Origin: Bacteroidales bacterium UBA3754
GTDB lineage: Bacteria; Bacteroidota; Bacteroidia; Bacteroidales; UBA1715
Assembly (NCBI GenBank): GCA_002371705.1
Contig: DFGI01000019.1
Coordinates: 17,181-81,180, forward strand
DNA length: 64,000 nucleotides
Reading direction: 5' to 3'
Shown here: one piece after another, positions 1 through 64,000 of the stretch
Position numbering within the stretch: position 1 is the first letter of the stretch
Layout: each line of letters starts with the position of its first letter
Translations under genes and position numbers: made by a program
Notes under the pieces: generated by a model
Seen by the model: only the letters and a program-made list of their open reading frames with translations
Told to the model about the DNA's origin: nothing
Databases searched by the model: none

Positions 1-411
1 CCGGCCCATGTCGTCGTATGTAAAATCAGAGCCCATGAAATAGTCGGTTTTTGACGAAGAACCACTGATACGGCGAGTTTTTTTCATTGCCGGCAAATAC
101 AACCATTTGTCATCTTCCTTATCGGTTCTGTCGTAGTCCCACGTTAGAAATCCCGTACCTTTCACGTCGCCGGGATAGAGGAAAAACATGATTGTTTTTC
201 GGTCTTTTCCATAATCTTTTGAATAGGATTTTAATTCACGGACACGCTGACTTCCGTTTTTGTTGACGAGTGTAAGACTTATCTCGCAGTAACGAGTGTC
301 TCCATCTGGACGGTCGTGTACCTTTGCGGCGATTTGGTCGCCTGTGAGTGTTTGCGCCATCATTGCTACGGTCGCAAACATACTAACAAATGTCATTACT
401 ATTTTTTTCAT
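1..411 (-). CDS. LolA-like outer-membrane lipoprotein-sorting protein, N-terminal 137 codons (gene runs off window start)
   Basis: Absent from the ORF track because it is truncated by the window edge. Reverse translation from the ATG at 409-411 gives [41 protein letters not shown]...[15 protein letters not shown]...[13 protein letters not shown]. It has a signal peptide and the pattern I associate with the LolA-like partners of MMPL exporters. It starts 19 nt after the MMPL stop. Confidence 0.7.
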
Positions 412-430
412 CGTATTAAAAGTTTATTTG

Positions 431-2812
431 TTATTCATTACTTTTCGAAATCTCTTCATCTGATATTGATTCTTTCCCAAAAACTTTGAATTTTCGCATT
501 ACGATAGGCGAAATGAACAAGTCGGCGAACAACGCAGCCATAAGTCCGGCAGCGGCAAGAATGCCAAGGTCACGGAAATTGTTGGCGGTTGAAGTCAGGA
601 AGCCAAGGAATGTGGCGGTTATAATCACTGTTGACATTACCACCGCAACACCAATCACGCGGAACGTACGCAGAATGGCATACCTATAATTTGCCTTTCG
701 GTCGAACTCAAGGTGCGCATGATTGACAACGTGGATAGTGTCGTCAACAGCCAGACCAAGCACCATTGGAATTACAATGGCAGTAACCATATCGAGCGAG
801 TAATTGAACCAACCCATCACGCCGCCCACAAAGATTATCGGAGCAAGGTTCGGAATCATTCCCACAAGCCCCAGTTTCACGTTGCCGAAGGCCAGCATAA
901 GCAGCAGACCCACAATCAGAACCGAAATGAGCAGCGACCACATTTGTCCGCGTACCAAGTATTGTTGCATTACGGTGAATTGCGGCAGATTGCCCACAGT
1001 TGAAATCACAGCGTCGGGGAATAGTTGCGCGGCGTAGGCCTCAAGGTCGTCCATATTCGCCTCAACTTCTGCCGAGTTATATTTGGTGATTTCTACCTGA
1101 AGACGCAACTTGCTGTAGTCGTAATCAATCCAATAGTTTGTCTCGGAACCGCCAGCATTCTCGTAAAGCAGAAGCAACTGCGCCACCATGTCGCTTTCGT
1201 CGGGAATGCGATAAAACGCCTGATTGTTCTCGTTCAATGTACGGTTCATATCTTTCAAAATAGGCAGAATTGAATAGTGCCGCTTTGTAAGTTCATACGT
1301 TTCAGTTCGTTGCTCAAGTAGTTCAAGTTTGCGTAGCACCTCGGGCTTTTTGGCATCGTCGGCATTAGGTAGTGAAATAAGCATATCATACGAGTACATA
1401 GAACCAATCTCCGACTCGCTCACTTTCAAAAGTCTGTCAACGTATGGTACTTGGCGTCCCATTGTCTTTTCAACATCGAAAGCTGGCTGAATGCGATAAA
1501 CTGCCGATGCACAGATTACTGCCAACACACACGACACAATCATTATTGGCTTGCTGTGCCCTAAAACCCATTCGCCCAAACGTTGGAACCATGCGTCGGC
1601 ACGACCCTCAATGGTATTCACAAATGACTTGCGTAAACGTATGCTCTTTTTGCCAAACGAATAGATTATCGGCGTGAAAATCAAGCAAGTGAGCACCACC
1701 GAAATAATACACAACGATGAATTGATACCAATGGCTTTCATTGGCACAATCTTCATAGCGACAAACGAAAGCATTGCGGCAATGGTGGTAATGCCCGAGA
1801 ACAGCACAGGCCAGCCAGTTTCGGTCACCGCCTCGGTAATGGCACGCATACGGTCGCCGTGTTGGAACAACTGCGTGCGGAAGTAGTTATAAATGTGAAT
1901 ATTATAAGCGATTGATATGGCAAAGCACAGCACCACAACCGACAATGTGGCTGCCGAATCAATGTAGAGCCCCATCCAACCAATCCAGCCGAACGCCATC
2001 AGAATACTCATAATGGTGGTGGCTATTGGCATCAGAATGCCACGTAGCGAACGGGTGACAATGGTCATAATTAATATGCCGATAATCATCACCACAACCA
2101 GCATTATTGCCATCTGCCCGTGCATATATTCGTTCTTTTCGTAAGACATAAACGGCATTCCCGACGCAGACGGATGCAAGCTTGCGTATTTTTCCTGTGC
2201 GCAAATTTCCTTCGCCTCGCGACCTGTCATCAAATCGGGCGATTCACTCGTTTCGGCCTTCCAAACGGAATCTTCCGGGAATGGTCTTAGTTTGACCATA
2301 ATCCACGACATTGTGCCGTCTTTCGAAATGAGTCGTTCGGCAAGTTCGGGCTTTGAGTAGGCAGCTTTCTTAATGGCAGCCAGACTTTCGGCATCGTCGG
2401 GAATCTCGTCGGGAACAATCTGTCCCAACTCCATTCCGTCTTCCGTGCCTATCATAAATTCAAGGTCGGTTAACGATGTTATGCTTTCGGAATACGACAA
2501 GCTGTCCATCAAATTGTTGCTCAACTCGCGAATAAGTTCCAAATTCTGTTTGGTGAACAAACCTTCATCGTTTTGAACCAACACAGCCACATAATAGTCG
2601 TTGCCGAAAATGGCCTTGAACTCGTCGGTTTTCTCGAGCATAGGGTCGCCTTCGACAAAATAACTGTCCCACGAAGTCTCAAAATAGATTTTTTTCAGTC
2701 CCATTGCCGACAACACAAAGATTGCGACAAACGCCAGCACCGTCAGCAGGCGGTGTTTCAGGTTCCACTCTGTTAGCGAGCGAAATTTTGAATTGATTTT
2801 TTCGATGTTCAT
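431..2812 (-). CDS. MMPL/RND-superfamily exporter
   Basis: About 793 aa with two blocks of multiple TM helices separated by large soluble loops, the layout of COG1033-type predicted exporters. I prefer the ATG at 2812 (MNIEKINSKF...), which leaves 4 nt after the upstream ABC stop. The track's longer start overlaps that gene. Confidence 0.85.
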   Translation of the reverse strand: MNIEKINSKFRSLTEWNLKHRLLTVLAFVAIFVLSAMGLKKIYFETSWDSYFVEGDPMLEKTDEFKAIFGNDYYVAVLVQNDEGLFTKQNLELIRELSNNLMDSLSYSESITSLTDLEFMIGTEDGMELGQIVPDEIPDDAESLAAIKKAAYSKPELAERLISKDGTMSWIMVKLRPFPEDSVWKAETSESPDLMTGREAKEICAQEKYASLHPSASGMPFMSYEKNEYMHGQMAIMLVVVMIIGILIMTIVTRSLRGILMPIATTIMSILMAFGWIGWMGLYIDSAATLSVVVLCFAISIAYNIHIYNYFRTQLFQHGDRMRAITEAVTETGWPVLFSGITTIAAMLSFVAMKIVPMKAIGINSSLCIISVVLTCLIFTPIIYSFGKKSIRLRKSFVNTIEGRADAWFQRLGEWVLGHSKPIMIVSCVLAVICASAVYRIQPAFDVEKTMGRQVPYVDRLLKVSESEIGSMYSYDMLISLPNADDAKKPEVLRKLELLEQRTETYELTKRHYSILPILKDMNRTLNENNQAFYRIPDESDMVAQLLLLYENAGGSETNYWIDYDYSKLRLQVEITKYNSAEVEANMDDLEAYAAQLFPDAVISTVGNLPQFTVMQQYLVRGQMWSLLISVLIVGLLLMLAFGNVKLGLVGMIPNLAPIIFVGGVMGWFNYSLDMVTAIVIPMVLGLAVDDTIHVVNHAHLEFDRKANYRYAILRTFRVIGVAVVMSTVIITATFLGFLTSTANNFRDLGILAAAGLMAALFADLFISPIVMRKFKVFGKESISDEEISKSNE

Positions 2813-2816
2813 AATT

Positions 2817-4481
2817 TTATATATTTTTAGATTCAACAAATGCTTTTCCGTCTTTTATAGTAATAATTTTGTCGGCACCAGCCACAGTACGAAGTCGGTG
2901 TGCAATTACGATGACAGTTTTACCTTTTATCAGTTTTGAAATAGATCGTTGGATAAGTGTTTCATTTTCAACATCAAGCGAAGCTGAAGCCTCATCCAAA
3001 AGAATTATCGGTGCGTTTTTAAGGAATGCACGAGCGATTGAAATACGCTGACGTTCGCCACCGGACAATTTCTTTCCATTTTCGCCAATGATTGTTTGCC
3101 ACGTATCAGGCAGATTTTCAATGAATTCCGTACAATTGGCAAGTTTTGCCGCCTGCATTACCTGTTCGTCGGTGGCATTTTTGTCGCCAATACGGATGTT
3201 TTCCATAATTGTATTATTAAACAACGTAACATCTTGGAAAACAATCGAATAAAGATTCATCAACGATTCAGGTTCTATTTTTGAAATATCCTGACCGCCC
3301 ACGGTGATTTTTCCAGAATCAACATCCCAAAATCTTGCCGCAAGCCGAGAAACGGTTGTTTTCCCACTTCCCGAAGGACCAATCAATGCAGTAACTTCGC
3401 CTTGTTTTGCCGTAAACGAAACTCCGTCAAGAATTTGCTTGCCATCCTGATACGAAAACTTTACATCTTGGAATTCAATGTCGCCACCGTTCACTGCAAG
3501 TTCTTCGGAACCAGTAAATTCCTTGTGCTCAAGGATTTCGTTCAAGCGTTCGCTGTTAACATCAAGAGCAATGATAGCGGCAAAATGTTCCAACGAAGTC
3601 AAAAGCGGGTCGTAAAGCCGCGACACAATCACTAAGAAAAAGAAAAACACGAGAACACTTATTTCGCTCGATTGCAACAACATAGCACCAGCAAGAGCTG
3701 TTGTCGCTATACCGAATTTCAATATCATTTCGGCATTACAAACAAATAATCCTGTTCCGAGTTCGCATAATAACATACGTTTTTCAACCTCGTGAATTTT
3801 TGCTTTCATCACTTGAAAATAACTTTCTTGTGCGTTGTTTTGCCGTAAATCACGAACCGTTTCAAGACATTCTTGAATTTTCTCAGTCATTTCCACTGAA
3901 GCACGACTTTTTTTCTTGCCAAGATGATATTGCACCTTACTCGAAAATGCAACAATCAAAAGACACAATGGCAACGGCCAAACTGCCGCCAATGCAAGTT
4001 TCCAATTAATGAAAAACAGAAACACCGCAAGAATACACGTACTTACAATAGAACCAATGAATTGCGGAATGAAATGCGACGATGCCTGTTCTATGCTTGC
4101 CGCATCGTCCATCAAAGCTGAAGTAAGGTCGGCGCTGTCTTTTTTTGCAAAGAATGAAAGTGGCAATTTCCGTAATTTTTCAGCTAATGCTATTCGTCGC
4201 ACGCCACTCTCTTTATATGTTGAAAAATAACAAGTGTTGTATTGCACAATTGTTGCTATTATCATCAGTACCAGCCATATACAAATGCCTAAAATATAGA
4301 ATGTCGCATTGCCCGCAAGGGTGTCATTCAAAATATCCTGAATCAGAAAATAAAGCAACACAACAGGAGAAAACAACATTACATTATAGAAAACATTGGC
4401 AATTGACGCAATTACCATCGCACGCGCGCCCTCGTTGGACAGGGCATATTTTTGTTTTAGATTTATCATTTTAATCAACAT
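2817..4481 (-). CDS. ABC exporter half-transporter (fused permease and ATPase)
   Basis: N-terminal 6-TM domain. C-terminal Walker A GPSGSGKTT, signature LSGGERQR and Walker B ILLDEASASLD. Confidence 0.9.
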   Translation of the reverse strand: MLIKMINLKQKYALSNEGARAMVIASIANVFYNVMLFSPVVLLYFLIQDILNDTLAGNATFYILGICIWLVLMIIATIVQYNTCYFSTYKESGVRRIALAEKLRKLPLSFFAKKDSADLTSALMDDAASIEQASSHFIPQFIGSIVSTCILAVFLFFINWKLALAAVWPLPLCLLIVAFSSKVQYHLGKKKSRASVEMTEKIQECLETVRDLRQNNAQESYFQVMKAKIHEVEKRMLLCELGTGLFVCNAEMILKFGIATTALAGAMLLQSSEISVLVFFFFLVIVSRLYDPLLTSLEHFAAIIALDVNSERLNEILEHKEFTGSEELAVNGGDIEFQDVKFSYQDGKQILDGVSFTAKQGEVTALIGPSGSGKTTVSRLAARFWDVDSGKITVGGQDISKIEPESLMNLYSIVFQDVTLFNNTIMENIRIGDKNATDEQVMQAAKLANCTEFIENLPDTWQTIIGENGKKLSGGERQRISIARAFLKNAPIILLDEASASLDVENETLIQRSISKLIKGKTVIVIAHRLRTVAGADKIITIKDGKAFVESKNI

Positions 4482-4510
4482 TTAATTTGAAACACTTCAT
4501 TCTTAACTTT

Positions 4511-6280
4511 TTAATTGTCAATCGTCCATTTTACCGATTGTTGATACTCGTTCCACATTTTGGAATACGTTCCGTTCATTTTTACGAGTTCCTGATGTTT
4601 GCCTTTTTCGATGATTTTTCCCTCTTTCAACACAAAAATTTCGTCAGCGTCAACCACGGTAGAAAGGCGATGCGCAATTTTTATGACCGTTTTACCCTTA
4701 GATATTTCGTCGAAAGCACGGAGAACTTTTTCTTCGTTTTCGGGGTCGGCAAAGGCAGTCGCTTCATCAAGGACTAAAATCGGCGTGTTTCGGAGCATCA
4801 CCCGCGCAATCGCAATACGCTGTTGTTCGCCACTACTCAGGTATGTACCCTTGCTACCAATAATTGTATTGGCACCATCAGGCAATTTCTCTATGATGTC
4901 GCCACATTGGGCACGTTCCAATGCTTCAAGAACTTCGTCGTCGGTTGCATCGGGTTTCGCCATACGGACATTCTCCAAAATACTCGTTTTCAACAGTTTA
5001 CTATCTTGAAACACAAACGAAACGATTTCGGAGAGTTTTTCCTGTGAAATATCTTTCACATCAACACCACCAATCAAAATCTTACCTTCGGTAGCGTCCC
5101 AAAACCGTGAAACGAGACTTGCCGAGGTTGTTTTTCCTCCACCCGAAGGTCCGACCAACGCCACGTGCGCCCCCGACGGAATTTTCAACGAAATGTCATC
5201 AACGGCATTTTTCACAGCACCATCATAACGAAACGTAACATTTTGAAATTCAACAGAATATTCGTTTGGTATTTGAGGTTTTTCAGTTTCATTCTGTTCT
5301 TGTACATTCAGCACCGAATCAATTCTTTCCAATGCTGTTCCAACAACCATATCGGCTTCCGACGAATACATCAGCTTATTAAGAGTGACCGAAATAATTG
5401 GAGTGAAAATAATGTAGAACATCAGATTTGTGAAGAACTCTGGATTCGCCACTGATGACGAATGATACAAAGCAACCGCAATCAGCGATGCGAACGCCGA
5501 ATTTATCACAACAGCGTAAGCAGTCATAGGCAGACGGAAACGCTTGGTATAACTAATGGTGAAGTGTTCATATTCGTCAATTGCCTGTTTGAGTTTCTTA
5601 AAAGAAAAAACTGATTGACCGAACGTTTTCACCACAGGAATTCCACGAACATATTCAACCGCTTCCTTCGTCATATTTTCAAGAGCGGCATTGTAGGCCT
5701 CCATGTCCCTTTTCAGCGTAGGACCAACCATAAAGATGTACATGATAAGAAAACCAAGCAAAACGGTCGCTATACAAAGCAGTCCTATTTTCCAATCAAA
5801 ATACAAAAGCAACGCTATCATGGCGACAGGCGTTGCCATAGCAACCGAACGGTCGGGAACAATATGAGCCATAAAATTTTCTATCGAGGCAGACGAGTCG
5901 GTGATGATTTTGCGGATTTTACCGCTTCCTTCACTTTCTATATGCCCCAGCGGCATTCGCAACACTTTTGCGACACATTTTTCGCGAATGTTGGCAACCG
6001 TACGGAATGCGCCAACGTGTGAACAAGCCAACGAACAGAAATAGACGCACATTGCGTTCACGGCAAATTTTACCGCCGTAAAGCCATAGTCTTCGAGATT
6101 CTCCGCACTCGAAAAATCAGGCATTACAGTCAGCACTTCATTCACAATTTTCCAGATATAGACAAACGGAACAAGAGCCAGACAGGCACTCAAAACTGCA
6201 AAAGCAATAGAGCCAGCGGTAAAAAACTTGAATCGCCCCGCATACCCCATCAATGTTAATAAATTAGGTTTCTTTTTCAT
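4511..6280 (-). CDS. ABC exporter half-transporter (fused permease and ATPase), probable heterodimer partner
   Basis: TM domain followed by Walker A GPSGGGKTT, a degenerate signature LSSGEQQR and Walker B LVLDEATAFAD. It is directly adjacent to the second half-transporter. Confidence 0.9.
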   Translation of the reverse strand: MKKKPNLLTLMGYAGRFKFFTAGSIAFAVLSACLALVPFVYIWKIVNEVLTVMPDFSSAENLEDYGFTAVKFAVNAMCVYFCSLACSHVGAFRTVANIREKCVAKVLRMPLGHIESEGSGKIRKIITDSSASIENFMAHIVPDRSVAMATPVAMIALLLYFDWKIGLLCIATVLLGFLIMYIFMVGPTLKRDMEAYNAALENMTKEAVEYVRGIPVVKTFGQSVFSFKKLKQAIDEYEHFTISYTKRFRLPMTAYAVVINSAFASLIAVALYHSSSVANPEFFTNLMFYIIFTPIISVTLNKLMYSSEADMVVGTALERIDSVLNVQEQNETEKPQIPNEYSVEFQNVTFRYDGAVKNAVDDISLKIPSGAHVALVGPSGGGKTTSASLVSRFWDATEGKILIGGVDVKDISQEKLSEIVSFVFQDSKLLKTSILENVRMAKPDATDDEVLEALERAQCGDIIEKLPDGANTIIGSKGTYLSSGEQQRIAIARVMLRNTPILVLDEATAFADPENEEKVLRAFDEISKGKTVIKIAHRLSTVVDADEIFVLKEGKIIEKGKHQELVKMNGTYSKMWNEYQQSVKWTIDN

Positions 6281-6343
6281 TTTTTATTGATTTATACTAT
6301 TAATTAATTTCGACGCCAAAAACGAACAAGATTCAATTTTGTT

Positions 6344-6378
6344 CAAAAAAAGAGGGAACTCATTTCTAAGTTCCCTCC
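6344..6378 (-). terminator. Intrinsic terminator after the TetR gene
   Basis: On the minus strand: stem GAGGGAAC, 10-nt loop, stem GTTCCCTC, then TTTTTTT. Confidence 0.6.
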
Positions 6379-6410
6379 AACTACAACTATAAGAATTATG
6401 GAATTTCAGC

Positions 6411-7037
6411 TTATTCATATTGCATAGTATTGTAAATCAGCTGTTTCCAGCCATTATTGTGATAATTGACATATTCCAAAAAGATTTGTTCCGCATCGTC
6501 TGCTTCAATCTTGTGCATAATTATTTCTTCGAGCAAGGTAAACATCTGCACCGCATTTATATGAATAAAGAACGGAGAAAAATCCCATTTCAATGTTGGA
6601 TATTTCTGTTTCATTGCTTCCATATATTTCAACATCAATTCAGTGGCTTCATCGGTGAATGTTTCTTTGAATTTAGCCAACGACGAACCTGCAGACTTAA
6701 ACAACAACAGAGTTAATAAATCTCTGTGTTTCAGCATTATCGAGCTGTATTCATTTGCGGTTTTTTCCGTCATTTCGGGCATCCATTGTTGTGTGGCATC
6801 AATGTTTTGCGGATTATGGTAGGTTTCGAGCAACCGTTTGAATTCGCTGACAACAGGAAATACAATAGAACAAAAAAGTTCGTCCTTGCTTGCATAGTAA
6901 TTGTAGATATTGCTCAAACCCACATCGGATTTTTCAGCAATCTCGCGCATCGAAGTTTTGGCAAAACCATTTTTGAGAAAAATTTTCTTTGCCTCTTTCT
7001 CAATACATTTCCCTATGTTGTCTTTTTTTATTTGCAT
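6411..7037 (-). CDS. TetR/AcrR-family transcriptional regulator
   Basis: N-terminal HTH FLKNGFAKTSMREIAEKSDVGLSNIYNYYASKDELF is typical of TetR_N. The ATG at 7037 (MQIKKDN...) is preferred over the track's longer start. Confidence 0.85.
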   Translation of the reverse strand: MQIKKDNIGKCIEKEAKKIFLKNGFAKTSMREIAEKSDVGLSNIYNYYASKDELFCSIVFPVVSEFKRLLETYHNPQNIDATQQWMPEMTEKTANEYSSIMLKHRDLLTLLLFKSAGSSLAKFKETFTDEATELMLKYMEAMKQKYPTLKWDFSPFFIHINAVQMFTLLEEIIMHKIEADDAEQIFLEYVNYHNNGWKQLIYNTMQYE

Positions 7038-7245
7038 ACGTGCTGAACAATGTCCGTTTTTGAACACTGCAAAAATGGGAGTTTGCAAAAGAGTGTACAA
7101 TCCCTATTTTTAGGGATTTCGTCAAAAAACTTCCAACGACAACATGAAATTTATATGAAATAATCCGCTTCCTCAAACTGCGGCTCGATGATGAGTCTAT
7201 ACTTTACACACATCTTCCCTTGATAATATTAACAATCGTGTCTTC

Positions 7246-8373
7246 TTATTTCTCCAAAATCTTCTTCACAAACGGAATCAATTCCTTGCTCATTGCTTCC
7301 TGTTGTGCCGAACTTGGGTGCCAGTCGGCTCCCTCGCCAGCCACTGGCGTGAAATCGAAGCGGTACACCAATTGTTTTTTAGTGGTGGTGTAATCTTTTT
7401 GTATCTTGTCCAAAATCGGTTTCACGGCAGCCAACGCCTCTGGTCCCATCATACTGCCCGTAAGAAGCACAATGGTGGTTTTCGGGTAATGAGAGGTGAC
7501 AGAATTCATCAACTTTCGGAAATTCCGCTCGTATCTCTCCGCATTGAACGACGACATTTCCCACGTGTCGTTTGTTCCCAGGTTGATGAACAACACATCA
7601 GGAGTGAATTTTGAAAAATCCCACTGATGCGGGCTGTCGAGCCAGAGTTTTTCATAGTTGTCGGGCATACAGCCGTAATATAAAGCGGAATCTTTTTCTC
7701 CATAGTTACGGTAAATGCCAATGCCAGAGCGGGCAACTACCATGCATTCTGCATCAAATGCCTGTGCAGTGCGGTACGCATATCCATGACAGAAATTCGA
7801 CGTGGAGTCGTTGAACGGCGAGCGGTCGGTAACTTCGGTGCCGTAACCGCACGTGATGGAATTTCCTATGAATTCAAATTTGAGTTTCTTGTCGGCTGGA
7901 CGAGATAAATCGGGGAACGGGTCTTCGGCGCACCAAGAAAATCCGTAAAATTCAGGATTATGATAAATACCTTCCGACACCAACGTAATTTTTATAGTAC
8001 ATTTTTTATTAGAGGGAATGGGAATACGATAAAACGATGTATCTTTTGTACATATCTTAAATGGCTCATTACCATCAACTTCAATCCAATAATACGCTGT
8101 CACACGATTAAACTCAGCGTCCAACCAGTTCCACCCCTTTTCCCCCTTGACAGTGACAGAAATGGATGTTCCCGGGTAAAACAGATGTGCGGCAGTTGAA
8201 TCTATAAGTACACGACCGTCGTAACGGATATTTTTGTCGGTATGGGGAATCTTTCCACTACTGATAACACAACAGTCGATTTGTTGTCGGTCGCATTGCG
8301 AATTTTGTGCATTACAAACAAACGAATTAATCATATAAGCAAGAAAAATAAGAATTGTGAACTTTGTTTTCAT
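7246..8373 (-). CDS. SGNH/GDSL hydrolase, CE2-like carbohydrate esterase (beta-sandwich plus esterase domain), secreted
   Basis: Signal peptide MKTKFTILIFLAYMINSFVCNAQ. GDSL block FIGNSITCGYG, the GTND block and C-terminal DWHPS. ATG at 8373, 16 nt downstream of a TATCTTTG box. Paralog of 32228-33589. Confidence 0.75.
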   Translation of the reverse strand: MKTKFTILIFLAYMINSFVCNAQNSQCDRQQIDCCVISSGKIPHTDKNIRYDGRVLIDSTAAHLFYPGTSISVTVKGEKGWNWLDAEFNRVTAYYWIEVDGNEPFKICTKDTSFYRIPIPSNKKCTIKITLVSEGIYHNPEFYGFSWCAEDPFPDLSRPADKKLKFEFIGNSITCGYGTEVTDRSPFNDSTSNFCHGYAYRTAQAFDAECMVVARSGIGIYRNYGEKDSALYYGCMPDNYEKLWLDSPHQWDFSKFTPDVLFINLGTNDTWEMSSFNAERYERNFRKLMNSVTSHYPKTTIVLLTGSMMGPEALAAVKPILDKIQKDYTTTKKQLVYRFDFTPVAGEGADWHPSSAQQEAMSKELIPFVKKILEK

Positions 8374-8389
8374 TGTGAAAAAGTTTTTC

Positions 8390-8397
8390 CAAAGATA
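8390..8397 (-). promoter_or_regulatory. Bacteroidota -7 box TATCTTTG (TAnnTTTG) for the CE2-like gene
   Basis: Reverse complement of caaagata, 16 nt upstream of the ATG at 8373. It lies inside a 17-mer shared with the metY promoter (47759-47775). Confidence 0.55.
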
Positions 8398-8410
8398 GAA
8401 AGATTTTGTA

Positions 8411-8450
8411 AAACAAAAAACGGTCGCCACGACATGCGCAACGACCGTTT
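8411..8450 (-). terminator. Intrinsic terminator after the BI-1-family gene
   Basis: On the minus strand: stem AACGGTCG, 15-nt loop, stem CGACCGTT, then TTTTTGTTTT. Confidence 0.65.
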
Positions 8451-8468
8451 AAATAATTCAATCTGAAA

Positions 8469-9230
8469 TTAATCTCTATTTAATTTCGACAGCAATCTTA
8501 ACATTTCAAGGTATAGCCATACCAACGTCATCATCAAACCAAATGCGCAATACCATTCCATATACAACGGAGCACCTTGTTCAGCGCAGGTTTCCACATT
8601 TTTGAAATCAAGGATGAAATTCAATGCGGCAACAACCACAATTATCAAGCTGATTGCAATGCCAACTGGTCCTGAACTATGCAAGAAACCAACCGACGAA
8701 CCGAAAAATCCCATTACAATGTCAATGAGATACACAATTGCGATTGCTCCCATAGCGGCAATCAATCCCATTGTGAATTTTTTCGTCGCTTGAATAATGC
8801 GTTGTTTGTATAGATACAACATTATGAAAAATACTCCTATCGTCAACATAATTGCGTTGAACACAATGCCGTGACCTTCGCCTGTTGCAGGGTCAACCAT
8901 GCTCATTTCGTAGAAGGCCGACACGCCGCCCAACACTAATCCTTCGCAGATTGCATATACAATTGAAGTGAATTTAGCTTTCTCTGGTTTGAAAATTGTG
9001 ATAAACGAAAAGATGGTCCCCACTATCAAGCCACCCATCATCAACGGAGTTACCAACGCATTGCCGGCGTATGCCATTTTCCATGTTGCCAATGCGGCGA
9101 CTAAAATTGTTGCTAACAACGTAAGTGCTTTATTTGCAGTGCCTTTTATTGTCATTGTGTCGCCATACGTGAACGACAGATTGTTGAACACACTGTCCGA
9201 AAAGGATGGATTGGAAGTTTTCTCTAACAT
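8469..9230 (-). CDS. Bax-inhibitor-1/YccA-family membrane protein
   Basis: 253 aa with about 7 TM helices. The length and hydrophobic pattern resemble BI-1/YccA-like proteins. Confidence 0.75.
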   Translation of the reverse strand: MLEKTSNPSFSDSVFNNLSFTYGDTMTIKGTANKALTLLATILVAALATWKMAYAGNALVTPLMMGGLIVGTIFSFITIFKPEKAKFTSIVYAICEGLVLGGVSAFYEMSMVDPATGEGHGIVFNAIMLTIGVFFIMLYLYKQRIIQATKKFTMGLIAAMGAIAIVYLIDIVMGFFGSSVGFLHSSGPVGIAISLIIVVVAALNFILDFKNVETCAEQGAPLYMEWYCAFGLMMTLVWLYLEMLRLLSKLNRD

Positions 9231-9245
9231 AATTCTAAAGTTTAA

Positions 9246-9908
9246 TTAACAATATTCTAAAATTTGACACATTTCTTTTGTCTGTAACTCAAAATCTGTG
9301 CCTTTATTTTGTTCGCAAATATATTTTGTTTTTTCGACAATCAAAGGTTTTAAATCCTGACGACGAAAAGCAAGCTCCTGAAATGCTTTTTGAACAGATT
9401 GATACACAAAGAAATCGGTGGAAATTACATCGCGTTCGTATGATGGAAAAATTTCCTGTAAATCGGTTTCTGTGCCAAACGATTGTTTCATTGCAAGGCG
9501 GGCTATTGTGAGATAACCTGCCATTTTTACATATCGTCGGCTGTCAGAAAGCCATTTTTTTGCGTTCGGCAGCGCGTTTGGCAATAGTGAAAATATATGT
9601 ATCACAGCAATTTCCACCATCTCGTTGTTCACGCAATTTGAAACATACGTTTGAATAGTTTCATCGCTAATTATTTGATAATCAGTAAACATAAATGTCA
9701 TGAGCTTGGCTTCGCGGAAATTTTCCTTCCATAATGCGTCTGCCAATTCCTGATTGCGCCCAACCGATTTCGCATAGTTCGACAACAACAGCGACGAAAC
9801 TCCGTAGTTCATATTGTATTCCATGCCGGAATTACGGATTTTCTCGGCGATTTCACCGTCTTGGTGGTGCCGTATAAAATTCAATGCTGACGCTAACGGT
9901 GATGCCAT
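9246..9908 (-). CDS. DNA alkylation repair protein (AlkD-like HEAT-repeat family)
   Basis: 220 aa, all-helical. The N-terminus ...FIRHHQDGEIAEKIRNSGMEYNMNYGVS...LADALWKENFREAKLM resembles the 'DNA alkylation repair enzyme' family. Confidence 0.65.
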   Translation of the reverse strand: MASPLASALNFIRHHQDGEIAEKIRNSGMEYNMNYGVSSLLLSNYAKSVGRNQELADALWKENFREAKLMTFMFTDYQIISDETIQTYVSNCVNNEMVEIAVIHIFSLLPNALPNAKKWLSDSRRYVKMAGYLTIARLAMKQSFGTETDLQEIFPSYERDVISTDFFVYQSVQKAFQELAFRRQDLKPLIVEKTKYICEQNKGTDFELQTKEMCQILEYC

Positions 9909-9912
9909 ATTG

Positions 9913-12552
9913 CTATAATTTGATTCCCACTACAAGAATGTCGTCTATTTGTTGCTCAGTGCCTTTCCACGCATCCATTCGACGCGAGACGGTCATATAT
10001 TGCTCTGCCATATCCATATTTTGCATTTCAAGCACCATATCTTCGAAACGGCTGGTTGAGAACCGTGCTTTTGTTTCGCTGCCAAATTGGTCAATATAGC
10101 CGTCGCTGTATAAGTATAAGGTACAGCCTTCTTTTACGGGAATCGTCGTCTCTTCAAACACAACTTCCTGCGATTGTTTCAGCACATGCAAACCGCCAAT
10201 CGAAAACAGGGAAGAACCAATCGTTTGCACTTCTCCGTCCGAAACAATCAATAATTTTTGTCCGGCTCCCGCAAATGTGATTTCTGAACGTTTCTTGTCG
10301 TAGCGAATCAGCGATATTGCCATTCCGTCGTCCTGCGTGTCGTCGCCTTCGTTTTGACGCAAGGTTTTAATTACTTCATCGTCAATCATTTGTAGAATCC
10401 GCGCTGGGCTTTCTTCGTGCATTTCGTTCACAATTTGGTTGAGCAACGTATTTCCCACCATCGACATACAGGCGCCCGGAACACCGTGACCCGTGCAGTC
10501 AACCACAGCAAAGAACACATAATTTTTCGTTTTCGAAAGCCAATAGAAATCTCCGCTTACAATTTCCTTTGGCATATAATACACGAAATTTTGTGGAAAC
10601 AGCGACGACAATTCTTCCGCCGATGGCAAAACTGCTTTTTGAATGCGTTTTGCATACATCAGGCTATCAAGTATTTGTGAGTTTTTCTTTTCCAGTGCGT
10701 CATTTGCTGTCTTCACATCGTCGTAGGCGGCTTCGAGCTCCGATTGTTTCTGCGACAGCAGTGCGTAAGCGTTCTTTTTCTGCGTAAATAAACGATACAA
10801 AACGATAGAAAATGCAGCTATACCTAACAAAACCAAAACTAAAATAAGAATATAGATACGGAATTGGGATTGCTTCATCTCGTTTTCACGGATTTTCAAT
10901 TGTTGGTTTTCGTTGAGGTGCTCCAAAACCTTAATATCCGATTCGAATTCCATTTCGGCAATGCGCTCTTTATTTTTGTCGGCTTCGATTTCGTCTTTCA
11001 ACGACACGAATTTTTCATAATATTGTAGCGCCTTGTCTGGCTTGTTTTGCGATTTCATTAGTAGATACAATGATTGGGCTGCATCGCACGCCAATGTTTT
11101 TTCCTCGAATTTCGAGGCCGTTTCCATTGCGGATGCAAAATACTGTTCTGCCATAGGATTGTGCAATTCTTGCATCAATTTTCCTTGACTATAAGCAACA
11201 TACGCCTTGCCAAGCGCGTTTTTGCCATACAGCGCGTTTGCGGAATCGTACCATCGCATAGCCGACTGCGTTTCGCCAAAATCCTTATACAAATTTCCGT
11301 AGAAATTGCTGATGCGTGCGGCATTCAGCGAATCGCCAATGGAGCGATACACTTCGATGGATTTGCTGTAAAACAAACTTGCCTGCTTGAACAACGTTTG
11401 GTCTTTCGCAACCAAAGCCGTGTCGCGGCAAACCATACCTAATCGCTCATACGAGCTTGCAATTGCCTTCGGACTTGCAATTACAAGGTTTAGGTCGAGT
11501 GCGCGTTGATAATTTTCAATAGCTTTGTCGTAAATTTTCTGGTTTTTATATGTTCCGCCTATTGCGTTGTAAATCAATGCCTGCGCCTCTTTGTTGTCGG
11601 TTTTTGTACGAAGTTCAAGTGCTTTGCCGTAGTATTTCAGCGCTTCTCGGTAATTTCCCAAATCGCGGTGGACCGTGGCTATGTTGAACTGCGAGGCGGC
11701 AATGTCGTTTTTGTCGTCCAGTTTTGTCCGCAAATCAAGCGCGCGTTTGTAGTATTCCTGTGCTTTGTCATATACTTTGAGACGGAAGTAAAAATTTCCA
11801 ATGCTGTTGAGTGTGTAGGCTTCGCCAGCCTTGTCGCCAATTGATTCCTGAATGTTCACAGCGTTGGTCAAATACGACAGTGCATCGGAGTATTTGTGCA
11901 TTCCCACATACGCTGTGCTGATGTTGTTGCACAGGGAGGAAACGGATTTTTCGTCGTTGCACGACTGATATTCCATTTTTGCCAATTCGTATTGGCTGAG
12001 AGCGTCGTCATATTTCCCCATTTGCATATACACGTTGCCGATGTTTTTGTAGCACGTCGCCACAGCCTTGCGGTTCCCCAATGTTTGTTGTAATTTCAGC
12101 GATTGGTTGTGATAGACTATCGCCGAGTCGTAGCGGCTCAAATCCTTATAGATTGTGCCAATATTGTCGAGAATTGTGGCGGTTTGTTCGTTTGTTTCGC
12201 TGGTTTTCAGGGCTTTGCTCATATACACCAATGCGGAGTCGAACGAGCTGGTTTTGTGGTGCAGCATTCCGATTGTGAAATATGCGTCGGAGAGAATGGC
12301 TGGTTCCGCGGTGAAGGCAGCATAGTAATACGCCTTGTAAGCCGATATGAACGCTTTTTCGGGTGATTCGTTCAGATAAAGCATCGAAAGGTCCATCAAC
12401 GAATGGATTTTTTCGTTGCCCTTCGTCGATTCCACCACGCGCTTTAAACTATCAATGGATTTCTCGTTGTTTGCCGATGCCTCCAACGAAATACACGCAA
12501 CAAGCGCAATAACAAAGTATTTCAGTTTCATATAGTTGAGTTTAATTTTCAT
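9913..12552 (-). CDS. Receptor-type PP2C/SpoIIE phosphatase with periplasmic TPR array
   Basis: Domain order: signal peptide, about 12 TPR-like repeats, one TM helix (FRIYILILVLVLLGIAAFSIVLYRLF), a coiled coil, then a C-terminal SpoIIE/PP2C domain (GDFYW...DCTGHGVPGA...YSDGYIDQFG...DDILVVGI). An alternative ATG at 12531 (MKLKYF...) is possible. Confidence 0.85.
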   Translation of the reverse strand: MKIKLNYMKLKYFVIALVACISLEASANNEKSIDSLKRVVESTKGNEKIHSLMDLSMLYLNESPEKAFISAYKAYYYAAFTAEPAILSDAYFTIGMLHHKTSSFDSALVYMSKALKTSETNEQTATILDNIGTIYKDLSRYDSAIVYHNQSLKLQQTLGNRKAVATCYKNIGNVYMQMGKYDDALSQYELAKMEYQSCNDEKSVSSLCNNISTAYVGMHKYSDALSYLTNAVNIQESIGDKAGEAYTLNSIGNFYFRLKVYDKAQEYYKRALDLRTKLDDKNDIAASQFNIATVHRDLGNYREALKYYGKALELRTKTDNKEAQALIYNAIGGTYKNQKIYDKAIENYQRALDLNLVIASPKAIASSYERLGMVCRDTALVAKDQTLFKQASLFYSKSIEVYRSIGDSLNAARISNFYGNLYKDFGETQSAMRWYDSANALYGKNALGKAYVAYSQGKLMQELHNPMAEQYFASAMETASKFEEKTLACDAAQSLYLLMKSQNKPDKALQYYEKFVSLKDEIEADKNKERIAEMEFESDIKVLEHLNENQQLKIRENEMKQSQFRIYILILVLVLLGIAAFSIVLYRLFTQKKNAYALLSQKQSELEAAYDDVKTANDALEKKNSQILDSLMYAKRIQKAVLPSAEELSSLFPQNFVYYMPKEIVSGDFYWLSKTKNYVFFAVVDCTGHGVPGACMSMVGNTLLNQIVNEMHEESPARILQMIDDEVIKTLRQNEGDDTQDDGMAISLIRYDKKRSEITFAGAGQKLLIVSDGEVQTIGSSLFSIGGLHVLKQSQEVVFEETTIPVKEGCTLYLYSDGYIDQFGSETKARFSTSRFEDMVLEMQNMDMAEQYMTVSRRMDAWKGTEQQIDDILVVGIKL

Positions 12553-12725
12553 TGTTTGGGCAACATAAATTTGCCAACAAACGAATTTCCTACAAATTTA
12601 TAAAAAACATCGAAACTGCCCTCGAATTTGCTTTGAAATGTTTTGAATGACTGTTTCACGCACAAAATTTCACACTTCGGAAGAAAAAACTTTGCTTTTT
12701 GGTAACATTTTTGCTTTAGTCGTTG

Positions 12726-12733
12726 TATATTTG
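12726..12733 (+). promoter_or_regulatory. -7 box TATATTTG
   Basis: Matches TAnnTTTG and lies 28 nt upstream of the ATG at 12762. Confidence 0.5.
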
Positions 12734-12761
12734 TAAGTTATTAATTTAAAATTCTGTAATT

Positions 12762-14045
12762 ATGAAAAAAACAATTTTCAAAATCTCAGTACTTGCACTT
12801 TGTGCAAGTCTAACTTTTACAGCATGTAAAAAAGACAAGGACGATGACAAAGACGGAGAACTAAAACTCTCGGAAAAAACAGTTGAACAAAACAAAGCTG
12901 ACCTTCAACAAGCTGGTATTAATCTATCGAATGAGCTTAAGGCTATGCAGAATAGCAAAGCAATGGACGCTCTGTTCCAATTGGCAAATCTTCAGAAAAA
13001 TAAGGAATTGAAGGCTTATGTTTTGAAATCGACTGATGTGGATGCGAAACTGAAAGGCTACGAAGTTCCTGATGAATTGTCGGAAACTATCACAGAAATG
13101 TCGGGCGTGTGGGAATGGAACGCAACCGATAAGGATTTCGTGAAGAAAAGTGACTCGAAAGACGCTGTGACATACAAATTCCCGTACGATGCAAATTCAT
13201 CGAACAACAACTGCGAGGTGAACGCAAAAGTTGAATATGCAAGCAACGTGAAGAATATGCCTGCAAAAGTAAACTGCTCGTTGAAAATCGACGGCAAAGA
13301 ACTTATGAACGTTTCATACGTTGGCTCTTTCACAAACGAAGGCTATCCAACTTCCATTGTTGAAACAATGAAAATCGACGATTTCGCTTTGAGTACGGAA
13401 TATGCCCGCTCTAATTCAAAACTTTCGGTTAGCATGTCGTTCCTGCACGGAAAAACAACATTGCTGAATTGCACAAACTCAATCGAAGGTAATCTGACTG
13501 ACGAAAACATCGACAAACTTCTTGCTGATTCGGAAGGCGAGGAGGAAGAGGAATCGGAAGATTTCGATTTCATAGCAAGTGTGATCTCAAAAGCAAAAAT
13601 TTCAACACAAGTGATGAACTTTAAAATTGTTGGTTCTATCGCTACAAAATCTTTGGCTGAATTAGCAAAGAAAACTGAAAATAAAGAAGAAATTGCTGGC
13701 AAAGAAGAGTTGGAAGGCTTGGTTAAAACGGCTAACGACGCCATCGACTGCTATGTTGTGAATGCTTCCGAAAACACTAAAATTGCCAGCATAAAATTAT
13801 TTGTCGTAAAAGATGATGACAGCTATGACGGTGCAGAACGTTACGATGTGGAGCCAATGTTTGTGTTCCCTGATGAAACAAAAATGACGTTTGATGAATA
13901 TTTCAAAACAGGTTTCGACGAAGTTGGAAATGCTTTCGAAGACTTGTTCAAGAGTTTTGAGGAATCTTTGGACAAATATGGTTTGACTGGCGGTGATGAC
14001 GACAGAGTTTATGATGGCGAGGAAGATGGTGAAAACTGGGACTAA
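12762..14045 (+). CDS. Acidic lipoprotein of unknown function
   Basis: Lipobox ...SLTFTAC-KKDKDDD. It is very acidic (EGEEEEESEDFD, C-terminal DGEEDGENWD). I recognise no family. Confidence 0.6.
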   Translation: MKKTIFKISVLALCASLTFTACKKDKDDDKDGELKLSEKTVEQNKADLQQAGINLSNELKAMQNSKAMDALFQLANLQKNKELKAYVLKSTDVDAKLKGYEVPDELSETITEMSGVWEWNATDKDFVKKSDSKDAVTYKFPYDANSSNNNCEVNAKVEYASNVKNMPAKVNCSLKIDGKELMNVSYVGSFTNEGYPTSIVETMKIDDFALSTEYARSNSKLSVSMSFLHGKTTLLNCTNSIEGNLTDENIDKLLADSEGEEEEESEDFDFIASVISKAKISTQVMNFKIVGSIATKSLAELAKKTENKEEIAGKEELEGLVKTANDAIDCYVVNASENTKIASIKLFVVKDDDSYDGAERYDVEPMFVFPDETKMTFDEYFKTGFDEVGNAFEDLFKSFEESLDKYGLTGGDDDRVYDGEEDGENWD

Positions 14046-14069
14046 ACAATAAAGTTCATTTTATTGAAA

Positions 14070-14099
14070 AAAAGCAATCCAATTGGGTTGCTTTTTTTT
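14070..14099 (+). terminator. Intrinsic terminator
   Basis: Stem GCAATCC, loop AATT, stem GGGTTGC, then TTTTTTTT. Confidence 0.75.
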
Positions 14100-14172
14100 A
14101 TGGATTTCAGAAAAACTCTCTGTTTTCAATTGAAAAATCGTATCTTCGCATCGTTTTTCAAATGAAATAGTT

Positions 14173-16785
14173 ATGGAATACAATTTTACCGAAATTGAAC
14201 AGAAATGGCAGGCTTATTGGGAAAAAAATAAGACTTTCAAAACTGTTTTGGACAAGTCAAAACCGAAATTTTATGCGCTCGACATGTTCCCGTATCCGTC
14301 GGGAGCGGGACTGCACGTTGGTCACCCCGAGGGTTACACGGCAACCGATATTGTGAGCCGCTACAAACGTATGAAGGGCTTCAACGTGCTTCATCCTATG
14401 GGCTGGGACGCATTCGGTCTGCCTGCTGAACAATATGCCATTCAAACAGGTACACATCCTGCAATTACAACTAAGAAAAATTGCGACACGTTCCGCCGCC
14501 AAATCAAGTCGCTCGGCTTGAGCTACGACTGGGACCGCGAAATAAATACCACCGACCCGAAATATTACAAATGGACTCAATGGATTTTCATTAAACTTTA
14601 CAATACGTGGTTCGACAAGGAGCAACAAAAAGGTCGCCCAATTTCTGAATTGCCAATTCCTGCCGAGATTGAGGCAAAGGGCAAGGAAGAAGTGCGAAAA
14701 TATATTGATTCCCAACGTCTTGCGTACTACGACAATGCTCAAGTGTGGTGGTGTCCAAACTGTAAGACTGTGTGTGCCAACGAGGAAGTTTTGAACGATG
14801 GCTCACACGAGAAATGTGGTTGTCAGGTCAATCGTAAGAATTTGAAACAATGGATGTTACGTATTCCATTGTATGCTGAACGTTTGTTGCAAGGACTTGA
14901 TGGCTTGGACTGGCCTGCGGGCGTTAAAGATATGCAACGCAACTGGATTGGTCGTTCTACTGGTGCCGAAGTAGATTTTGAAATTGACGGTCTTGATGCA
15001 AAATTGACTGTTTATACAACTCGTTGCGACACGTTGTTTGGTGCAACGTATATGGTTATTTCGCCCGAACATCCTATGATTGAGCAAATTACCACCGCCG
15101 ACCAAAAAGCTGCCGTTGACGAATATCGCAAACAGGCGTCGATGAAATCTGATTTGGACAGAACGGAGTTGGCGAAGGAAAAAACTGGCGTGTTCTCTGG
15201 CCGTTATGCAAAAAATCCTGTAAACGGGACATTGATTCCTATCTGGGTTGCCGACTATGTGCTGATGGGGTACGGAACAGGCGCGATTATGGCTGTGCCT
15301 GCTCACGATACTCGTGACTGGGAGTTCGCAAAGAAATTCAATTTGCCGATAATCGAGGTTTTGAAATCCGAAGTTGATGTACAGCAACAAGCATGGACCG
15401 AAGACGGAATCCACGTAAATTCTGGTTTCCTTGATGGTTTGAACAAGAAAGACGCTATTGAAAAAATGATTGCGTGGCTTGCCGAACGCAAACTTGGCAA
15501 GGCAACGGTGAACTATAAAATCCGTGATTGGTTGTTCAGCCGCCAACGCTATTGGGGCGAGCCGTTCCCTATCATTCACTGGGAAGACGGCGAAGTTACA
15601 ATGGTTGACGAAAAAGACCTTCCTCACAGATTGCCAGAATTGACGAAATACGAACCGAGCGACACGGGTGAATCGCCATTAGCAAATGCCACTGATTGGC
15701 TCAATGTGGTTGATAAAAATGGCCGCAAAGGTCGCTACGAAACCAATACAATGCCGCAGTGGGCTGGATCGTGCTGGTATTACCTTCGTTACACCGACCC
15801 GACAAATGATTCAGCTCCTTTCTCGGTTGAGGCGGAAAATTATTGGATGCCTGTCGATTTGTATGTGGGTGGAGCAGAACATGCAGTGCTGCACTTGCTC
15901 TACAGCCGTTTCTGGCATAAGGTTTTGTTCGATTTGGGCATAGTCCACACCGATGAACCGTATAAAAAATTGTTCAACCAAGGTATGATTTTGGCGTTTG
16001 CCTACGAAACACAGGCAGGAGCGAAAGTCACTTCCGATAAAGTTGAGGAACGCGACGGCAAATTCTTCCATAAGGAAACGGGCGAGGAACTTCGCCAGAT
16101 TGTGGCAAAAATGTCGAAATCGCTGAAAAATGTGGTGAATCCCGACGATGTGATTGCTCACTACGGTGCCGATAGTCTTCGCTTGTACGAAATGTTTATG
16201 GGACCGCTCGATGCCGTTAAGCCGTGGGCGGAAAGCGGCGTGAAGGGCGTGTTCAACTTCCTTGCACGTGTGTTCCGCTTCTTCAGCGAAAAAGAAAACG
16301 TGGTTGCCGATTTGCAGGATGACAACGCAGTTGTGAAGGAACTTCACAAAACAATCAAGAAGGTTGCCGACGATGTTGAAAATCTTCGTTTCAACACAGC
16401 CATTTCACAAATGATGGTGTTCACAAATACGTGTTACAAAGCTGGCAAAGTTTCGGAAGCGACGGCAAAGGATTTTGCCAAGGTGCTTGCCCCGTTCGCT
16501 CCGCATTTGGCAGAAGAATTGTGGAGTATGTACGGTGGAGCAGAATCGCTTGCTTACGAGCCATGGCCTGAATGCGACGAATCGAAGTTGGTTGATGACA
16601 CGGTGATTTATCCTGTTTCATTCAACGGGAAACGCCGTTTCGAGATGGAATTTCCAAAATCGGCAACTCCCGATGAGGTTCAATCTACCGTACTTGCCGA
16701 CGAACGTACAATCAAGTGGCTCGATGGGAAACCAACCAAGAAGGTGATAGTCGTTCCAGGAAAAATTGTAAATATTGTATTGTAA
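14173..16785 (+). CDS. leuS: Leucine--tRNA ligase
   Basis: 870 aa. HIGH-type motif HVGHPEGY, the KMSKS motif, and CP1 editing-domain features. The sequence is collinear with bacterial LeuRS throughout. Confidence 0.97.
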
Positions 16786-16807
16786 CTCAATAGTTTACAA
16801 TAGAATA

Positions 16808-16841
16808 AAAAGGACAAGCCTTGCGGGGTTTGTCCTTTTTT
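16808..16841 (+). terminator. Intrinsic terminator after leuS
   Basis: AGGACAAGCC, loop TTGC, GGGGTTTGTCCT, then TTTTTT. Confidence 0.8.
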
Positions 16842-16922
16842 GTTTGAACGAAAACCTCGATTTGCTTATCCAGTTAAGCAATTTTGCATAAATTTTATTT
16901 AATGGATTATGCAGATTTTTGA

Positions 16923-16930
16923 TATTTTTG
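16923..16930 (+). promoter_or_regulatory. -7 box TATTTTTG for tadA
   Basis: Matches TAnnTTTG and lies 20 nt upstream of the ATG at 16951. This supports the shorter tadA start. Confidence 0.5.
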
Positions 16931-16950
16931 CTTACTGGAGTAAGCAAATT

Positions 16951-17394
16951 ATGGCAGAAAAAAAGACCGACGAATATTATATGGAGCAGGCGCTTGCGCA
17001 GGCGAAAATGGCGTACGAAAAGGACGAAGTACCCATTGGCTGTGTGATTGTGTGCGAGGGGCAAATCATAGCCCGTGCCCATAATCTTTCGGAAACGCTG
17101 AACGACCCAACCGCCCATGCCGAGATGCAGGCATTTACCATAGCCACGGATTTTCTTGGAGGAAAAAGTCTTCAAAAATGTACACTGTATGTGACGGTTG
17201 AGCCGTGCGTAATGTGTTGTGGTGCAGCATATTGGGAGCAATTAGGCAAAATCGTCTATGGCGCGTCCGACGTAAAACGACACGTTTCGGAACTGCACGA
17301 CAAAATCCTTCACCCCAAAACCGAAGTCGTTGGCGGCGTTCTCAAAGAACAATGCGAAGAACTGATGCAGAAGTTTTTTAAGGAAAAGCGGTAG
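16951..17394 (+). CDS. tadA: tRNA adenosine(34) deaminase
   Basis: MAEKKTDEYYMEQALAQAKMAYEKDEVPIGCVIV...; zinc-ligand motifs HAEM and PCVMCCGA. Confidence 0.9.
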   Translation: MAEKKTDEYYMEQALAQAKMAYEKDEVPIGCVIVCEGQIIARAHNLSETLNDPTAHAEMQAFTIATDFLGGKSLQKCTLYVTVEPCVMCCGAAYWEQLGKIVYGASDVKRHVSELHDKILHPKTEVVGGVLKEQCEELMQKFFKEKR

Positions 17395-17413
17395 TTTTAA
17401 AAGAAGAGGAATT

Positions 17414-17451
17414 TTACCTCACCAATTTAGTTAAATTGGAGTTGCCTATGA
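17414..17451. repeat. 38-bp direct repeat, copy 1 (orphan copy of the HTH gene 3' end)
   Basis: ttacctcaccaatttagttaaattggaGttgcctatga matches 18037-18074 at 37 of 38 positions. Read on the minus strand it would encode ...LIGNSNLTKLVR*, but a stop codon lies just upstream, so it is a remnant and not part of a gene. Confidence 0.9.
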
Positions 17452-17464
17452 GGTACTGCAAATA

Positions 17465-17749
17465 CTATGATTTAATTCTTTGAGTAAAGTCAGACCAATC
17501 TTCTACCTTAAATGCACGAATGTCGCGCCCCGATTTCCTAAACCAATCTATTTGTTTTAATGCGGTCATAGCATCGAACACAACGCCTAATCCATCTTCA
17601 TTGGAGTTTGTGAGATATACACTTCCTTGCGTCCAGAAAAACCCATATTTTTTCAAGACCTTTCCAATTTCAAAATAAGCATTATTATATTGTTCATTGA
17701 AGTTTTTCTTCAACTCGGCAATTTCCATATCAAAGGCAATAGCATACAT
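17465..17749 (-). CDS. vapD: VapD-family endoribonuclease (Cas2-like fold)
   Basis: 94 aa. [10 protein letters not shown]...[12 protein letters not shown]...[31 protein letters not shown] closely follows the pattern I recall for Haemophilus/Helicobacter VapD (MYAIAFD...QGS.Y...VRDIRAF....WSDFT). Confidence 0.85.
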
Positions 17750-17751
17750 AG

Positions 17752-17937
17752 TTACGCCAACTTAAAGTATTTCTGTTTGTTGAAATAAACTACTTTGTTC
17801 TCATTTGCTTCTGCATATATTACGATACCATTAAATGGATTGTCTTCAACGGTTTTTACAACACCGTCAATCCATTTGTCCATACCAGTAATGTTTGGTG
17901 AAATTTTTACCCGTGATCCAACTTTCAGTGTATTCAT
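17752..17937 (-). CDS. 61-aa protein of unknown function, upstream partner of vapD (candidate VapX-like antitoxin)
   Basis: Its stop lies 2 nt before the vapD ATG, and it has its own TATATTTG box 17 nt upstream. The sequence looks like a small beta-rich domain ([43 protein letters not shown]...). I recognise no family. Confidence 0.55.
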
Positions 17938-17954
17938 AATCGTTCTGTTTTCTG

Positions 17955-17962
17955 CAAATATA
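17955..17962 (-). promoter_or_regulatory. -7 box TATATTTG for the 61-aa ORF/vapD pair
   Basis: Reverse complement of caaatata, 17 nt upstream of the ATG at 17937. Confidence 0.55.
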
Positions 17963-18036
17963 TGCTAATTATTGAAATAAAAGCAACGGGGAATAGTAGA
18001 TTTCTTGTTTAGAAGTGACAGCGACAGGCGACTTGC

Positions 18037-18074
18037 TTACCTCACCAATTTAGTTAAATTGGAATTGCCTATGA
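18037..18074. repeat. 38-bp direct repeat, copy 2 (functional 3' end of the HTH gene)
   Basis: Matches 17414-17451 at 37 of 38 positions. Here it encodes the last 12 codons and the stop (IIGNSNLTKLVR*). Confidence 0.9.
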
Positions 18075-18357
18075 TGCGGAGAATTTCGGGGATTTTGTTC
18101 TCGTCAACTTCAAGTTGGAGTACAAATTTCTTTGCTTGTGGCTTTTCGTCGGCAGTTACAAACGGCGAGAAAAAGTTGTAATTCAATTCTTGCGAAACCG
18201 CAAATAATTCTTTCACATCCCACGAGTCATTTTTGAGTTTGCTTGTGAGGTTTTGCCTCGACATTCCTAACTTACGTGCCAATTCAGCCACAGTAACATT
18301 TTGTTGCACTGCAACTTTACGAATCCAATCTCCTATATGTAGTTCTTCTATATTCAT
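18037..18357 (-). CDS. Helix-turn-helix DNA-binding protein
   Basis: MNIEELHIGDWIRKVAVQQNVTVAELARKLGMSRQNLTSKLKNDSW...; the HTH core is TVAELARKLGMSRQNLTS. The ATG at 18357 is preferred over the track start. Confidence 0.7.
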   Translation of the reverse strand: MNIEELHIGDWIRKVAVQQNVTVAELARKLGMSRQNLTSKLKNDSWDVKELFAVSQELNYNFFSPFVTADEKPQAKKFVLQLEVDENKIPEILRIIGNSNLTKLVR

Positions 18358-18535
18358 ACCTGCAACTTGCAAAAGTTTTTATTGACAAAAACAAAAATAT
18401 TTTTACAAAAAGTTAAAGAAAATTTGCATCGGTGAAATTTATTTTTACTTTTGTAAAGTTAATTTTTACAAAAGTGCAAGAAAATATTGCACACTAAAAT
18501 TTATTCATTGTGTTTAATTAAAAAATGGAGGTATT

Positions 18536-19285
18536 ATGAAAACAGTTAAAATTCTAACTTTATGTCTTGCAGGTGTGTTTGGATTATATTCCTGCGGAAG
18601 TGACGACAAAGACGAGAAAAAAGAAGAAAAGAATAAGGTGTATTTGGTAAAGAGTCTTACCATCTCAGAAGGTGGTGACCATGATAAATATACTCTCGTT
18701 TATGAAAATGATAGAATCACAAATATCACACTTGTTGATTCTGACGGAGATACATACGCGGAAACGTTTTCATATCCTTCTGCAACATCCATTAATTGCA
18801 AAAGTGTAGACGGAGAAGGTGTAATTACAATGGATGCTACGGGGAACGTCATTTCAAAAGAAGAAGGTACAAATTTCGATGGCGATACGTATAAAGGTGT
18901 ATATTCTTTTATTGACGGGTATTTATCTAAAGAAAGTTGGGGTGAAAATAGTTATGACACTTATACTTGGTTAAATGGAAATCTTACATCTTTGAAAGAC
19001 ACATATGTATTTGAGGATGGAGAAGGCAAAGAAGAACGTGTAACTAAGATAGAATATTCCGATATTGAAAACAACACAAATATAGATTTCTATTTATGGT
19101 TATATAGTGGTGCAAATTATGCATATACTATTCAGTTTATGAAGAATGTTAGTAAAAACATACCAAGTTCAGTGAAATATGAGGAGGGATCACCTGCAAT
19201 CATATCAACCACATTAGATGAAAAAGGTCGTCCTTCAAAAATGATATATGACGGAGATACTTATACCTTTGAATATTACGATTAA
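18536..19285 (+). CDS. Lipoprotein of unknown function
   Basis: Lipobox GLYSC-GSDDKDEKK. The body is beta-rich and Y/D/G-rich, ending ...GRPSKMIYDGDTYTFEYYD. Family assignment is uncertain. Confidence 0.6.
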   Translation: MKTVKILTLCLAGVFGLYSCGSDDKDEKKEEKNKVYLVKSLTISEGGDHDKYTLVYENDRITNITLVDSDGDTYAETFSYPSATSINCKSVDGEGVITMDATGNVISKEEGTNFDGDTYKGVYSFIDGYLSKESWGENSYDTYTWLNGNLTSLKDTYVFEDGEGKEERVTKIEYSDIENNTNIDFYLWLYSGANYAYTIQFMKNVSKNIPSSVKYEEGSPAIISTTLDEKGRPSKMIYDGDTYTFEYYD

Positions 19286-19307
19286 TAATAGAAACTAATT
19301 TAGTTAG

Positions 19308-19347
19308 AAATAGGCAACCAATAAGGTTGCCTATTTTGTTTTTTTAC
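19308..19347 (+). terminator. Intrinsic terminator
   Basis: AAATAGGCAACC, loop AATAA, GGTTGCCTATTT, then TGTTTTTTT. Confidence 0.75.
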
Positions 19348-19385
19348 AGGATTTTTTATGTTTGCTAAAAATTTATAAAAGTATT

Positions 19386-19712
19386 ATGGATTTATTTGAT
19401 GTAAAAAACAAGTTAAGTGATTTGTTTGGAAATAAACAACATAGACTATCAATTGTTTTCAATAACGATGACAGACTCAATGGCCTTCTTTATATGGTCG
19501 TTTTATTTGAAGACGAACTAGTAATTGTGAAAAATAAAGAAGAAAGAGACGAATTAAATGAATCAAGAAAATCGGATGAATCTAATCGTATTCATTTGAG
19601 TGACGTAAAAGAAATATATGAAATAATAGGCACAGGGAAACTTTTAATTTATTCAAGCGAAAAAGATTTTATCATTTCCAAAGCTGAGTATGATAAAAGT
19701 TTTAAGCATTAA
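19386..19712 (+). CDS. Hypothetical protein (108 aa)
   Basis: The ORF is taken from its first ATG (MDLFDVKNKLSD...), because the track start is a TTG. No recognisable motif, so coding status is moderate. Confidence 0.45.
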   Translation: MDLFDVKNKLSDLFGNKQHRLSIVFNNDDRLNGLLYMVVLFEDELVIVKNKEERDELNESRKSDESNRIHLSDVKEIYEIIGTGKLLIYSSEKDFIISKAEYDKSFKH

Positions 19713-19753
19713 AACAGTAAAATAGAAAATAAGTTCAATATCGCCATTTCCCC

Positions 19754-19768
19754 AACGGAGTGGCGATT
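19754..19768. repeat. Cassette-boundary repeat R1, copy a
   Basis: aacggagtggcgatt is identical to 20607-20621. With the following bases the match is 19 of 22. It lies immediately 3' of the PIN gene stop. Confidence 0.7.
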
Positions 19769-19769
19769 G

Positions 19770-20207
19770 TTATTTGTCTTTATTGAGCAACCTTAAAATA
19801 GCAATCATTTCGGCAGGAGAAACCACCTTTGGTGTTTGAGGAAAATGTTTTTTGTTGCCAGTAATTAAAAAAGAATCTTCCACCGACAAAGTCACTTCGT
19901 AAAAAACAATGTCTTTCTCGTCAATAAAATTTTCAGACGATGTTGTTCGTTCCGTCGAAAGGCCATACGTTTCAAAGAAATGCAACCACTCCATCACCAT
20001 TTCCGGTGAGAAGTTGAATTTCTTTCGAAATAACACCTCTTTGTATTCGGCGAGAATCTCTTTGTTTACTAATGGTTGTAAAATACCTTTTGTTAGGTAA
20101 TCCAAAACCAGAATTGTTGCGGCATCGGTTTTGTGGGAATATAGTGCAGACACGATTACATTTGTGTCTATCACTGCATATATTTTGTCATTTGTCTTCT
20201 CTTGCAA
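19770..20207 (-). CDS. PIN-domain toxin (VapC-like)
   Basis: IYAVIDTNVIVSAL... near the N-terminus carries the PIN acidic residue. About 145 aa. It overlaps the upstream DinJ-family antitoxin gene by 20 nt. The start is a TTG, so the exact start is uncertain. Confidence 0.8.
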   Translation of the reverse strand: MQEKTNDKIYAVIDTNVIVSALYSHKTDAATILVLDYLTKGILQPLVNKEILAEYKEVLFRKKFNFSPEMVMEWLHFFETYGLSTERTTSSENFIDEKDIVFYEVTLSVEDSFLITGNKKHFPQTPKVVSPAEMIAILRLLNKDK

Positions 20208-20478
20208 GTTTGATTTCGTTATTTATATCGTCCAACGTCATGTGTAATCCACTTTTTTGTGCTTCCTCACGAAGTGCTAAAAATGCCTTACGCCCTTGTC
20301 GCAAGACGTCTTGTTCGTTGTCTAATTCAATTTCAAATGGTATTTTTCGTTTCCGAATCACCATTTTTGCGAAAATGTTAATGGCTGTGGTGGTTGACAT
20401 TCCAAATTCAGAACAGAGATAGTCAAAGTTTTTCTTCACCTCGCTATCCATTCTTACCGTAAAAGCTGTTTGTGCCAT
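20188..20478 (-). CDS. RelB/DinJ-family antitoxin
   Basis: MAQTAFTVRMDSEVKKNFDYLCSEFGMSTTTAINIFAKMVIRKRKIPFEI is the ribbon-helix-helix DinJ pattern. Confidence 0.85.
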   Translation of the reverse strand: MAQTAFTVRMDSEVKKNFDYLCSEFGMSTTTAINIFAKMVIRKRKIPFEIELDNEQDVLRQGRKAFLALREEAQKSGLHMTLDDINNEIKLAREDK

Positions 20479-20497
20479 AATTCAATCATTTTGGTTG

Positions 20498-20505
20498 CAA
20501 ATATA
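20498..20505 (-). promoter_or_regulatory. -7 box TATATTTG for the DinJ/PIN operon
   Basis: Reverse complement of caaatata, 19 nt upstream of the ATG at 20478. Confidence 0.55.
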
Positions 20506-20577
20506 CATTAAATAGAACCTAAATGCAATCTTTTAGACAAAAGTATTCACAGCAAGAACTTGATTACTTTTCTTTCT

Positions 20578-20597
20578 ATGTAAACTTTTTAATGAGG
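20578..20597. repeat. Cassette-boundary repeat R2, copy a
   Basis: atgtaaactttttaatgagg matches 21346-21365 at 20 of 20 positions. Confidence 0.9.
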
Positions 20598-20606
20598 TTT
20601 TTTCAA

Positions 20607-20621
20607 AACGGAGTGGCGATT
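20607..20621. repeat. Cassette-boundary repeat R1, copy b
   Basis: aacggagtggcgatt is identical to 19754-19768. It lies immediately 3' of the HigA-like gene stop and 9 bp after R2 copy a. Confidence 0.7.
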
Positions 20622-20625
20622 TTTA

Positions 20626-20955
20626 TTACCAGAGTGCTATTTTGCCAAATTTTCCAAAGTCAATGGTGGCGGTTTTGGCTCCAAGTGCCTTAAAAGCTTT
20701 TTCAATAGTGGCAAACGTCATATTTTTCCCATTTTCAATTCTCGACACTTGAGATTTTCGTATTCCCATACGTTCGCCAAGTTCTTCTTGCGTTAGATTC
20801 TCGCGTTTCCGCGCTGCTTTAATTGCCTCTCCAATGCGATATGCGTGCAGTGCATCCTCTACGTTTTTCTCTAATTCGTCACGTCGTGGCGAACCTGCTT
20901 TGCCGTAAAATTCATCAAGTAAATCTTCAAACGGTGTCAAATTCATCTGTGCCAT
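20626..20955 (-). CDS. XRE-family HTH antitoxin (HigA-like)
   Basis: ...RENLTQEELGERMGIRKSQVSRIENGKNMTFATIEKAFKALG is a classic Cro/C1 HTH. It sits downstream of a RelE/HigB-type toxin gene. Confidence 0.85.
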   Translation of the reverse strand: MAQMNLTPFEDLLDEFYGKAGSPRRDELEKNVEDALHAYRIGEAIKAARKRENLTQEELGERMGIRKSQVSRIENGKNMTFATIEKAFKALGAKTATIDFGKFGKIALW

Positions 20956-20966
20956 ATCGTCAAGTT

Positions 20967-21305
20967 TTATTTATTGTTGAAATATTCGTTTCTAATACTT
21001 TCCGCCTTTCTTATTTCTTTATTCGGCGTTTTTTGCGTTTTTTTTATTATTCCATGCGTTGCGACAATCAGAGATTCTGATTCTGTATCCCAAAATGCAA
21101 ACAAACGGTACGCTATTTTATTATACAATGTGCGAAACTCCCATATTTCAGTGTTTTCAAGTTTTTTAAATATTTCGTTATTCCTTTCACCGCCTTTTAT
21201 TCTACCAATGTTGTATGTAAATTTGTCCCTTGCCTGTTGGGGAATTGTGCGGAGAAATTCTGCCGCTTCATCAGTGAATAAAATGCTAATATTTCCGTTA
21301 ACCAT
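20967..21305 (-). CDS. RelE/ParE-superfamily toxin (HigB / phage Gp49-like)
   Basis: 112 aa. ...IWEFRTLYNKIAYRLFAFWD...LIVATHGIIKKTQKTP is the Gp49/HigB pattern. The toxin-first gene order is typical of higBA. Confidence 0.85.
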   Translation of the reverse strand: MVNGNISILFTDEAAEFLRTIPQQARDKFTYNIGRIKGGERNNEIFKKLENTEIWEFRTLYNKIAYRLFAFWDTESESLIVATHGIIKKTQKTPNKEIRKAESIRNEYFNNK

Positions 21306-21322
21306 ATTTTTATTTTGTAGTA

Positions 21323-21330
21323 CAAAGATA
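21323..21330 (-). promoter_or_regulatory. -7 box TATCTTTG for the HigB/HigA operon
   Basis: Reverse complement of caaagata, 17 nt upstream of the ATG at 21305. Confidence 0.55.
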
Positions 21331-21345
21331 CAAAAGTTTCCAAAA

Positions 21346-21365
21346 ATGTAAACTTTTTAATGAGG
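21346..21365. repeat. Cassette-boundary repeat R2, copy b
   Basis: atgtaaactttttaatgagg matches 20578-20597 at 20 of 20 positions. Confidence 0.9.
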
Positions 21366-21380
21366 ATTTGATGAATGATG

Positions 21381-21655
21381 AAATATGTCTGAGCCTTTCA
21401 GGCTCATTATAATGGAGGCGCAGGAGCCTATTCTACGGCTATGCCGCAGGGAATTTCTGTCCGAGCCATTCGGGCTCTTTCCTCCATCGAATGCTTCTCC
21501 GATTAATAATTTCATGAACAGCCTGAAAGGCTGCGACAAATATACCCCAATGGCATCGCCTTGGGCGCCCCAGGGCAATTCAATAGCAGAATTATGCTCA
21601 TTGCTCCAATTATCTTCCGAGAGAATATGCAGCCAGAATGGCTGCGACAGATATA
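21381..21655. repeat. Cluster of four REP/BIME-like hairpin units (two per orientation) plus a GC palindrome
   Basis: Unit consensus is AGCCnGAAnGGCTnnGACAnAnAT. U1 at 21381-21404 (minus strand): agcctgaaaggctcagacatattt. U2 at 21452-21476 (minus strand): agcccgaatggctcggacagaaatt. U3 at 21520-21544 (plus strand): agcctgaaaggctgcgacaaatata. U4 at 21631-21655 (plus strand): agccagaatggctgcgacagatata. There is also a 10-bp palindrome tgggcgccca at 21563-21572. The only ORFs here are two mutually antisense ones. Confidence 0.75.
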
Positions 21656-21774
21656 GCTTGAATATTGCGACCATCATAGTATGCGATTCTTTGCGACAAA
21701 ATTACAGATTTCTTACGGAAAAGCGGTAGCCATTAAAAATAAATCTGTATTTTCGTGAACAAAATTTTAAGGAT

Positions 21775-22422
21775 ATGAAAAACGGTAATCTAATCGTAAA
21801 CATTATTTTCGGAGCGGCAATTGTTTTGCTGTTCGTGCTGTATGCAAAAAAACCTTCTGCCGAGGCAGTAAAAGAACCTGTTACAACCGAAGTCGATACT
21901 TCGCTCGATGCTCTATTCGCCGACGAAGAAATGGTTGAGGCAAATTTCCCAATTGCATACGTAATTGTTGATTCGGTAATGCATAACTATTTGTATTATC
22001 AGAAGTTAGAGAAACAATACCAAAATTTGGTTTCTTCGGAAGAAGCAAAATTGCAGAAGAAAGCGGAACAATTCCAAAAAGATGTTGAGGATTTTCAATA
22101 TCAAATTGAGAAACGAATCATTACGTCTGCCGACGCTCAGGCAAAAGAGGCGGAACTGGGGCAACGTCAGCAGAATTTGTACGCCGAACAACAGAAAAAA
22201 CAACAGGAATTGGCTGTGAAAGAGCAAAAACTTCTTGACCAGCTGATTGACAGCGTTCACGCCTGCATTAAGTTCTACAATGCCGACGGCAAATACAAAA
22301 TTATTCTGAACAATGCGTACCAAAGCAGTGTGTTGTATGCCGAAGAGCAGTTGAACATCACCAACGACATTCTCAAGGTGATGAATGCACGATACAATGC
22401 GGCAATTCAAAAGAAAAAATAA
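21775..22422 (+). CDS. OmpH/Skp-family periplasmic chaperone
   Basis: An N-terminal hydrophobic anchor/signal followed by a long lysine- and glutamine-rich helical region. The length and composition are typical of Bacteroidota OmpH-family proteins. Confidence 0.7.
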   Translation: MKNGNLIVNIIFGAAIVLLFVLYAKKPSAEAVKEPVTTEVDTSLDALFADEEMVEANFPIAYVIVDSVMHNYLYYQKLEKQYQNLVSSEEAKLQKKAEQFQKDVEDFQYQIEKRIITSADAQAKEAELGQRQQNLYAEQQKKQQELAVKEQKLLDQLIDSVHACIKFYNADGKYKIILNNAYQSSVLYAEEQLNITNDILKVMNARYNAAIQKKK

Positions 22423-22429
22423 TATTCTA

Positions 22430-22457
22430 GTAGAGACGATGTGCACATCGTCTCTAC
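22430..22457. terminator. Perfect 28-bp palindrome / strong hairpin between skp and ubiX
   Basis: gtagagacgatgtg|cacatcgtctctac forms perfect 14+14 arms. It starts 8 nt after the skp stop and ends 9 nt before the ubiX ATG. No U-tract follows, so terminator function is uncertain. Confidence 0.45.
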
Positions 22458-22466
22458 ATTGAAAAA

Positions 22467-23018
22467 ATGAAAATCATCGTCGCTGTCACCGGTGCATCGG
22501 GCTCGTTGTACGCCCAATGTCTGTTCGACAAACTGAATGCCTTGCGTAGTCAGATTGATGAGGTGTGCGTGGTGTTTTCCAAAACGGCAAAAGATGTGTG
22601 GAAACACGAAATGCCTTCTGCTCCAAATATTTACGATTTTACAGAATATGCCGACGCGGATTTCTTTTCGCCGATAGCGTCGGGTTCGGCAAAATACGAC
22701 GCAATGATTGTCTGTCCGTGCAGCGTTGGCACAATGGGACGGATAGCTCACGGAACTGCCGACACGCTCATCACCCGTTCCGCCGACGTTATGCTCAAAG
22801 AGCGACGAAAACTAATTCTCGCCGTCCGCGAAACGCCCTTCAGTTTGATTCATATTAAAAATATGGAGTTGGTTACTCTTGCTGGCGGAATAATTTGCCC
22901 GGCAAATCCGTCGTTTTATTCAAACCCGCAAACCATTCAAGACGTGTGCAATACGGTGATAGACCGCATTATAGATTTGGTTGGTATTGAACATAATGGT
23001 TTTCGTTGGGGAAAATAA
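22467..23018 (+). CDS. ubiX: UbiX-family flavin prenyltransferase
   Basis: MKIIVAVTGASGSLYA... is a flavoprotein fold. The 183-aa length and ...PCSVGTMGRIAHG... are typical of UbiX/Pad1. Confidence 0.9.
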   Translation: MKIIVAVTGASGSLYAQCLFDKLNALRSQIDEVCVVFSKTAKDVWKHEMPSAPNIYDFTEYADADFFSPIASGSAKYDAMIVCPCSVGTMGRIAHGTADTLITRSADVMLKERRKLILAVRETPFSLIHIKNMELVTLAGGIICPANPSFYSNPQTIQDVCNTVIDRIIDLVGIEHNGFRWGK

Positions 23019-23052
23019 ACGACTTTTAATGGTTGCATTCTTTTCTTTTTTC

Positions 23053-23060
23053 TATATTTG
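23053..23060 (+). promoter_or_regulatory. -7 box TATATTTG
   Basis: Lies 23 nt upstream of the ATG at 23084. The track start at 23075 is a TTG inside the leader. Confidence 0.5.
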
Positions 23061-23083
23061 TGTAATTTGAAAATTTGCATCTT

Positions 23084-24799
23084 ATGAGAAAGATTTTATT
23101 ATTTGTCAGTTCCGTTTTGATTAGTTTTGGACTAAATGCGCAAGAAAGTCTAAAATTCAGCGAACTTGCTATACAACTGTCAGTTTCGGATTTTGTGCTG
23201 AAAAACACTGAGACGGGAACTGAAGAAGGTCAATTTTCTGAGGATTTATATACTCAACTGTCGGAAGTAAACATTGCCGCGATTGCTATGCAACAGAATG
23301 CGGAAACTCAGTCCGACATTGATGACATGGTGGGCATTTTAGATAATGCAATCCGTGAATATGCCGCATCAATTGTGTCATCAACCACAAGTGAGTTCGA
23401 TATTGACGCGCTTTCGGATGAAGTGACGGTTGCTACGTGGCTTTTGAGCGCATCGAAAGCGGGAACAAAGCAAGGACAATTTCCGCAGGAGCAATACAAT
23501 GAATTGTATAATATAAAACAGGATGCAAAATCCGCATTGAAATATGCTGAAAGCCAGAGCGAAATAGACGAAAACTACCAAACGCTTGTGGCAGCTGAGG
23601 AATCGTTTAAGGCTTCGGTTTATGAGGAAGATGTGGTGATAGCGCCAACCTACGACAATTCGTTGCTCAGCCAGGCAATCGACAAAGCCACGTTGTTGTT
23701 GGAAAGCACGACCTACGGCACTGAAATCGGTCAGTATTCCGTAACCGAATATATGAATCTCTCGAAAGCGACGGAATCGGCAAAAACGATTCTCGCAAAG
23801 TCAAACAAGCAATCGGAAATCGACAAGGAAGAAGCCGCTCTTACAAAGGCAATCCAAACGTACACCGACACAAAGGTTACGGAAGAAACGTATGTGAAGC
23901 CAGATTCTCCGTACAATGTTGGACAATTGTCGTCGAAAATTGAAACTGCCAATTATTATTTGGACAACACGACATACGGCACAAATGTGGGACAATATCC
24001 TATCGCGCAGTACAAAAACTTGCTTGCCGAAACAGAAAAAGCAAGGGATTTGTTGACTTCGGCACAAAATCAGTCGGAAATTGATGCGCAAACAAGCGCG
24101 CTTGCTCAAGCAATTGACGAATACGTTGAATCGAAGCTAACAGAGTCATTACCACCACAATACGACGAAACATTCGACATCAATGTGATGGTGAACAACG
24201 AAAATTATGGAAAAACATACGGCAGCGGTTCATATTCAAAACGGAATGTCCGTATAATTGCCTCTCCTGCAAGCGGTTATCACTTTGTGAAATGGGAAGA
24301 CGGCAACGAGGATAATCCAAGGGACATTACGGTGACAAAAGACGAAGTGTATATGGCTGTTTTTGAAAAAATCACAGAACCAGTCACTGATTCAACACTT
24401 TACACTATAAATGCGGTGTCTATAGACGACCAGTTGGGACTTGTTCTCGGAAGTTCTAAAAATATTGCCTACGGTACAAAGATTACATTGATAGCGCAGG
24501 TGTCGTTCGATGGTTACCATTTCGCTGGTTGGAGCGATGGAAATACCGAGAATCCACGTCAATTAACCGTTACGGAGGATAAAGTGATTGTGGCTCTGTT
24601 TGAAAATGGTTCTACGGCAATAGAAGATCCTATCGTTGAAAACGACATTCAAATTATTCAGCGACAAATAGTTATGAATGGAGAGGCTCCTGTATACGTA
24701 TATGACATTCTCGGTCGGAAAATTGCAAATAAGAATCTTTCGCAGGGTGTCTATTTGGTGTCGATGAATGGTAAAACCGCACGGGTATTTATTCAATAG
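23084..24799 (+). CDS. T9SS-secreted repeat protein (4 FIVAR-like helical repeats, 2 Listeria-Bacteroides-type repeats, C-terminal sorting domain)
   Basis: Signal peptide MRKILLFVSSVLISFGLNAQ. Four units of about 75 aa each contain GT..GQ(F/Y)....Y..L....(A/K).......QS(E/D)ID....L..AI..Y. Two GYHF(V/A).W.DGN..NPR..TVT.D....A.FE units follow. The C-terminal GVYLVSMNGKTARVFIQ looks like a T9SS type-A tail. Confidence 0.75.
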   Translation: MRKILLFVSSVLISFGLNAQESLKFSELAIQLSVSDFVLKNTETGTEEGQFSEDLYTQLSEVNIAAIAMQQNAETQSDIDDMVGILDNAIREYAASIVSSTTSEFDIDALSDEVTVATWLLSASKAGTKQGQFPQEQYNELYNIKQDAKSALKYAESQSEIDENYQTLVAAEESFKASVYEEDVVIAPTYDNSLLSQAIDKATLLLESTTYGTEIGQYSVTEYMNLSKATESAKTILAKSNKQSEIDKEEAALTKAIQTYTDTKVTEETYVKPDSPYNVGQLSSKIETANYYLDNTTYGTNVGQYPIAQYKNLLAETEKARDLLTSAQNQSEIDAQTSALAQAIDEYVESKLTESLPPQYDETFDINVMVNNENYGKTYGSGSYSKRNVRIIASPASGYHFVKWEDGNEDNPRDITVTKDEVYMAVFEKITEPVTDSTLYTINAVSIDDQLGLVLGSSKNIAYGTKITLIAQVSFDGYHFAGWSDGNTENPRQLTVTEDKVIVALFENGSTAIEDPIVENDIQIIQRQIVMNGEAPVYVYDILGRKIANKNLSQGVYLVSMNGKTARVFIQ

Positions 24800-26585
24800 C
24801 GAAAATATTCATCTCGCATTTGTCGCAGTTGAATTCCACACGGAATCTGTGCGATTTGTCGGATAGTTCCAATGGTTCGGCGTGTCCTTTCCTGCAAGCT
24901 CCCAGTTGGTAACGGATGCAGTATTTTGTGGTCATTAACGGCACATTTTTCCGATGTTCGCATTCAAATGCACGTTGCGTAATCTCCACTCCGTGACGAC
25001 GGAAAAACTCCACAGCTTTCTGGTTTGCCACATTCAGGCGGAAATCCGTTGGCTCCGAGAGCGGAAATTGAACGTTGTTTTTAGACAATGATGTAATGTG
25101 TTGTGACTCAGCATCTACAATGATTTTTGCCCGTAGCTTTTCACACGCATCCCGACGCAAAGAATTTATCTCGGAAATGGGAACGAAAGGTATTGCTTCG
25201 CCTTGACAATCAATTGACTCCAAGTAAAAAATGCTGTCGCCCATTTTCGAAATCTGCGAAAGAAACGTTTCTTTTTGGCGTTGTGGATTTTTCGCACGTT
25301 CCGTAATACCGCGTTCCACTGTTACAGAATGTCCGTTCGAATCGGACAATGTGAGCGAATATGTTTTCTCTAAGAACTTGCACGCCGCTTTGATGGGCAA
25401 TTTCCGAGGATGGTCGCTTTGGCTCAATTTTTTCTGAAATTCTATGTCGAAATTGCGCCAAATCTCCGTTCCTACAGGAATTTGTGCTTGCTTATTTAAA
25501 GTGATGCTTTCCCCGTTTACTGCATTGACTTGAATACCAGAAAGTTCGTTATTTTTATCATAATAACAAAGTCCATCGCCATTGTGCAGAGGAATGGTTG
25601 TGAGGATTTGTAAGCCATTTTTCCCTTGCGATTCTACTTTCCCGATGTATTCTCCCTGTGATTTTGGAGAACGAATATTTGCAATTTTATTTTGTTGGGA
25701 ATCAATGTAATATTCTGTGTAACCTCGAGTAAAGGTTTTATGTATGTCGGGAGTGAAAGTAGGGCTACAAATGCCCGTTGAACTTCGTTGGAAATCAGGA
25801 TGTTTTGTAATAAAATTATCTAATTTTGCACGAAAATACGCCGTCACATTTTCTACATAGTCTTCATCTTTCAACCGACCTTCAATTTTAAAACTTGTGA
25901 TTCCAGCTAAAATCAACTCTTCCAGTTTGTTACCGAGGCTTAAATCCTTTGTGGAAAGAAAATACCCTTCACGAGGTTCACCTAACCCTTGCAATGTGTA
26001 TTTGTGGCGGCACATCTGTGCACATTCGCCACGGTTTCCGCTCCGTCCAATGGCATATTCGCTCATATAGCATTGTCCGCTGTAGCAGACGCATAGTGCG
26101 CCGTGTATGAAAAATTCAAGAGGAACTGTTGTTTGCTGGGCTATTTCGGCTATTTGTTTCAGATTCAATTCCCGTGCGAGAACCACTTGCGAAAAGCCAA
26201 CATGTTCAAGAAAAGCAACCTTCTCGGGCGTGCGGTTGTTGAGCTGCGTGCTTGCATGGATGGGAATAGGAGGCAAGTTGCATTCCAACAAACCCAAATC
26301 TTGAATTATCAGAGCGTCGGTGTGGATGTCATATAATTTATGGGCAAGCTCAACTGCGTTGTCTATCTCGTTGTCGTACAATATGGTATTTAGCGCCACG
26401 TAAACCTTTACATTAAACTGGTGCGCATATTGAATCAATGCCGCAATGTCTTCAAGAGAATTTGCCGCAGCCGCCCGCGCCCCAAAGGCCGGAGCACCGA
26501 TGTACACCGCATCGGCACCGTGGTTTATTGCCGCTATGCCGACTTGCAGATTTTTCGCAGGAGACAGTAATTCAAGATTTCGCAT
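24789..26585 (-). CDS. Peptidase U32-family protein
   Basis: MRNLELLSPAKNLQVGIAAINHGADAVYIGAPAFGARAAA...; the E.F.HGALC..YSG.C motif (EFFIHGALCVCYSGQCYMS) is characteristic of the U32 family. ATG at 26585; the track start is a TTG. Confidence 0.85.
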   Translation of the reverse strand: MRNLELLSPAKNLQVGIAAINHGADAVYIGAPAFGARAAAANSLEDIAALIQYAHQFNVKVYVALNTILYDNEIDNAVELAHKLYDIHTDALIIQDLGLLECNLPPIPIHASTQLNNRTPEKVAFLEHVGFSQVVLARELNLKQIAEIAQQTTVPLEFFIHGALCVCYSGQCYMSEYAIGRSGNRGECAQMCRHKYTLQGLGEPREGYFLSTKDLSLGNKLEELILAGITSFKIEGRLKDEDYVENVTAYFRAKLDNFITKHPDFQRSSTGICSPTFTPDIHKTFTRGYTEYYIDSQQNKIANIRSPKSQGEYIGKVESQGKNGLQILTTIPLHNGDGLCYYDKNNELSGIQVNAVNGESITLNKQAQIPVGTEIWRNFDIEFQKKLSQSDHPRKLPIKAACKFLEKTYSLTLSDSNGHSVTVERGITERAKNPQRQKETFLSQISKMGDSIFYLESIDCQGEAIPFVPISEINSLRRDACEKLRAKIIVDAESQHITSLSKNNVQFPLSEPTDFRLNVANQKAVEFFRRHGVEITQRAFECEHRKNVPLMTTKYCIRYQLGACRKGHAEPLELSDKSHRFRVEFNCDKCEMNIFAIE

Positions 26586-26664
26586 ACTATTTGCTTTATC
26601 CAAGCAAATGTACGGAATTTAGTTTTTTACAACCAAACGGAAATTCTAAAATTAGGGGATTTTG

Positions 26665-26736
26665 TAGCGAATCCGGGATTCGAACCCGAATATCCACCGT
26701 GAGAGGGTGGTGTCCTAGCCATTAGACGAATTCGCC
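26665..26736 (-). tRNA. tRNA-Glu (anticodon CTC)
   Basis: The reverse complement GGCGAATTCGTCTAATGGCTAGGACACCACCCTCTCACGGTGGATATTCGGGTTCGAATCCCGGATTCGCTA folds by hand into a cloverleaf. Anticodon stem CCACC/GGTGG with loop CT-CTC-AC, and T-loop TTCGAAT. The D-arm TCGTCTA..GG.TAGGACAC is typical of tRNA-Glu. CCA is not encoded. Confidence 0.9.
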
Positions 26737-26747
26737 ATAACACGATG

Positions 26748-26755
26748 CAAAAATA
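26748..26755 (-). promoter_or_regulatory. -7 box TATTTTTG for tRNA-Glu
   Basis: Reverse complement of caaaaata, 11 nt upstream of the mature tRNA 5' end. tRNA-Pro has the identical box at the identical spacing. Confidence 0.6.
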
Positions 26756-26847
26756 AGAAGTTGTTTTTATTTTCCAAAGAATTTCCAATAATTGACTTAA
26801 TGCATCGAAGAATCAGAGAATGACATTTTTATCCATAACCATCAATT

Positions 26848-26926
26848 ATCGGCTCAAATATATGAAAAATCGGCTCAAATTTGTGCTGTTTTCTGAGCCG
26901 ATTTTATGTAAAAATGAGCCGATTTT
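26848..26926. repeat. Dyad-symmetric array of four AAAATCGGCTCA sites (two direct, two inverted, 21-bp phasing)
   Basis: atcggctcaaat occurs at 26848-26859 and 26869-26880. tgagccgatttt occurs at 26894-26905 and 26915-26926. Both pairs share one symmetry centre at 26885.5. The spacers between the sites are not complementary. Confidence 0.85.
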
Positions 26927-27274
26927 GTGTAAATATGCCAAATGCTATTTTGACAAAGTCAAATCAATATCTTCCTTTTTTCAAATTCATTAATTACATC
27001 TGGATACTGTTCCAATTCTAATTTATACTCATTGTATATACTTAACCCGTTGTGCATTATTATAAAAACAAAAATTAACCACAAATTTTCCCATCTTTTC
27101 TGTTACTTTCTGTCAACAGCGACAGAAAGTATCCAAAGAACGCCGGCGACGCTGCCTTCTCACTTTATCTGTCCTTTGTACAACAGTCATCCCGAACGAA
27201 GTGAGGGATCTCATTCCGTTTCTATTTTTAATGTTCTATATTTTCCCAAATGTTAAAAACAGTCTGCAGATGAA

Positions 27275-29011
27275 TTATTTGCGGCCAAAGGCCCGTTCGA
27301 GGTCTTGTGATACATTAATCATAAAGTCACCCATATGCTCATACTCATTGACAATATCCATATAGTAAACACTTGTCTGATAGTTGTTGCCATCGTTTTC
27401 AATATCTTCGATGACCGCGTCACGAAGATTATTTCGCAAAGCATTGAGATGATCCTCTGCGCTATAAGCATTTGCAATATCGACAAGTTCACCCTTATGA
27501 GCCGAAGTCAGATTCTCAATCATAACATCGTACGCCGCACTTACGGCACCAGCCATTAAGTTTAGATTCTTCAGCGCCTCTTTATTAAAACGTTTATTAT
27601 GTATATTCTTTCTTGACAGGATACGGCTGATTGCCTCGCCCGAATCTCCCAAAGACTCTAATTCACCAATAATCTTATACATAGCCTTTATCTTGATGGA
27701 AGTGTTTTCGCTGATCTCCTCGGCTGATACACCGTTGAGGAATGTCGCTATCTCATACTCGATGCGGTCGGAAATCTCTTCATACTTCACAAGTTTCTTT
27801 CTCAACTCTTCGAATTTGTCAGTATCGGCCTCATTAATTGCATTTTGAGCATAAACAGCACCATTCTTTGAGATTTGTGCGAAATGGATAATCTCGTTAA
27901 ATGCCTGCTCTATCAACAACTCAGGAGTAGCCAGAGTGCCTGCCGAGATGTATTGTAAGCGGGACACCTCCTTATCCTGATTTTTCGGAGCAGGTATAAT
28001 CCAACTCACAAACATAGCTATCTGCTTGGTAAACCAAATCAGCAATAACGTATTGGTCAAATTAAATAGCGTATGTAGCATTGATAGACCATATAGTGCA
28101 GCAGTCCCTTCCGCCGCATTTGAGTCTGTTACCATAAATCCATCTGCGGCGGGATTGGGCAGGCCGAACACGGTTTCTGTCACAAGTCCAACCAATTGTA
28201 AAAAGGGTTTAAAGAGCATCAATACCCAAAGAACACCAAATACATTAAATATGGTATGTGACATTGCCGCACGCTTTGCCTGTGTATTTCCGACCGATGC
28301 GGCTATGTTTGCAGTGATAGTAGTACCGATATTCTCACCCAACACCATAGCACACGCCATCTGAAACGGTATCCATCCCATACTAAGCATAATAAGCGTA
28401 ATAGCCATCGTTGCCGATGAGGATTGCAGTATGAGGGTTAATACCGTACCGAAGAGAAGAAACAGAAGTACAGACCCAAATCCGTGCGAAGACCACGTGC
28501 TGACAAACTCCAGTACCTGCGGTGTTTCTCGCAAGTCAGGCACCGAATCTTTCATAAATGAAAGACCAAGAAACAAGAGGCTGAAGCCAACGATTAGTTC
28601 TCCTATATTCTTGCGTTGGTCTTTTTTGGAGTTAGAAAAGAGAAATCCCAGCAACATTAAAGGTACGGCTAAAACAGAGATGTCGGCCTTGAAGCCCAGC
28701 CACGAAACCATCCAAGCCGTTACTGTTGTGCCAATATTGGCTCCCATAATCACCCCTATTACCTGAGTAAGGGTTAGAAGTCCTGCATTAACAAAACTAA
28801 CAGCCATCACAGTGGTTGCCGATGAAGACTGAATAATAGTAGTTATGCCCAATCCTGTCATCACTCCCTTAAAGGAATTTGATGTCATGGCAGACAGGAA
28901 TCCTCTTAACCTTTCGCCTGCGGCCTTTTGCAAACCCGAACTCATCGTGTTCATTCCGTAAAGGAACATGCCTAATGCTCCTAATAATGTAAAGATTTGT
29001 AATATACCCAT
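27275..29011 (-). CDS. Na+/phosphate cotransporter family protein (NptA-like with PhoU-like C-terminal domain)
   Basis: 578 aa. Duplicated QSSSAT motifs (IIQSSSATTVM and ILQSSSATMAI) lie in TM hairpins, followed by a helical PhoU-like tail. Confidence 0.9.
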   Translation of the reverse strand: MGILQIFTLLGALGMFLYGMNTMSSGLQKAAGERLRGFLSAMTSNSFKGVMTGLGITTIIQSSSATTVMAVSFVNAGLLTLTQVIGVIMGANIGTTVTAWMVSWLGFKADISVLAVPLMLLGFLFSNSKKDQRKNIGELIVGFSLLFLGLSFMKDSVPDLRETPQVLEFVSTWSSHGFGSVLLFLLFGTVLTLILQSSSATMAITLIMLSMGWIPFQMACAMVLGENIGTTITANIAASVGNTQAKRAAMSHTIFNVFGVLWVLMLFKPFLQLVGLVTETVFGLPNPAADGFMVTDSNAAEGTAALYGLSMLHTLFNLTNTLLLIWFTKQIAMFVSWIIPAPKNQDKEVSRLQYISAGTLATPELLIEQAFNEIIHFAQISKNGAVYAQNAINEADTDKFEELRKKLVKYEEISDRIEYEIATFLNGVSAEEISENTSIKIKAMYKIIGELESLGDSGEAISRILSRKNIHNKRFNKEALKNLNLMAGAVSAAYDVMIENLTSAHKGELVDIANAYSAEDHLNALRNNLRDAVIEDIENDGNNYQTSVYYMDIVNEYEHMGDFMINVSQDLERAFGRK

Positions 29012-29050
29012 AAAATGTATAATTTTTCAATTGTAAAGTAATCGCAAGAT

Positions 29051-29069
29051 TGTTTCATGAATGTTTCAT
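29051..29069. promoter_or_regulatory. Pho-box-like direct repeat TGTTTCAT-GAA-TGTTTCAT (11-bp period)
   Basis: The 8-mer occurs twice, at 29051-29058 and 29062-29069, in the divergent intergenic region. It lies 40-58 bp upstream of the Na/Pi transporter ATG and about 90 bp upstream of the response-regulator gene. Confidence 0.45.
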
Positions 29070-29138
29070 AACTATTAGGCTTTGATTAAATTCTACTACA
29101 ATCTCGTTTCGGGTGCTCTGCTATTCGCCAAAACGATG

Positions 29139-29146
29139 TAATTTTG
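29139..29146 (+). promoter_or_regulatory. -7 box TAATTTTG for the two-component operon
   Basis: Matches TAnnTTTG. The candidate ATGs at 29159 and 29171 lie 12 and 24 nt downstream. Confidence 0.5.
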
Positions 29147-29158
29147 CGGAGTAATTAT

Positions 29159-29869
29159 ATGATAGATATTATGGCAACAAATCGTATATTGATAGTGGAT
29201 GACGAAGAGACCTTGTGTGAGGTTCTGAAACTAAATCTTGAAAATGAGGGCTATGACGTAGATACTGCTTTCAGTTCAGAGCAGGCACTTGGCTATAATC
29301 TGAAAGAATACTCGCTTATCCTGCTTGATATTATGATGGGAGAGATTAGCGGTATAAAGATGGCAAAGATGCTGAAAGCCGATGTTGAAACGGCCGATAT
29401 ACCCATCATATTCTGTACTGCTCGCGACACAGAGGATGATATGATTATGGGGCTTAACCTTGGTGCCGATGACTATATTATGAAACCCTACACCGTTCGC
29501 AATGTCGTTGCCCGTGTCAAGAGTGTACTGCGCCGCACATCATCAAACAAAGTAGCGACCACTATCGTCGAAAAGCCTAATGTTCTGCAAGTGGACGGTT
29601 TGAAACTTGATCTTGAATTTAAGCGTTGCACGGTTGATGGCGAGGAGGTAAAACTCACTCGCAAGGAGTTTGAACTGCTGGTATATTTAGTGTCGCATCG
29701 TGGAAAAATCTGTTCGCGCGAACAGATACTAAGCCGTGTATGGAGCGACGAGGTGGTCGTATTAGACCGCACTATTGATGTCAATATCACCCGCATACGC
29801 TCGAAGATTGGAGCCTATGGCTCGTACATTGTAACCCGTTCAGGTTTTGGCTATGGCTTCCGAGATTAA
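29159..29869 (+). CDS. OmpR/PhoB-family response regulator
   Basis: Receiver domain (ILIVDDEE...LLDIMM...) plus a winged-helix output domain (LTRKEFELLVYL...VWSDEVVVLDRTIDVNITRIRSKI...GFGYGF). The start could instead be the ATG at 29171; the track start is a TTG. Confidence 0.9.
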   Translation: MIDIMATNRILIVDDEETLCEVLKLNLENEGYDVDTAFSSEQALGYNLKEYSLILLDIMMGEISGIKMAKMLKADVETADIPIIFCTARDTEDDMIMGLNLGADDYIMKPYTVRNVVARVKSVLRRTSSNKVATTIVEKPNVLQVDGLKLDLEFKRCTVDGEEVKLTRKEFELLVYLVSHRGKICSREQILSRVWSDEVVVLDRTIDVNITRIRSKIGAYGSYIVTRSGFGYGFRD

Positions 29870-29870
29870 A

Positions 29871-31151
29871 ATGTCGTTTCACAAACGGTTGTTTCTGATG
29901 TTGCTCACATTTTCGTGGGCGATTGTTCTCTGTTTTATCGGATACCAATACCTACGTGAGAAAGAGTATAAATTGGAGTTCTTGAATGTTCAACTGCAAC
30001 AATACAACCATCATTTGCTCGAAACCATAGAGGATGGACTGTCATATGAGGATTTTATCACAACGCACGACAAACCCTTTGATGAGCTCAGAATCTCGAT
30101 TGTCACACTCTCGGGTACTGTGGTTTATGATAATACTATATCGCTCGATTCGCTTGATAACCACCGTAATCGCCCCGAGGTGATAGATGCTTTGGCAAAA
30201 GGCGAGGGGTATAACATCAGCCGACACTCGTCAAGCGATGGGCGTGAATATTTCTACTCTGCTACAAGAGGGGAACGAGTCGTTGTCCGCACAGCCATTC
30301 CATACTCCAACACTCTGCGAGACCTGTTAGCAACCGATTGGTCATTTCTTATTGTGATGATTTCTATTAGTCTTGCAATGAGCATAGTGGCATACTTTAC
30401 CACTCGTAAGCTCGGCAAAGATATTGAACGTGTAAATCGCTACGAGTCCGAACAAGAGAGAAATCGCCTGAAACGACAGCTCACAAATAATATTAACCAC
30501 GAGTTGAAAACACCGGTAGCATCTATTCAAGTATGCCTTGAAACATTGCTGTCAGGGATTGCATTGAGCGAGGAAAAACGGCAGAAACTTATCGAGAGAT
30601 GCTATGCCCACAACGACCGCTTACGCCGACTGCTTAATGATGTGTCGCTTATTACCCGAATGGAGGACGGGAGTGCACTTATCAACCGCAAAAAAGTGGT
30701 AATCAACGAGATAATAGATGAGATTGCAGAGGAGCTGGCTGTAATGCCCGAAGATGAACGCCTGAAGCTCCATACGGATTTTGGAGAGGAGGTTGTCGTG
30801 GATGGCAACCCTTCGTTAATTGGCTCTATCTTCCGCAATCTAACCGAAAATGCGATTGCCTACTCCGAGGGTAAAAATATCTATATTTCACTGCTTGAAA
30901 ACTCCGAGAAGGCATGCCACATCCGCTTTGAGGATGATGGCAAGGGTGTTGAGCCAAAACATCTGCCACACCTCTTTGAACGATTCTACCGCGTGGACAA
31001 GGGGCGCTCCCGCCAAAAGGGGGGCACAGGTCTCGGTCTTGCAATCGTAAAACATGCCGTTCAGTTCCACGGCGGCACAATCACCGCAACAAACCGCCCC
31101 AATGGCGGATTGAGGCTTGATTTTACCCTAAGCAAACACAATATAGCATAA
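29871..31151 (+). CDS. Sensor histidine kinase (PhoR-like partner)
   Basis: Two TM helices. H-box NNINHELKTPVASI, N-box FRNLTENAIAYS and G-box GGTGLGLAIVKH. The ATG at 29871 lies 1 nt after the regulator stop. Confidence 0.9.
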   Translation: MSFHKRLFLMLLTFSWAIVLCFIGYQYLREKEYKLEFLNVQLQQYNHHLLETIEDGLSYEDFITTHDKPFDELRISIVTLSGTVVYDNTISLDSLDNHRNRPEVIDALAKGEGYNISRHSSSDGREYFYSATRGERVVVRTAIPYSNTLRDLLATDWSFLIVMISISLAMSIVAYFTTRKLGKDIERVNRYESEQERNRLKRQLTNNINHELKTPVASIQVCLETLLSGIALSEEKRQKLIERCYAHNDRLRRLLNDVSLITRMEDGSALINRKKVVINEIIDEIAEELAVMPEDERLKLHTDFGEEVVVDGNPSLIGSIFRNLTENAIAYSEGKNIYISLLENSEKACHIRFEDDGKGVEPKHLPHLFERFYRVDKGRSRQKGGTGLGLAIVKHAVQFHGGTITATNRPNGGLRLDFTLSKHNIA

Positions 31152-31237
31152 GTCATAATATAGCAATGGCGACCGTATTAAGTGATCGCCAATGCTGTTT
31201 TTATATAAATTCCGTATTTCGTTCAGAAATAAATCGA

Positions 31238-31573
31238 TTATTTCTTTTTCGTTTTCTTCGCCGTCACGGTTGCCGATTTCAAACGATACTGGGCAACTTT
31301 TGAATTAAGTTTTCCCGTAGATTTGTCGTGAAGCAAAAGACGACTGATTTCGGCTGGTGTGTATGCATTGTGTTCGAAGAAGATTGCAGTCGGTTGCATC
31401 TTTGTCACCGTGCAATAAAATTCTTCAACGACGATATGCTCCTGCATTTCCCAAACCTGCCATTTGATGCGGCACTGCGACGGTTCAACGAGGAAATCTG
31501 CAATGGAATTATTTCCTACGTAAATGAGTTTTTTGATGAGGTTCGTGCCGTTCCAAAATATGACTGATTTCAT
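31238..31573 (-). CDS. Hypothetical protein (111 aa, basic C-terminal tail)
   Basis: An isolated ORF with a Lys-rich tail ...TAKKTKKK. I recognise no family. Confidence 0.45.
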   Translation of the reverse strand: MKSVIFWNGTNLIKKLIYVGNNSIADFLVEPSQCRIKWQVWEMQEHIVVEEFYCTVTKMQPTAIFFEHNAYTPAEISRLLLHDKSTGKLNSKVAQYRLKSATVTAKKTKKK

Positions 31574-31668
31574 TCCAGATCTTTTGGCAAGGTATTTGTA
31601 TATACGTTTTGTGTTTTGATTGTAACATTTTTATTTCGTTATTTGTCTAATAATTAAATTTCTGAACT

Positions 31669-32100
31669 ATGAAACGTATTTTTTTAGCAGTAGTGTTTGC
31701 AAGCATACTTCCATTTGTATCGTTCGCACAGTGGGGCGACCCAGAAGGTAACAAACAGTTGAGCGCAAGTGATTTGAAAGCTCCAGTAATTACATGGGAC
31801 AAAGATTCATATAATTTCGGCGAAATTCCACAAGGCATCCCTGTTGATGTGGTGTTTGAATTCACTAACACGGGCAATGCGCCGCTTATCATTTCCAAAG
31901 TGGAACCTGCCTGCAACTGCACCGACGCGGTGTGGCCAAAAACTCCAATTATGCCGGGACAACGTGGCGAAATTGGCGTGACATTCGATGCCGCTACGGG
32001 CGGAAAATTCTCTAAAACCGCAGTTGTGACTTCTAATGCGAAACCAACCGAACAAACATTAGTATTTACAGGAACTGTGGTGTCAAAACCAAAGAAATAA
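31669..32100 (+). CDS. DUF1573-like secreted protein
   Basis: A signal peptide, then FGEIPQG..V...FEFTNTGNAPLIISKVEPACNCT, the N.G..PL.I..V...C.CT motif I associate with DUF1573. Confidence 0.7.
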   Translation: MKRIFLAVVFASILPFVSFAQWGDPEGNKQLSASDLKAPVITWDKDSYNFGEIPQGIPVDVVFEFTNTGNAPLIISKVEPACNCTDAVWPKTPIMPGQRGEIGVTFDAATGGKFSKTAVVTSNAKPTEQTLVFTGTVVSKPKK

Positions 32101-32150
32101 CGCTAAATCACACAAACCTGCGTTTCCCTATGCGTAGGTGTCTTTTTGAA

Positions 32151-32188
32151 AATAGACAAACTTCTTTTGAGGTTTGTCTATTTTTTTT
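32151..32188 (+). terminator. Intrinsic terminator
   Basis: AATAGACAAAC, 9-nt loop, GTTTGTCTATT, then TTTTTTT. Confidence 0.75.
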
Positions 32189-32198
32189 CAGAAATTCG

Positions 32199-32206
32199 TA
32201 CTTTTG
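32199..32206 (+). promoter_or_regulatory. -7 box TACTTTTG
   Basis: Lies 21 nt upstream of the ATG at 32228. Confidence 0.5.
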
Positions 32207-32227
32207 ACAATCTAATATCTTAACAGT

Positions 32228-33589
32228 ATGAATTTACGACAGAATTTTCCAATTGTTTTGTTTTTGGCAACTTATATGTTTTTTGGCTGTGATAAGGATA
32301 ACGGCTGTGTCGAGCCAACAGAAATCAAAGAAATACAGTGTGAGCCACACGAAATCACAATTGCGTACGAAGGTACGCAGTACGTTGAGTACACGGTTTC
32401 CCCTGCAGATGCTGATATTAAAGATGTGCGATGGGTGTTTGCGGATTCAACCATTGCGAAAGCCATTAACGAGAACACCATATTTGGTATGAAGGCGGGC
32501 GAAACGTGGGGTTATCTTGTAAGTTGCAATAATACAGACGTTAAAGATTCTGTGCACATCACTGTATTGGAAAAACAGTTCCGTTCCATTCCTGTTGACG
32601 ATGCAAATATCCATTATGAAGGTCGAGTGGTTGCTTCGGCAAACGAGGTTGCTTTCTTTTATCCAGGTTCGTCTATCTCGGTTGATTTTACGGGAACAAC
32701 GCTGTATGCGAAGCTGAGCCAAGGCGACATTTTTTATTGGGTTGAAATTGACGACCAAGAACCGTACAAACTTGCAATGAACTCAAAGGCCAATTGGGTG
32801 AAAAGCAACATTTTCCGTATTGCTGAAGGACTGGGAAATGGCACGCACACTGCAAAAATCACATTGTGCAGCGAGGCAATTCTGAAAAATGCGCGTTTCT
32901 ACGGTTTTGAAATTGACGAAACTGCCGAAGTGAAAAAACCAGCTGAAAAACCATTGAAGTTTGAGTTTATAGGAAATTCAATCACTTGCGGCTATGGAAC
33001 CGAAGCAAAATCACACGAGGAACATTTTAGTGATGCAACATCAAATTTCTGCCAATCGTTCGCATACGCAACGGCTACAGAATTCAATGCGGAAATTATG
33101 GTGGTTGCCCGTTCTGGAATTGGCGTGTATCGTAACTACGGTGATAAAGCAGAATTTGGTTCTATGCCAGATAATTACGAAAAAACGTGGCTGACTAACA
33201 ATACAGCCTGGGATTTTTCTGCATATACGCCCGATGTGGTGTTTATCAATTTAGGCACAAACGATGCGTGGAAAATGGAGACCCTCGATTCCACTAAATT
33301 CGATAATGAATACAGAAAATTGCTGAACAGTGTAACAACGCATTATCCACATGCAAAGGTTGTTTTGCTTACTGGCAGTATGTTGAGCGCGGACCAACTG
33401 AAAGTATTAAAACCAATTATTGACAATCTTGCCGCCGACTACAATACCGATGAACATCCATTCTATCGATTCCATTTCAATGCAGTGGCTGGCGACGGCG
33501 CTGATTGGCATCCGAATGCAAAACAGCAGGCAACAATGGGAAGAAATCTTATTTCGTTTTTGCAGAGAAATGGAATTGTGACGAAGTAA
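32228..33589 (+). CDS. Lipoprotein CE2-like SGNH esterase with an extra N-terminal Ig-like (Big_2-like) domain
   Basis: Lipobox FFGC-DKDNG. The C-terminal roughly 340 aa is collinear with 7246-8373 at about 60% identity by eye: FEFIGNSITCGYGTE, MVVARSGIG.YRNYG, FINLGTND, DWHP. Confidence 0.75.
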   Translation: MNLRQNFPIVLFLATYMFFGCDKDNGCVEPTEIKEIQCEPHEITIAYEGTQYVEYTVSPADADIKDVRWVFADSTIAKAINENTIFGMKAGETWGYLVSCNNTDVKDSVHITVLEKQFRSIPVDDANIHYEGRVVASANEVAFFYPGSSISVDFTGTTLYAKLSQGDIFYWVEIDDQEPYKLAMNSKANWVKSNIFRIAEGLGNGTHTAKITLCSEAILKNARFYGFEIDETAEVKKPAEKPLKFEFIGNSITCGYGTEAKSHEEHFSDATSNFCQSFAYATATEFNAEIMVVARSGIGVYRNYGDKAEFGSMPDNYEKTWLTNNTAWDFSAYTPDVVFINLGTNDAWKMETLDSTKFDNEYRKLLNSVTTHYPHAKVVLLTGSMLSADQLKVLKPIIDNLAADYNTDEHPFYRFHFNAVAGDGADWHPNAKQQATMGRNLISFLQRNGIVTK

Positions 33590-33602
33590 GATTTCAAGAT
33601 TT

Positions 33603-33610
33603 TACTTTTG
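33603..33610 (+). promoter_or_regulatory. -7 box TACTTTTG
   Basis: Lies 36 nt upstream of the ATG at 33647. The track's TTG start at 33608 falls inside this box, so I reject that start. Confidence 0.5.
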
Positions 33611-33646
33611 TGTCCATTCAAAGATTGTCGTGGAAAATTTAGAATT

Positions 33647-34633
33647 ATGAATAACTCATTTAAAATTGGCATCCTTGGTGCTGGTTGGATAGCAGGGAAA
33701 ATGGCAGAAACGGTTTCCGCAATGGATGGCTACGAAATTTCCGCAGTTGCGTCGCGCTCTATTGAAAAAGCCCGCGATTTTGCCAACAAGTGGAATATTA
33801 AAAATGCATACGGCTCTTATGAGGCGTTGGTTTCCGACAACGATATAGATTTAGTTTACGTGGCTACGCCGCATTCGCATCATTTTCAGCACGCAAAACT
33901 TGCCGTTGAACAAGGAAAACCTTGTCTTGTGGAAAAAGCTTTTACGGCAAATGCCCATGAAGCAAAACAGTTGTTGGATTTTGCCGAGAAAAACGGCGTG
34001 TTTGTAACTGAAGCCATTTGGACACGCTATATGCCTCTGTCACATAAAATTAAGGAACTTATTGATGGTGGGGCGATTGGGGAACCTCGTCTGCTTTCAG
34101 CTTCGCTGTGTTATCCGTTGGAAGACAAAGAACGTCTCCTCAGCCCTGCATTGTGCGGCGGAGCGTTGCTTGATGTGGGTGTGTATGTGTTGAATTTTGC
34201 CCGTATGTATTTTGGTAACGATGTGGTTAAGACAGTGACTAATTGTCAATTAGGAGTAACGGGAATGGATATGCAGGAATGTATTTCGTTGAGTTATGCC
34301 GATGGCAAGATGGCGAATTTGCAGGCTGGCGCGCGCTGTCTCAACGACCGTCAGGGGATAATCAGCGGTACCGAGGGCTACATACGGGTTGACAATGTGA
34401 ATTGTCCCGAAGTGGTTGAGGTTTATCGTAACTACGCACTTGTGGAAACGTACAGAAAGCCGTCAGATATGATTTCGGGTTACGAATATCAGGTGATGGA
34501 AAGTCGCCGCTGCATAGAGGCAGGTCTGCTTGAATCGCCGATGATGCCACACGCCGAAACAATTTCCGTTATGCGGCAGATGGATTCGCTTCGCGAAGAG
34601 TGGGGCGTGAAATATCCGATGGATGAGAAGTAA
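33647..34633 (+). CDS. Gfo/Idh/MocA-family NAD(P)-dependent oxidoreductase
   Basis: Rossmann start MNNSFKIGILGAGWIAGKM and the ...EKAF... motif (PCLVEKAFTANAHEAKQL). Confidence 0.85.
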   Translation: MNNSFKIGILGAGWIAGKMAETVSAMDGYEISAVASRSIEKARDFANKWNIKNAYGSYEALVSDNDIDLVYVATPHSHHFQHAKLAVEQGKPCLVEKAFTANAHEAKQLLDFAEKNGVFVTEAIWTRYMPLSHKIKELIDGGAIGEPRLLSASLCYPLEDKERLLSPALCGGALLDVGVYVLNFARMYFGNDVVKTVTNCQLGVTGMDMQECISLSYADGKMANLQAGARCLNDRQGIISGTEGYIRVDNVNCPEVVEVYRNYALVETYRKPSDMISGYEYQVMESRRCIEAGLLESPMMPHAETISVMRQMDSLREEWGVKYPMDEK

Positions 34634-34678
34634 TTACATAAAAAAAGACGAAACCGTTTGTAATTTCGTCTTTCGCTG

Positions 34679-34753
34679 TCGGGGTAACAGGATTCGAACC
34701 TGTGACCTCTTGGTCCCAAACCAAGCATACTAACCGGACTGTACTATACCCCG
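34679..34753 (-). tRNA. tRNA-Pro (anticodon TGG)
   Basis: The reverse complement is CGGGGTATAGTACAGTCCGGTTAGTATGCTTGGTTTGGGACCAAGAGGTCACAGGTTCGAATCCTGTTACCCCGA. Acceptor stem CGGGGTA/TACCCCG, anticodon stem CTTGG/CCAAG with loop TT-TGG-GA, and T-loop TTCGAAT. Confidence 0.92.
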
Positions 34754-34764
34754 AAAAAGCGTTG

Positions 34765-34772
34765 CAAAAATA
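34765..34772 (-). promoter_or_regulatory. -7 box TATTTTTG for tRNA-Pro
   Basis: Reverse complement of caaaaata, 11 nt upstream of the mature 5' end. Confidence 0.6.
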
Positions 34773-34773
34773 A

Positions 34774-37700
34774 ATGTATTTTTTGTATTTGCAACTTTTA
34801 TTGAGAAATATTTTTATCAAACGGCTTAAATCACGCGTAAAAAATAGTATTTTTGGAAATCTTATCAATTTTACGTTGGAACAGTCACGTTCTTATACAT
34901 ACAGATTTTTGTTTCTTGCGGTAGCCTCATTCGCCGTGGGCACGCTGATGTTGCTCAATAATTTCGGGTACCACAAGAAAGTGTCCCCTCGTGATGTGGT
35001 TCAATTTCAGGAAGTTATAGTTGAAAAGCAGAAATTTGCGCAGTCGTTGCAGGAGCAGCTTGTGTCGCTTCCCGACAGTGCCGATTTTGGTGTGTTCGAA
35101 GATTTCCGAATGAAACATTCTGCGTGGATTGAAAGCCAGAATCTTTCTTTTTTCATATTTGAAAACAAAAAGATTTTGTATTGGTCCGACAATTCCATTC
35201 CGCCATATTTTCAACTTTTGAGTCAGGAAAGTAAACTCTTTTTTAGTGGGAATGCGTGGTATTTGCTTGAAAATAAGCAAAAAGGGAATCGGACATTTTT
35301 TGTTTTGATGCTTATAAAAAAGCAGTTTCCATTTGAAAATTCGAATATACGAAACGAATTTCAGCGGGATTTCACCATCAACAATTCTGTGGAAATTTAC
35401 AGCGACGACTGCGACAATTCCTTTCAGATTTACGATGCAGAGGGAAAATTTCTGTTGTCGCTTTCCGATACGATAACGTCGCAAAATGACACATGGAGAA
35501 AGGTTTTGCCGTTTATTTTGTACGTGTTGAGTTTTGCCTTCTTTGCCTTATTTTTAGGTTCATATTCGAAAATAAACGTTTATTTGAAATATGCTTTGTT
35601 ATTCGGCGTGTGGGCTCTGCTGATGCATGATGCTACTAATCTGGATGTTGATTGTTCTATTTTGTATGTTGATAGTATAGCTCTTATTGTTTATGCTTAC
35701 ATTGTATTCACATTTGGGAATAGAAGTAGTGTCGATAATGATTTTTCTAAACAGAAAATGAGTGAGATACAATTGTATTTCATATTTGGCGTTCTTTCAT
35801 TTGTTTTTTGCGGCACGGCTACGGGATTTATCAAGTCATTGGCTCTTAATTCTAATATTGAATTAGAGCTATTTAATCTATTGAGTACAAATGTATTGAG
35901 CTTTGTTGCTTATTTTGAAATAGGGGCATTCTTGTTTCTCTATTTTGCATTTTGTTTCCGTTTTTCAAGAAAATTTGAATTTAGCAAAAAATATTCTTTG
36001 CCTCTGTTGATTGGCATTTGTTTGTTGACACCAACAGTGACATATTTTCTGATAAACTCGCCTTCGGAATTCTTCCCGTATTTGTTTGTCTTTTATTGTG
36101 TTACGGTGATTTCGATTGTGCTGTTTTCATATTTTCGTCGTCACGAAAGTCCTACTTTTGCATTGAAATTGGTGTTCCTTGTGGCAACGGTTATCTATAC
36201 TGAAACAGCCATCAGCATTTATCTTGGCAAGCACAAGGCTGAAAATCGGTATGAACTTGCGAAAGAATGGGCAAACGAGCAAGACCCTGTGGCAGAGCAA
36301 TTTTTAGCGTCGGTTTATAAATCGACTCGTTCTGACATTGCTTTGCAAGAAATGATGAAAGGTGTTGATAATCAGGATATTGATATAAAAAATTATTTGC
36401 AGAAAATGTATTTTAACGGCTGGCTCGGGCAATACGACCTGGAATGTACTGTTTGTGGAACCGACAGTGCGTTCGCCGAGTCGAACCGTCTGCCCAACTG
36501 CGAGGCCTATTTCCAGCAAATGGTTTCATCCAGCGGCAAGCATATTTCCGATACTAACTACTATTATATTAATAATCAGGACGGCAATATCACCTATTTC
36601 GATGCCATTGAATTCAAACGGACAAATTCCTCTGTTACAAAGCTATACATTGAACTTCATTCAAAGAACAATGCACAGATTTTTGGTTACCCGACAATTT
36701 TGCTCGATAATGTCGAAAACAATGAGTTCCCAGAAAATTACTCGATGGCAAAATATAAGAATGGCATTCTTATTTCGAAACGGGGGAAATGTCCTTATTC
36801 TCAAAAACTTGCGTTATGCAGCGACCAAGAACAGGCGACGTTTATTGACGAGCAACATCATACTGCGCATTTGGCATATAAAATCAACGACCAATATACT
36901 GTGGTTGTGAGTAATAGAACGTATCAGTTAAAGAATTACGTGATGTGGTTCCCTTACATTTTCTTATTATTTTTCTTGTTGATGCTGATTTTCATAAAAT
37001 GTTTCGATCGCTCTCCAATTCAAATCACACATTCGCTTTCGGCGCAGATTAAGCGTTCGCAGGTTGGTTTGTTGATAGGCTCGTTCATTCTTGTGGCTGT
37101 GAGCGGGACGCTCTTTATAAAATCGTACAATTCCCGCCAGCAAAGGCAGTTCCTTGAAGAAAAAATTGCCTCGGTGGCAAAAGAGATTTCGCAGCAGTAT
37201 AAAGATTTTGCCATCATTCCTGCCGACGACAAGAATTTTATACAGAATAAACTCACAGAGCTGGCGAATATTTATTCTTCGGATGTGAATTTATACGACA
37301 CCAACGGCGATTTGATTGCATCGTCGCGACCAGAAATTTTCCAATTCCGCTTGGTGAACGAGAAAATGGCAACACGCGCGTTTTATCAACTCATCAAACA
37401 AAGCCGTTCAACGTTCTCGCAAGAGGAAACAATTGGTAATCTGCATTTTACGTCGGCGTACATCTCCATAATTAACAGCCAGAATACGGTGTTGGGATAC
37501 CTTAACTTGCCGAATTTCAACAACGAGGAAGACTTCAAACAGCAATTCGCTGGTTTGTTTGTGAGTTTGCTGAATTTGTTTGTCGTGTTCTTGCTGATTG
37601 CCACAATTTTCTCAATGTTCATTGCAAAACGAATTTCGGAACCCCTTGTGGTTCTGCAAAATAAGATGACTAATGTGGCTCTCGGCGGCGAAAACGAAAA

Positions 37701-38475
37701 AATCTCGTTAAACGCTCCTGATGAACTTGAAGGCGTGATTCAAAACTATAACGAGATGATTGACAAGTTGAGCGTGAGTGCGGAAAAACTCGCTAAGGCG
37801 GAACGCGAAATGGCGTGGCGCGAAATGGCACGGCAAATTGCGCACGAAATTAAAAATCCGCTCACACCAATGAAATTAAGTTTGCAGCTACTCAATCGCT
37901 CGTGGGACGAAAAAGACGAGCGATTTGAATCTCGCTTAAAGTCTATCTCCAAGACAATGATAGAACAGATTGATACACTTGCCGAAACGGCGACTTCGTT
38001 CTCCGATTTCGCGAAACTATCTAAAGTGTTGCTTGAGCCAATAAATCTTAATGGATTATTACAGAATTGTATAACGTTGTTTGAACAGGAGGATAATTGC
38101 ACTATAACTTCCGAATTTTTGGAAGAAAATGTGATTGTATGTGCCGACAAGGAAAAAACAATCCGAATGTTCAATAATCTTCTTAAAAATGCCATCCAAG
38201 CAATTCCGTCGGATAGGGAAGGGCATGTTTCCGTCGTGCTGAAAACCGAGCAGGACTTTGCTCTCGTGGCAATACGAGATAATGGGCGAGGAATCGACGA
38301 TGACGTGAAAAAACACATATTTGAGTTGCATTTCACAACAAAATCAACAGGTAGTGGGTTCGGTCTTGCCATCTGCAAAAACATTGTGGAAGGTTGTAAC
38401 GGTGACATTTGGTTTGAAACCGAATTGGGCGTTGGTACAACATTTTTCGTAAAACTACCGTTACAAAAAGCGTAA
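34774..38475 (+). CDS. Giant polytopic sensor histidine kinase (about 12 TM, no receiver domain, no adjacent regulator)
   Basis: About 9 hydrophobic helices lie in the first 490 aa, followed by two further TM pairs flanking soluble domains. After that come HAMP-like, H-box (IAHEIKNPLTPM), N-box (NNLLKNAIQA) and G-box (GSGFGLAICKNIVE) elements. The start is uncertain because the ATG at 34774 sits inside the tRNA-Pro promoter region. Confidence 0.8.
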   Translation: MYFLYLQLLLRNIFIKRLKSRVKNSIFGNLINFTLEQSRSYTYRFLFLAVASFAVGTLMLLNNFGYHKKVSPRDVVQFQEVIVEKQKFAQSLQEQLVSLPDSADFGVFEDFRMKHSAWIESQNLSFFIFENKKILYWSDNSIPPYFQLLSQESKLFFSGNAWYLLENKQKGNRTFFVLMLIKKQFPFENSNIRNEFQRDFTINNSVEIYSDDCDNSFQIYDAEGKFLLSLSDTITSQNDTWRKVLPFILYVLSFAFFALFLGSYSKINVYLKYALLFGVWALLMHDATNLDVDCSILYVDSIALIVYAYIVFTFGNRSSVDNDFSKQKMSEIQLYFIFGVLSFVFCGTATGFIKSLALNSNIELELFNLLSTNVLSFVAYFEIGAFLFLYFAFCFRFSRKFEFSKKYSLPLLIGICLLTPTVTYFLINSPSEFFPYLFVFYCVTVISIVLFSYFRRHESPTFALKLVFLVATVIYTETAISIYLGKHKAENRYELAKEWANEQDPVAEQFLASVYKSTRSDIALQEMMKGVDNQDIDIKNYLQKMYFNGWLGQYDLECTVCGTDSAFAESNRLPNCEAYFQQMVSSSGKHISDTNYYYINNQDGNITYFDAIEFKRTNSSVTKLYIELHSKNNAQIFGYPTILLDNVENNEFPENYSMAKYKNGILISKRGKCPYSQKLALCSDQEQATFIDEQHHTAHLAYKINDQYTVVVSNRTYQLKNYVMWFPYIFLLFFLLMLIFIKCFDRSPIQITHSLSAQIKRSQVGLLIGSFILVAVSGTLFIKSYNSRQQRQFLEEKIASVAKEISQQYKDFAIIPADDKNFIQNKLTELANIYSSDVNLYDTNGDLIASSRPEIFQFRLVNEKMATRAFYQLIKQSRSTFSQEETIGNLHFTSAYISIINSQNTVLGYLNLPNFNNEEDFKQQFAGLFVSLLNLFVVFLLIATIFSMFIAKRISEPLVVLQNKMTNVALGGENEKISLNAPDELEGVIQNYNEMIDKLSVSAEKLAKAEREMAWREMARQIAHEIKNPLTPMKLSLQLLNRSWDEKDERFESRLKSISKTMIEQIDTLAETATSFSDFAKLSKVLLEPINLNGLLQNCITLFEQEDNCTITSEFLEENVIVCADKEKTIRMFNNLLKNAIQAIPSDREGHVSVVLKTEQDFALVAIRDNGRGIDDDVKKHIFELHFTTKSTGSGFGLAICKNIVEGCNGDIWFETELGVGTTFFVKLPLQKA

Positions 38476-38516
38476 GTTTCAACGAACTTTTATATCTTTG
38501 GGACAAACAAGAAAGT

Positions 38517-39308
38517 ATGATACCATTGTTCATTTCGTTTAAATTTGTTGACTTCGTGGACATTTTCCTCGTGGCATTTTTAATGTACGAAGTGTATAAA
38601 CTTATTCGCGGAACGGCGGGAATGAACGTGTTCCTTGGTATCATTGCGTTTTATGTTATTTGGCTCATTGTGAGGGCGTTGCATATGGAAATGCTCACGC
38701 GGATTATGGGGCAATTTATCAGTATTGGCGGACTTGCGTTGGTGATTTTGTTCCAATCGGAAATCCGCAGTTTCCTTACAATGATTGGCAACCGGTATTT
38801 ACATTCGCAAAGCCGAAAATATTTGCCGAAAGTGTTTCGTATCAATCATACGGTGATTCCACCTGAATCAATTGAGGAAATTTGCGATGCGGTATTCAGT
38901 ATGGCGCAAACGCAGACGGGTGCGCTTATTGTCATTTCCACTCGCAAAGAGACATTGACTCCATATATCCAAACGGGCGAAATCATAGATGCGCGGATTT
39001 CATCGGCGCTGCTTCAGAATATTTTCTACAAGAATACACCGCTTCACGATGGTGCCGTGCTGATTGTCGGGAAAAAAATCATAGCCGCGAAATGCGTCCT
39101 TCCAATGACTAAACGCACTGAATTGCCTATGGGCTACGGTATGCGGCACCGCTCGGCGTTGGGAATGAGCGAAGACACCGACAGCCTTGTGTTGGTGGTG
39201 TCGGAACAAACAGGTGGCATTTCGTACTGCCAACGCGGAGAAATCACTCCTGTTGAAGACAAGGAAACACTTGTGAGAATCATCAATCAAAACCAAGAAA
39301 CGCTATGA
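38517..39308 (+). CDS. cdaA: Diadenylate cyclase CdaA (c-di-AMP synthase)
   Basis: Three N-terminal TM helices plus a DAC domain carrying DGA (HDGAVLI) and RHR.A (GMRHRSALG) motifs. Confidence 0.9.
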   Translation: MIPLFISFKFVDFVDIFLVAFLMYEVYKLIRGTAGMNVFLGIIAFYVIWLIVRALHMEMLTRIMGQFISIGGLALVILFQSEIRSFLTMIGNRYLHSQSRKYLPKVFRINHTVIPPESIEEICDAVFSMAQTQTGALIVISTRKETLTPYIQTGEIIDARISSALLQNIFYKNTPLHDGAVLIVGKKIIAAKCVLPMTKRTELPMGYGMRHRSALGMSEDTDSLVLVVSEQTGGISYCQRGEITPVEDKETLVRIINQNQETL

Positions 39309-40588
39309 GTCTTCAACAACCATTGGCGGAACGAATGCGTCCAAAGTCGCTCAACGATTATTTGGGACAGAAACATCTGGTTGCGAAAGGTGCCGTGCTT
39401 CGCAATGCGATTGAGTCGGGGCGAATCGCTTCGATGATTCTTTGGGGACCTCCCGGCGTGGGAAAAACTACGCTTGCACAGATTATTTCGCATAGCCTGG
39501 AACGCCCGTTTTTTACGTTGAGCGCCGTGAATTCTGGCGTGAAGGAAGTCCGTGAGGTGTTGGAAAAAGCAAAACATTCACAGTTTTTCGATTCGCCGAA
39601 TCCGATTCTTTTTATTGACGAAATCCATCGTTTCAATAAATCGCAGCAAGATTCGTTGCTCGCAGCTGTGGAAAATGGTACTGTCACGCTTATTGGCGCA
39701 ACCACCGAAAATCCTTCGTTCGAGGTTATTTCACCTCTGCTGTCGCGCTGTCAGGTTTATGTGTTGAAATCTCTCGAACGTGAAGATTTACATTCTTTAA
39801 TAGATAAAGCATTACATGAAGATGTGGTGCTTAAGAATTTGAAAATCAATATTAAAGAAGAAGAAGCGTTGATGCGTTTTTCTGGTGGTGATGCCCGAAA
39901 AATGTTGAATGTGCTTGAAATTGTGGTAAATTCACAAAATACTCAAAAGACGATAACTATTACCAACGATATGGTTACCACCACGTTACAAGAGAATATC
40001 GCTTTGTACGACAAGGGTGGTGAGCAACATTACGACATTATCTCGGCGTTTATAAAATCAATTCGTGGTAGCGACCCGAATGCTGCCGTGTACTGGCTTG
40101 CACGAATGCTTGAAGGTGGTGAGGATATTAAGTTCATAGCCAGGAGATTACTAATTTCCGCTTCGGAGGATATCGGCTTGGCAAATCCCAATGCATTGCT
40201 TCTGGCGCAAAGTTGTTTTAACGCAATCTCGGTAATCGGAATGCCTGAGGCGCGGATAATCCTCTCTGAAACAACGATTTATCTTGCCACATCGCCGAAA
40301 AGCAATTCTGCTTATTTGGCGATAGATGCCGCTTTGGCAAAAGTCAAACATGATGGAATGTTACCTGTCCCGTTGCATCTCCGCAATGCGCCCACAAAAC
40401 TGATGGAGGAATTGAAATACGGCGACGGTTACAAATATTCTCACGATTATCCAGGGCATTTTGTGCAACAAGATTTTCTTCCGAAGGAAATTGCCGGTAC
40501 ATCATTCTGGAAACCCGCCGACAACAAGCGGGAAGACGACACCAAACGGTATATGCAGTCGCTGTGGAAAGATAAGTATGACTTTTAG
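39305..40588 (+). CDS. rarA: Replication-associated recombination protein A (AAA+ ATPase)
   Basis: LAERMRPKSLNDYLGQKHL... Walker A GPPGVGKTT and Walker B FIDEIHRFNK, with a MgsA C-terminal domain. The ATGA overlaps the cdaA stop. Confidence 0.92.
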   Translation: MSLQQPLAERMRPKSLNDYLGQKHLVAKGAVLRNAIESGRIASMILWGPPGVGKTTLAQIISHSLERPFFTLSAVNSGVKEVREVLEKAKHSQFFDSPNPILFIDEIHRFNKSQQDSLLAAVENGTVTLIGATTENPSFEVISPLLSRCQVYVLKSLEREDLHSLIDKALHEDVVLKNLKINIKEEEALMRFSGGDARKMLNVLEIVVNSQNTQKTITITNDMVTTTLQENIALYDKGGEQHYDIISAFIKSIRGSDPNAAVYWLARMLEGGEDIKFIARRLLISASEDIGLANPNALLLAQSCFNAISVIGMPEARIILSETTIYLATSPKSNSAYLAIDAALAKVKHDGMLPVPLHLRNAPTKLMEELKYGDGYKYSHDYPGHFVQQDFLPKEIAGTSFWKPADNKREDDTKRYMQSLWKDKYDF

Positions 40589-40594
40589 AAAAAC

Positions 40595-43500
40595 TTATTT
40601 TTCTTCATTCAAATTAATGATATAATCCGAATAGATTTTTTGGTACTGTGGTTTCAGTTTTACGCTGTTTTCCTGCAACACATCGTCGTATTGTTGTTTT
40701 TCGGTGTCTGTTGGTTTGAACATTTTCTTAGCGCTTTCCGACGGCTTTTCCACCGCAGTTTTCGATTCCCGTTCTTTGTCCATGTCGCGCTCCCGTTCAG
40801 ATTTGTCGGCTTCGAGCAGACGGGTTAGGATTTGTTCTTGCCGCATCATCGTTTGTGGAGTTATGTTTTGGTTGATAATGTCACGCTCGGTTTGGTCCAT
40901 AAGCCTCTGAATATCTTTTAGTTGCTGAACTCCTTCGGGCGATAGTTCGCCTTCTTTCATCATTTGGTTGCCAAGTTGTTTCAACATTTGCTCTTTCATC
41001 AGCATTTCGCTCAGCTGTTTTTGCATTTGTCCCGACGGCATTCCGCCTTCCTTCATCTGTTGCATCATCTGCTGCATTTGTTCTTTCAGCGATTGTTGCA
41101 TTTTTTTCATTTGTTGGAACGATGGTTTCTGTCCCTTGCCGCTGTTTTTCGGGTTTTGACATTGTTGCTGACCTTCCATTTGTTGTGCCGCTTGTTGTTG
41201 CATTTGTTGTAAAACTTCCGAAAACAAAAGAGCGAGATTGTTGGCCGATGTCATCATATATTGCTGGTTAATCCGCGCAAGTCCTCGTTGTTGTTGTTCC
41301 AAATTAGTGATGACAGAGCGTCCGTTTTTGTAGATTTCAAACACTTCGCTGTTGATTGTCTGTGAGATTTGCGGCACACGCAGGCTGAGCGCATATAAAG
41401 AATCTTTTATCACTTTAAAGTTTTCGCGCAACACATTCTGTTGGAATGCTACTTCGGCGTATTTTGGGTCGGCGTGCGATAGTTTGCCCGTTTGCGTCAT
41501 CAGGTTTTCCTGCTGAAACGAGAATGTCATTAAATTTTCGAGGATTTGGCGCATGTTTGCCATATCCTCCATATTTTGCTGAGCCATTTGCTGTTGCATC
41601 ATACTCTGCATATTGTCGGCAAGTTGTTGGGTTTGTTCCGCCGCCTTTTTCATTGATTTAGAAGACTTTGACTGTTGCCCTTGTTGTTGCTCCGACTTGC
41701 TTTGTTCCATTGAATTTTGAATGTCTTGGAATTCTTGGCTAAAATTTTGTAAATCAAATTTTTGCTGTAATTCCTCGTTTTTCATTTGAGCGTCTTGGTA
41801 CTCTTTTTCGATTGATTCAAATTCTTTTGAAAGGTCGTCTAACTTTTTCTGTATATCTTCTTGATTTTTAGAGTTTTTTAGTTCTTCGGAAAGTTTCTGC
41901 TGCTCGTCGGCCAGTTCCTGCAAACGGTCGGTTGTTTTTTGCACCGATTCCTCCACATCCATTCGTTTAAGCAATTCCAAATCGCGGTCGAGTTGTTTGG
42001 AAAGTTCCTCAAACGACATCTTCATTTCCTCCGATTTTTTAATGAACTCATCTTTGTTGTAATTATCAACCATTTGGTTGAATTCCTCCATCATCTTGCG
42101 TAGTTCATCGTCCATCAATGCGTTCAGCAATTCTTCTATTTCTTTTTGCTTGCGCAGAATTTCCTCGTCGCGTTCCGAAAGTTTGTTTTGCAGGTCGTTT
42201 TTCTGCTCCAAAGATTGAGTAAGTTGTTCAACTTGTTGTTTGATTTGTTCTTGTTTCTGCTTCATCTCGTCGAGAACCTGCTTCCGTTCCCAATCTGAAA
42301 GATTTTCGTTGAGCAATTTTTGTTTCAGTTTGTCGAAATCCTTCACCAGTTCTTGCGTAATCGACGATGACTGCATAAACGACGACTCGATTTGTTTGGA
42401 ATATTCCTCTTGCATTTTTTCCAACTCTTCCTGTGTGGGAATCACAAAATCGTAGGTCGCTGTCCGAGCGGATTTTTTACCGTTAACTGCGTCATTATCA
42501 AATACTTCAAAGTAATATTTGATTTCATCACCTTTGGAAAATTGTGAGAAATCAAACATATAAAAATACTGCTGATGCGAATTTGCTGGCGAAAATTCTA
42601 GCGGAATTCTCTGAATGTCAGATTCTTTGTCTTTCAAAAAATATACGAAGTCCAACGATGAAAATCCATAATCATCTTGAATTTCTCCCTTAAAGTAATA
42701 GGTAAAATATTGTAGGCTATCTTGCTTTTGTTCAACTTGTATTGATGGTCGTAAATCGGGAATGACGGTAAATGTGTAGGAAATGATTTTCATTGTATCG
42801 AGAAATTTGTTTTTTCCAACCAATGTGAATGGCGTGGTTTGTGTAATCCGTTGACTCAGAATATATTGATTGTCTTTTTTCTCGAATGGCGTTTGTCCGC
42901 CTGTTTCTGTCACAAAAAATAAAGAGTCAGCGTCGGCGGTTTCCACGTTCCACGAAATACTTGTGCCGGCAGGTACGGTAATGTCGCCCGTGTTGGTTGC
43001 ATTTATATTTTCGAGCGCGGTGTATGGCGGAACTTTCCCAACAATGCTGAAATTCAGTAACTGTGGCAGTGGAAATACTTGTAATTGAAACTGTTGCGAG
43101 GCAATATCATCAGCATTGAATGAAAATGGAATTGAATTGTTACACCCTCGCAAAACATATTCGAACGAGGATGCTGTTTTTTTCGTCATTACGAAGTTAT
43201 TACTGCCTATTGATATGTTCACCCGTTCAGGGACAATTCGTCCTTCCACGTGCATCGAAATCGTGAAATCGTCGCCCTTTATCACCGACAGAGTGTCGTT
43301 GTCCAAAACGAACGAAAAGGGAGCTGGTTTTTCGAAAAACTCATTGTGTTTTACAATTCGTGTGGCTCCATCGGCTATGGCTCGAGGGTAAAATATTGAA
43401 ACTAAAATAATTATTAGTATCAAAGCAACGAAATATTTCCAATAACGAAGCAACTTTTTAAAATCAATGGCTGTTTCGAACGGAATAGGGCGGAGTGCAG

Positions 43501-43915
43501 CGATTTTTTGGTTTATTGCCGCAATTGCAAGAGAATTGTCGGCTAACGATGCATCGTTGGCAAGTTCCAGCGTATTGAGCAATGTGTCTTTTATTTCGGG
43601 GAAAAACTGGGTCACAATCCGTGCCGCTTCAGTGTGGCTAAGTACGTTCCCGATTTTGTGCATTTGAAAAAAGGGAATCGCAATATATTTCACAAACGCT
43701 GCAATCGCCAGTACTATTGATGTGTAGAACACAATGGTGCGGACTGTGGTGGGGAAAAATGCAAAATATTCCGCACAACTGATAAGTAAGAAATAAAAAA
43801 TACCAATTAGTATAAATAAAATGAGTCCTTTGGCAAATTCATTTAAATAATACCTTCGTGTGAATTTATCCAACTCGCTGATAATGATATGGATATTGGA
43901 TTTCTCCATAGACAT
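40595..43915 (-). CDS. Large membrane-anchored protein with a Gln/Met/Glu-rich coiled-coil C-terminal half (DUF4175-like)
   Basis: 1106 aa. Three N-terminal TM helices, a beta-rich middle region, and about 550 aa of coiled coil and low complexity (QQMQQQAAQQMEGQQQ, MQQMMQQMKEGG). The start overlaps the M23 peptidase stop by 1 nt (TAATG). Family name is from memory and is uncertain. Confidence 0.6.
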   Translation of the reverse strand: MSMEKSNIHIIISELDKFTRRYYLNEFAKGLILFILIGIFYFLLISCAEYFAFFPTTVRTIVFYTSIVLAIAAFVKYIAIPFFQMHKIGNVLSHTEAARIVTQFFPEIKDTLLNTLELANDASLADNSLAIAAINQKIAALRPIPFETAIDFKKLLRYWKYFVALILIIILVSIFYPRAIADGATRIVKHNEFFEKPAPFSFVLDNDTLSVIKGDDFTISMHVEGRIVPERVNISIGSNNFVMTKKTASSFEYVLRGCNNSIPFSFNADDIASQQFQLQVFPLPQLLNFSIVGKVPPYTALENINATNTGDITVPAGTSISWNVETADADSLFFVTETGGQTPFEKKDNQYILSQRITQTTPFTLVGKNKFLDTMKIISYTFTVIPDLRPSIQVEQKQDSLQYFTYYFKGEIQDDYGFSSLDFVYFLKDKESDIQRIPLEFSPANSHQQYFYMFDFSQFSKGDEIKYYFEVFDNDAVNGKKSARTATYDFVIPTQEELEKMQEEYSKQIESSFMQSSSITQELVKDFDKLKQKLLNENLSDWERKQVLDEMKQKQEQIKQQVEQLTQSLEQKNDLQNKLSERDEEILRKQKEIEELLNALMDDELRKMMEEFNQMVDNYNKDEFIKKSEEMKMSFEELSKQLDRDLELLKRMDVEESVQKTTDRLQELADEQQKLSEELKNSKNQEDIQKKLDDLSKEFESIEKEYQDAQMKNEELQQKFDLQNFSQEFQDIQNSMEQSKSEQQQGQQSKSSKSMKKAAEQTQQLADNMQSMMQQQMAQQNMEDMANMRQILENLMTFSFQQENLMTQTGKLSHADPKYAEVAFQQNVLRENFKVIKDSLYALSLRVPQISQTINSEVFEIYKNGRSVITNLEQQQRGLARINQQYMMTSANNLALLFSEVLQQMQQQAAQQMEGQQQCQNPKNSGKGQKPSFQQMKKMQQSLKEQMQQMMQQMKEGGMPSGQMQKQLSEMLMKEQMLKQLGNQMMKEGELSPEGVQQLKDIQRLMDQTERDIINQNITPQTMMRQEQILTRLLEADKSERERDMDKERESKTAVEKPSESAKKMFKPTDTEKQQYDDVLQENSVKLKPQYQKIYSDYIINLNEEK

Positions 43916-45159
43916 TATTTAGAAAGCCACTGTTCAGGATCTAACTTTTCGAGTTCGCGCCAAATCTGTAGCTGAAGTACGGTGGAATTGGTTTCTGGGT
44001 CGGTGTAGATTGTTCCGATTTCCTGTTTTGCCTTAACCTGTTGCCCAGCCTTCACGGTAACTGACGTAAGATTGTCGTAAACGGTGTAGTAGTTTCCGTG
44101 TTTTATCAGCACTGCGGTGTTTCTACCAGGGATAAGCACGATTTTTGAAACGGTTCCGTCAAAAATTGCGCGCGCCTTCGAGCCTTTTGATGTGGCTATT
44201 GACACTCCATTGCTTTCAACTTCAACGTATTCCAATGTCGGATGCTTGTGGCGACCAAAATGTTCCGTGATTTTTCCCGTAACTGTCGGCCACGGAAGTC
44301 GTCCTTTGTTTTCAGCAAAATTTTTCGACACAAGTTTTTCCTCTGGAGTGAGAGTGCTTTCCGTTGAGGTTTTGTTTGTCGTTGTTGTTTTATTTTTTGC
44401 GGCGGCGGCTTTCTTTTTCGCTTCAAGTTCCGCTTTAATTAAATCTTCTATTTGCTTGTTAAGTTTGCGTGCAAGTGCTTGTTTTTGAGCAAGTTTCTTT
44501 TGTAATTCGTTTTGCTTTGCACTCAATTTTTTGATGGTAATATCTTCTTGATACTTGTCTTGTTCCAATTTTCGGGCTTCCGATTGCTTTTCGCCAACCA
44601 AATTTTTCTTTTTGGTGAGTAAATTTTCCAACTCGTATTTCCGCACGCCAAGGCTGTCCTGCAACGATTTGATGCGTTCCGATTGCTGAATCATGTAGTC
44701 GGAGTAATATTGCAGATATTTCAGTCGGTTGAAGGCTTGGTTGAAATCGTCCGCCGAGAGCACAAAAATCAACTGCTCATATTGGGAATGAACTTTGTAC
44801 AGTACAAACAGCGTTTGGTTGTAGTCCTTCTGAACCTCTTCCAGTTGGGCGGTCAACGTGTGGATTTGCGCGTTTGTCGAGAAAATGTCCTGTTCGATGA
44901 ATTCAATCTCTTGTTGCAGGGAATTCACGTATTTGTTGCGTTCATCAATTTGTTGGCTCAACAATGTTACACGTTCAATTGAAATTGACTTGCTTTTCTC
45001 GGTCTCTTTCAGCAACTTGCTTGTACGCTCAATTTCCTTTTTGGCTTTTGCGGCTTCTGCTTGCACTTGCTTTACAGTCTTTTTCCCTTTTTGGCAAAAG
45101 CCGTCGAACGAGACGCAAACAATCAATGCTAACAATATGAAACAGACCTTCTTCATCAA
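43915..45159 (-). CDS. M23/LytM-family peptidase with N-terminal coiled coil (EnvC-like murein hydrolase activator)
   Basis: Signal peptide, a long coiled coil, and a C-terminal LytM beta-domain (...GVSIATSKGSKARAIFDGTVSKI...VLIKHGNYYTVYDNL...VKAGQQVKAKQEIGT). Confidence 0.85.
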   Translation of the reverse strand: MMKKVCFILLALIVCVSFDGFCQKGKKTVKQVQAEAAKAKKEIERTSKLLKETEKSKSISIERVTLLSQQIDERNKYVNSLQQEIEFIEQDIFSTNAQIHTLTAQLEEVQKDYNQTLFVLYKVHSQYEQLIFVLSADDFNQAFNRLKYLQYYSDYMIQQSERIKSLQDSLGVRKYELENLLTKKKNLVGEKQSEARKLEQDKYQEDITIKKLSAKQNELQKKLAQKQALARKLNKQIEDLIKAELEAKKKAAAAKNKTTTTNKTSTESTLTPEEKLVSKNFAENKGRLPWPTVTGKITEHFGRHKHPTLEYVEVESNGVSIATSKGSKARAIFDGTVSKIVLIPGRNTAVLIKHGNYYTVYDNLTSVTVKAGQQVKAKQEIGTIYTDPETNSTVLQLQIWRELEKLDPEQWLSK

Positions 45160-45983
45160 TTCTTCAATCCCATTTTTTGATAGTTGCTGCTTACATTGAA
45201 CGGAAACGACAATGGTTCGTTGAACATAATCTTGGAATATGTCACGCCCCAGTCAATTTTTTTATTTGGCATTTTCGCTTTCACATACCATTTTGTTGGG
45301 AACGACGTGACATTAAGCTCTTCATAATCTTCGTAATCAATCTTAATTTTTGCATCGTTCATCGCATCGTCGGTTGCAAAAATCGTCACATTATTGATAC
45401 GATAATTGTCGTTGGAAACTTGCCATTTTTGTAACAACGTCAGCATGTTATTTTTCTTGAAAGCCTTTTTCGATGTGGTTTGGAATGAATATTTGTTTTG
45501 CTCAAACGTCCGAATCAACGCCATTGTGTCATGCACAGGTTCGTGTTGGACGAAAAACATCTCATTCAGCAAAATTGCCTCGATTGTTTTGTAGTCGAAT
45601 TCCCCGCCAGTTTGTTGTGTGAGCGAATCCAAACGACCGGCATAGTATGTTTTTTGCAATTTTGAATAGAATTTCACGCTGTCCTTTGTAATCAGGCAAC
45701 GAAACATTTCCAGGTTCAGCGTCGGAGCAACTGATATCCAGATGGCGCTGTCGCGTTTTATGCGAATGGAGCCTTTAATTTGCATAGGCAAAAATTTCAG
45801 GTCTTTCGATTCCACCGAAAATTTCATTGAAATTGTGGAGAAATTTCCATAATGGCTTGTTATGGAATCATATAGCGAAACCATATCAATTTCTTTTGAG
45901 TTCGCCACATTCACCGTATTCTTCGACGAATGGCACGATGTGAACAGACTCACAAGCAACAGTATGTAAACAAGTTTACGCAT
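45156..45983 (-). CDS. Lipoprotein, DUF4292-like (LolB-like fold)
   Basis: Lipobox LFTSC-HSSKN. 275 aa. It sits between the TPR and M23 genes, an arrangement I recall as conserved in Bacteroidota. The ATGA overlaps the downstream gene. Confidence 0.55.
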   Translation of the reverse strand: MRKLVYILLLVSLFTSCHSSKNTVNVANSKEIDMVSLYDSITSHYGNFSTISMKFSVESKDLKFLPMQIKGSIRIKRDSAIWISVAPTLNLEMFRCLITKDSVKFYSKLQKTYYAGRLDSLTQQTGGEFDYKTIEAILLNEMFFVQHEPVHDTMALIRTFEQNKYSFQTTSKKAFKKNNMLTLLQKWQVSNDNYRINNVTIFATDDAMNDAKIKIDYEDYEELNVTSFPTKWYVKAKMPNKKIDWGVTYSKIMFNEPLSFPFNVSSNYQKMGLKN

Positions 45984-46000
45984 ACTAATTTTTTACAAAA

Positions 46001-46384
46001 TTATCTTTTTTTGCCCATTTTCACGTATAATTCGTCTAAAAAGCGTTTGTATTCTGAATTTTCGGAATCAAGTTTAATCGCTTTTTTGATTTGTTCCTCG
46101 GCTTCGGAGAATTTATTTCTATAAAAACTGACATTTGCCAGTTCGTAATATACCGCCGCGCTTGCTGGTTTCAACTTCAGACAATCGTAGTAAAGTGCCG
46201 AAGCCTGCTCGTAATTTTTACGGTTTTTCTCGAGATTCGCCTGTACAAACATTTTTTCGAACTGCATCATTTTTACATCATATTTGAGCGAATCGTCGTG
46301 GTTTTTCAGTTTTTGCGAAAAACACGATGCCGGCAACAGCAAAAAAGTAAATGGTAGAAAAATCTGTAAGACCGTGTGTTTCAT
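46001..46384 (-). CDS. Small secreted TPR-repeat protein
   Basis: A signal peptide plus about 3 TPR-like units (YEQASALYYDCLKLKPASAAVYYELANVSFYRNKFSEAEEQIKKAIKLD). Confidence 0.7.
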   Translation of the reverse strand: MKHTVLQIFLPFTFLLLPASCFSQKLKNHDDSLKYDVKMMQFEKMFVQANLEKNRKNYEQASALYYDCLKLKPASAAVYYELANVSFYRNKFSEAEEQIKKAIKLDSENSEYKRFLDELYVKMGKKR

Positions 46385-46395
46385 TTCTTAAGTTT

Positions 46396-46427
46396 CAAAA
46401 ATGGAGATACACGATTGTATCTCCATT
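46396..46427 (-). terminator. Intrinsic (bidirectional) terminator after metY
   Basis: ATGGAGATAC, 6-nt loop, GTATCTCCAT, flanked by A and T runs on both sides. Confidence 0.7.
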
Positions 46428-46451
46428 TTGTTATACGAGCCGAATGTTGTT

Positions 46452-47732
46452 TTATTTTGCAAGCGCTTGTTCTATATCGGCAATAATATCGTTAACATTT
46501 TCAATACCAACAGAAAAGCGGATTAAGTCAGGTCTCACACCTGCGGCAATCAGTTGCTCATCGCTCAGCTGACGGTGGGTGTGGCTTGCTGGGTGAAGCA
46601 CACAGGTGCGGGCGTCGGCAACGTGCGTAACGATACAAGCCAATTTCAGGTTGTCCATAAAACGGATGGCACGTTGGCGGTCGCCTTTCAAACCGAAAGT
46701 CACCACTCCAGAAGATTGACCGTTAGTAAATTGTTTTTGTGCCAATTCGTAGTATTTGCTTGACTTCAGACTTGGATAATTAACCCATGCAACACTATCG
46801 TTTGCTTCGAGGAATTCGGCAACTTTCTGCGCATTTTCGCAATGGCGTGGAACACGTACGTGTAATGTTTCCAAACCAAGGTTCAACAAGAACGCATTTT
46901 GCGGAGCTTGAATTGAACCCAAATCACGCATCAACTGTGCTGTTGCTTTTGTGATATAGGCACCTTTGCCAAAAGCCTTGCTGTATGCCAATCCGTGGTA
47001 TGATGGGTCTGGTTCGGTTAATCCAGGAAATTTGTCTTTGTGGGCTTCCCAGTCGAAGTTTCCGCTGTCAACAATACAGCCGCCAACGTTGGTCGCATGT
47101 CCGTCCATATATTTTGTTGTGGCGTGGATAACAATATCGGCACCGAATTCAAACGGACGGCAGTTGATTGGCGTTGGAAATGTGTTGTCAACAATCAGAG
47201 GAACGCCGTGCTTGTGGGCGATACGGGCAAATTTTTCAATGTCGAGCACACTCAACACAGGATTTGCTATAGTTTCGCCAAACAAAGCCTTTGTGTTCGG
47301 ACGGAATGCTTTTGAGATTTCTTCTTCGCTTGCGTCAGGGTCAACAAACGTACACTCGATGCCGAGTTTTTTCATTGTCACGGCAAACAGATTGAATGTG
47401 CCGCCGTAGATGGTTGACGACGATACAAAATGGTCGCCTGCCTCGCACACGTTGAATATTGAGTAGAACGAAGCGGCCTGTCCCGACGAAGTTAGCATTG
47501 CGGCAACACCACCTTCGAGGGCGGCAATTTTTGCTGCAACCATATCATTTGTCGGATTTTGCAGACGTGTATAGAAATAGCCACTTGTTTTCAAGTCAAA
47601 CAAGTCGGCCATATCCTCGGTTGAATCATATTTGAATGTTGTACTTTGAATGATGGGCATCACACGGGGTTCACCGTTTTTAGGCTCGTATCCAGCCTGA
47701 ACGCAGAGCGTCTCTATCTTTCGTTTTTCCAT
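46452..47732 (-). CDS. metY: O-acetylhomoserine aminocarboxypropyltransferase / sulfhydrylase (PLP-dependent)
   Basis: MEKRKIETLCVQAGYEP...; the PLP lysine context is HATTKYMDGH. The sequence is collinear with the Cys/Met-metabolism PLP family. ATG at 47732; the track start is a TTG. Confidence 0.9.
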   Translation of the reverse strand: MEKRKIETLCVQAGYEPKNGEPRVMPIIQSTTFKYDSTEDMADLFDLKTSGYFYTRLQNPTNDMVAAKIAALEGGVAAMLTSSGQAASFYSIFNVCEAGDHFVSSSTIYGGTFNLFAVTMKKLGIECTFVDPDASEEEISKAFRPNTKALFGETIANPVLSVLDIEKFARIAHKHGVPLIVDNTFPTPINCRPFEFGADIVIHATTKYMDGHATNVGGCIVDSGNFDWEAHKDKFPGLTEPDPSYHGLAYSKAFGKGAYITKATAQLMRDLGSIQAPQNAFLLNLGLETLHVRVPRHCENAQKVAEFLEANDSVAWVNYPSLKSSKYYELAQKQFTNGQSSGVVTFGLKGDRQRAIRFMDNLKLACIVTHVADARTCVLHPASHTHRQLSDEQLIAAGVRPDLIRFSVGIENVNDIIADIEQALAK

Positions 47733-47758
47733 TTTTGTAAGAATAATCAATGTTTTCG

Positions 47759-47766
47759 CAAAGATA
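47759..47766 (-). promoter_or_regulatory. -7 box TATCTTTG for metY
   Basis: Reverse complement of caaagata, 26 nt upstream of the ATG at 47732. The 17-mer caaagatagaaagattt (47759-47775) is identical to 8390-8406. Confidence 0.55.
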
Positions 47767-47807
47767 GAAAGATTTGGAAATTTCGTGGCGTATCACCACA
47801 AATTCTG

Positions 47808-47838
47808 CAAAACAAAAAGGCTCGCTTAAGCGAGCCTC
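47808..47838 (-). terminator. Intrinsic terminator
   Basis: On the minus strand: AGGCTCGC, loop TTAA, GCGAGCCT, then TTTTTGTTTT. Confidence 0.75.
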
Positions 47839-47867
47839 CATATAAAACAATATTGATGAAAAAATTT

Positions 47868-49013
47868 TTACTTTATAAAGCGTGCTGTTCCTTCAGCTGC
47901 TTTTATGAAATAAATTCCGGCAGGAAGGTCTTTTATGCTCAGTTCTTCTTTGCCTGCTTTCACAGTTTTTCCTAAAATGTCGAGCACTTCAATCCGACCT
48001 TCGGAATACACAACTCCGTCAACAATTTCCAATGCATTGCCTTCCACAACTGAAATGGCTTCTTGGTTTTGGAAATTTTCAGCTTGGTTTTTCGTTGCAT
48101 TACCAACGGTTAAGTCCTTGATGTACAAATCATAAATGTTTTCGTCAGCCATAGAACTTGGAGCTTTTTCATCATTTATGTATATTTCCACACCAATGAT
48201 TCTTGAAGAATCTAATAATATTTTCAATGATTCAGGAGCTTCGCTTGTTGGCATCTGCACGCCATTGAACCATGAATTTGAACCGTCAGCAAGAGGACCA
48301 GTATATGCATCGTTCGAGATAAATCCTTCAAAAATATCATCACCTAGTTCTTCTTCAACGCCTTCATCTTCATTGGAAGCAAAAAGAATACATACCTCGT
48401 TCCATTGTTTTGCAATAGATGGCTCGTAAATCGTGCTTCTTTCTGTTGAGAATTTGTATGAACCGGAACGTGTGGTTTTACGACCTTTAATGTCCCATAA
48501 ATCAACGCGTATGTTCATAATCAAAGAAGATACAGCTTGGTATTTGAAAGAAATCATACGGTTGGTTGGCTCGGAGAAGTCAATGGAATACCCTTTTGCC
48601 GTACGGTGGCAATCTTTTCCGTCAGCCCATTGCTCACCTGTGATGGGATTTACAAGTTGCCAATTATCTGACTCGCATCCAGCAGGATATGCCCAATACA
48701 TCCAGCTCAGTCCAAACTTCTCCCATTGAGATGTTTTTTCATAATGCACGTTGAACACATCGCCATCGGTGGTGATGGTATATGCATTGTTTGAAATACT
48801 ACCTTCGGCAACTTTCATTCCGTTTTCAGGAGTAAGGCCAGTCAAAGCTTTCACGTTCTGCGTTTGGTCGTCAACATTCCACCACGCGTCGTATTGTTCG
48901 TAATTTTGTTCGAATTTTTCCCAATAATCTGCGGGAATTTCTCCTATTTGTGCCGATACACCAAATGACACACAAAGAGAAGCAAAAATCATTAACCCTT
49001 TTTTCATAATCAT
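47868..49013 (-). CDS. T9SS-secreted protein, probable carbohydrate-binding accessory protein
   Basis: Signal peptide MIMKKGLMIFASLCVSFGVSAQ. The body is beta-rich and Trp-rich. The C-terminal LPAGIYFIKAAEGTARFIK looks like a T9SS tail. It lies immediately downstream of the GH44-like gene. Function is inferred only from context. Confidence 0.55.
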   Translation of the reverse strand: MIMKKGLMIFASLCVSFGVSAQIGEIPADYWEKFEQNYEQYDAWWNVDDQTQNVKALTGLTPENGMKVAEGSISNNAYTITTDGDVFNVHYEKTSQWEKFGLSWMYWAYPAGCESDNWQLVNPITGEQWADGKDCHRTAKGYSIDFSEPTNRMISFKYQAVSSLIMNIRVDLWDIKGRKTTRSGSYKFSTERSTIYEPSIAKQWNEVCILFASNEDEGVEEELGDDIFEGFISNDAYTGPLADGSNSWFNGVQMPTSEAPESLKILLDSSRIIGVEIYINDEKAPSSMADENIYDLYIKDLTVGNATKNQAENFQNQEAISVVEGNALEIVDGVVYSEGRIEVLDILGKTVKAGKEELSIKDLPAGIYFIKAAEGTARFIK

Positions 49014-49051
49014 TCGTTTTAAAGTTCAACTTACAAATATACACATTTTCT

Positions 49052-49070
49052 TAGTGTATTCAATACACTA
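49052..49070. promoter_or_regulatory. Palindrome TAGTGTA-N5-TACACTA, copy 1
   Basis: tagtgtattcaatacacta has perfect 9-bp arms around a single central base. It overlaps the GH44-like stop codon and sits 10 bp upstream (on the minus strand) of the TATATTTG box at 49034-49041 that serves gene 47868-49013. It has the same half-sites and spacing as 57639-57657. Confidence 0.4.
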
Positions 49071-52000
49071 TTGAACAATTATTTTCTTTACCACAAAGGC
49101 AGAGCCGTCGAATAGCCTTACGGAGTAAGTTCCCGTCGAATTTAATGAAAACTCAAAATTTTTGTTGAATGAGCCTGATTTTACTATTGTTCCGTTATTT
49201 GCGATTATGGAATATGTAATTTCGTTATCAATATCCGTCGATATGGTTATGGTTTCACCAATGTTTGCTGGAATTGGCGAAATTGTGTATGCCGACGATT
49301 CAATAGTGGAAATTGCATCAGGTTTTTGCGGAACATAAATCTGTGATGAACTGTTCTTTACGGTAAATGTTGTGTCGCGAACAAGTCCGCCATCAATGGT
49401 TTTCAAATCAGTGCCAATGTGCATTGTGATGTTATCGCCTTGGTAGATTGTTGTGTCCAATTGGAATGTGAGTACAGGTTGAGTATTGAATCTAACTGAC
49501 TCAATTGGTATTACAACGTTATCGTTACAGGTGATTGTAATGTCTTCAATATTAGGCAGTTCGGCAATTCCTACATTAAAATACACCGATAAAGAATTCC
49601 CTTTCTTCATTATATTTGTGCGCACAACGGTACCATTCATATATTTTTCTTCTTCAACAAATTGTATATAGTTGATATTGTAGCCACCTTCTCCAATTTT
49701 AAGAACAAAGTCATGTTCTCCTGCGGTTAGAGGAATGGCTCTGTATGCTTCTTTCCAAGTGTTAAAACTTTTTGTTGCAAGAATTGTCAAATGATATGAT
49801 TCGCCATCTACCACAATATCTAAATCACCATCACGTTCCGAAGCATATCGGAAATACACGGTATATGTGGCATCTTTGGGAACGTTGATTTTATATGTGT
49901 AAGCATCGCCTGCGCCAATGTATCCAAGGTGTTTTCCTGTTCCCAATTCCGAATCGTCGGAACAAACTTCAACAACAGGGTCGCCGATACGAATCCAATA
50001 TTGTTCCGCTTGGATTACTTCTTCAGGAATGGAAACAACGGTTGCTCCCATATCTTCCAACTTATTGTCAAGAACTTCCGAGAAGCTGTCCAACACGCCG
50101 TTGTGAATTGTCAGCACTTGACTATCGTCAACATACGACAATGTGTAATCCACACCAGCCATCATTTCTTTCTTTGTGACTATAGCCAATCGTCGTTCAG
50201 ATTTATAATATCTTGTTGTGTATTCCATTTCCTTACCCTCCGAATTGGTGATTTTGAATCCCACATTGTTGAAATCCGTGGTTGGAACCATATTCGTGTT
50301 GAAATACACATAAATAGTGTAGTTGTCGAAAACTATCATTGAATCAATCACGGGTGCGAAGTTTGCGCCCCCCGTTAAATTCATTGTGAAATCTGAAAGC
50401 ATAGTTCCATCTTTTGCCATAATACTTTCATTGTTTCCCGATTTCAAAATGGTGTTTTTGTACTTAAATAAACGGCTTGACGGATAAATTATCAATTCGT
50501 TTTCAGACTCTTCCGATATTGAGATTTCTTTAACGCCCACTTCTTCGTCATCCTGCATTATTGAAACACCTTCGTTTGCTACGGAAGATATTCCCTTGGA
50601 AACCAATAATTTAATGTATCGTCCCAATATGTCGATTTCGCCAGATACCGCACGGATAGGAGCGGCTTCTTGTTCGTTGAACACATACACAGTGTCGAAA
50701 CTTGCAATTGGATGGTTGTATTCTCCAATCACGTTTGTCCCAAGATACGAAATTAGAATTTGTTCGTCAGTTGGCAAAATTGCGTTTGCGAGTTTCAGAA
50801 CCGCATTTTTCCCGTCAACGGTAATTGAAGAAACAGCATTAGCCTCGCCGTTCACAGTAACCGTGAATTCTTGGACTGCATCGGTAGCTGATTCCAACGT
50901 AAGATTTCCATCGAACGCAAGGACAATCTCGTCGGAGTTCGGGTCAACAACTTTTGCCTTCACAAGTTTTGACTGTTGAACAGCGTCCAAAATAATATGT
51001 ACTGCTGAATATGTAGGAACATCGTAGTTGAACGATGAATTTTCTATGTTGGAGATTCTTTCCAATTGTAAAATGTTCGAAGTCGCTTCGCCAAATCCAT
51101 ACACGATACCATTTTCGTAAATACCGTTTGCAATGTTGATTTTCGTTTTTTGTACCGTGTTAGTTTTATTCACAATAATTATGTGCAGATTTCCATCATC
51201 GTCCAATGAAGCGAAACTCGACAATGAAACCGTGTCGCTTTGCATAGCGTACACCGATGTGTTTCCAAACTTGGCGCCGTTTCCATCATAGTTCAAATAT
51301 AGGTTGTAAGCGGCTTTGGAATAGCTTTTGAACACATCCCATTTGCAAGCAAGATACACATCTTCGCGTCCCAATACACCAAGCACATCAACAAGGCTCA
51401 AACCGCCCGACCAATGGTCTTCTGCATCATATTCAAATTCTGTGAACGCTATCTTTGTACCAGGATAAAAGTTGTTGATAGATTTCTTTATTTTTTGGAT
51501 AATGGCCTTTCCGCCTTGAATATCAACGTATGAACGCTGACCGTCGGCACCATAATATTGATATTTACTGTCCCATAAAGCGCGTGGAGCCTGAAGACGT
51601 GCTTCAATCATATCTTCCGCAATCAGTTCCGACGGACTTGCAACGTTGTCGAGGTCAACCACACGTTTTCTGGTGATTTTTCCGTATGATTCTGGATACC
51701 AGTGGAATGCAATCGCATCAATTGAACGATGGCCAGTTGCTTCTTCAACTTTGCGCAATGTGTCCAAATAATAGTCAACAAACCAAGCATACGTATTTGT
51801 GTATCCTTCACGGCGACTTAAATTATAAATAGTCTTCCATTCCTGATTATCCATACCCCAGTGATAGGCATCAGTCCAGCCGAAAAACATTGGGCCATAA
51901 ATGTCTGCGCCAGGAGCTAGTTCACGGATTACTTTTGACAAACCGACTGTTTTTTCTATCAATTCCTCAGGAGTAGTTTTTTGAGGGTGAAGACGGGCAT

Positions 52001-52592
52001 GCGTTTGGCTCCACAAATATGGCTCATTATCAATTGCATACGCTGAAACACCACCATCGCCGGCACGGCCAAGCTTTGCCGACAAGTAATGTACTAATTC
52101 ATCAATATAAACAGTGTCATCTTTAGGATCAGGAGTTAACGTGTATGGCTCACTTTTGTGGAATGAAATAGGTTTCCAACGTTCACTTGGAGCAGCTTGC
52201 TCTTCGGAAACAATACCGTTTTTGTCGGCGGCAACATAACCAGCCGCCTGCAACGAAACCAAATTATATTGCCCCTTGCTGTCAGCATCTTTTGTAGCAT
52301 TCAAAATAGGAAGTGCAGGAACCGTGCTTCCAGAATAGTCATAAAAATTATCGGATGTGAATTTTGCATCGTTTCCACCATTTGAAGCATTGTTTTCCCA
52401 GTTGTAGCTGGTGCTTCGGTTTCCGCCCCAACGAGCCGCAGTCGCACCTTCGTAGGATTCATTCGTGCCATAAATGTACGGACTAATACTGTGAACGTTC
52501 GATTTTACATCGATTTCAATTGTTTTTTGCGAAAATCCCACCATAGGAACTATGGTTACAATTGCAAATAGTTCTTTTGTAAATCTTTTCAT
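49068..52592 (-). CDS. GH44-like glycoside hydrolase with Ig-like and CBM6/35-like modules and a T9SS tail
   Basis: Signal peptide MKRFTKELFAIVTIVPMVGFSQ from the ATG at 52592. RWGGNRSTSYNWENNASNGGND matches the GH44 signature as I recall it. Later features include a beta-sandwich region (GDAYTYKINVPKDATYTVYFRYAS...) and C-terminal GTYSVRLFDGSAFVVKKIIVQ. I reject the track's 61-codon N-terminal extension. Confidence 0.75.
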   Translation of the reverse strand: MKRFTKELFAIVTIVPMVGFSQKTIEIDVKSNVHSISPYIYGTNESYEGATAARWGGNRSTSYNWENNASNGGNDAKFTSDNFYDYSGSTVPALPILNATKDADSKGQYNLVSLQAAGYVAADKNGIVSEEQAAPSERWKPISFHKSEPYTLTPDPKDDTVYIDELVHYLSAKLGRAGDGGVSAYAIDNEPYLWSQTHARLHPQKTTPEELIEKTVGLSKVIRELAPGADIYGPMFFGWTDAYHWGMDNQEWKTIYNLSRREGYTNTYAWFVDYYLDTLRKVEEATGHRSIDAIAFHWYPESYGKITRKRVVDLDNVASPSELIAEDMIEARLQAPRALWDSKYQYYGADGQRSYVDIQGGKAIIQKIKKSINNFYPGTKIAFTEFEYDAEDHWSGGLSLVDVLGVLGREDVYLACKWDVFKSYSKAAYNLYLNYDGNGAKFGNTSVYAMQSDTVSLSSFASLDDDGNLHIIIVNKTNTVQKTKINIANGIYENGIVYGFGEATSNILQLERISNIENSSFNYDVPTYSAVHIILDAVQQSKLVKAKVVDPNSDEIVLAFDGNLTLESATDAVQEFTVTVNGEANAVSSITVDGKNAVLKLANAILPTDEQILISYLGTNVIGEYNHPIASFDTVYVFNEQEAAPIRAVSGEIDILGRYIKLLVSKGISSVANEGVSIMQDDEEVGVKEISISEESENELIIYPSSRLFKYKNTILKSGNNESIMAKDGTMLSDFTMNLTGGANFAPVIDSMIVFDNYTIYVYFNTNMVPTTDFNNVGFKITNSEGKEMEYTTRYYKSERRLAIVTKKEMMAGVDYTLSYVDDSQVLTIHNGVLDSFSEVLDNKLEDMGATVVSIPEEVIQAEQYWIRIGDPVVEVCSDDSELGTGKHLGYIGAGDAYTYKINVPKDATYTVYFRYASERDGDLDIVVDGESYHLTILATKSFNTWKEAYRAIPLTAGEHDFVLKIGEGGYNINYIQFVEEEKYMNGTVVRTNIMKKGNSLSVYFNVGIAELPNIEDITITCNDNVVIPIESVRFNTQPVLTFQLDTTIYQGDNITMHIGTDLKTIDGGLVRDTTFTVKNSSSQIYVPQKPDAISTIESSAYTISPIPANIGETITISTDIDNEITYSIIANNGTIVKSGSFNKNFEFSLNSTGTYSVRLFDGSAFVVKKIIVQ

Positions 52593-52629
52593 ATATAAAT
52601 TTTGATTTGTTCTTACGAACGGTTTATAC

Positions 52630-52836
52630 TTATCCTTTGTCTGTTTTGAATGGACTGTCGGTTGTGATGGTGCCGTCAGCCAGTTCATAATATATTTTTC
52701 CGTCAACGGAATACACAAGAGGAATACCTTTTTTTCGGTTTTCTTCCTGAGCTTTTCGAACCGCTTGGTTGCCAATAGATTCTATCTCGAAACCTTTCAA
52801 GTATAAATTCAAGTCTGAAAACTTTTTTACTTCCAT
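52630..52836 (-). CDS. Small hypothetical protein (68 aa)
   Basis: MEVKKFSDLNLYLKGFEIESIGNQAVRKAQEENRKKGIPLVYSVDGKIYYELADGTI.... It has its own TATATTTG-type box about 60 nt upstream. I recognise no family. Confidence 0.4.
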   Translation of the reverse strand: MEVKKFSDLNLYLKGFEIESIGNQAVRKAQEENRKKGIPLVYSVDGKIYYELADGTITTDSPFKTDKG

Positions 52837-53011
52837 ACTACATTCTTTAACTACTCGAAAATCAAAAATGCCTTTTTGTAAAATTGCCACTTTTGACCAA
52901 TGCAAATATATTATTTTTTTTCAAAAAATACTGATTGTTGATAAGTTATTAGATGAAATGAAAAGTAGTCTGATTTTCAGTAAAATAGAAGTTTTTCTGT
53001 CGTTAGACAAA

Positions 53012-53581
53012 TCAGAACTTCGACATAAATTTGTAGAAATAGTCCTTATTTTCAATGGAGAATTGATTTTTCATTCCCAAAGCTATGGGAATAAATTTAT
53101 TTTCGGAATTATAGACCAAAAACCATTTGTCGGCTTCATTTTTATAGTTGTTCCAAAAATTTTCCTTGCTTCGGTAGTAACGGCGGATTACATCGCGGTC
53201 TGGCACAAAGTGACCGCCTTTCAGCACACGCTCCTTAATACGCTCAATGCACACTTCGGGGGAATATAGAAACACATACACGAGTGTCACATCGTAGCCT
53301 TCTTTGTGGAAATCGTCCATCATTTTCGTTAAATATGTGCCCGACAATGTACTTTCTATTAATACACTTTCTCCTCGTTTTTTATATTCTTCAAGTTGTT
53401 TGAAAAAGATTTTTCCCGCGCTTACACTCACTTTGCTCATATTCACAGGGTCAATGGTCTTGGCGATTTCGTCGGCATTGAGGCACGCCATAGGATGCAG
53501 CTCTATGTAGCTTTGCGTAAATGTTGTTTTTCCCGAACCATTCGGACCTCCAATGATAACCAATTCTTTTGCTTCTGCCAT
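53012..53581 (-). CDS. Zeta-toxin-like / COG4185-type P-loop kinase
   Basis: MAEAKELVIIGGPNGSGKTTF carries the Walker A motif. The 189-aa length and ...LIESTLSG... (ESVLIESTLSG) resemble zeta-toxin-family ATPases. Confidence 0.7.
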   Translation of the reverse strand: MAEAKELVIIGGPNGSGKTTFTQSYIELHPMACLNADEIAKTIDPVNMSKVSVSAGKIFFKQLEEYKKRGESVLIESTLSGTYLTKMMDDFHKEGYDVTLVYVFLYSPEVCIERIKERVLKGGHFVPDRDVIRRYYRSKENFWNNYKNEADKWFLVYNSENKFIPIALGMKNQFSIENKDYFYKFMSKF

Positions 53582-53599
53582 ATACCTGCATTTTCATTA

Positions 53600-53607
53600 C
53601 AAAGATA
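53600..53607 (-). promoter_or_regulatory. -7 box TATCTTTG for the zeta-like gene
   Basis: Reverse complement of caaagata, 18 nt upstream of the ATG at 53581. Confidence 0.55.
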
Positions 53608-53651
53608 GGAAAGTTATGGCAGAGGTTACACAAAAATTGAAAAAAGTGGTG

Positions 53652-53930
53652 TTATAATGATACATTCCACCAAATTATTACAATGATTTGCAATGCGAGA
53701 ATCACGGGAATCCCAATTCGGAACTTGTTGTGCAAAGTTTTGTGTCTCCAGATTTTCATCCCTGCCAATGCGCCAATGCTACCGCCAAGCACTGCCATTG
53801 TGAGCAACGTTGATTCCGGAATACGCCATTTGTCGCGCTTCGCTTTGTATTTGTCGATGCCAAAGGCAATGAATGCCGCTATGTTAATGGCAAGAAGATA
53901 CAGTATGATGGTTGAAATGTTTGTTTCCAT
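53652..53930 (-). CDS. DUF1294-like small membrane protein
   Basis: ...AFGIDKYKAKRDKWRIPESTLL..A.LGGSIGA..GM...RHKT..KF... is the pattern I associate with DUF1294. ATG at 53930 (METNIS...). Confidence 0.7.
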   Translation of the reverse strand: METNISTIILYLLAINIAAFIAFGIDKYKAKRDKWRIPESTLLTMAVLGGSIGALAGMKIWRHKTLHNKFRIGIPVILALQIIVIIWWNVSL

Positions 53931-53935
53931 ACGTG

Positions 53936-54220
53936 TTAAATTTCTTTTGCGAACATTGCATCGAGTGCGTTTTGTGGAAACGGACATGGTTCGTGGCGTT
54001 CTTTTGCGAGTTGGAATTGCTTGCAGGCATTTCGTATCGAAGTCTCTTCATAACATTTGAAAACGGTGTCTTTCACGCTGTCAAGATGCGGAATATCGGT
54101 GTCGGCGAATTTGCCGTAGTGTTTGTAGCTGACGTTCTTTTCGGGCAAAATGCCGTGGTAGTAGTACGACCACACAAGAAACTGCATACAAGCATCGGGA
54201 GTCATTACGATTTCGTCCAT
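53936..54220 (-). CDS. Hypothetical protein (94 aa)
   Basis: A compact ORF packed between its neighbours with gaps of 5-7 nt. I recognise no family. Confidence 0.45.
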   Translation of the reverse strand: MDEIVMTPDACMQFLVWSYYYHGILPEKNVSYKHYGKFADTDIPHLDSVKDTVFKCYEETSIRNACKQFQLAKERHEPCPFPQNALDAMFAKEI

Positions 54221-54227
54221 AGTACTG

Positions 54228-54563
54228 TTATTTTAGTCGTTTGGGGAGTTTTTTATATACTTCGTCGTATGCGTGGTCAATCAAGGAGCGTATAAGTTTG
54301 TCATCGGCATCTTGGTTGAACCAAACTTGATTCCAAAATTTCTTGTTCCAATGGAATGCGCCTTCAACGCTACTGTATTGTTCGCGAAGTTCGAGAGCTT
54401 TCTCGGGGTCGCATTTCATAGTGGCGAGGTCGGGGTTGTCCATTGCTACGCAGGCGAAAATTTTCCCATGAAGCCGAAACACCAGCACATTTTCGTCAAA
54501 CGGCATATCTTCGGTTACGTTGGGCAACGAAAGGCAATATTCACGAAATTCTTCGATGTTCAT
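54228..54563 (-). CDS. MmcQ/YjbR-family protein
   Basis: MNIEEFREYCLSLPNVTEDMPFDENVLVFRLHGKIFA... is the typical YjbR N-terminus. Confidence 0.75.
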   Translation of the reverse strand: MNIEEFREYCLSLPNVTEDMPFDENVLVFRLHGKIFACVAMDNPDLATMKCDPEKALELREQYSSVEGAFHWNKKFWNQVWFNQDADDKLIRSLIDHAYDEVYKKLPKRLK

Positions 54564-54610
54564 GTCTTTTTGTTTTATTGTTATCAATTAAGAACCTTCA
54601 TTTTAGAATT

Positions 54611-55621
54611 TTATCCTCTTCTTCGTCCTTTGTAAATCACTAAAATAACGATTGGTGCACCGAAAATTGCTGTCACCGTGTTGATTGGCAACATTGATTG
54701 CATTCCCGGCAGTTGGGAAATAAGGTCGCAAATCAGCAGAAGATTGATGCCGATTAGTACCGAATTGATAATGAGTGATTTATGATTGTCGCTTTTGCAA
54801 AGAAAACGAGCCACGTGCGGAACTGTCATTCCCACAAATCCGATTGGCCCAGCAAAGGCTGTGACGATTGCGGCAAGAATTGCGGAGAGTATAATCACAA
54901 CCACACGCAAAGCGTCGGTTTTTACGCCCAAGCCACGGGCGTAGTTATCGCCTAACAATATGGCATCCAATGGTTTATGCAACGCCAATGTGGCAATTAC
55001 TGTAGGAATGATGCAACATGCCATCAATGTGAGTTCGGTAGTCCCGATGTTTGAAAAACTTCCCATTGTCCAAAGCAGAAAATTGTGCACTTCATCGGGT
55101 TTGGAGAAGTATTGCAGCACGTTTACAATTGCGGCGGTTATGCTGCCGAGCATAATGCCGATAATCAGCAATGATGCGTTTTCTCGGACTTTCGTCGCCA
55201 CTGAGAGAATGAAAAATATCACGATTGTGGAGCCAATCAGTGCAGAAATTGCCACGCCAACGCTTCCCGCTATCCACGACCATGCCGCCACAGCTGCTCC
55301 GCCTGAAAGCGAAAATAGCGCCACGCCCAAACTTGCGCCCGTGCTCACGCCGAGCACATACGGGTCGGCAAGTGGATTGCGGAACAATGTCTGCATCAGC
55401 AAGCCGGAAACTGGCAGCGCCATTCCTGCCAAAATTGCCGCTATGGCACGGGGAAGACGGAGATTCATTATAATATTGTACCACAAGGTATCAGTTTCGT
55501 TCCCCCGAAGCACGTCAATACAGCTTTGCAACGGAACTTGCACGCTGCCGAACACAATGTCGGCGACGAAACAAATCGGAATACAGATGCAAAACAATAT
55601 TGTGGCTATTTTTATCTTCAT
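54611..55621 (-). CDS. FecCD/BtuC-family ABC importer permease
   Basis: 336 aa, about 9-10 TM helices. ...LNLRLPRAIAAILAGMALPVSGLLMQTLFRNPLADPYVLGVS... is typical of FecCD permeases. Confidence 0.9.
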   Translation of the reverse strand: MKIKIATILFCICIPICFVADIVFGSVQVPLQSCIDVLRGNETDTLWYNIIMNLRLPRAIAAILAGMALPVSGLLMQTLFRNPLADPYVLGVSTGASLGVALFSLSGGAAVAAWSWIAGSVGVAISALIGSTIVIFFILSVATKVRENASLLIIGIMLGSITAAIVNVLQYFSKPDEVHNFLLWTMGSFSNIGTTELTLMACCIIPTVIATLALHKPLDAILLGDNYARGLGVKTDALRVVVIILSAILAAIVTAFAGPIGFVGMTVPHVARFLCKSDNHKSLIINSVLIGINLLLICDLISQLPGMQSMLPINTVTAIFGAPIVILVIYKGRRRG

Positions 55622-55622
55622 A

Positions 55623-56702
55623 TTATTTCAAGCTGTCAAGAAAAACGGTTTCGTAGTTTGGCAATAATTCTGGATGAATGATTTTTATGTAATCGGCAAG
55701 AACAATGTCGGGACGGACGTAGCCATATTCCCAATAATCGTTGCCGCCGTTGGCATTGCATCGTTTTGAGCGATTATAGATTGTTCGTTTTTGATACACT
55801 GAAAGCAGTTTGTAGTTTTTATTGATTGCGTCTAAATCCTCATAAGATTTCTCATCGCAGCCAATCCAAACGTCGGCGTTGGCGGAGAGCTGCATTACTT
55901 GTTCGAAATTTAGTACCACACTGCCTGTGTTTGTGTTGTTTTTCCCAATAAAATTGCCACCTGCGTCGGCAATAAAAGTGGCAATATAGCTTGCGCCGCC
56001 GGGCATATACCAAATGTCGTTACTTGCTGCTCCAGCAAGCACCACGGGCTTGTTCGCAATTGTGTCGGTGAGCGATTTCATTGCGTTGTATTTCTTTTCA
56101 ATGCTGAAAAACACACTGTCTGCTTTGTCCTGCACGCCAAGAATCATTCCAAGGAAACGAATCCATTCCACCCGTGCAAGCGGCGACACTTCCTGCCAGC
56201 TTGTTGTGAACACCACGGGACATTGCACGTGTTGGTATTTCTGAATGTCGGCGCGGTTGAATGCCGAAGTGATGGCAATGTCGGGATTGAGAGCAAGCAA
56301 TGCCTCAATGTTCACCTCCATACTTGTGCCCACGTTTTGTATATGTCCGTCGTCGTAGCGTTTCCGCACTGCCTCGTTCGAGATGCGGAAATAGTCGCAC
56401 ACGCCCGAAATGTTGTCAACCAACCCAAGTTCCGAAAGCATGGCAATGTCGGTTGTGGAAAGAGCCGCAATACTTGTGTTTTGTTCGGGAAGATTTTTTC
56501 GGATTTCATTCAGGCAATACACCATACTATCGCGACCGTCGGTCCACGGAAAATATACTACAACAGTGTCGCTTCCTTGTCGGGAATAGAGGTTTTGGGC
56601 ATATTTGAAGATGTTTTCTTCGTTTGGCGCAGCCGTTTTTTGTGGCGAACTGCACGCAAACAATGAAATAACCGCAAGGCAAAAAAGAAAAACTCGCTTC
56701 AT
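55623..56702 (-). CDS. Periplasmic-binding-protein (BtuF/FecB-like) lipoprotein
   Basis: Lipobox SLFAC-SSPQ. The layout is class III SBP-like. It lies 1 nt upstream of the permease gene. Confidence 0.8.
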   Translation of the reverse strand: MKRVFLFCLAVISLFACSSPQKTAAPNEENIFKYAQNLYSRQGSDTVVVYFPWTDGRDSMVYCLNEIRKNLPEQNTSIAALSTTDIAMLSELGLVDNISGVCDYFRISNEAVRKRYDDGHIQNVGTSMEVNIEALLALNPDIAITSAFNRADIQKYQHVQCPVVFTTSWQEVSPLARVEWIRFLGMILGVQDKADSVFFSIEKKYNAMKSLTDTIANKPVVLAGAASNDIWYMPGGASYIATFIADAGGNFIGKNNTNTGSVVLNFEQVMQLSANADVWIGCDEKSYEDLDAINKNYKLLSVYQKRTIYNRSKRCNANGGNDYWEYGYVRPDIVLADYIKIIHPELLPNYETVFLDSLK

Positions 56703-57527
56703 TTATTTCATAAATTGTTTCATCAAATCAGCCATTTGCAGTTGCAATTCTTTTGATTTTTCGGCGGCAACTTCGGCGAATTTGTCGGTTGAATCGGCGT
56801 AAATAATGCCACGTGAGGAATTTACCAACAAGCCACAATCCTTATTCATTCCATATTGTGCAACGGCTTCGAGGCTTCCACCTTGTGCGCCCACGCCTGG
56901 AACGAGCAAGAAATGATTTGGAGCAATCGCGCGCACGTTTCCAAGCATTTCGGCTTTTGTTGCGCCAACCACATACATCATATTTTCTTCGTTACCCCAT
57001 TGCTGCGATGCGGAAAGGACGTGTTCGTACAGACATTTTCCGTCGCTTTCCTTGAATTGGAAATCAAATGCGCCTTTGTTCGATGTGAGAGCGAGCAAAA
57101 TCGCCCATTTCCCTTCGTAGGTAAGGAACGGGGTAACCGAGTCCTCGCCCATGTACGGCGCAATTGTCACCGCATCGAACGGAAGATTTTCGAGGAACGC
57201 TTTGGCGTACATTTTCGATGTGTTACCAATGTCGCCACGTTTTGCGTCGGCAATTAAAAAGATTTCGGGATATTTATTTTTTATGTAATTGACCGTTTTC
57301 TCCAAACTTTTCCATCCTGCGATGCCGTAGCATTCGTAAAATGCAATATTTGGTTTGTAAGCAACCGCATACTGCGCTGTTGCGTCAACAATTGCTTTGT
57401 TAAACGCAAAAATCGGGTCGTCGGCAGACTTGAGATGTTCTGGGATTTTGTTTATGTCGGTGTCCAAACCAACGCATAGGAAACTTTGTTTTTTTACAAT
57501 TTCGGCAACTAATTCGCTCTTATTCAT
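56703..57527 (-). CDS. pyrF: Orotidine-5'-phosphate decarboxylase (type 2)
   Basis: ...[12 protein letters not shown]...[14 protein letters not shown]... are catalytic Asp and Lys motifs of the long-form PyrF. Confidence 0.9.
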
Positions 57528-57638
57528 TGCAGTAGATATTTTAATATTTCGCTCGTAAAGATATGGTTTCTATTTGAATTTGTGGCAAATTAAATGCAAA
57601 CATTCACAATCTATTTTTCAAATAAAACGAAATAGGCT

Positions 57639-57657
57639 TAGTGTATTTTTTACACTA
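57639..57657. promoter_or_regulatory. Palindrome TAGTGTA-N5-TACACTA, copy 2
   Basis: tagtgtattttttacacta, with arms that extend to cttagtgta/tacactaag (57637-57659). It lies 115-133 bp upstream of the 1583-aa gene, in the divergent pyrF/giant-gene intergenic region. Confidence 0.4.
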
Positions 57658-57736
57658 AGTAATAATTTAAGCAAAAAAATCGTAAAAGCATCAAGAAATT
57701 TTCAAATTTTTTATATGCTTGAAAAAATGTTTACTT

Positions 57737-57744
57737 TACTTTTG
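57737..57744 (+). promoter_or_regulatory. -7 box TACTTTTG for the giant-protein operon
   Basis: Lies 27 nt upstream of the ATG at 57772. Confidence 0.5.
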
Positions 57745-57771
57745 CGCCATAAAGTAGAAAATTGCTAAAAA

Positions 57772-60700
57772 ATGAAAAAACTATTACTTGTATTATTTAC
57801 ACACATTGTAGCTACTCAAGCATTGTTTGCACAGTTAGAAATTGAAACAACGGTTCCGACGGGATTTGACGAAGCCATAAACGTGGGCGTTGGGACTGGG
57901 TATTTTGAAACCATAATAAAGAATAAAAGTGGTGTTGAAACCATTACAGGAATAAAGGTTACTCCTCTTGGTGGTTTGGACGGCTTGGAAATACTGGCGA
58001 ATGCAACGTATGAGTATAACGGCACGGTTTATTCTGCGAGTGTAACAGGCGATTTAATAAAAACCAATGGCTCAATGCGGTTGATGGCTGGCGAGCAGAT
58101 AAAATTCCTATACGAGAAACGAGCAAAATGTAGCATAGTTCCCCAAGCTTCTTCGGGCTATTCCATGCAGGTGGTTGACGATATATCAGTATTGGGAACA
58201 GATTACTCGGAGCAAACCAACTCATATCCAGTGCTATTTCCAGGACTTTCAGTTATTGTTCCCGAATCGCCATACAACAATGTAGATGTTGAGTACCGAG
58301 AAGAATATACGGATACTGTAACTATCAGAAACGAGGCAAATGCAGGAAGTGTTAATCATCTTATTTTACAGATGGAACGTGCAAAAGATGTTCTTGCTGT
58401 ATATAATGTAGAATTAACTCACAATGGTCAGAGTATTTCATTTCCTTTTACCAGTTTGCAAGACATTAGAATAGAACTGAACAGTTCTGATTTGGAACAA
58501 TTAGGTTTTCAAAATGGTATAATGCCAAGCAATAGCCAGTTCCAGATGATAGTTTCTGGACGGGTTGAAAAATATGCGGCGACGACACAAGTCAGATATT
58601 CTGTTGATTATAAAACATTTGGTATTTCTTGTGGTCGTTTAAAAAATGCTGAAGGCGTAAAATATTTTCAGCAGGCATATCCAAATCCTCAATTATCAAT
58701 TACATCTCATATTCTATCTAAGGGAAATTTTTGTGGAGAAAAACTTATTGTAGAGTATTTAATTGAAAGTATCAATATTCAAAATCCTTCAAATCATTTG
58801 TTAGATTTATACCTTAATGCTGTTTATTCGAATGGCTATTCGATAGATGCTGTTTATTGTAATGATATACTTCTAAGTACATCGGCATCTCTCTCGTATT
58901 ATCTGTTAGGGGTGGGTAATATTGACAACAATAATATAACTGCGGATTATAAGGGGGACAGACCTATCAAGTTGAAAATTATTGCAACCCCCAAATATTA
59001 TACAACAGGGTTCGCTTGTAAATTTTTTGTCCGAATAGAAGGGAAGAAAATAAACGGAGATTCCTTTATGGCTTTCCCTGACAGTTGGGAAGAAAGTCAA
59101 AAAAGAAGTAGTTCGTACGTTACAGGTGATGCCACTATTGACGATGTAATAAAACCAATAGGAACTTATACCTATGATTACAATGTTCTGATGAATACTA
59201 GTGGGAAGGAAACAATGAACTATTATCTTTCCGTCAAGAAACCTGATGGAGAACTTGAACCTATATCGGGAATTGTTGATAACGATATAATAACATACAA
59301 GGGAACTTGTTCCGCAACAATCACAGCTTGTGAGGATCCAAGTCCTAAGTTTCAAGTAGTGTTATTAACAGAAAATTGTGAAGAGAAACCTGTTATTATA
59401 ACAGAAGCAAGACCAGATGTTTTACAAAGATGCCATACTGGAGGTGGTAGTGGTGCGTGTTATGCAGGAGACGTAACAGAAGCATCTTTTAACAGGGAAG
59501 AGATCAATACTTGCGATGACGTAATGTTGCAAGCAAAAGGAACAGTATCTTACCGTTGTAGTTCTGAATGTCCAAGATATAAATCAGTTGCTGTTAGTGT
59601 TGAAGAAAAAAGTAAGCAACTACCAATCGAAATGAAGGAAACTTTCTTAGAAAATGTTTCATCAACTAATTACTTTGACTATAGAGAAGGAACCATTGCA
59701 TACGAATTTCCTATACAAATGGGTTGTCCTGATAAGGATACAATCATAACAAAGGAACTAAATTTCCAAGGAAAACTATTTGTTAATGGGCATATTAACG
59801 CAGAACGTATAGATGCAAACATTCAAGTGAGATATATGTTGATTGGAGAAAATGATTCCATTTACGATGGCACGTTAACATGGGGAGATATGCTTACCGT
59901 ATATGACCCCAAACCAACATTTGGAATAACTGTTCCTTTAACATATTGCAATCCAGGAGAAGTTATTGCGAAAATGGGGAAAGGTGCACCAACGGGAAAT
60001 CCTGCACGTATTCAAATAACCGAAGTTACCCTTCCTGCACAACCTGATTTTTATTACGAACCCAATGGTATCTATGCTACGGAAATGCCTTATACCATTG
60101 GGAATCTACAATGGGAGGTGATTCAAGGGCAGAATGAAAGTATGCCTACGTATGGATTAAGACCTAAATGTGCTGAAGATGCTAAAACCAACAGTCGGAA
60201 AGAGGGGTCTTTAACCTATGTTGATTTTTACGGGACATCCTGTGCAGAAGAAAAAACAGTCCCTGTCTTTGGAATACCAAATGTACCTTATGAAATGCCC
60301 CAAATAATACTTCATCCTACCGAACGCCAACAGAGTGTTGAATCAACTACTACGTGGACTTTGTTAGTAGAAAATACGGGACACTCAACAGCACGTCATG
60401 TAATGTTACGTTTGACACCAAACGAGGAGAATTCTATGACTATTAAAATAGAAGAAGTTCGAATAAACGGACAAGTTTGCTATGATATAAGAAGGCGAGG
60501 TGGTAGTGTATATGTCCCCATGCCAAGTAATTTTTTGAAATCAAGTCAAAAAGTGGTTACAGTAACGGCTTCATACAAAGATTGTATTGAATACGGAATA
60601 AGTGCCATAGATGTTGAATCTGCATGGAGTTGTGAAGAACTAACAGAAAACAATTTTGATGATTTTAATTGTGGTGGTACGGCTGTGCTTGAATTGGAAA

Positions 60701-62523
60701 ATATGGTGGCGGTTCTCAATGTCATTGAAACATATCCGAAAAAGTATTTTAATCTTTGTGAAGATATACCAATTCATTTAGACATAAGTAATATAGGACG
60801 GGCAGATTTATCACAAATGGGATTTTGGTTTGAAGCATTGTCCAATACCTATAATATATCAAATGACGCTCTTATATGGAATTATGATGGGAGAACCAAT
60901 GTGATTACAGGAATTTCATCTGTTCTGGTTTCTAATTCCATATTGTCTCAAAACGTACTTACATCAAGCCAAGAAGTGTTAAAATCATCATATTCTATGA
61001 ATCTTGATTTTAATATACAAACAGCATGTACAGAAGATCAATTGGGAATTGATAAGGTTTCATTTGTTATAAGAGGTTATTCCAATTGTGGAGAAATTCA
61101 AGAACGAAAATTCGGCTTTAGTCCAAAACTAAAAGGTTTTGAAGCATTAGACTCTATTTCTATTTCAGGCAGACAAATCTCTGAATTTGAGAAACCTCAA
61201 GATACCGCTTCTTTTATTGTATGCATTCAAAATAATTCAAGCCGTTTGGTTGATAGTGCTTTCATTTCGGTACTTATTCCTGTTGGGTATGAAATAGTTG
61301 GTTATACGCCATTACAAGATGGTACGGTATCTATGATGACAGAAAGTATTTACAATGATACCTTAATTCTTTATCAGTGGGAATTGACAAAACATTCTAA
61401 CATACAAGCAAACGATTCTGTCGCTGTTAAATTTGACATTACGAGCAATTTAGATTGTCCGCCATCTGGCAAATTATCATATTATGGTACACTTAAACGG
61501 TATATGTTTGACTGTACTGGAGATTCTTGTTTAACTTCACGGAGTACCAATCCAATTTATGTGGATTTAAACCCAAAATTTTCACTATTCTCTGCCGAAA
61601 TGATAGGAAATAGTTCTACATGCGTTGGAACAAATACAAACTATCAAATACAAGGACAAGGCATTCAATCTATACAGTGGAATTGTCAATTTCCATATAT
61701 AGAAAATGGGAATGAAATATCCATCACCTATGAAAATACTGGAGAATATACCATACAGGCATTGGTGACAGGTCAATGCGAATCAAAGACCGTACAAACA
61801 AAAACCGAAGTCCTTTCCATTCCCGATATTTCGATTGACGAATCTAAAAATGTGACATGGAGAAAATGGGAAGAAGAAGGAGTAACATGTATAGATAGTT
61901 CCTTAATCATTGAGAATTGGACAATTCCTCTAATTGATACTTGTGGAACATATACATTGACCTATACAGAGAGAAATCAGTGCGGGCAGTCATCACAGGA
62001 TATGGATTTAACAATTTATAGGTGTTGCGAAATAGAACCAATAGTTATTCCCGATACGGTTTTTATTCAGTGGTATGATGAATGGAATGAAGATTTAGCA
62101 CAACATATTGATTGCCAACCCAAAGATGGAGTATTTGAGCTCATTGAAGGCGAATCCCATAATATGTGTGGAGAATATCTTTTCCGATATACAGTTAGTC
62201 AATGTGATACGGTTTATTCCGACAGTGTCGTAATTATTGTTGAGAACTGTTGTGGTGAGAATCCTATGGGTGACATAGTGATAACAGACAGACAAGGTGT
62301 AACCACATTTGACGTGGAAGTCCTCAGATATTATCTGAAACATCCAGAATCCTTAGTGAAAAAAACAGACGAATACGAATCATACTATCTACAAATGGAA
62401 GATTGTGGAGGAAAAATAAAAAAGGTTGATTTGATTCGTTGTTTCCCACAATGGATAGACATCAACGGAGACGGTTCCGTTGATGAAAAAGATGTAAATG
62501 AGTTAATAAAATTGGTACATTAA
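57772..62523 (+). CDS. 1583-aa secreted Cys-rich multi-domain surface protein with a single C-terminal dockerin/EF-hand-like loop; function unknown
   Basis: Signal peptide MKKLLLVLFTHIVATQALFAQ. It contains several CARDB/DUF11-like beta-sandwich signatures (TVTIRNEANAGSVNHLIL, TWTLLVENTGHSTARHVML, IHLDISNIGRADLS, FIVCIQNNSSRLVDS). Two HYR-like Cys-framed modules lie near the C-terminus (...CGTYTLTYTERNQCGQ...RCC and ...CGEYLFRYTVSQCD...NCC). The terminal sequence is DINGDGSVDEKDVNELIKLVH. There is no T9SS tail. Confidence 0.8.
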   Translation: MKKLLLVLFTHIVATQALFAQLEIETTVPTGFDEAINVGVGTGYFETIIKNKSGVETITGIKVTPLGGLDGLEILANATYEYNGTVYSASVTGDLIKTNGSMRLMAGEQIKFLYEKRAKCSIVPQASSGYSMQVVDDISVLGTDYSEQTNSYPVLFPGLSVIVPESPYNNVDVEYREEYTDTVTIRNEANAGSVNHLILQMERAKDVLAVYNVELTHNGQSISFPFTSLQDIRIELNSSDLEQLGFQNGIMPSNSQFQMIVSGRVEKYAATTQVRYSVDYKTFGISCGRLKNAEGVKYFQQAYPNPQLSITSHILSKGNFCGEKLIVEYLIESINIQNPSNHLLDLYLNAVYSNGYSIDAVYCNDILLSTSASLSYYLLGVGNIDNNNITADYKGDRPIKLKIIATPKYYTTGFACKFFVRIEGKKINGDSFMAFPDSWEESQKRSSSYVTGDATIDDVIKPIGTYTYDYNVLMNTSGKETMNYYLSVKKPDGELEPISGIVDNDIITYKGTCSATITACEDPSPKFQVVLLTENCEEKPVIITEARPDVLQRCHTGGGSGACYAGDVTEASFNREEINTCDDVMLQAKGTVSYRCSSECPRYKSVAVSVEEKSKQLPIEMKETFLENVSSTNYFDYREGTIAYEFPIQMGCPDKDTIITKELNFQGKLFVNGHINAERIDANIQVRYMLIGENDSIYDGTLTWGDMLTVYDPKPTFGITVPLTYCNPGEVIAKMGKGAPTGNPARIQITEVTLPAQPDFYYEPNGIYATEMPYTIGNLQWEVIQGQNESMPTYGLRPKCAEDAKTNSRKEGSLTYVDFYGTSCAEEKTVPVFGIPNVPYEMPQIILHPTERQQSVESTTTWTLLVENTGHSTARHVMLRLTPNEENSMTIKIEEVRINGQVCYDIRRRGGSVYVPMPSNFLKSSQKVVTVTASYKDCIEYGISAIDVESAWSCEELTENNFDDFNCGGTAVLELENMVAVLNVIETYPKKYFNLCEDIPIHLDISNIGRADLSQMGFWFEALSNTYNISNDALIWNYDGRTNVITGISSVLVSNSILSQNVLTSSQEVLKSSYSMNLDFNIQTACTEDQLGIDKVSFVIRGYSNCGEIQERKFGFSPKLKGFEALDSISISGRQISEFEKPQDTASFIVCIQNNSSRLVDSAFISVLIPVGYEIVGYTPLQDGTVSMMTESIYNDTLILYQWELTKHSNIQANDSVAVKFDITSNLDCPPSGKLSYYGTLKRYMFDCTGDSCLTSRSTNPIYVDLNPKFSLFSAEMIGNSSTCVGTNTNYQIQGQGIQSIQWNCQFPYIENGNEISITYENTGEYTIQALVTGQCESKTVQTKTEVLSIPDISIDESKNVTWRKWEEEGVTCIDSSLIIENWTIPLIDTCGTYTLTYTERNQCGQSSQDMDLTIYRCCEIEPIVIPDTVFIQWYDEWNEDLAQHIDCQPKDGVFELIEGESHNMCGEYLFRYTVSQCDTVYSDSVVIIVENCCGENPMGDIVITDRQGVTTFDVEVLRYYLKHPESLVKKTDEYESYYLQMEDCGGKIKKVDLIRCFPQWIDINGDGSVDEKDVNELIKLVH

Positions 62524-62533
62524 AATATTGGTT

Positions 62534-64000: not shown

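Follow-up and report, generated by a model that had tools for sequence, protein, structure and literature searches.

The 4335 bp that follow tadA in the 64-kb window (the whole stretch of DNA analyzed here, with 100% identity to ENA ERZ12302853 NODE_6, a rumen-type metagenome contig of 322 kb) form an AT-rich islet, and comparison with related contigs indicates that this 4.3-kb block is truly inserted at the tadA stop codon, exactly at a repeat of the tadA 3' end. We give somewhat better than an even chance to the account that the block came in by Campbell-type insertion at an att-like tadA end and is now a non-autonomous, CIME-like exchange hot spot. Taken as a whole it is an ordinary, well-documented decayed genomic islet, a sound finding and not a surprising one. 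The features are collected in Table 1.

Table 1. Features of the tadA/skp islet and its flanks (window coordinates; strand given as +, - or. for none).
Feature	Position	Strand	Remarks
tadA, tRNA adenosine deaminase, target gene	16951-17394	+	147 aa from ATG 16951
Left, attL-like copy, native last 27 nt of tadA including stop codon	17368-17394	+	CAGAAGTTTTTTAAGGAAAAGCGGTAG; identical in empty-site contigs
Inserted segment, 4335 bp	17395-21729	.	Missing from empty-site contigs L007, L128, L129
38-nt duplicate of HTH gene 3' end	17414-17451	.	Left boundary of vapD module
VapD / Cas2-superfamily, 94 aa	17465-17749	-	PF09827, 33 bits
61-aa ORF directly upstream of vapD	17752-17937	-	Putative partner or antitoxin
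Cro/C1-type HTH regulator, 106 aa	18037-18357	-	Weak HTH_26/HTH_3 matches
Swappable central cassette	18359-19735	+	Replaced by unrelated gene sets elsewhere
Divergent promoter/operator with inverted repeats, central cassette	18393-18466		
Lipoprotein, 249 aa, central cassette	18536-19285	+	
108-aa ORF, central cassette	19386-19712	+	
Terminator-like hairpin half	19747-19774	.	AACGGAGTGGCGATT
RelB antitoxin + PIN_3 toxin	19770-20478	-	Pfam; RelB 20188-20478, PIN_3 19770-20207
Junction repeat	20578-20601	.	ATGTAAACTTTTTAATGAGG; second copy 21346-21369
HigA-like HTH_3 antitoxin + Gp49/HigB-like toxin	20626-21305	-	Pfam; HigA-like 20626-20955, Gp49/HigB-like 20967-21305
Hairpin cluster, four units, two inverted pairs	21383-21655	.	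AGCCnGAAnGGCT + GCGACArATATA
Right, attR-like decayed copy of tadA 3' end	21705-21729	+	CAGATTTCTTACGGAAAAGCGGTAG
Native tadA-skp spacer (45 nt), then skp	21730-22422	+	Contiguous with tadA stop codon in empty sites
skp (OmpH)	21775-22422	+	PF03938

An earlier note on this DNA had claimed that the end of tadA recurs in front of skp, and this is confirmed: a gapped alignment of the two copies gives 23 matches in 25 bases with one 2-nt gap, and an ungapped in-frame alignment gives 21 in 27 (YRFLTEKR-stop against QKFFKEKR-stop). The core 13-mer GGAAAAGCGGTAG, with up to one mismatch allowed, occurs at these two sites only in 64 kb (expected 0.04); it is not a common genomic motif. Aligned locally against the rest of the window, the tadA tail scores 33 at best, with 22-24 for the runner-up, and only one out of 200 random 64-kb sequences matched the score of 33. 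The tadA-end repeat is unique and beyond chance. It terminates exactly at the stop codon, and no upstream extension of the tadA similarity was found at the right copy. All contigs with the islet have the right copy, in which the final 11 nt are invariant and the left part varies. Within 10 kb of 80 other Bacteroidota tadA loci no such duplication was found, and the exact core is short, 13 nt; both points count against the account given at the outset.

The target gene lies within a longest ORF that begins at 16909, and its product matches Pfam MafB19-deam and dCMP_cyt_deam_1. The identical 147-aa TadA is found in 206 collection blocks (approximately 23 contigs read) on three genome backbones, and the tadA and skp flanks are highly conserved. 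The empty site that the earlier note proposed to look for in related genomes exists in three contigs of the same clade (L007, L128 and L129, of 0.7, 125 and 58 kb), where 17394 is joined directly to 21730: the tadA stop codon TAG is followed by CCATTAAAAATAAATCTG and skp, as in the window from 21730 onward. Each empty site is exactly attL-left + core + attR-right. In the three nearest species, too, skp lies next to tadA, which indicates that this adjacency is ancestral. Composition shows a clear break as expected for the more AT-rich segment: the GC content of the islet is 0.348 (34.8%) compared to 0.413 (41.3%) in the rest of the window, lower than the minimum of 0.355 among 1021 non-overlapping windows of the same size, and GC3 is 0.22-0.40 in the island genes compared to 0.45-0.53 in tadA, leuS, skp and ubiX. 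GC and GC3 of the islet are foreign to its flanks. While one must keep in mind that neither the tadA tree nor the skp tree places the empty-site lineages at the base (they are nested among or sister to islet-bearing lineages), so that gain is not separable from precise loss, the integration scar of the earlier note stands with regard to insertion at the repeat and the empty sites; site-specific recombination itself is inferred.

All accessory genes previously listed between the two copies are present, namely VapD with the 61-aa ORF, HTH, lipoprotein, 108-aa ORF, RelB/PIN, HigB/HigA and the hairpins. The 38-nt HTH-end duplicate begins exactly at the complement of the stop codon, contains the palindrome CCAATTTAGTTAAATTGG, and is 97% identical to 18037-18074; it is unique to these two sites. 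VapD reaches 37 bits with the NCBIfam model, under the cutoff of 100, and is invariably accompanied in related loci by the 61-aa ORF, for which scans of Pfam, NCBIfam and PADLOC gave no family match. The HTH regulator is the most conserved gene of the islet: the identical protein occurs in 111 collection blocks (22 contigs read), and its homologs fall into just 14 clusters, with identities of 84% or more throughout. The lipoprotein operon runs divergently from it. Further to the right, the hairpin-half motif appears again at 20600-20627 as a module-junction remnant (the full hairpin is found in L105), and the two junction-repeat copies bracket the higBA module, which has approximately 70% DNA identity to RelE/ParE toxin genes of small Bacteroides and Parabacteroides plasmids. 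RelB with PIN_3, and the Gp49/HigB-like protein with HTH_3, are adjacent small pairs with the domains expected of type II toxin-antitoxin systems, whereas VapD and the 61-aa ORF offer the VapD/Cas2 domain only. The three toxin-antitoxin modules claimed for these 4 kb are reached as canonical pairs only if VapD/61-aa is counted. PADLOC returned no complete known defense system in the islet. Judged from the domains, the islet would carry addiction or defense-type toxin-antitoxin pairs and an HTH-controlled, strain-specific surface lipoprotein cassette.

Strain comparison shows the islet to be a strain-variable mosaic at a locus that has behaved as a hot spot: approximately 14 islet architectures occur on two genome backbones. 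Short direct repeats border modules that some strains have and others lack, the vapD/61-aa and higBA modules coming and going between repeats of 24-38 nt, and the central cassette is exchanged. The module between the HTH-end copies is missing in L098, L004/L005 and L126, RelB/PIN_3 in several variants, and higBA in L105/L125. Between the breakpoints 18358 and 19736 the substitutes of the central cassette encode 141+263, 247+232, 194+207+942 (the last an M4 peptidase), 162+108+79 or 230 aa. The length of the HTH-end duplicate is not constant: it spans 38 nt in the window, 138 nt in L123 and 151 nt or more in L132. A fixed att site explains this variation no better than homology-driven insertion does, or accretion with subsequent deletion.

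A further hint arises from a third, internal tadA-end copy, TTTTTTAAGGGGAAACGGTAGATTTACAA, in contigs of a sister lineage (L105-L108, L125, L127). It divides a remnant unit, consisting of the operator and a paralog of the 194-aa cassette gene, from the main unit, giving the order attL - unit 1 - attI - unit 2 - attR with both units free of an integrase. This is the form described for tandem accretion (PMC5704250; PMC7563491). From these contigs we conclude that the tadA-end site has been used more than once. In L125 the internal copy sits between the halves of a split Y1 transposase gene and carries 8 nt of islet spacer; lying inside that gene, it could have been carried along from the locus of another strain and not be an att scar. 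Parts of the islet are 95-98% identical between lineages while the flanks reach just 89-92%, and the tadA and skp trees are in conflict. Lateral exchange of islet parts among lineages is the clear reading of these comparisons.

The authors favor a conservative, Campbell-type recombination for the entry of the islet between tadA and skp. The partners would have been the last 13-27 nt or so of tadA, serving as an attB-like site, and a stretch of the incoming DNA that resembled the tadA end; the native end of tadA would then have stayed on the left as the attL-like copy, with the diverged, attR-like copy on the right. The enzyme was most likely a site-specific recombinase, either supplied in trans or since lost, and the islet would accordingly be a decayed, CIME-like integrative element. 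Later on, as comparison of the strains shows, modules were gained and lost between direct repeats of 24-38 nt, the cassette divergent from the conserved HTH regulator was swapped wholesale, and lineages traded islet pieces through homologous recombination, for which the conserved tadA and skp flanks provided the anchor. That the segment has no integrase and is either decayed or mobilized in trans, as had been proposed, holds: scans of all islet ORFs against Pfam, NCBIfam and PADLOC gave no recombinase, nor did 20 further large ORFs of the window, and none of the approximately 14 architectures has an integrase. The fetched loci contained no integrase-bearing element at tadA, and no ICE or IME with the same att specificity was found. 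A 21-mer scan for an attP-type circle junction in JGI metagenomes returned attL, attR and attB contexts only, and a search of IMG/VR chance matches only. The missing integrase and the missing circle junction count against the favored account.

The main competitor, clearly less probable and still to be taken seriously, needs no dedicated recombinase. Circular or incoming fragments of the locus would have met the chromosome through homologies of 25-150 nt, with RecA-type Campbell insertion and deletion, and the tadA-end and HTH-end duplicates would be either the sequences through which recombination took place or pieces carried along from the locus of another strain. The variable length of the HTH-end duplicate, the L125 copy with its spacer, the clear recombination among lineages and the lack of an integrase in any architecture all suit it. 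However, RecA recombination is inefficient at 13 exact nucleotides or at 21-23 matches in 25-27 nt, the recurrence within the same 21 nt or so suggests targeting, and the first tadA-like sequence at the far end of foreign, AT-rich DNA is left unexplained.

We consider it rather doubtful that the islet and related dispersed HTH-lipoprotein units form a cassette-exchange system without a recombinase of its own, served in trans by a chromosomal recombinase of the host. It is similarly doubtful that the modules, bounded by 25-40-nt copies of the stop-codon-proximal tadA and HTH ends, are excised and re-inserted as such a system would have it. A host enzyme acting in trans would explain why no integrase is found in the approximately 14 architectures, and the system would be a chromosomal analog of Xer-driven pdif modules and IMEX elements.

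It is improbable that the clade inherited the islet from its ancestor and lost it secondarily at the empty sites, with the tadA-like 25 nt having arisen by convergence as a regulatory hairpin or a promoter element in front of skp. The position of the empty sites in the trees would allow it; the right copy with the native spacer shares its hairpin topology with the tadA end and spacer of the empty site, the 2-nt gap betters pairing in the right-copy hairpin, and the last 11 nt do not vary. Against this stand the tadA-skp adjacency in the three nearest species, the foreign composition, folding z-scores that are not significant, and the pre-existing repeat that a precise deletion needs and this account does not explain.

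Slightly less probable again is movement of the islet or its parts as single-stranded DNA by an IS200/IS605-family Y1 (HUH) transposase and the hairpin cluster, with insertion on the 3' side of a short target (GGTAG or GGTAA, for example). Sibling strains have an IS200-like Y1 gene, encoding 151 aa, directly left of the cluster (approximately 21369); it is the sole recombinase-type gene in any variant and always abuts the cluster at the skp-proximal end. Y1 remnants flank rearrangement points, and each of the two duplicated targets has GGTA(G/A) plus the stop codon at its end. Yet the gene is absent from the window and many variants, its protein in L010 falls below both curated cutoffs (IS200 54 bits, cutoff 55; REP_Tyr_transpos (RAYT) 21 bits, cutoff 80), no matching left-end hairpin set is evident, and to our knowledge IS200/IS605 elements make no duplications of 25-38 nt. 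The hairpin motif was found nowhere else in the 64-kb window or in 135 fetched loci, so of the REP-like cluster previously reported the four hairpin units are real and a dispersed REP family is not supported; the cluster is tied to the Y1 transposase of sibling strains and not to a genome-wide family.

Three further candidates were rejected: a REP/RAYT system on these same grounds, an integron cassette array (no integrase; junction repeats that differ from one another and are not attC-like imperfect palindromes), and a DDE transposon, which has terminal inverted repeats and a short target duplication of 2-14 bp, for here no inverted repeat pairs the ends, the duplicates measure 25-38 nt and the islet of the window has no transposase.

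The islet is a clean, fully bounded lone example of an integrase-less element, documented in filled, empty and tandem states. Since island finders key on integrases, such islets are missed by standard tools. The tadA/skp junction concentrates strain-level variation in an uncultured rumen Bacteroidales clade, spanning toxin-antitoxin genes as well as surface lipoprotein or protease cassettes under HTH control. Should a trans-acting recombinase for these short gene-end repeats be found, it would represent an integration specificity new to Bacteroidota, and perhaps provide an att site of practical use. A brief search of the literature, too short to be informative, met no report of tadA as an integration target.

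Among known systems, the Bacteroides mobilizable integrative elements NBU1, NBU2 and Tn4555 (approximately 10-12 kb; tRNA genes are the targets of NBU1 and NBU2) share with the islet the phylum, the gene 3' end, a core of approximately 13-14 bp and short direct repeats, but they carry their own tyrosine integrase and mobilization genes. Integrase-free variable hot spots or "core defense hot spots" between core genes, a concept from pan-genome studies of E. coli and Pseudomonas, resemble it in the fixed core flanks (tadA, skp), the many cargos including toxin-antitoxin genes, the lack of a recombinase and the exchange by flanking homology; the islet differs in its discrete insertion scar, its clean empty sites and the lack of a complete defense system. 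Xer-dependent pdif modules of Acinetobacter plasmids and IMEX elements are likewise small, without their own recombinase and served by a host enzyme, often with toxin-antitoxin genes, and bounded by short repeated sites. Dif-like sites have 28 bp with two arms around a 6-bp spacer, whereas in the chromosomal islet no 11-6-11 site was recognized and the repeats are direct copies of gene 3' ends. The sibling-strain islets recall IS200/IS605 and REP-RAYT systems in their Y1 HUH gene next to clustered, inversely oriented hairpins, and depart from them in the scores, the undispersed hairpins and the window's missing Y1 gene.

The closest likeness is to CIMEs and decayed ICE/IME remnants at the 3' ends of the protein genes fda, rpsI and rpmG in Streptococcus salivarius and S. 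thermophilus, which measure 1.2-13 kb, carry cargo genes, occur in tandem arrays with internal att sites, and are common and overlooked when alone (PMC5704250; PMC7563491). The islet differs from the streptococcal cases in its uncultured rumen Bacteroidales host, in its shorter and decayed repeats without a cognate ICE/IME or integrase found, and in the nested repeats of a second gene's 3' end inside it. It agrees with them in its bounding direct repeats, which are copies of the target gene's 3' end, in having neither integrase nor transfer genes within the element, in its size range, and in the tandem form with an internal att-like copy.

The segment between tadA and skp is an insertion at the tadA stop codon, bounded by a duplicate of the tadA end. 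Relatives were gathered by exact-protein look-ups with TadA and Skp. Many contigs of this clade were obtained, and the sources of related contigs are rumen and gut metagenomes as well as NCBI MAGs entered as "Bacteroidales bacterium". In three of these contigs the site is empty: the tadA stop codon is followed by CCATT(A/T)AAAATAAATCTGTATTTTCGTGAAC...ATG of skp, which is the direct junction to window position 21730 onward that the earlier note had proposed to look for. This junction (...TTTTTTAAGGAAAAGCGGTAG/CCATTAAAAAT) consists of the left part of the native tadA end, the core and the right part of the second copy. In the three nearest species of the genome collection (TadA 92-94% identical) the tadA-skp gap is 11 nt. 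Because the empty sites join the tadA stop codon to 21730, and the nearest species have the two genes adjacent, the segment is inserted; its borders fall exactly at the repeat, as the earlier note had predicted. An assembly artefact was ruled out, since independent assemblies from ENA, JGI, Logan and NCBI show the same structure and empty sites lie on 58- and 125-kb contigs, and since a 21-nt repeat cannot give rise to a chimera in an assembly at k=141. The window matches ENA contig ERZ12302853 NODE_6 (322 kb) at 100% identity. Samples with the islet include ERZ12302853, 3300028888 and SRR873610, and the complete MAGs GCA_017535565.1, GCA_017642535.1 and GCA_045599365.1 belong to the clade.

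Features of the tadA-skp islet, its relatives and its surroundings
Feature	Sequence	Position or length	Remark
Islet	window	17395-21729	
tadA last 27 nt, native copy	window	17368-17394	CAGAAGTTTTTTAAGGAAAAGCGGTAG
tadA end, second copy at right border	window	21705-21729	CAGATTTCTTACGGAAAAGCGGTAG
Near-perfect 38-nt direct repeat of the HTH gene 3' end	window	17414-17451 and 18037-18074	brackets vapD/61-aa module; contains palindrome CCAATTTAGTTAAATTGG
HTH gene	window	18037..18357 (-)	
Central cassette	window	18359-19735	
Inverted (32-nt) and direct (30-nt) repeats	window	18393-18466	divergent HTH/lipoprotein intergenic region
24-nt repeat copies flanking higBA	window	20578 and 21346	
Hairpin cluster	window	21383-21655	four units, two inverted pairs
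Right copy with native spacer	window	21696-21756	compare L128 10414-10470
22-nt inverted repeat	window	16860-16949	ATTTGCTTATCCAGTTAAGCAA / TTGCTTACTGGAGTAAGCAAAT
189-aa ORF, Zeta-toxin/AAA_33 domains	window	53012-53581 (-)	
Empty-site contig	L007	711 nt	
Empty-site contig	L128	124.7 kb	
Empty-site contig	L129	57.9 kb	
Variable region upstream of tadA	L124	7968-9946	
Variable region upstream of tadA	L126	8775-9971	
Variable region upstream of tadA	L128	8187-9899	
HTH-lipoprotein unit at unrelated site	L110	5650-9450	
HTH-lipoprotein unit at unrelated site	L130	9083-10321	
HTH-lipoprotein unit at unrelated site	L131		
HTH-lipoprotein unit at unrelated site	L132		
Internal tadA-end copy	L125	11222-11250	
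Y1 transposase gene	L010	1874-2329	

The two tadA-end copies (21-mer: TTTYTTAMGGAAAAGCGGTAG) match at 23 out of 25 aligned bases with one 2-nt gap, as described from the sequence; ungapped and in frame they agree at 21 out of 27 positions and read YRFLTEKR* and QKFFKEKR*. The repeat terminates exactly at the stop codon. Even if one mismatch is allowed, the 13-mer core occurs in the 64 kb at the two tadA-end sites only (expected 0.04), and the local alignment of the copies scores 33 compared to 22-24 for the runner-up, a score reached in 1 out of 200 random 64-kb sequences. A chance origin of the repeat is ruled out by the rarity of the core, the alignment score and the empty sites, and the match is not the common motif that the earlier note had kept in mind. 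No further resemblance to tadA and no longer tadA pseudogene was found upstream of the right copy.

The right copy can pair with the native spacer (ACAGATTT...AAATCTGT), and the resulting hairpin has the topology that the tadA end and spacer adopt in the empty sites. Pairing in the stem is better with the 2-nt "gap", although folding z-scores are non-significant; the hairpin may represent a terminator or a skp leader element. No known RNA family or tRNA fragment matched at the islet borders. The 22-nt inverted repeat lies just upstream of the tadA start and overlaps it.

The islet is accessory and compositionally foreign. Its GC content is 0.348 compared to 0.413 elsewhere, the lowest of all 4335-nt windows in the 64 kb, with a low GC3 to match; both the AT-richness and the gene list given previously hold. 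The search for a known plasmid or phage source returned nothing beyond approximately 70% matches to RelE/ParE-type toxin genes, and PADLOC reported no complete known defence system in the islet but only Cas2-like and HTH matches. Judged by its domains, the islet would combine toxin-antitoxin pairs of addiction or defence type with a variable lipoprotein cassette under HTH control. Elsewhere in the window, the 189-aa ORF may be part of another locus of toxin-antitoxin type.

The islet is a mosaic that is exchanged among lineages, and about 14 architectures occur among the related contigs. The 623-bp vapD/61-aa module is either present between two 38-nt copies of the HTH 3' end or cleanly missing (L098, L004/L005 and L126), in which case tadA is followed by a 19-23-nt spacer and the HTH gene. 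The central cassette, divergent from the HTH gene, is swapped for unrelated sets of genes (an M4 peptidase operon among them), and PIN/RelB and HigBA are each absent from some variants. The repeats in the divergent intergenic region probably serve the conserved HTH regulator as operators. Lineages whose flanks share 89-92% identity have islet parts that match at 95-98%, and the trees of tadA and skp disagree; lateral exchange through the flanking homology is therefore evident. An identical 147-aa TadA is found on three backbones, namely leuS-tadA (the window), metH...tadA and hipBA-tadA (the empty-site backbone). In some strains the stretch from the upstream core gene to tadA holds an inserted hipBA pair or AAA_14/DUF4143 ATPase gene, so that tadA has variable DNA on both sides.

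Related Bacteroidales also have HTH-lipoprotein units elsewhere in the chromosome, at unrelated sites (GT25/YjbR and deacetylase/Omp85) and in some cases together with vapD/61-aa and RelB. The units in L110 and L130-L132 have no tadA and no recombinase nearby; the unit has thus moved between loci. Across 111 collection blocks the HTH protein has the same sequence; its family is narrow (at least 84% identical), and no distant homologs beside an integrase were found.

A further hint towards the mechanism arises from a sister lineage (L105-L108, L125 and L127) with three tadA-end copies. The internal one (TTTTTTAAGGGGAAACGGTAGATTTACAA) lies between a remnant unit and the main unit in the layout attL - unit - attI - unit - attR, and tandem accretion of decayed elements with such a layout has been described (PMC5704250; PMC7563491). 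In the remnant, an operator region matches the HTH-194 intergenic region of L126 at 79% identity and is accompanied by a paralog of the 194-aa cassette gene (45% identity).

We propose that the islet entered by conservative, Campbell-type recombination, using an att-like site at the 3' end of tadA, that a recombinase acting in trans, or one lost since, carried out this step and left a CIME-like state, and that recombination at short repeats and homologous replacement would have diversified it later. The end of the repeat at the stop codon, the empty-site structure and the attI layout favor such targeted insertion. An integrase is absent from the islet in all of the approximately 14 architectures, and a check of 20 further large ORFs in the window found no recombinase; together with the empty sites and the repeat, this supports the earlier reading of a site-specific integration scar that is decayed or mobilised in trans. 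Against a simple att-site history stand the variable length of the HTH-end duplicate (38 nt in the window, 138 nt in L123, at least 151 nt in L132), the Y1 context in L125 and the finding that 0 out of 80 other Bacteroidota tadA loci carry a downstream duplicate within 10 kb, which speaks against tadA as a general att site. Moreover, neither the circle junction expected on excision (...ACAGATTTCTTACGGAAAAGCGGTAG/TTTTAAAAGAAGAGGAATT) nor a phage or plasmid attP was found in a 21-mer scan of JGI metagenomes and in IMG/VR. The main rival is purely homology-driven (RecA-type) insertion and deletion, in favor of which the variable HTH-end duplicate and the evident exchange among lineages speak.

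Mobilisation by a Y1/HUH transposase is a minor rival. Several sibling strains carry a 151-aa IS200-like Y1 transposase gene at about 21369, adjoining the hairpin cluster. In L125 the internal copy has a 21-nt Y1 3' remnant on one side and the spacer and HTH gene on the other, with a Y1 5' remnant of about 60 nt farther on; lying between the two remnants, the copy may be passenger DNA. As the 5' remnant is 2.5 kb off, next to the hairpin cluster, a whole islet segment lies inside a split Y1 gene. The hairpins previously called REP-like are real, but a REP/RAYT system was not demonstrated and the motif is confined to this islet among 135 loci. An ancestral islet with convergent regulatory sequence, likewise a minor rival, would agree with the shared hairpin topology. 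In the tadA and skp trees the empty-site lineages do not branch first, and a gain of the islet cannot be distinguished from its precise loss. A system of cassette exchange that relies on a recombinase of the host seems to us rather improbable.

The islet is neither an integron nor a DDE transposon. No link to a cognate ICE or IME was found, in which the islet differs from a CIME. Of the known classes, CIMEs or decayed integrative elements at protein-gene 3' ends come closest; the islet shares with them the repeats that define the class, an empty site and the lack of an integrase.

Follow-up and report, generated by a model that had tools for sequence, protein, structure and literature searches.

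VapD-family toxins encoded next to a cognate antitoxin have been described as VapYD and VapXD systems; the VapY protein of Muribaculum, an SH3-like antitoxin, experimentally neutralises its VapD, and D7N is the VapD mutant used in that work (PMC11980593). The integration of DNA that shares homology with the chromosome on one side only has been studied in E. coli, where most integrants (56/60) arose from re-circularised DNA by a single crossover that duplicated the homologous segment, with duplications of 109-950 bp, while classical homology-facilitated illegitimate recombination usually deletes recipient DNA rather than duplicating it (PMC3240628). For T6SS/Rhs loci, homology-anchored displacement that leaves orphan gene ends behind has been proposed (PMC5361080). 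Here we describe a VapYD cassette of rumen Bacteroidales that is bracketed by a 38-nt direct repeat and lies between two convergent genes, a small HTH gene and tadA. The repeat is probably the scar of a single recombination event that placed the cassette at this position, and most likely a one-off scar rather than the footprint of a self-mobile element.

The window, i.e. the whole 64-kb stretch of DNA that was analysed, was compared with ~30 related loci gathered through exact look-ups of the HTH and VapD proteins, and a single scan each of genomes and metagenomes. These relatives belong to Bacteroidales MAGs of ruminant-gut origin, and one of the loci (L009; ENA contig ERZ12302853 NODE_6) is 100% identical to positions 8037-28357 of the window. 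Features of the locus and their coordinates are summarized in Table 1.

Table 1. Features of the HTH/tadA junction and its VapYD cassette, with positions and strands as numbered in the window.
Feature	Position	Strand	Remarks
tadA-like deaminase gene	16951..17394	+	Convergent with HTH; right flank of the hot spot; Pfam dCMP_cyt_deam_1, MafB19-deam
19-nt spacer, orphan to tadA stop	17395..17413	.	Matches the HTH-tadA spacer of empty sites
Orphan 38-mer	17414..17451	-	2 nt + 11 codons + TAA of an HTH 3' end; non-coding remnant or duplicate
Novel junction, 13 nt, vapD stop to orphan	17452..17464	-	On the gene strand TATTT, GCAGTACC, then the 38-mer
vapD, VapD-family (Cas2-like) toxin gene	17465..17749	-	94 aa; TAG stop; Pfam Cas2 PF09827, 33.4 bits, above cut-off
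vapY, 61-aa antitoxin gene	17752..17937	-	2 nt upstream of vapD; similarity to VapY
Cassette promoter region, 99-nt intergenic	17938..18036	-	Follows the HTH stop directly
Functional 38-mer	18037..18074	-	3' end of the intact HTH gene (...IIGNSNLTKLVR*)
HTH gene	18037..18357	-	106 aa from ATG; alternative TTG start at 18372; weak HTH_26/HTH_3 matches
Lipoprotein gene	18536..19285	+	249 aa; divergent from HTH; partner-HTH module; co-travels with HTH

A repeat search confirmed the direct repeat reported in a preliminary description of this DNA, namely two copies that match at 37 of 38 positions and lie 623 nt apart from start to start. The left copy reads TTACCTCACCAATTTAGTTAAATTGGAGTTGCCTATGA and the right copy differs from it by one A/G change. 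When the 64-kb window was searched with up to 3 mismatches only these 2 copies were found, and none of 100 dinucleotide shuffles yielded any 38-mer match (chance expectation, none). The pair is also present in independent JGI and ENA assemblies and is therefore not an assembly artefact. The right copy is indeed the 3' end of the HTH gene, although it strictly comprises 11 complete codons, only 2 nt of a twelfth one, and the stop rather than the 12 codons and stop first given, and its sole mismatch to the left copy is synonymous (AAT/AAC, Asn). The left copy is an orphan with an upstream in-frame stop, as had been described; its frame is that of vapD and reads QRIKS*YLQYLIGNSNLTKLVR*, so the stop in question is the TAG of vapD itself.

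The 38-mer contains an 8+8 palindrome (CCAATTTA-AC-TAAATTGG, 8-2-8), and for neither copy is the predicted fold of the region an improvement on shuffles (z -0.7 to +0.1). The orphan was considered as a structured RNA or terminator and rejected as such (hairpin of -12.3 kcal/mol, z -0.7; uncalled by the terminator scan). The preliminary description had also allowed for a longer dispersed repeat; beyond the 2 copies in the window, all genome and metagenome matches were HTH ends or this orphan, and no match was found in viral contigs.

The 585 bp between the copies (17452-18036) hold vapD, the 61-aa ORF, their 99-nt promoter region, and 13 nt past the vapD stop, which agrees with the contents first assigned to them. 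Read along the minus strand, the order is HTH, the 99-nt intergenic region, the 61-aa gene, vapD, the 13 nt, the orphan 38-mer, the 19-nt spacer, and the stop of the convergent tadA. The window VapD matched H. pylori VapD (PDB 3UI3, E 2.9e-29) and H. influenzae VapD (6ZN8/6ZI0, E 1e-23), and is 58% identical to Muribaculaceae VapD. As read from its sequence it carries Asp7 (MYAIAFD) and the QGSVY motif, that is, the catalytic Asp and Ser of a VapD-family toxin. The 61-aa protein returned no match in Pfam and PDB sequence searches. Direct comparison with VapY of Muribaculum sp. An289 gave 41% identity (E 2e-16), the C-terminal third of the comparison being less certain because the reference was translated from the DNA in Table S2 of PMC11980593 after repair of OCR errors. 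An AF2 model of the 61-aa protein is beta-rich with Tudor/SH3-like folds as top matches, at low confidence (pLDDT 60.6); because this confidence is too low to build on, the VapY identity of the protein encoded just upstream of vapD is based on the direct comparison. Since the 61-aa protein is a VapY homologue, the cassette is, judged by sequence, a VapYD type II toxin-antitoxin operon.

Within the promoter region, the sequence TATATTTG at 17955-17962 on the minus strand is what we take to be a Bacteroidetes-type -7 box. The gene vapY was always found together with vapD, and distant vapYD pairs stand alone between housekeeping genes (OmpH/purD, prs/AAA_14, and NUDIX/Zip); in these contexts neither an HTH gene nor a flanking repeat was found. 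The earlier view of vapYD as a discrete two-gene unit is borne out by its solitary occurrence in other lineages.

The HTH gene belongs to a family of small, lineage-restricted regulators that forms 14 protein clusters at 84% identity or more in 5.8 billion proteins. It adjoins tadA with or without the cassette and also occurs in other contexts; gene calls on related contigs give tadA a length of 147 aa. HTH is a mosaic with several 3' variants and two 5' types; a separate promoter and partner gene go with each 5' type, and in type-2 alleles both the partner gene and the promoter region differ. HTH alleles were tried as a means of separating the resident from the incoming copy, and the mosaic structure makes this test non-decisive. 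Two further repeats lie in the neighbourhood. A 28-nt repeat around PIN/RelB (19747/20600) was considered as a second target duplication and rejected, as it is a terminator-like hairpin (AATCGCCACTCCGTT...GGCGAT) shared by related loci, where it stands behind several genes that are unrelated to one another. None of the related loci offered a clean empty site for a 20-nt repeat that surrounds HigBA (20578/21346).

The ~30 related loci can be sorted into five classes. Empty sites (L019, L020, and L025) consist of the HTH stop, a 19-nt spacer, and the tadA stop, with a single 38-mer. Compared with these, the window has an extra 623 nt, made up of the cassette and one copy of the 38-mer, and the alignment of the window type to L020 restarts at the first base of the orphan and runs on into tadA at 93.9% identity. 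The spacer reads AATTCCTCTTCTTTTAAAA in the window versus ATTTCCTCTTCTTTTAAAA in L019 and L020. Filled HTH/tadA sites (L001-L009, L016, L029, and L031; ~8 separate contigs) share the structure of the window, and empty and filled sites coexist at ~97% flank identity. Homologues of HTH with and without the insert, which the preliminary description had proposed to look for, were thus both found. In a further class, which lies in other genomic contexts, the HTH stop leads straight into the intergenic region, vapY, and vapD known from the window, and there is one 38-mer; in L014, L015, L017, and L018 a YjbR gene comes next. This class also includes a decayed locus adjoining lepA (L023), from the same MAG as the empty site L020, which likewise has HTH and the cassette with one 38-mer; it carries a 138-nt HTH 3' remnant, and this MAG holds two paralogous HTH loci (L020 and L023). 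Another four loci (L010-L013) encode an identical HTH protein without vapYD and have a different insert between HTH and tadA, comprising a gene for a membrane protein of 194/210 aa and the promoter region of a type-2 HTH module from which HTH2 itself is missing. This insert is bracketed by a 29-30-nt direct repeat equal to the tadA 3' end plus 9 nt of the spacer. HTH has still other neighbours in L021, L022, L028, and L030.

The orphan is identical at 38/38 positions to the HTH 3' end of the three empty sites and is invariant across all filled loci. The HTH-end copy is strain-variable, with 0, 1, or 3 differences from the orphan that track the HTH allele mosaic, and the two copies are identical to each other (38/38) in L016, L031, and L007. 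The mismatch in the window is one of five changes peculiar to the last 85 nt of its HTH allele.

The two edges of the cassette differ in kind. The intergenic region is contiguous with the HTH stop in the four YjbR-linked loci, in L026 and L027, and partly in the decayed locus. As the HTH stop is contiguous with the cassette elsewhere, where no second 38-mer follows, the left edge reflects HTH homology and is not an insertion junction; only the right join is therefore new. In the 13 nt of this join, TATTT still matches the sequence downstream of vapD at other loci, and for the adjoining 8 nt (17452-17459) no source was found among VapD relatives. Homology to the YjbR-linked type stops ~11-15 nt past the vapD stop, and the passage from these 8 nt to TCATAGG offers no clear microhomology, as expected of a join made with little homology. 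The junction, AAATCATAGTATTTGCAGTACC followed by TCATAGG..., is identical in all filled loci. One identical right junction throughout argues for a single event rather than repeated insertion, and points to a single origin of all filled HTH/tadA sites. A donor locus in which the vapD stop is followed by ...TATTTGCAGTACC (ATCATAGTATTTGCAGTACC after the stop) and then by other DNA was not found; the nearest other VapD clusters in this search were at most 76% identical and lay in unrelated contexts.

Sequence divergence across the filled loci separates the history of the cassette from that of its surroundings. The 585-bp cassette is 98.6-100% identical among them, compared with 93.6-97.4% for tadA and 86-99% for the 5' part (first third) of HTH. 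Left breakpoints fall within HTH, and the cassette is linked to both HTH 5' types (L029 and L031). Between the window and L014, a ~1-kb tract that extends from the promoter through HTH and vapY into the 5' part of vapD is 95-100% identical per 100-nt window, whereas its flanks are 63-87% identical; homology with such a donor-type locus accounts for one edge. The cassette being far more alike than the tadA and HTH 5' flanks, we conclude that it spread recently through diverged backgrounds by ordinary homologous recombination. By this measure the cassette is much younger than its flanks, in keeping with the recent rearrangement first proposed. For such recombination, homology arms would be available in the HTH 3' region (left) and in the orphan together with the spacer (right), and the cassette could in this way reach any strain whose site is empty. 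The repeat would also let the cassette be lost precisely, and the empty sites may either never have been filled or have lost the cassette through recombination between the repeats.

A search for mobility machinery was negative. No integrase, transposase, or recombinase genes were found within 10 kb on either side (Pfam lists; L009, which is identical to positions 8037-28357 of the window), no terminal inverted repeats were found at the cassette ends (17452/18036), and the only genes inside the repeat-bracketed unit are vapY and vapD. A phage or plasmid origin was considered and rejected: phages gave no match to the cassette, viral contigs gave none to the 38-mer, and among plasmids there was one weak, partial match at the level of vapD, to a Citrobacter plasmid. 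The repeat-flanked form of the cassette is confined to the HTH/tadA junction; a transposable element would be expected at several sites, each with its own target, and to have a transposase and terminal inverted repeats. The earlier suggestion that the repeat defines a minimal mobile vapD module is not supported by these results, given the single junction, the lack of a recombinase gene, and the presence of vapYD elsewhere without a repeat. Nor was the cassette found in other contexts flanked by the same repeat, as these lack a second 38-mer. The suggestion that the cassette inserted or recombined at the end of HTH and duplicated its target holds insofar as the extra 623 nt are present relative to empty sites, but a target duplication by a mobile cassette is not what is seen, since the left edge is contiguous elsewhere.

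Taken as the scar of one event, the arrangement would have arisen as follows. The ancestral site would have consisted of the HTH stop, the 19-nt spacer, and the tadA stop, and the incoming DNA would have come from a locus with the same HTH gene directly before the promoter, vapY, and vapD. On the left, ordinary homologous pairing would have taken place inside the HTH gene; on the right, one illegitimate join would have connected position -38 of an HTH 3' end with DNA ~15-20 nt past the vapD stop. This could have come about by either of two routes: (i) illegitimate integration of linear DNA anchored by homology, with the orphan as what survives of the resident gene (its last 38 nt), or (ii) re-circularisation of a fragment comprising the 38-mer and the cassette, with GTACC joined to TCATAGG at the circle junction, followed by a single crossover within the 38 nt that would duplicate them. 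Both give the same product, and sequence alone does not separate the linear from the circular form; which way the event went, and exactly how the join was made, are what we infer from the loci described above. The other insert at this junction (L010-L013) fits as a parallel scar, formed by illegitimate joins near conserved gene ends of which only products that keep both genes intact survive.

Several considerations weigh against the scar. If the cassette entered the tadA locus first, and a block of HTH and cassette moved on later and left the orphan behind, the left edge may originally have been a genuine insertion junction. The search for a donor locus that would account for the 8 nt of the join was negative, and the deletion of recipient DNA usual in classical homology-facilitated illegitimate recombination does not match the duplication seen here. 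A recombinase encoded elsewhere in the genome might also act in trans. A length of 38 nt is near the lower limit for RecA-dependent exchange, and a single crossover within so short a segment would be inefficient. Lastly, two or three cassettes in a 4-kb island are bracketed by repeats of 20-38 nt, which could hint at a systematic process.

Among the alternatives, a two-step history would begin with a tandem arrangement of lipoprotein-HTH1-vapYD and partner2-HTH2-tadA, from which the second module was later deleted down to the last 38 nt of HTH2. Modules are indeed stacked at this spot, as in L010-L013, where lipoprotein-HTH1 is followed by the type-2 partner gene and promoter region with HTH2 missing, and truncation of HTH to a 3' remnant is seen in the decayed locus (138 nt), in a MAG that holds two paralogous HTH loci. 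The preliminary description had offered a second HTH gene cut to its last 38 bp as its own alternative, and this comes close to one variant of our preferred explanation. However, none of the ~8 filled contigs, nor of several partial short contigs, contains an intermediate in which vapD and the orphan are separated by a partner gene or by more of HTH, and two rare events are needed where one suffices; we regard this history as unlikely. Still less probable is a true target-site duplication, in which a staggered break of 38 nt at the HTH end captured a free 585-bp fragment, through end joining or a transposase-like process, and the 38 nt became duplicated when the ends were filled in. Formally the locus is an insert with a perfect duplication, the copies agreeing at 38/38 positions in three of the filled loci. 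Yet the insert begins on its left at precisely the nucleotide that comes after the HTH stop in duplication-free loci, which is very unlikely for a random fragment, and neither terminal inverted repeats nor a transposase accompany it. To our knowledge, 38 nt also lies outside the range of duplication sizes of transposases. Such a capture can be given hardly any weight.

The 38-mer with its 8-2-8 palindrome could instead be an att site for an integrase-, Xer-, or integron-like recombinase encoded elsewhere, with vapYD as an integrase-less cassette and the two copies as attL and attR. A repeat equal to a gene 3' end and containing a palindrome, the coexistence of empty and filled sites in strains of ~97% identity, a cassette far more conserved than its flanks, and short repeats around other cassettes of the island would all suit this reading. 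Its broader form would make the HTH/tadA junction and the island a cassette-acquisition site for a recombinase acting in trans, comparable to integrons or pdif modules and serving Bacteroidales toxin-antitoxin cassettes, from which a 623-bp vapYD circle excises and re-integrates; the recombination sites would then be gene-end repeats of 38 nt (vapYD), 29-30 nt (the module-2 insert of L010-L013), and 20 nt (HigBA). Against an att site, HTH adjoins the cassette directly in other contexts where the 38-mer is present once, only one junction at one locus is known, vapYD pairs elsewhere lack flanking repeats, the 38-mer occurred solely at HTH ends and in this orphan across the genome, metagenome, and viral scans, its fold is not significant, and no recombinase gene lies within 10 kb. 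The neighbouring insert duplicates a different, non-overlapping segment, the tadA end, which also argues against one specific att site. The att-site reading is accordingly very improbable, and we assign an equally slender chance to the cassette-acquisition site taken together with its gene-end recombination sites.

With the recombination scar as the preferred explanation, the locus provides a clean and well-sampled natural case of a toxin-antitoxin module added at a chromosomal hot spot, in which one illegitimate join would have happened once and ordinary homologous recombination would then have spread the cassette across diverged strains. It also carries a caution for annotation, since a long repeat equal to a gene 3' end, together with empty sites, mimics an att site or a target duplication and here is most likely neither. 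The 61-aa ORF should be annotated as VapY and the orphan 38-mer should not be annotated as a gene. Precise loss of the cassette is a prediction that follows from the repeat.

Placed beside known systems, the locus resembles several in part. As in integrase islands at gene 3' ends, an intact flanking gene has a 3' end identical to the repeat, which is present once in empty sites. Unlike such islands, the 585-bp unit neither contains an integrase nor has one nearby, and no recombinase gene lies within 10 kb; the left edge is no junction, so that the ends are not both novel, the HTH stop being contiguous with the cassette in L014/L015/L017/L018, L023, L026, and L027; and a single locus has a single junction, next to an insert that duplicates a different segment. 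Integron gene cassettes are recognised by an attC of ~57-141 nt with imperfect inverted repeats and by IntI with attI, whereas here we see only the 8-2-8 palindrome in a coding-derived 38-mer, and no integrase. With the VapYD and VapXD systems (PMC11980593) the pair shares a 94-aa VapD with Asp7 and QGSVY, directly 3' of a ~60-aa antitoxin homologous to Muribaculum VapY; it differs in being attached to an HTH-lipoprotein module and a flanking repeat, and is known here from sequence.

The closest parallels concern the join itself. In classical homology-facilitated illegitimate recombination recipient DNA is usually deleted, which is not the case here, and its application to Bacteroidales is by analogy. 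Campbell-type integration of a re-circularised fragment would match in that the insert is flanked by a direct duplication of exactly the retained homologous segment, and differs in that the shared segment is only 38 nt. C-terminal displacement at Rhs, CDI, and T6SS loci likewise combines an upstream homology anchor with an illegitimate other end and places a module before a leftover 3' piece of the resident, here with HTH as the anchor and the orphan 38-mer as the leftover (PMC5361080, PMC3240628). Displacement in those systems affects toxin tips, with immunity genes left behind as orphans, whereas here a complete regulator gene is kept, a separate toxin-antitoxin operon is added, and the leftover 38 nt are non-coding. 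The mechanism is ordinary and of a known kind, the toxin-antitoxin family has already been described, and it is at this locus that such an event is well documented.

The HTH gene, a small regulator gene, occurs in two forms. Sharp differences between them affect the initial ~120 nt, the divergent promoter and also the partner gene, whose product is a lipoprotein of 249 aa in one case and a membrane protein of 160-210 aa in the other, while the 3' two-thirds of the HTH gene is nearly identical in both. This pairing of dissimilar 5' and near-identical 3' parts points to frequent recombination within the gene. In the window, the HTH/lipoprotein promoter region contains an inverted and a direct repeat (ATTTTTACAAAA...GAAAAT.TTGCA) that may serve the HTH protein as operator sites.

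Coordinates of features in the window and in related loci (L numbers) of ruminant-gut Bacteroidales contigs.
Feature	Position	Remarks
HTH gene region, two forms	window 18037-18500; homologous parts of L019-L021, L026, L028-L031	
32-nt imperfect inverted repeat; 30-nt direct repeat with its copies spaced 63 nt apart	window 18393-18491	HTH/lipoprotein divergent promoter region
29-30-nt direct repeat copies	L010:10337-10366 and 11136-11165	junction equivalent to window 17395-18074
Decayed module copy	L023:6000-6270	second locus of MAG RGIG6246
Exact 20-nt direct repeat	window 20578-20597 and 21346-21365	ATGTAAACTTTTTAATGAGG on + strand
28-nt repeat, 86% identical	window 19747-19774 and 20600-20627	overlaps stops of PIN toxin gene and HigA gene
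Four hairpin repeats, ~24 nt each	window 21383-21655	inside "orf106" (21357..21677, minus)

At the junction of HTH with the convergent deaminase gene tadA, four loci (L010-L013) carry a 194/210-aa membrane-protein gene and, alongside it, a promoter region belonging to a type-2 HTH module. This insert is flanked on both sides by a direct repeat consisting of the tadA 3' end and 9 nt of spacer, and the arrangement looks like two stacked HTH modules from which the second HTH gene has been deleted. A remnant in L023 directly adjoins lepA and consists of the terminal 138 nt of HTH, an intergenic region of reduced length, the vapY 3' end and ~17 codons of vapD; the same MAG also has an intact HTH beside tadA with an empty site (L020). 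In the window, vapD and the orphan copy of the last 38 nt of HTH share a reading frame (17452-17467), such that readthrough of the vapD TAG stop would append YLQYLIGNSNLTKLVR; the shared frame is probably a coincidence.

Two further repeats lie around neighbouring toxin-antitoxin pairs. The 20-nt repeat flanks a HigB(Gp49)/HigA(HTH_3) pair and is present only in the window-type contig, with no clean empty site among the relatives. The 28-nt repeat is a terminator-like hairpin (AATCGCCACTCCGTT...GGCGAT), and its interpretation as a target duplication was rejected because the same hairpin recurs 3' of the Y1_Tnp gene in L016 and within the L010 insert; judged by this recurrence, it is a shared 3' element.

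The hairpin repeats inside orf106 (ATATxTGTCxGAGCCxTTCxGGCT) lie two in each orientation, and orf106 itself may not be a true gene. The window has this block without a Y1_Tnp (PF01797) gene, L010 and L011 retain only the first ~16 codons of that gene, and in L008 and L016 the gene follows the block, an order that suggests a REP/RAYT-like arrangement.

Follow-up and report, generated by a model that had tools for sequence, protein, structure and literature searches.

Integron cassette arrays lie beside the gene of the tyrosine recombinase IntI and its attI site, while the arrays termed CALINs lack the integrase. Their attC sites are imperfect palindromes of 55-140 bp which fold as single strands and carry R''/L''/L'/R' boxes (RYYYAAC ... 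GTTRRRY). The pdif (Xer) modules of Acinetobacter plasmids are discrete units, often toxin-antitoxin (TA) pairs, which are set apart by short conserved sites and reshuffled in varying combinations with no recombinase gene adjoining; the 28-bp sites consist of inverted 11-bp arms around a 6-bp spacer and alternate in orientation. In IS200/IS605 elements or PATEs, subterminal hairpins at both ends are recognised by TnpA, the Y1 transposase being encoded in cis or in trans. More generally, palindromes can stimulate illegitimate recombination, and the joints of tandem duplications leave direct repeats between which deletions later occur.

Where sedentary chromosomal integrons hold TA cassettes, each of these brings its own promoter (PMC8618304). 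Integrons are also on record in Bacteroidota (PMC8618304), whereas the first-pass annotation had remarked that it was not aware of such arrays being established there. In Photorhabdus laumondii a 24-bp res-I-like palindrome occurs on both sides of a chromosomal ParE/RelE operon and in a single copy at the empty site of a close relative (PMC13617665). HUH enzymes are known to act on single-stranded hairpins (PMC6006769).

The window, i.e. the whole 64-kb stretch of Bacteroidales DNA analysed here, contains two neighbouring TA pairs, RelB-PIN (unit A) and HigBA (unit B), whose edges share the short sequences R1 and R2. The first-pass annotation had compared this layout to a cassette array. According to our analysis the shared edges are copies of one linker of ~50 bp and not an integron-like attachment site. 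They lie in a small islet of addiction/defence modules which differs between strains and occupies a fixed chromosomal position.

The two toxin-antitoxin pairs

The Pfam results (PIN_3, RelB, HTH_3 and Gp49; Table 1) agree with the earlier gene calls of PIN and DinJ, HigA and HigB. RelB-PIN has the type II organisation of an antitoxin gene followed by a PIN-domain toxin gene, and its -7 box (TATATTTG) is located at 20498-20505. In related alleles the antitoxin and toxin genes overlap by ATGA. L013 and L111 carry a PIN allele of 140 aa, and relative to it the allele of the window has lost one A from the A-run after the canonical ATG (~20184-20187), which leaves this ATG out of frame, and the toxin may thus be impaired.

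HigBA likewise appears as a type II system with the toxin gene first, an 11-bp gap between the genes and a predicted palindromic operator beside the -7 box. Its HigB homologues are labelled RelE/ParE family toxin in their source records. A blastn comparison of the two-unit region with plasmids and phages gave matches of ~70% in the HigB coding region only and no similarity in the flanks.

Table 1. Positions of the features of the TA islet within the window.
Feature	Position	Strand	Evidence or composition
vapD cassette	17414..18074	-	61-aa gene and Cas2-like VapD gene, 38-nt direct repeats
Terminal array hairpin	19740..19768	-	In gene orientation AATCGCCACTCC-GTTGG-GGAAATGGCGAT
PIN-domain toxin gene (VapC-like), 145-aa ORF	19770..20207	-	Pfam PIN_3, E = 1.4e-15
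RelB/DinJ-family antitoxin gene	20188..20478	-	Pfam RelB, E = 2.5e-09; NCBIfam RelB_DinJ, E = 2.9e-15
RelB-PIN upstream region	20479..20577	-	RelB upstream alignment, seven haplotypes; distal 49 bp (20529-20577) unique to the window
Linker S2	20578..20625	-	R1b and A-rich lead 20607-20625, spacer of 9 bp 20598-20606, R2a 20578-20597
HigA-type HTH antitoxin gene	20626..20955	-	Pfam HTH_3, E = 5.4e-13
HigB-type toxin gene (Gp49/RelE superfamily)	20967..21305	-	Pfam Gp49, E = 3.9e-16
HigBA promoter	21323..21357	-	-7 box and inverted repeat; repeat and position kept in L113 and L116
R2b and AAAT, S1 remnant	21346..21369	-	L001/L002 compared with L003/L004/L019
G+C-rich hairpin cluster, REP-like	21370..21700		e.g. 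CAGCCTTTCAGGCTG and GAGCCTGAAAGGCTC, both orientations

R1 and R2 as parts of one linker

The identities previously claimed for R2 (20 of 20) and R1 (15 of 15) hold and are non-random. R2 (plus strand ATGTAAACTTTTTAATGAGG) occurs in exact copies at 20578-20597 (R2a) and 21346-21365 (R2b), with no third copy within the 64-kb window even when up to three mismatches are allowed (chance expectation 0.01). R1 (plus strand AACGGAGTGGCGATT) is found in exact copies at 19754-19768 (R1a) and 20607-20621 (R1b), its chance expectation at up to two mismatches being 0.17. When flanking bases are included, the repeats lengthen to 24 nt at 96% identity and to 28 nt at 86% identity. In a local alignment of unit A with unit B these were the only two blocks (scores 43 and 37, best of 200 shuffles 36), which indicates that the remainder of the two units is unrelated. 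As had also been noted, R1 abuts the stop codons, beginning 1-5 nt past the stop in both units, and R2a and R1b are 9 bp apart.

R1, the spacer and R2 constitute a single repeat of ~50 bp, here termed S; when copy S2 is aligned with copy S1 of Y1-bearing haplotypes, 42 of the 51-52 columns agree. R1 and R2 had been taken for cassette ends; they proved to be fragments of this larger common repeat, an outcome the first-pass annotation had itself named beforehand as speaking against its reading. In gene orientation S consists, from 5' to 3', of a stop-proximal A-tract, R1 (the 5' arm and loop of a terminator hairpin), GGGGAAAT, CCTCATT and R2. S1 is the native copy 5' of HigBA and S2 the second copy 3' of HigA. 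The S1 spacer in other haplotypes is GGGGAAAT, a direct continuation of the hairpin; in the window this part of S has decayed to TTGAAAAAA.

R1a stands as an exact repeat but not as a free-standing boundary, since it forms the 5' arm and loop of the terminal hairpin of the array, the 3' side of which is 19740-19753 (GGGGAAATGGCGAT). This hairpin is terminator-like and reads as a hairpin on either strand (DNA fold z = -3.3; terminator scan match at 19740-19767). Compensatory changes were observed at three of its base pairs, and a T-tract follows 3' in most haplotypes. By its G+C-rich stem-loop, T-tract and conserved structure it is a predicted intrinsic terminator. In all haplotypes seen it is complete at the array end only, irrespective of the downstream gene, and the internal junctions of the array carry its 5' half only. 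S2 is such a half terminator without the 3' arm, joined to the truncated start of the HigBA promoter. With its terminator lost, the HigBA transcript probably reads through into RelB-PIN.

The R2 portion of S corresponds to the initial 13 bp of the promoter of HigBA, which form the left arm of an operator-like inverted repeat. Upstream of HigBA, the -7 box (TATCTTTG) is located at 21323-21330 and the inverted repeat (AAAAGTTTACA / TGGAAACTTTT) at 21347-21357 and 21332-21342; the latter is probably the HigA operator. The 3' part of R2b is the left arm of this repeat (AAAAGTTT-N8-10-AAACTTTT), and the repeat lies directly 5' of the -7 box. In other genomes, orthologues of HigBA (HigB 82% and 79% identical) are found between rpiB and the gene of a LUD-domain protein; they have the same repeat at the same position, and R1 and CCTCATT are absent at these loci of the other species. 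This arrangement shows R2b to be native to the HigBA promoter. R2a, which stops exactly at the palindrome centre and lacks the right arm, is a truncated, displaced copy of the promoter element. The different distances to the two -7 boxes (72 versus 15 bp) had been taken as an argument against R2 being a promoter element, which is wrong for R2b given the conserved inverted repeat. In other settings (L111, L110, L012, L015 and L017) RelB-PIN occurs without R2, which rules out R2 as an operator common to both modules.

The upstream S copy of the window is reduced to AAAT and R2, while the R1 part and the preceding Y1 gene of other strains are missing; from the haplotype comparison this shortening is attributable to the disappearance of Y1. 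Where Y1 is missing, the left end has the sequence CATC-AAAT-CCTCATT, which places the S joint on a 4-bp microhomology. The two R2 repeats are spaced 768 bp apart, i.e. by one unit length. A search for the origin of the 49 bp that separate R2a from the RelB promoter yielded no second copy. The bases following R2a (AGAAAGAAA) resemble the promoter spacer of L113 (ATAAAGAAA), a similarity set aside as of too low complexity.

Search for recombination sites and recombinases

The interpretation of R1 and R2 as attC-like recombination sites is contradicted by the missing fold, the lack of a recombinase in the window, the restriction to one locus and the fixed module order. The junction (20560-20640) folded no better than shuffled sequences on either strand (z = +0.65 and +0.86), and direct reading revealed no pair of attC boxes (RYYYAAC/GTTRRRY) at this position. 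An Rfam search of 15000-25000 at E <= 1 returned nothing in the junction, the terminal hairpin or the REP-like cluster. In line with the earlier statement that no integrase is nearby, Pfam detected no recombinase domain, and hence no IntI, among the 30 ORFs scanned in the 64-kb window, which included all non-nested ORFs of 220-460 aa.

The genome, metagenome and viral scans placed the R1-spacer-R2 junction at this single locus, as far as exact-pattern scans reach, which diverged S-like linkers would escape; the source genome itself was covered over the 64 kb of the window. Among 185,579 species genomes an exact scan for R2 (CCWCATTAAAAAGTTTACAT) gave two matches, neither of which was taken as real: the match in L010 lies inside a TPR-protein ORF and is due to chance, as is presumably the one in L009, a Lachnospiraceae MAG. 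The metagenome scan for R1 followed by R2 retrieved two contigs only, both of this locus. The 17-mer core of R2 had 60 single matches in the viral scan; most of them were viewed with their upstream context, none of these has a convincing R1 adjoining, and the matches look like chance.

Variation of the locus between strains

In metagenome contigs of related uncultured Bacteroidales the locus keeps its place, with an OmpH-UbiX block on one side and an HTH gene on the other. This one site offers a natural series of six or more haplotype classes with joints resolved to the base, which bears out the proposed modular nature of the locus as a strain-variable array. The module order is constant in all haplotypes seen: the Y1 transposase-like gene, then HigBA or DUF3791-DUF3990, then RelB-PIN. 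Different modules do adjoin copies of the junction, as the first reading had led one to look for: R1-spacer-R2 also follows two further unrelated modules, namely the Y1 transposase-like gene in L003, L004, L019 and L082 and the DUF3791-DUF3990-67aa module in L018.

The presence or absence of RelB-PIN falls exactly at R1 (L003, L006 and L002 versus L001 and L013), and the downstream flanks with a 108-aa gene and with a 263-aa gene each occur with and without RelB-PIN. In L082 the joint lies in the R1 loop (after CCGTTGG, at the palindrome centre); next comes a second HigBA in inverted orientation, then a remnant of the 3' part of PIN and finally the full hairpin. Given this remnant, one or more of the haplotypes without RelB-PIN must have lost it. 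The modules are far more conserved than the flanking core genes, RelB being 99.7% identical where UbiX is 82% identical, which indicates module exchange between lineages.

The fullest arrays are headed by the gene of a 151-aa Y1_Tnp protein (PF01797, E = 8.6e-21), which is followed by S. The protein scored 50.6 bits with the NCBIfam IS200 model, below the cut-off of 55, and 19.3 bits with the RAYT model. The gene is absent from the window, and the hairpin cluster accompanying it in other strains and species is present; the ORFs called across this cluster are probably spurious. Other Bacteroidales have Y1 homologues of 67-71% identity, and these too are flanked by hairpins of the same types. 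In RAYT/REP (REPIN) systems a Y1 gene in single copy stands among clustered short G+C-rich palindromes that belong to one family and are usually scattered through the genome as well. As a single-copy, IS200-like gene beside G+C-rich palindrome clusters in both orientations the Y1 gene resembles these systems. Unlike them, the window holds the cluster alone, with no REP-like hairpins dispersed over its other 60 kb, and the hairpins are unrelated to R1 and R2. Elsewhere, Y1 homologues belong to type I restriction-modification operons or to islands of other kinds and have neither R1/R2 nor TA arrays beside them, which rules out that the Y1 gene is an IS200 carrying the modules.

The direct repeats previously reported around vapD were recovered at 17414-17451 and 18037-18074 (38 nt, 97% identical). 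Their sequence is that of the final 38 nt of the HTH gene, and each holds the full palindrome CCAATTTAACTAAATTGG. The cassette is inserted at the palindrome centre, between GAGGTAA and TTACCTC, and an empty site with one repeat copy exists in L017. Further joints at palindrome centres follow CAGCCATTCT of a REP hairpin in L012 and lie between TTCGC and GAA within Y1 in L017. In L018 the joint follows CCTTTGTGGGAT of a related hairpin, 5' of the DUF3791 module, and in L111 an upstream-arm repeat, 15-17 bp of AAAAAACGGCAAACC, lies behind RelB-PIN. The vapD cassette (38 bp), RelB-PIN in L111 and the R1 family share a common anatomy, in which a palindrome is interrupted after its 5' arm or its loop by the insert and the upstream arm is repeated behind the latter. 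The recurrence of the pattern within one islet of 4 kb is unusually high.

Possible origin of the linker

We consider it somewhat better than an even chance (probability of about 0.55) that S is a duplication joint which arose by palindrome-centred illegitimate recombination and that the repeats later drove deletion and exchange. The hairpin (...GGGG-AAAT-GGCGAT) would have been joined to the HigBA upstream region (...CATC-AAAT-CCTCATT...) by illegitimate joining at the level of microhomology, most simply when the 768-bp HigBA unit was duplicated in tandem. The second HigBA copy would then have been replaced by RelB-PIN from the operator centre onwards, and breaks within the islet would have recurred at palindrome centres. 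The direct repeats (three R1, two R2/S) would have provided substrates for ordinary homologous recombination, and the resulting deletion and module exchange between lineages may have led to the present pattern of presence and absence. We infer the order of these events and the mechanism of breakage, and presume that no dedicated enzyme was involved.

Duplication joints are resembled in the 4-bp microhomology, the spacing of one unit and the breaks at hairpin or palindrome centres. Unlike in a simple duplication joint, the second copy holds an unrelated module, so that a further replacement must be assumed. Against a duplication joint speaks furthermore that the HigA, PIN, Y1 and 67-aa genes all end in the same hairpin half at their stop codons, which it leaves unexplained; at least one earlier duplicative event must therefore be assumed. 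The gene of a Y1 (HUH) nuclease at the head of the fullest arrays counts against accidental joints.

Alternatively, the modules may be excised as circles and re-inserted by host homologous recombination across the short direct repeats (R1 with 15-23 bp, S with ~50 bp, the vapD repeat with 38 bp), spreading between strains by transfer and subsequent Campbell-type integration at a single-copy site. With regard to present-day dynamics this overlaps with the duplication joint; it differs in that insertion, and not deletion alone, is counted as frequent. The presence or absence of RelB-PIN and vapD exactly at repeats, the empty sites with one copy, the occurrence of both downstream flank types with and without RelB-PIN and the high conservation of the modules across lineages are consistent with it. 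However, repeats of 15-23 bp do not exceed the length below which RecA recombination usually becomes inefficient, neither a permuted order nor a second locus with the same bounded unit was seen, and one module-less haplotype (L082) is demonstrably a product of deletion or replacement. The first origin of the repeats is also left unexplained, and a passive movement of this kind appears unlikely.

The several independent modules with the same palindrome-insert anatomy hint at a directed process rather than accidents. Such an undescribed process, which we regard as rather improbable, would insert modules at the loop or 3' side of terminator-type palindromes, copying the upstream arm behind the insert. 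The terminator would thereby be regenerated, the next module could land, and head-to-tail arrays would grow without an integron integrase. Replication might switch templates at the hairpins, or the modules might be inserted in trans by an HUH (Y1/RAYT-like) nuclease. The process would have acted four times independently, giving rise to the R1 family, to the H2-type hairpin around RelB-PIN in L111, to the DUF3791 module in L018 and to the vapD cassette.

That S is the attachment site of a recombinase encoded elsewhere in the genome, comparable to attC, pdif or res-flanked operons, is suggested by the same junction 3' of three unrelated modules and by a shared sequence that starts at the stop codon and ends sharply. 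As in integron arrays, small self-contained modules, among them TA modules with their own promoters, stand head to tail in one orientation, with a conserved element at or beside each stop codon and a content that varies between strains. Unlike integrons, this array has neither IntI (in the window) nor attI, and its element of only ~50 bp has no fold and no R''/L''/L'/R' boxes. Where integron cassettes each bring their own complete site in shuffled order, the hairpin is broken at the internal junctions here, in contrast to attC, dif or res arrays, and the order is constant at one locus in one lineage. Moreover, half of S is the native promoter/operator element of one module, HigBA, which is free of R1 in other species, and RelB-PIN elsewhere lacks R2. 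The locus also differs from pdif modules in its chromosomal position and in R1 and R2 being direct repeats without an inverted-arm core. The Photorhabdus ParE/RelE operon offers a published parallel as a chromosomal type II TA system with a short two-copy boundary sequence and no adjacent mobility gene (PMC13617665). Its closest match here is the vapD cassette, whose repeats contain a full palindrome, whereas the repeat of HigBA and RelB-PIN is half a palindrome with a promoter fragment. Taking all this into account, a site-specific recombinase acting on S seems quite improbable.

The proposal that a Y1 (HUH, RAYT-like) nuclease nicks single-stranded hairpins 3' of the loop (after GGGGAAAT) and joins single-stranded modules, the array growing at its terminal hairpin, would fit the Y1_Tnp gene, itself followed by S, at the head of the fullest arrays and break points whose position is the same with respect to each of two related hairpins, but the gene is missing from the window and from many array-bearing haplotypes, its homologues elsewhere are without such arrays, its companion hairpins are unrelated in sequence to R1, and the R2 end and internal junctions have no hairpin such as IS200/IS605-type elements need at both ends. 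Even with the known action of HUH enzymes on single-stranded hairpins (PMC6006769), it is very improbable.

Implications

How chromosomal TA modules arrive, stack and erode without visible mobility genes is poorly understood, and a 2026 study on Photorhabdus poses the same question (PMC13617665). As the present locus shows, apparent cassette ends can be one duplicated piece made up of terminator and promoter sequence, which calls for caution in repeat-based cassette calling. The islet breaks and rejoins at palindromes, i.e. at a terminator, an operator and REP-like hairpins, and provides a concrete substrate for asking whether hairpin-centred insertion is accidental or driven by an enzyme. If accidental, it would represent ordinary genome plasticity in a toxin-antitoxin hotspot.

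Repeats and genes of the two toxin-antitoxin units

The minus strand carries all four genes of the two units, predicted to encode PIN_3 and RelB proteins in the one and an HTH_3 antitoxin (HigA) and a Gp49/HigB-type toxin in the other. This agrees with the first-pass annotation, which had also placed identical repeats, R1 and R2, at the edges of both units; these were recovered without a mismatch (table below; suffix a, RelB-PIN unit; suffix b, HigBA unit). With their flanks the repeats measure 24 nt and 28 nt, and local alignment of the two units returned only these two blocks, the remainder being at shuffle level. No third copy of R2 was detected in the window even at three mismatches (chance expectation 0.01 matches; 0.17 for R1). 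An R1 look-alike in a coding region, kept in all related contigs, was judged a chance resemblance.

The canonical ATG of the PIN gene overlaps the RelB stop codon, and one A is missing from the A-run directly behind it (ATGACAAAAATATATG in other strains versus ATGACAAAATATATG in the window). Since translation in frame could now begin only at a TTG within relB, the PIN toxin of this strain may be poorly translated or inactive. Taken together with the truncated HigB of haplotypes L016, L020, L104 and L106, toxin decay seems to be common at the locus.

Coordinates of repeats, hairpins and genes in the window and on related contigs (L numbers)
Feature	Location	Details
R1	window 19754-19768 and 20607-20621	15/15 identical; gene orientation (minus strand) AATCGCCACTCCGTT
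R2	window 20578-20597 and 21346-21365 (R2b)	20/20 identical; gene orientation (minus strand) CCTCATTAAAAAGTTTACAT
Hairpin after PIN stop codon	window 19740-19768	AATCGCCACTCC-GTTGG-GGAAATGGCGAT
R1 look-alike	window 24981-24995, minus strand	13/15 match, CACGGAGTGGAGATT
PIN start deletion	window about 20184-20191	one A missing
vapD cassette	window 17414-18074	61-aa gene and Cas2-like VapD gene
38-nt direct repeats of vapD cassette	window 17414-17451 and 18037-18074	each with complete palindrome CCAATTTAACTAAATTGG
HTH gene	window 18037-18372	last 38 nt identical to the vapD repeats
G+C-rich hairpin cluster (REP)	window 21370-21700; L003:760-1090; L090:5460-5760; L095:4740-4920	both orientations
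Y1 homologue	L084-L089, L095: 5001-5456; L096:1721-2176; L097:100-555; L098:1564-2019; L099:916-1371	
Terminators of shared design	L016:5659-5700; L019:6600-6640; L112:1069-1110; L111:6709-6745; L113:2630-2665; L115:880-915; L116:2895-2925	

R1 and R2 as parts of a probable terminator and of a promoter

The hairpin behind the PIN stop codon (fold z = -3.3) matched in a terminator scan, and behind HigA only the 5' arm and the loop of this R1 hairpin are present. The HigA/RelB-PIN junction, proposed earlier as a recombination site between cassettes, gave no fold, with z = +0.65 and +0.86 for the two strands. In every related haplotype a complete hairpin, mostly with a T-tract, stands behind the last module of the array, irrespective of the gene beyond it, which codes for a protein of 108, 183 or 263 aa or for an M4 peptidase. 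Between variants, paired substitutions preserve three base pairs of the stem (UA/AU, CG/GC and CG/UA); the hairpin is therefore conserved as a structure and, in the simplest reading, is an intrinsic terminator.

A common design (A-tract, (A/T)CG(G/C)CA..CC, loop, GG..TG(C/G)CG(T/A), T-tract) recurs in many terminators of these genomes, the R1 hairpin being a variant of it. Terminators so alike could provide short portable homology between unrelated modules.

In other genomes HigB homologues (82% and 79% identical) and their HigA partners have rpiB on one side and a LUD-domain gene on the other. The single upstream block common to these loci and the window (...AAAAGTTTACAT-N-GAAACTTTT-N-TAnnTTTG...) contains an inverted repeat of 8-11 bp (AAAAGTTT/AAACTTTT) directly before a Bacteroidetes-type -7 box; neither R1 nor CCTCATT is present there. 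Because the 3' 13 bases of R2 constitute the left arm of this conserved repeat, R2b belongs natively to the HigBA promoter and is probably half of the HigA operator. R2a, in front of RelB-PIN, ends exactly at the palindrome centre and lacks the right arm. The earlier argument that R2 is no promoter element, based on its distances of 72 versus 15 bp from the -7 boxes, thus holds for the displaced copy R2a but not for R2b. R2 was also rejected as a general cassette end, since RelB-PIN occurs without it in other settings (L110, L111, L012, L015 and L017), including L111, where RelB is 96% identical and lies between a GT25 gene and DUF1294/Dus, and L110 (79% identical).

Haplotypes of the locus and the linker S

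Identity look-ups with HigB, RelB, PIN and OmpH retrieved many metagenome and MAG contigs, whose proteins are labelled Bacteroidales by NCBI. On every contig that reaches the flanking core genes the array adjoins the same OmpH-UbiX block, the exceptions being the more distant L111 and L112. The window type, a REP-like hairpin cluster followed by HigBA and RelB-PIN, was found in L001, L013 and L021. In L019 and L004, and in decayed form in L016, L020 and L104, the transposase-like gene Y1 lies between REP and HigBA. RelB-PIN is absent from L003 and L006 (REP-Y1-HigBA-hairpin) and from L002 and L005 (REP-HigBA-hairpin); in L003, L006 and L002 the gap falls exactly between the two R1 copies, so that HigA is followed by an intact hairpin. 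L018 carries a DUF3791-DUF3990-67aa module between REP and RelB-PIN, and in other contigs RelB-PIN has an imprecise junction with a shortened REP hairpin (L012, L015) or with a Y1 gene cut back to its first ~95 nt (L017).

The same R1-spacer-R2 junction occurs behind the Y1 gene (AATCGCCACTCAGTC GGGGAAAT CCACATTAAAAAGTTTACAT) and behind the 67-aa gene of L018 (AATCGCAACTCCGTT TTTGGGAAAA ACTCATTAAAAAGTTTACAT). This, together with the precise absence of RelB-PIN, supports the proposed cassette-like architecture in so far as it is modular and polymorphic, but the order of the modules is constant in all haplotypes.

In the haplotypes that keep Y1, the linker in front of HigBA (S1) consists of R1 + GGGGAAAT + CCACATT + AAAAAGTTTACAT and aligns with the linker behind HigA (S2) as a single unit (42/51-52 columns identical). 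R1 and R2 are therefore pieces of one repeat, S, rather than the separate cassette ends that had been suggested. They were taken for separate elements because Y1 and the R1 portion of S1 are missing from the window, which retains CATC-AAAT-CCTCATT... The spacer of S1 continues the hairpin (...GTTGGGG AAAT GGCGAT), and that of S2 has drifted (TTTGGGAAAA in L018, TTGGAAAAA in L004 and TTGAAAAAA in the window). S is joined on the four bases AAAT, which are common to the hairpin and the HigBA upstream sequence, and the two R2 copies are spaced 768 bp apart, corresponding to one HigBA unit. By this microhomology and spacing S looks like a tandem-duplication joint.

Search for a dedicated recombination system

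No recombinase domain was detected in 30 ORFs of the window, which otherwise codes for housekeeping functions. Among 185,579 species-representative genomes R2 had only two matches, one of them read as a chance match in a coding region; the junction pattern was found in the metagenome collection at this locus only, and viral, plasmid and phage collections contained nothing relevant. The integron-like interpretation of the first-pass annotation is left unsupported by fold, recombinase or distribution.

The Y1 product belongs to a 151-aa PF01797 family conserved across Bacteroidales. Elsewhere its homologues are found in variable regions, among them type I restriction-modification operons, and R1 and R2 are missing there; those listed in the table are located between hsdS and hsdR, beside inserted Fic, DUF1016/YhcG and SLFN/AlbA_2 genes, which suggests that variable defence regions of Bacteroidales repeatedly carry this family as cargo or are marked by it.

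The hairpins of the REP cluster (CAGCCTTTCAGGCTG, GAGCCCGAATGGCTC, GAGCCTGAAAGGCTC, CCCAAGGCGATGCCATTGGGG), some units of which start with promoter-like TAnnTTTG boxes (TATATTTGTCGCAGCC), are located directly 5' of the Y1_Tnp gene in other strains, and the same types accompany Y1 homologues (67-71% identity) in other Bacteroidales. The Y1 genes are therefore regarded as RAYT-like genes with REP-like partners and were rejected as cassette integrases. In the window the cluster looks like a RAYT/REP-type association that has lost its gene, and the predicted ORFs of 106 and 114 aa that span it are probably not real genes.

Break points at palindrome centres

Besides S, several joints lie at or close to the centre of a palindrome. 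R2a, for one, stops on its right at the centre of the operator repeat. Furthermore, a REP-like hairpin is broken after its loop in L012 and L015 (CAGCCATTCT|), the Y1 gene of L017 at TTCGC|GAA, and R1 of L082 in its loop (CCGTTGG|). Behind this break L082 carries a second HigBA pair in inverted orientation, then the 3'-terminal 12 nt of PIN and a full hairpin; RelB-PIN was thus present formerly and later replaced. The DUF3791 module of L018 is preceded by remains of the PIN 3' end and by one half, the 5' one, of a related hairpin (AACGGCAAACCTTTGTGGGAT|), and RelB-PIN of L111 is flanked by AAAAAACGGCAAACC, present as a bare half upstream and as a copy completed to a hairpin downstream.

The vapD cassette interrupts a second palindrome, GAGGTAA|TTACCTC (as in L013), at its centre; this palindrome overlaps the stop codon of the HTH gene, and the 38 nt preceding the cassette are repeated behind it. 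L017 represents the empty site with a single repeat copy. The cassette resembles the ParE/RelE operon of Photorhabdus, which has a res-I-like palindrome on either side where the empty site has just one (PMC13617665) and provides a published parallel for the repeat-bounded modules of the islet.

Exchange between lineages and origin of the shared boundaries

Across haplotypes the nucleotide identity of UbiX falls to 82%, while on the same contigs RelB reaches 99.7%, HigB 98% and the 108-aa gene 98.5%. In L017, L018 and L082 the toxin-antitoxin genes are 98-99.7% identical to those of the window at the nucleotide level, versus 82-83% for the neighbouring UbiX, and within one module RelB is 99.7% but PIN only 92.5% identical. 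Lineages thus seem to have exchanged sequence recently, some of the break points falling inside modules. The islet is a mosaic traded among diverged lineages, presumably through homologous recombination within the modules and near them.

We favour, with a probability of roughly 0.55, the explanation that a single joint, S, made by illegitimate palindrome-centred recombination, is repeated at the shared boundaries, and that the direct repeats so formed now mediate module loss and exchange. Most simply, the HigBA unit would have been duplicated in tandem and RelB-PIN would then have replaced the second copy. This model does not account for the same hairpin half ending four unrelated modules, nor for the recurrence, with three different palindromes in 4 kb, of an insert that follows the 5' arm and has a copy of the upstream arm behind it.

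The latter recurrence keeps three alternatives alive. Passive circular cassettes moved by general recombination could produce it, a doubtful possibility next to a module order that never varies. A site-specific recombinase not yet described would fit the pattern as well and seems unlikely, the junction being confined to one locus. A hairpin-targeted process driven by HUH/Y1, also compatible with the repeated arms, appears quite improbable, the Y1 homologues elsewhere lacking R1 and R2.

The locus represents a chromosomal toxin-antitoxin hotspot with repeat-bounded modules, the main value of which lies in its base-level record of palindrome-centred rearrangements.
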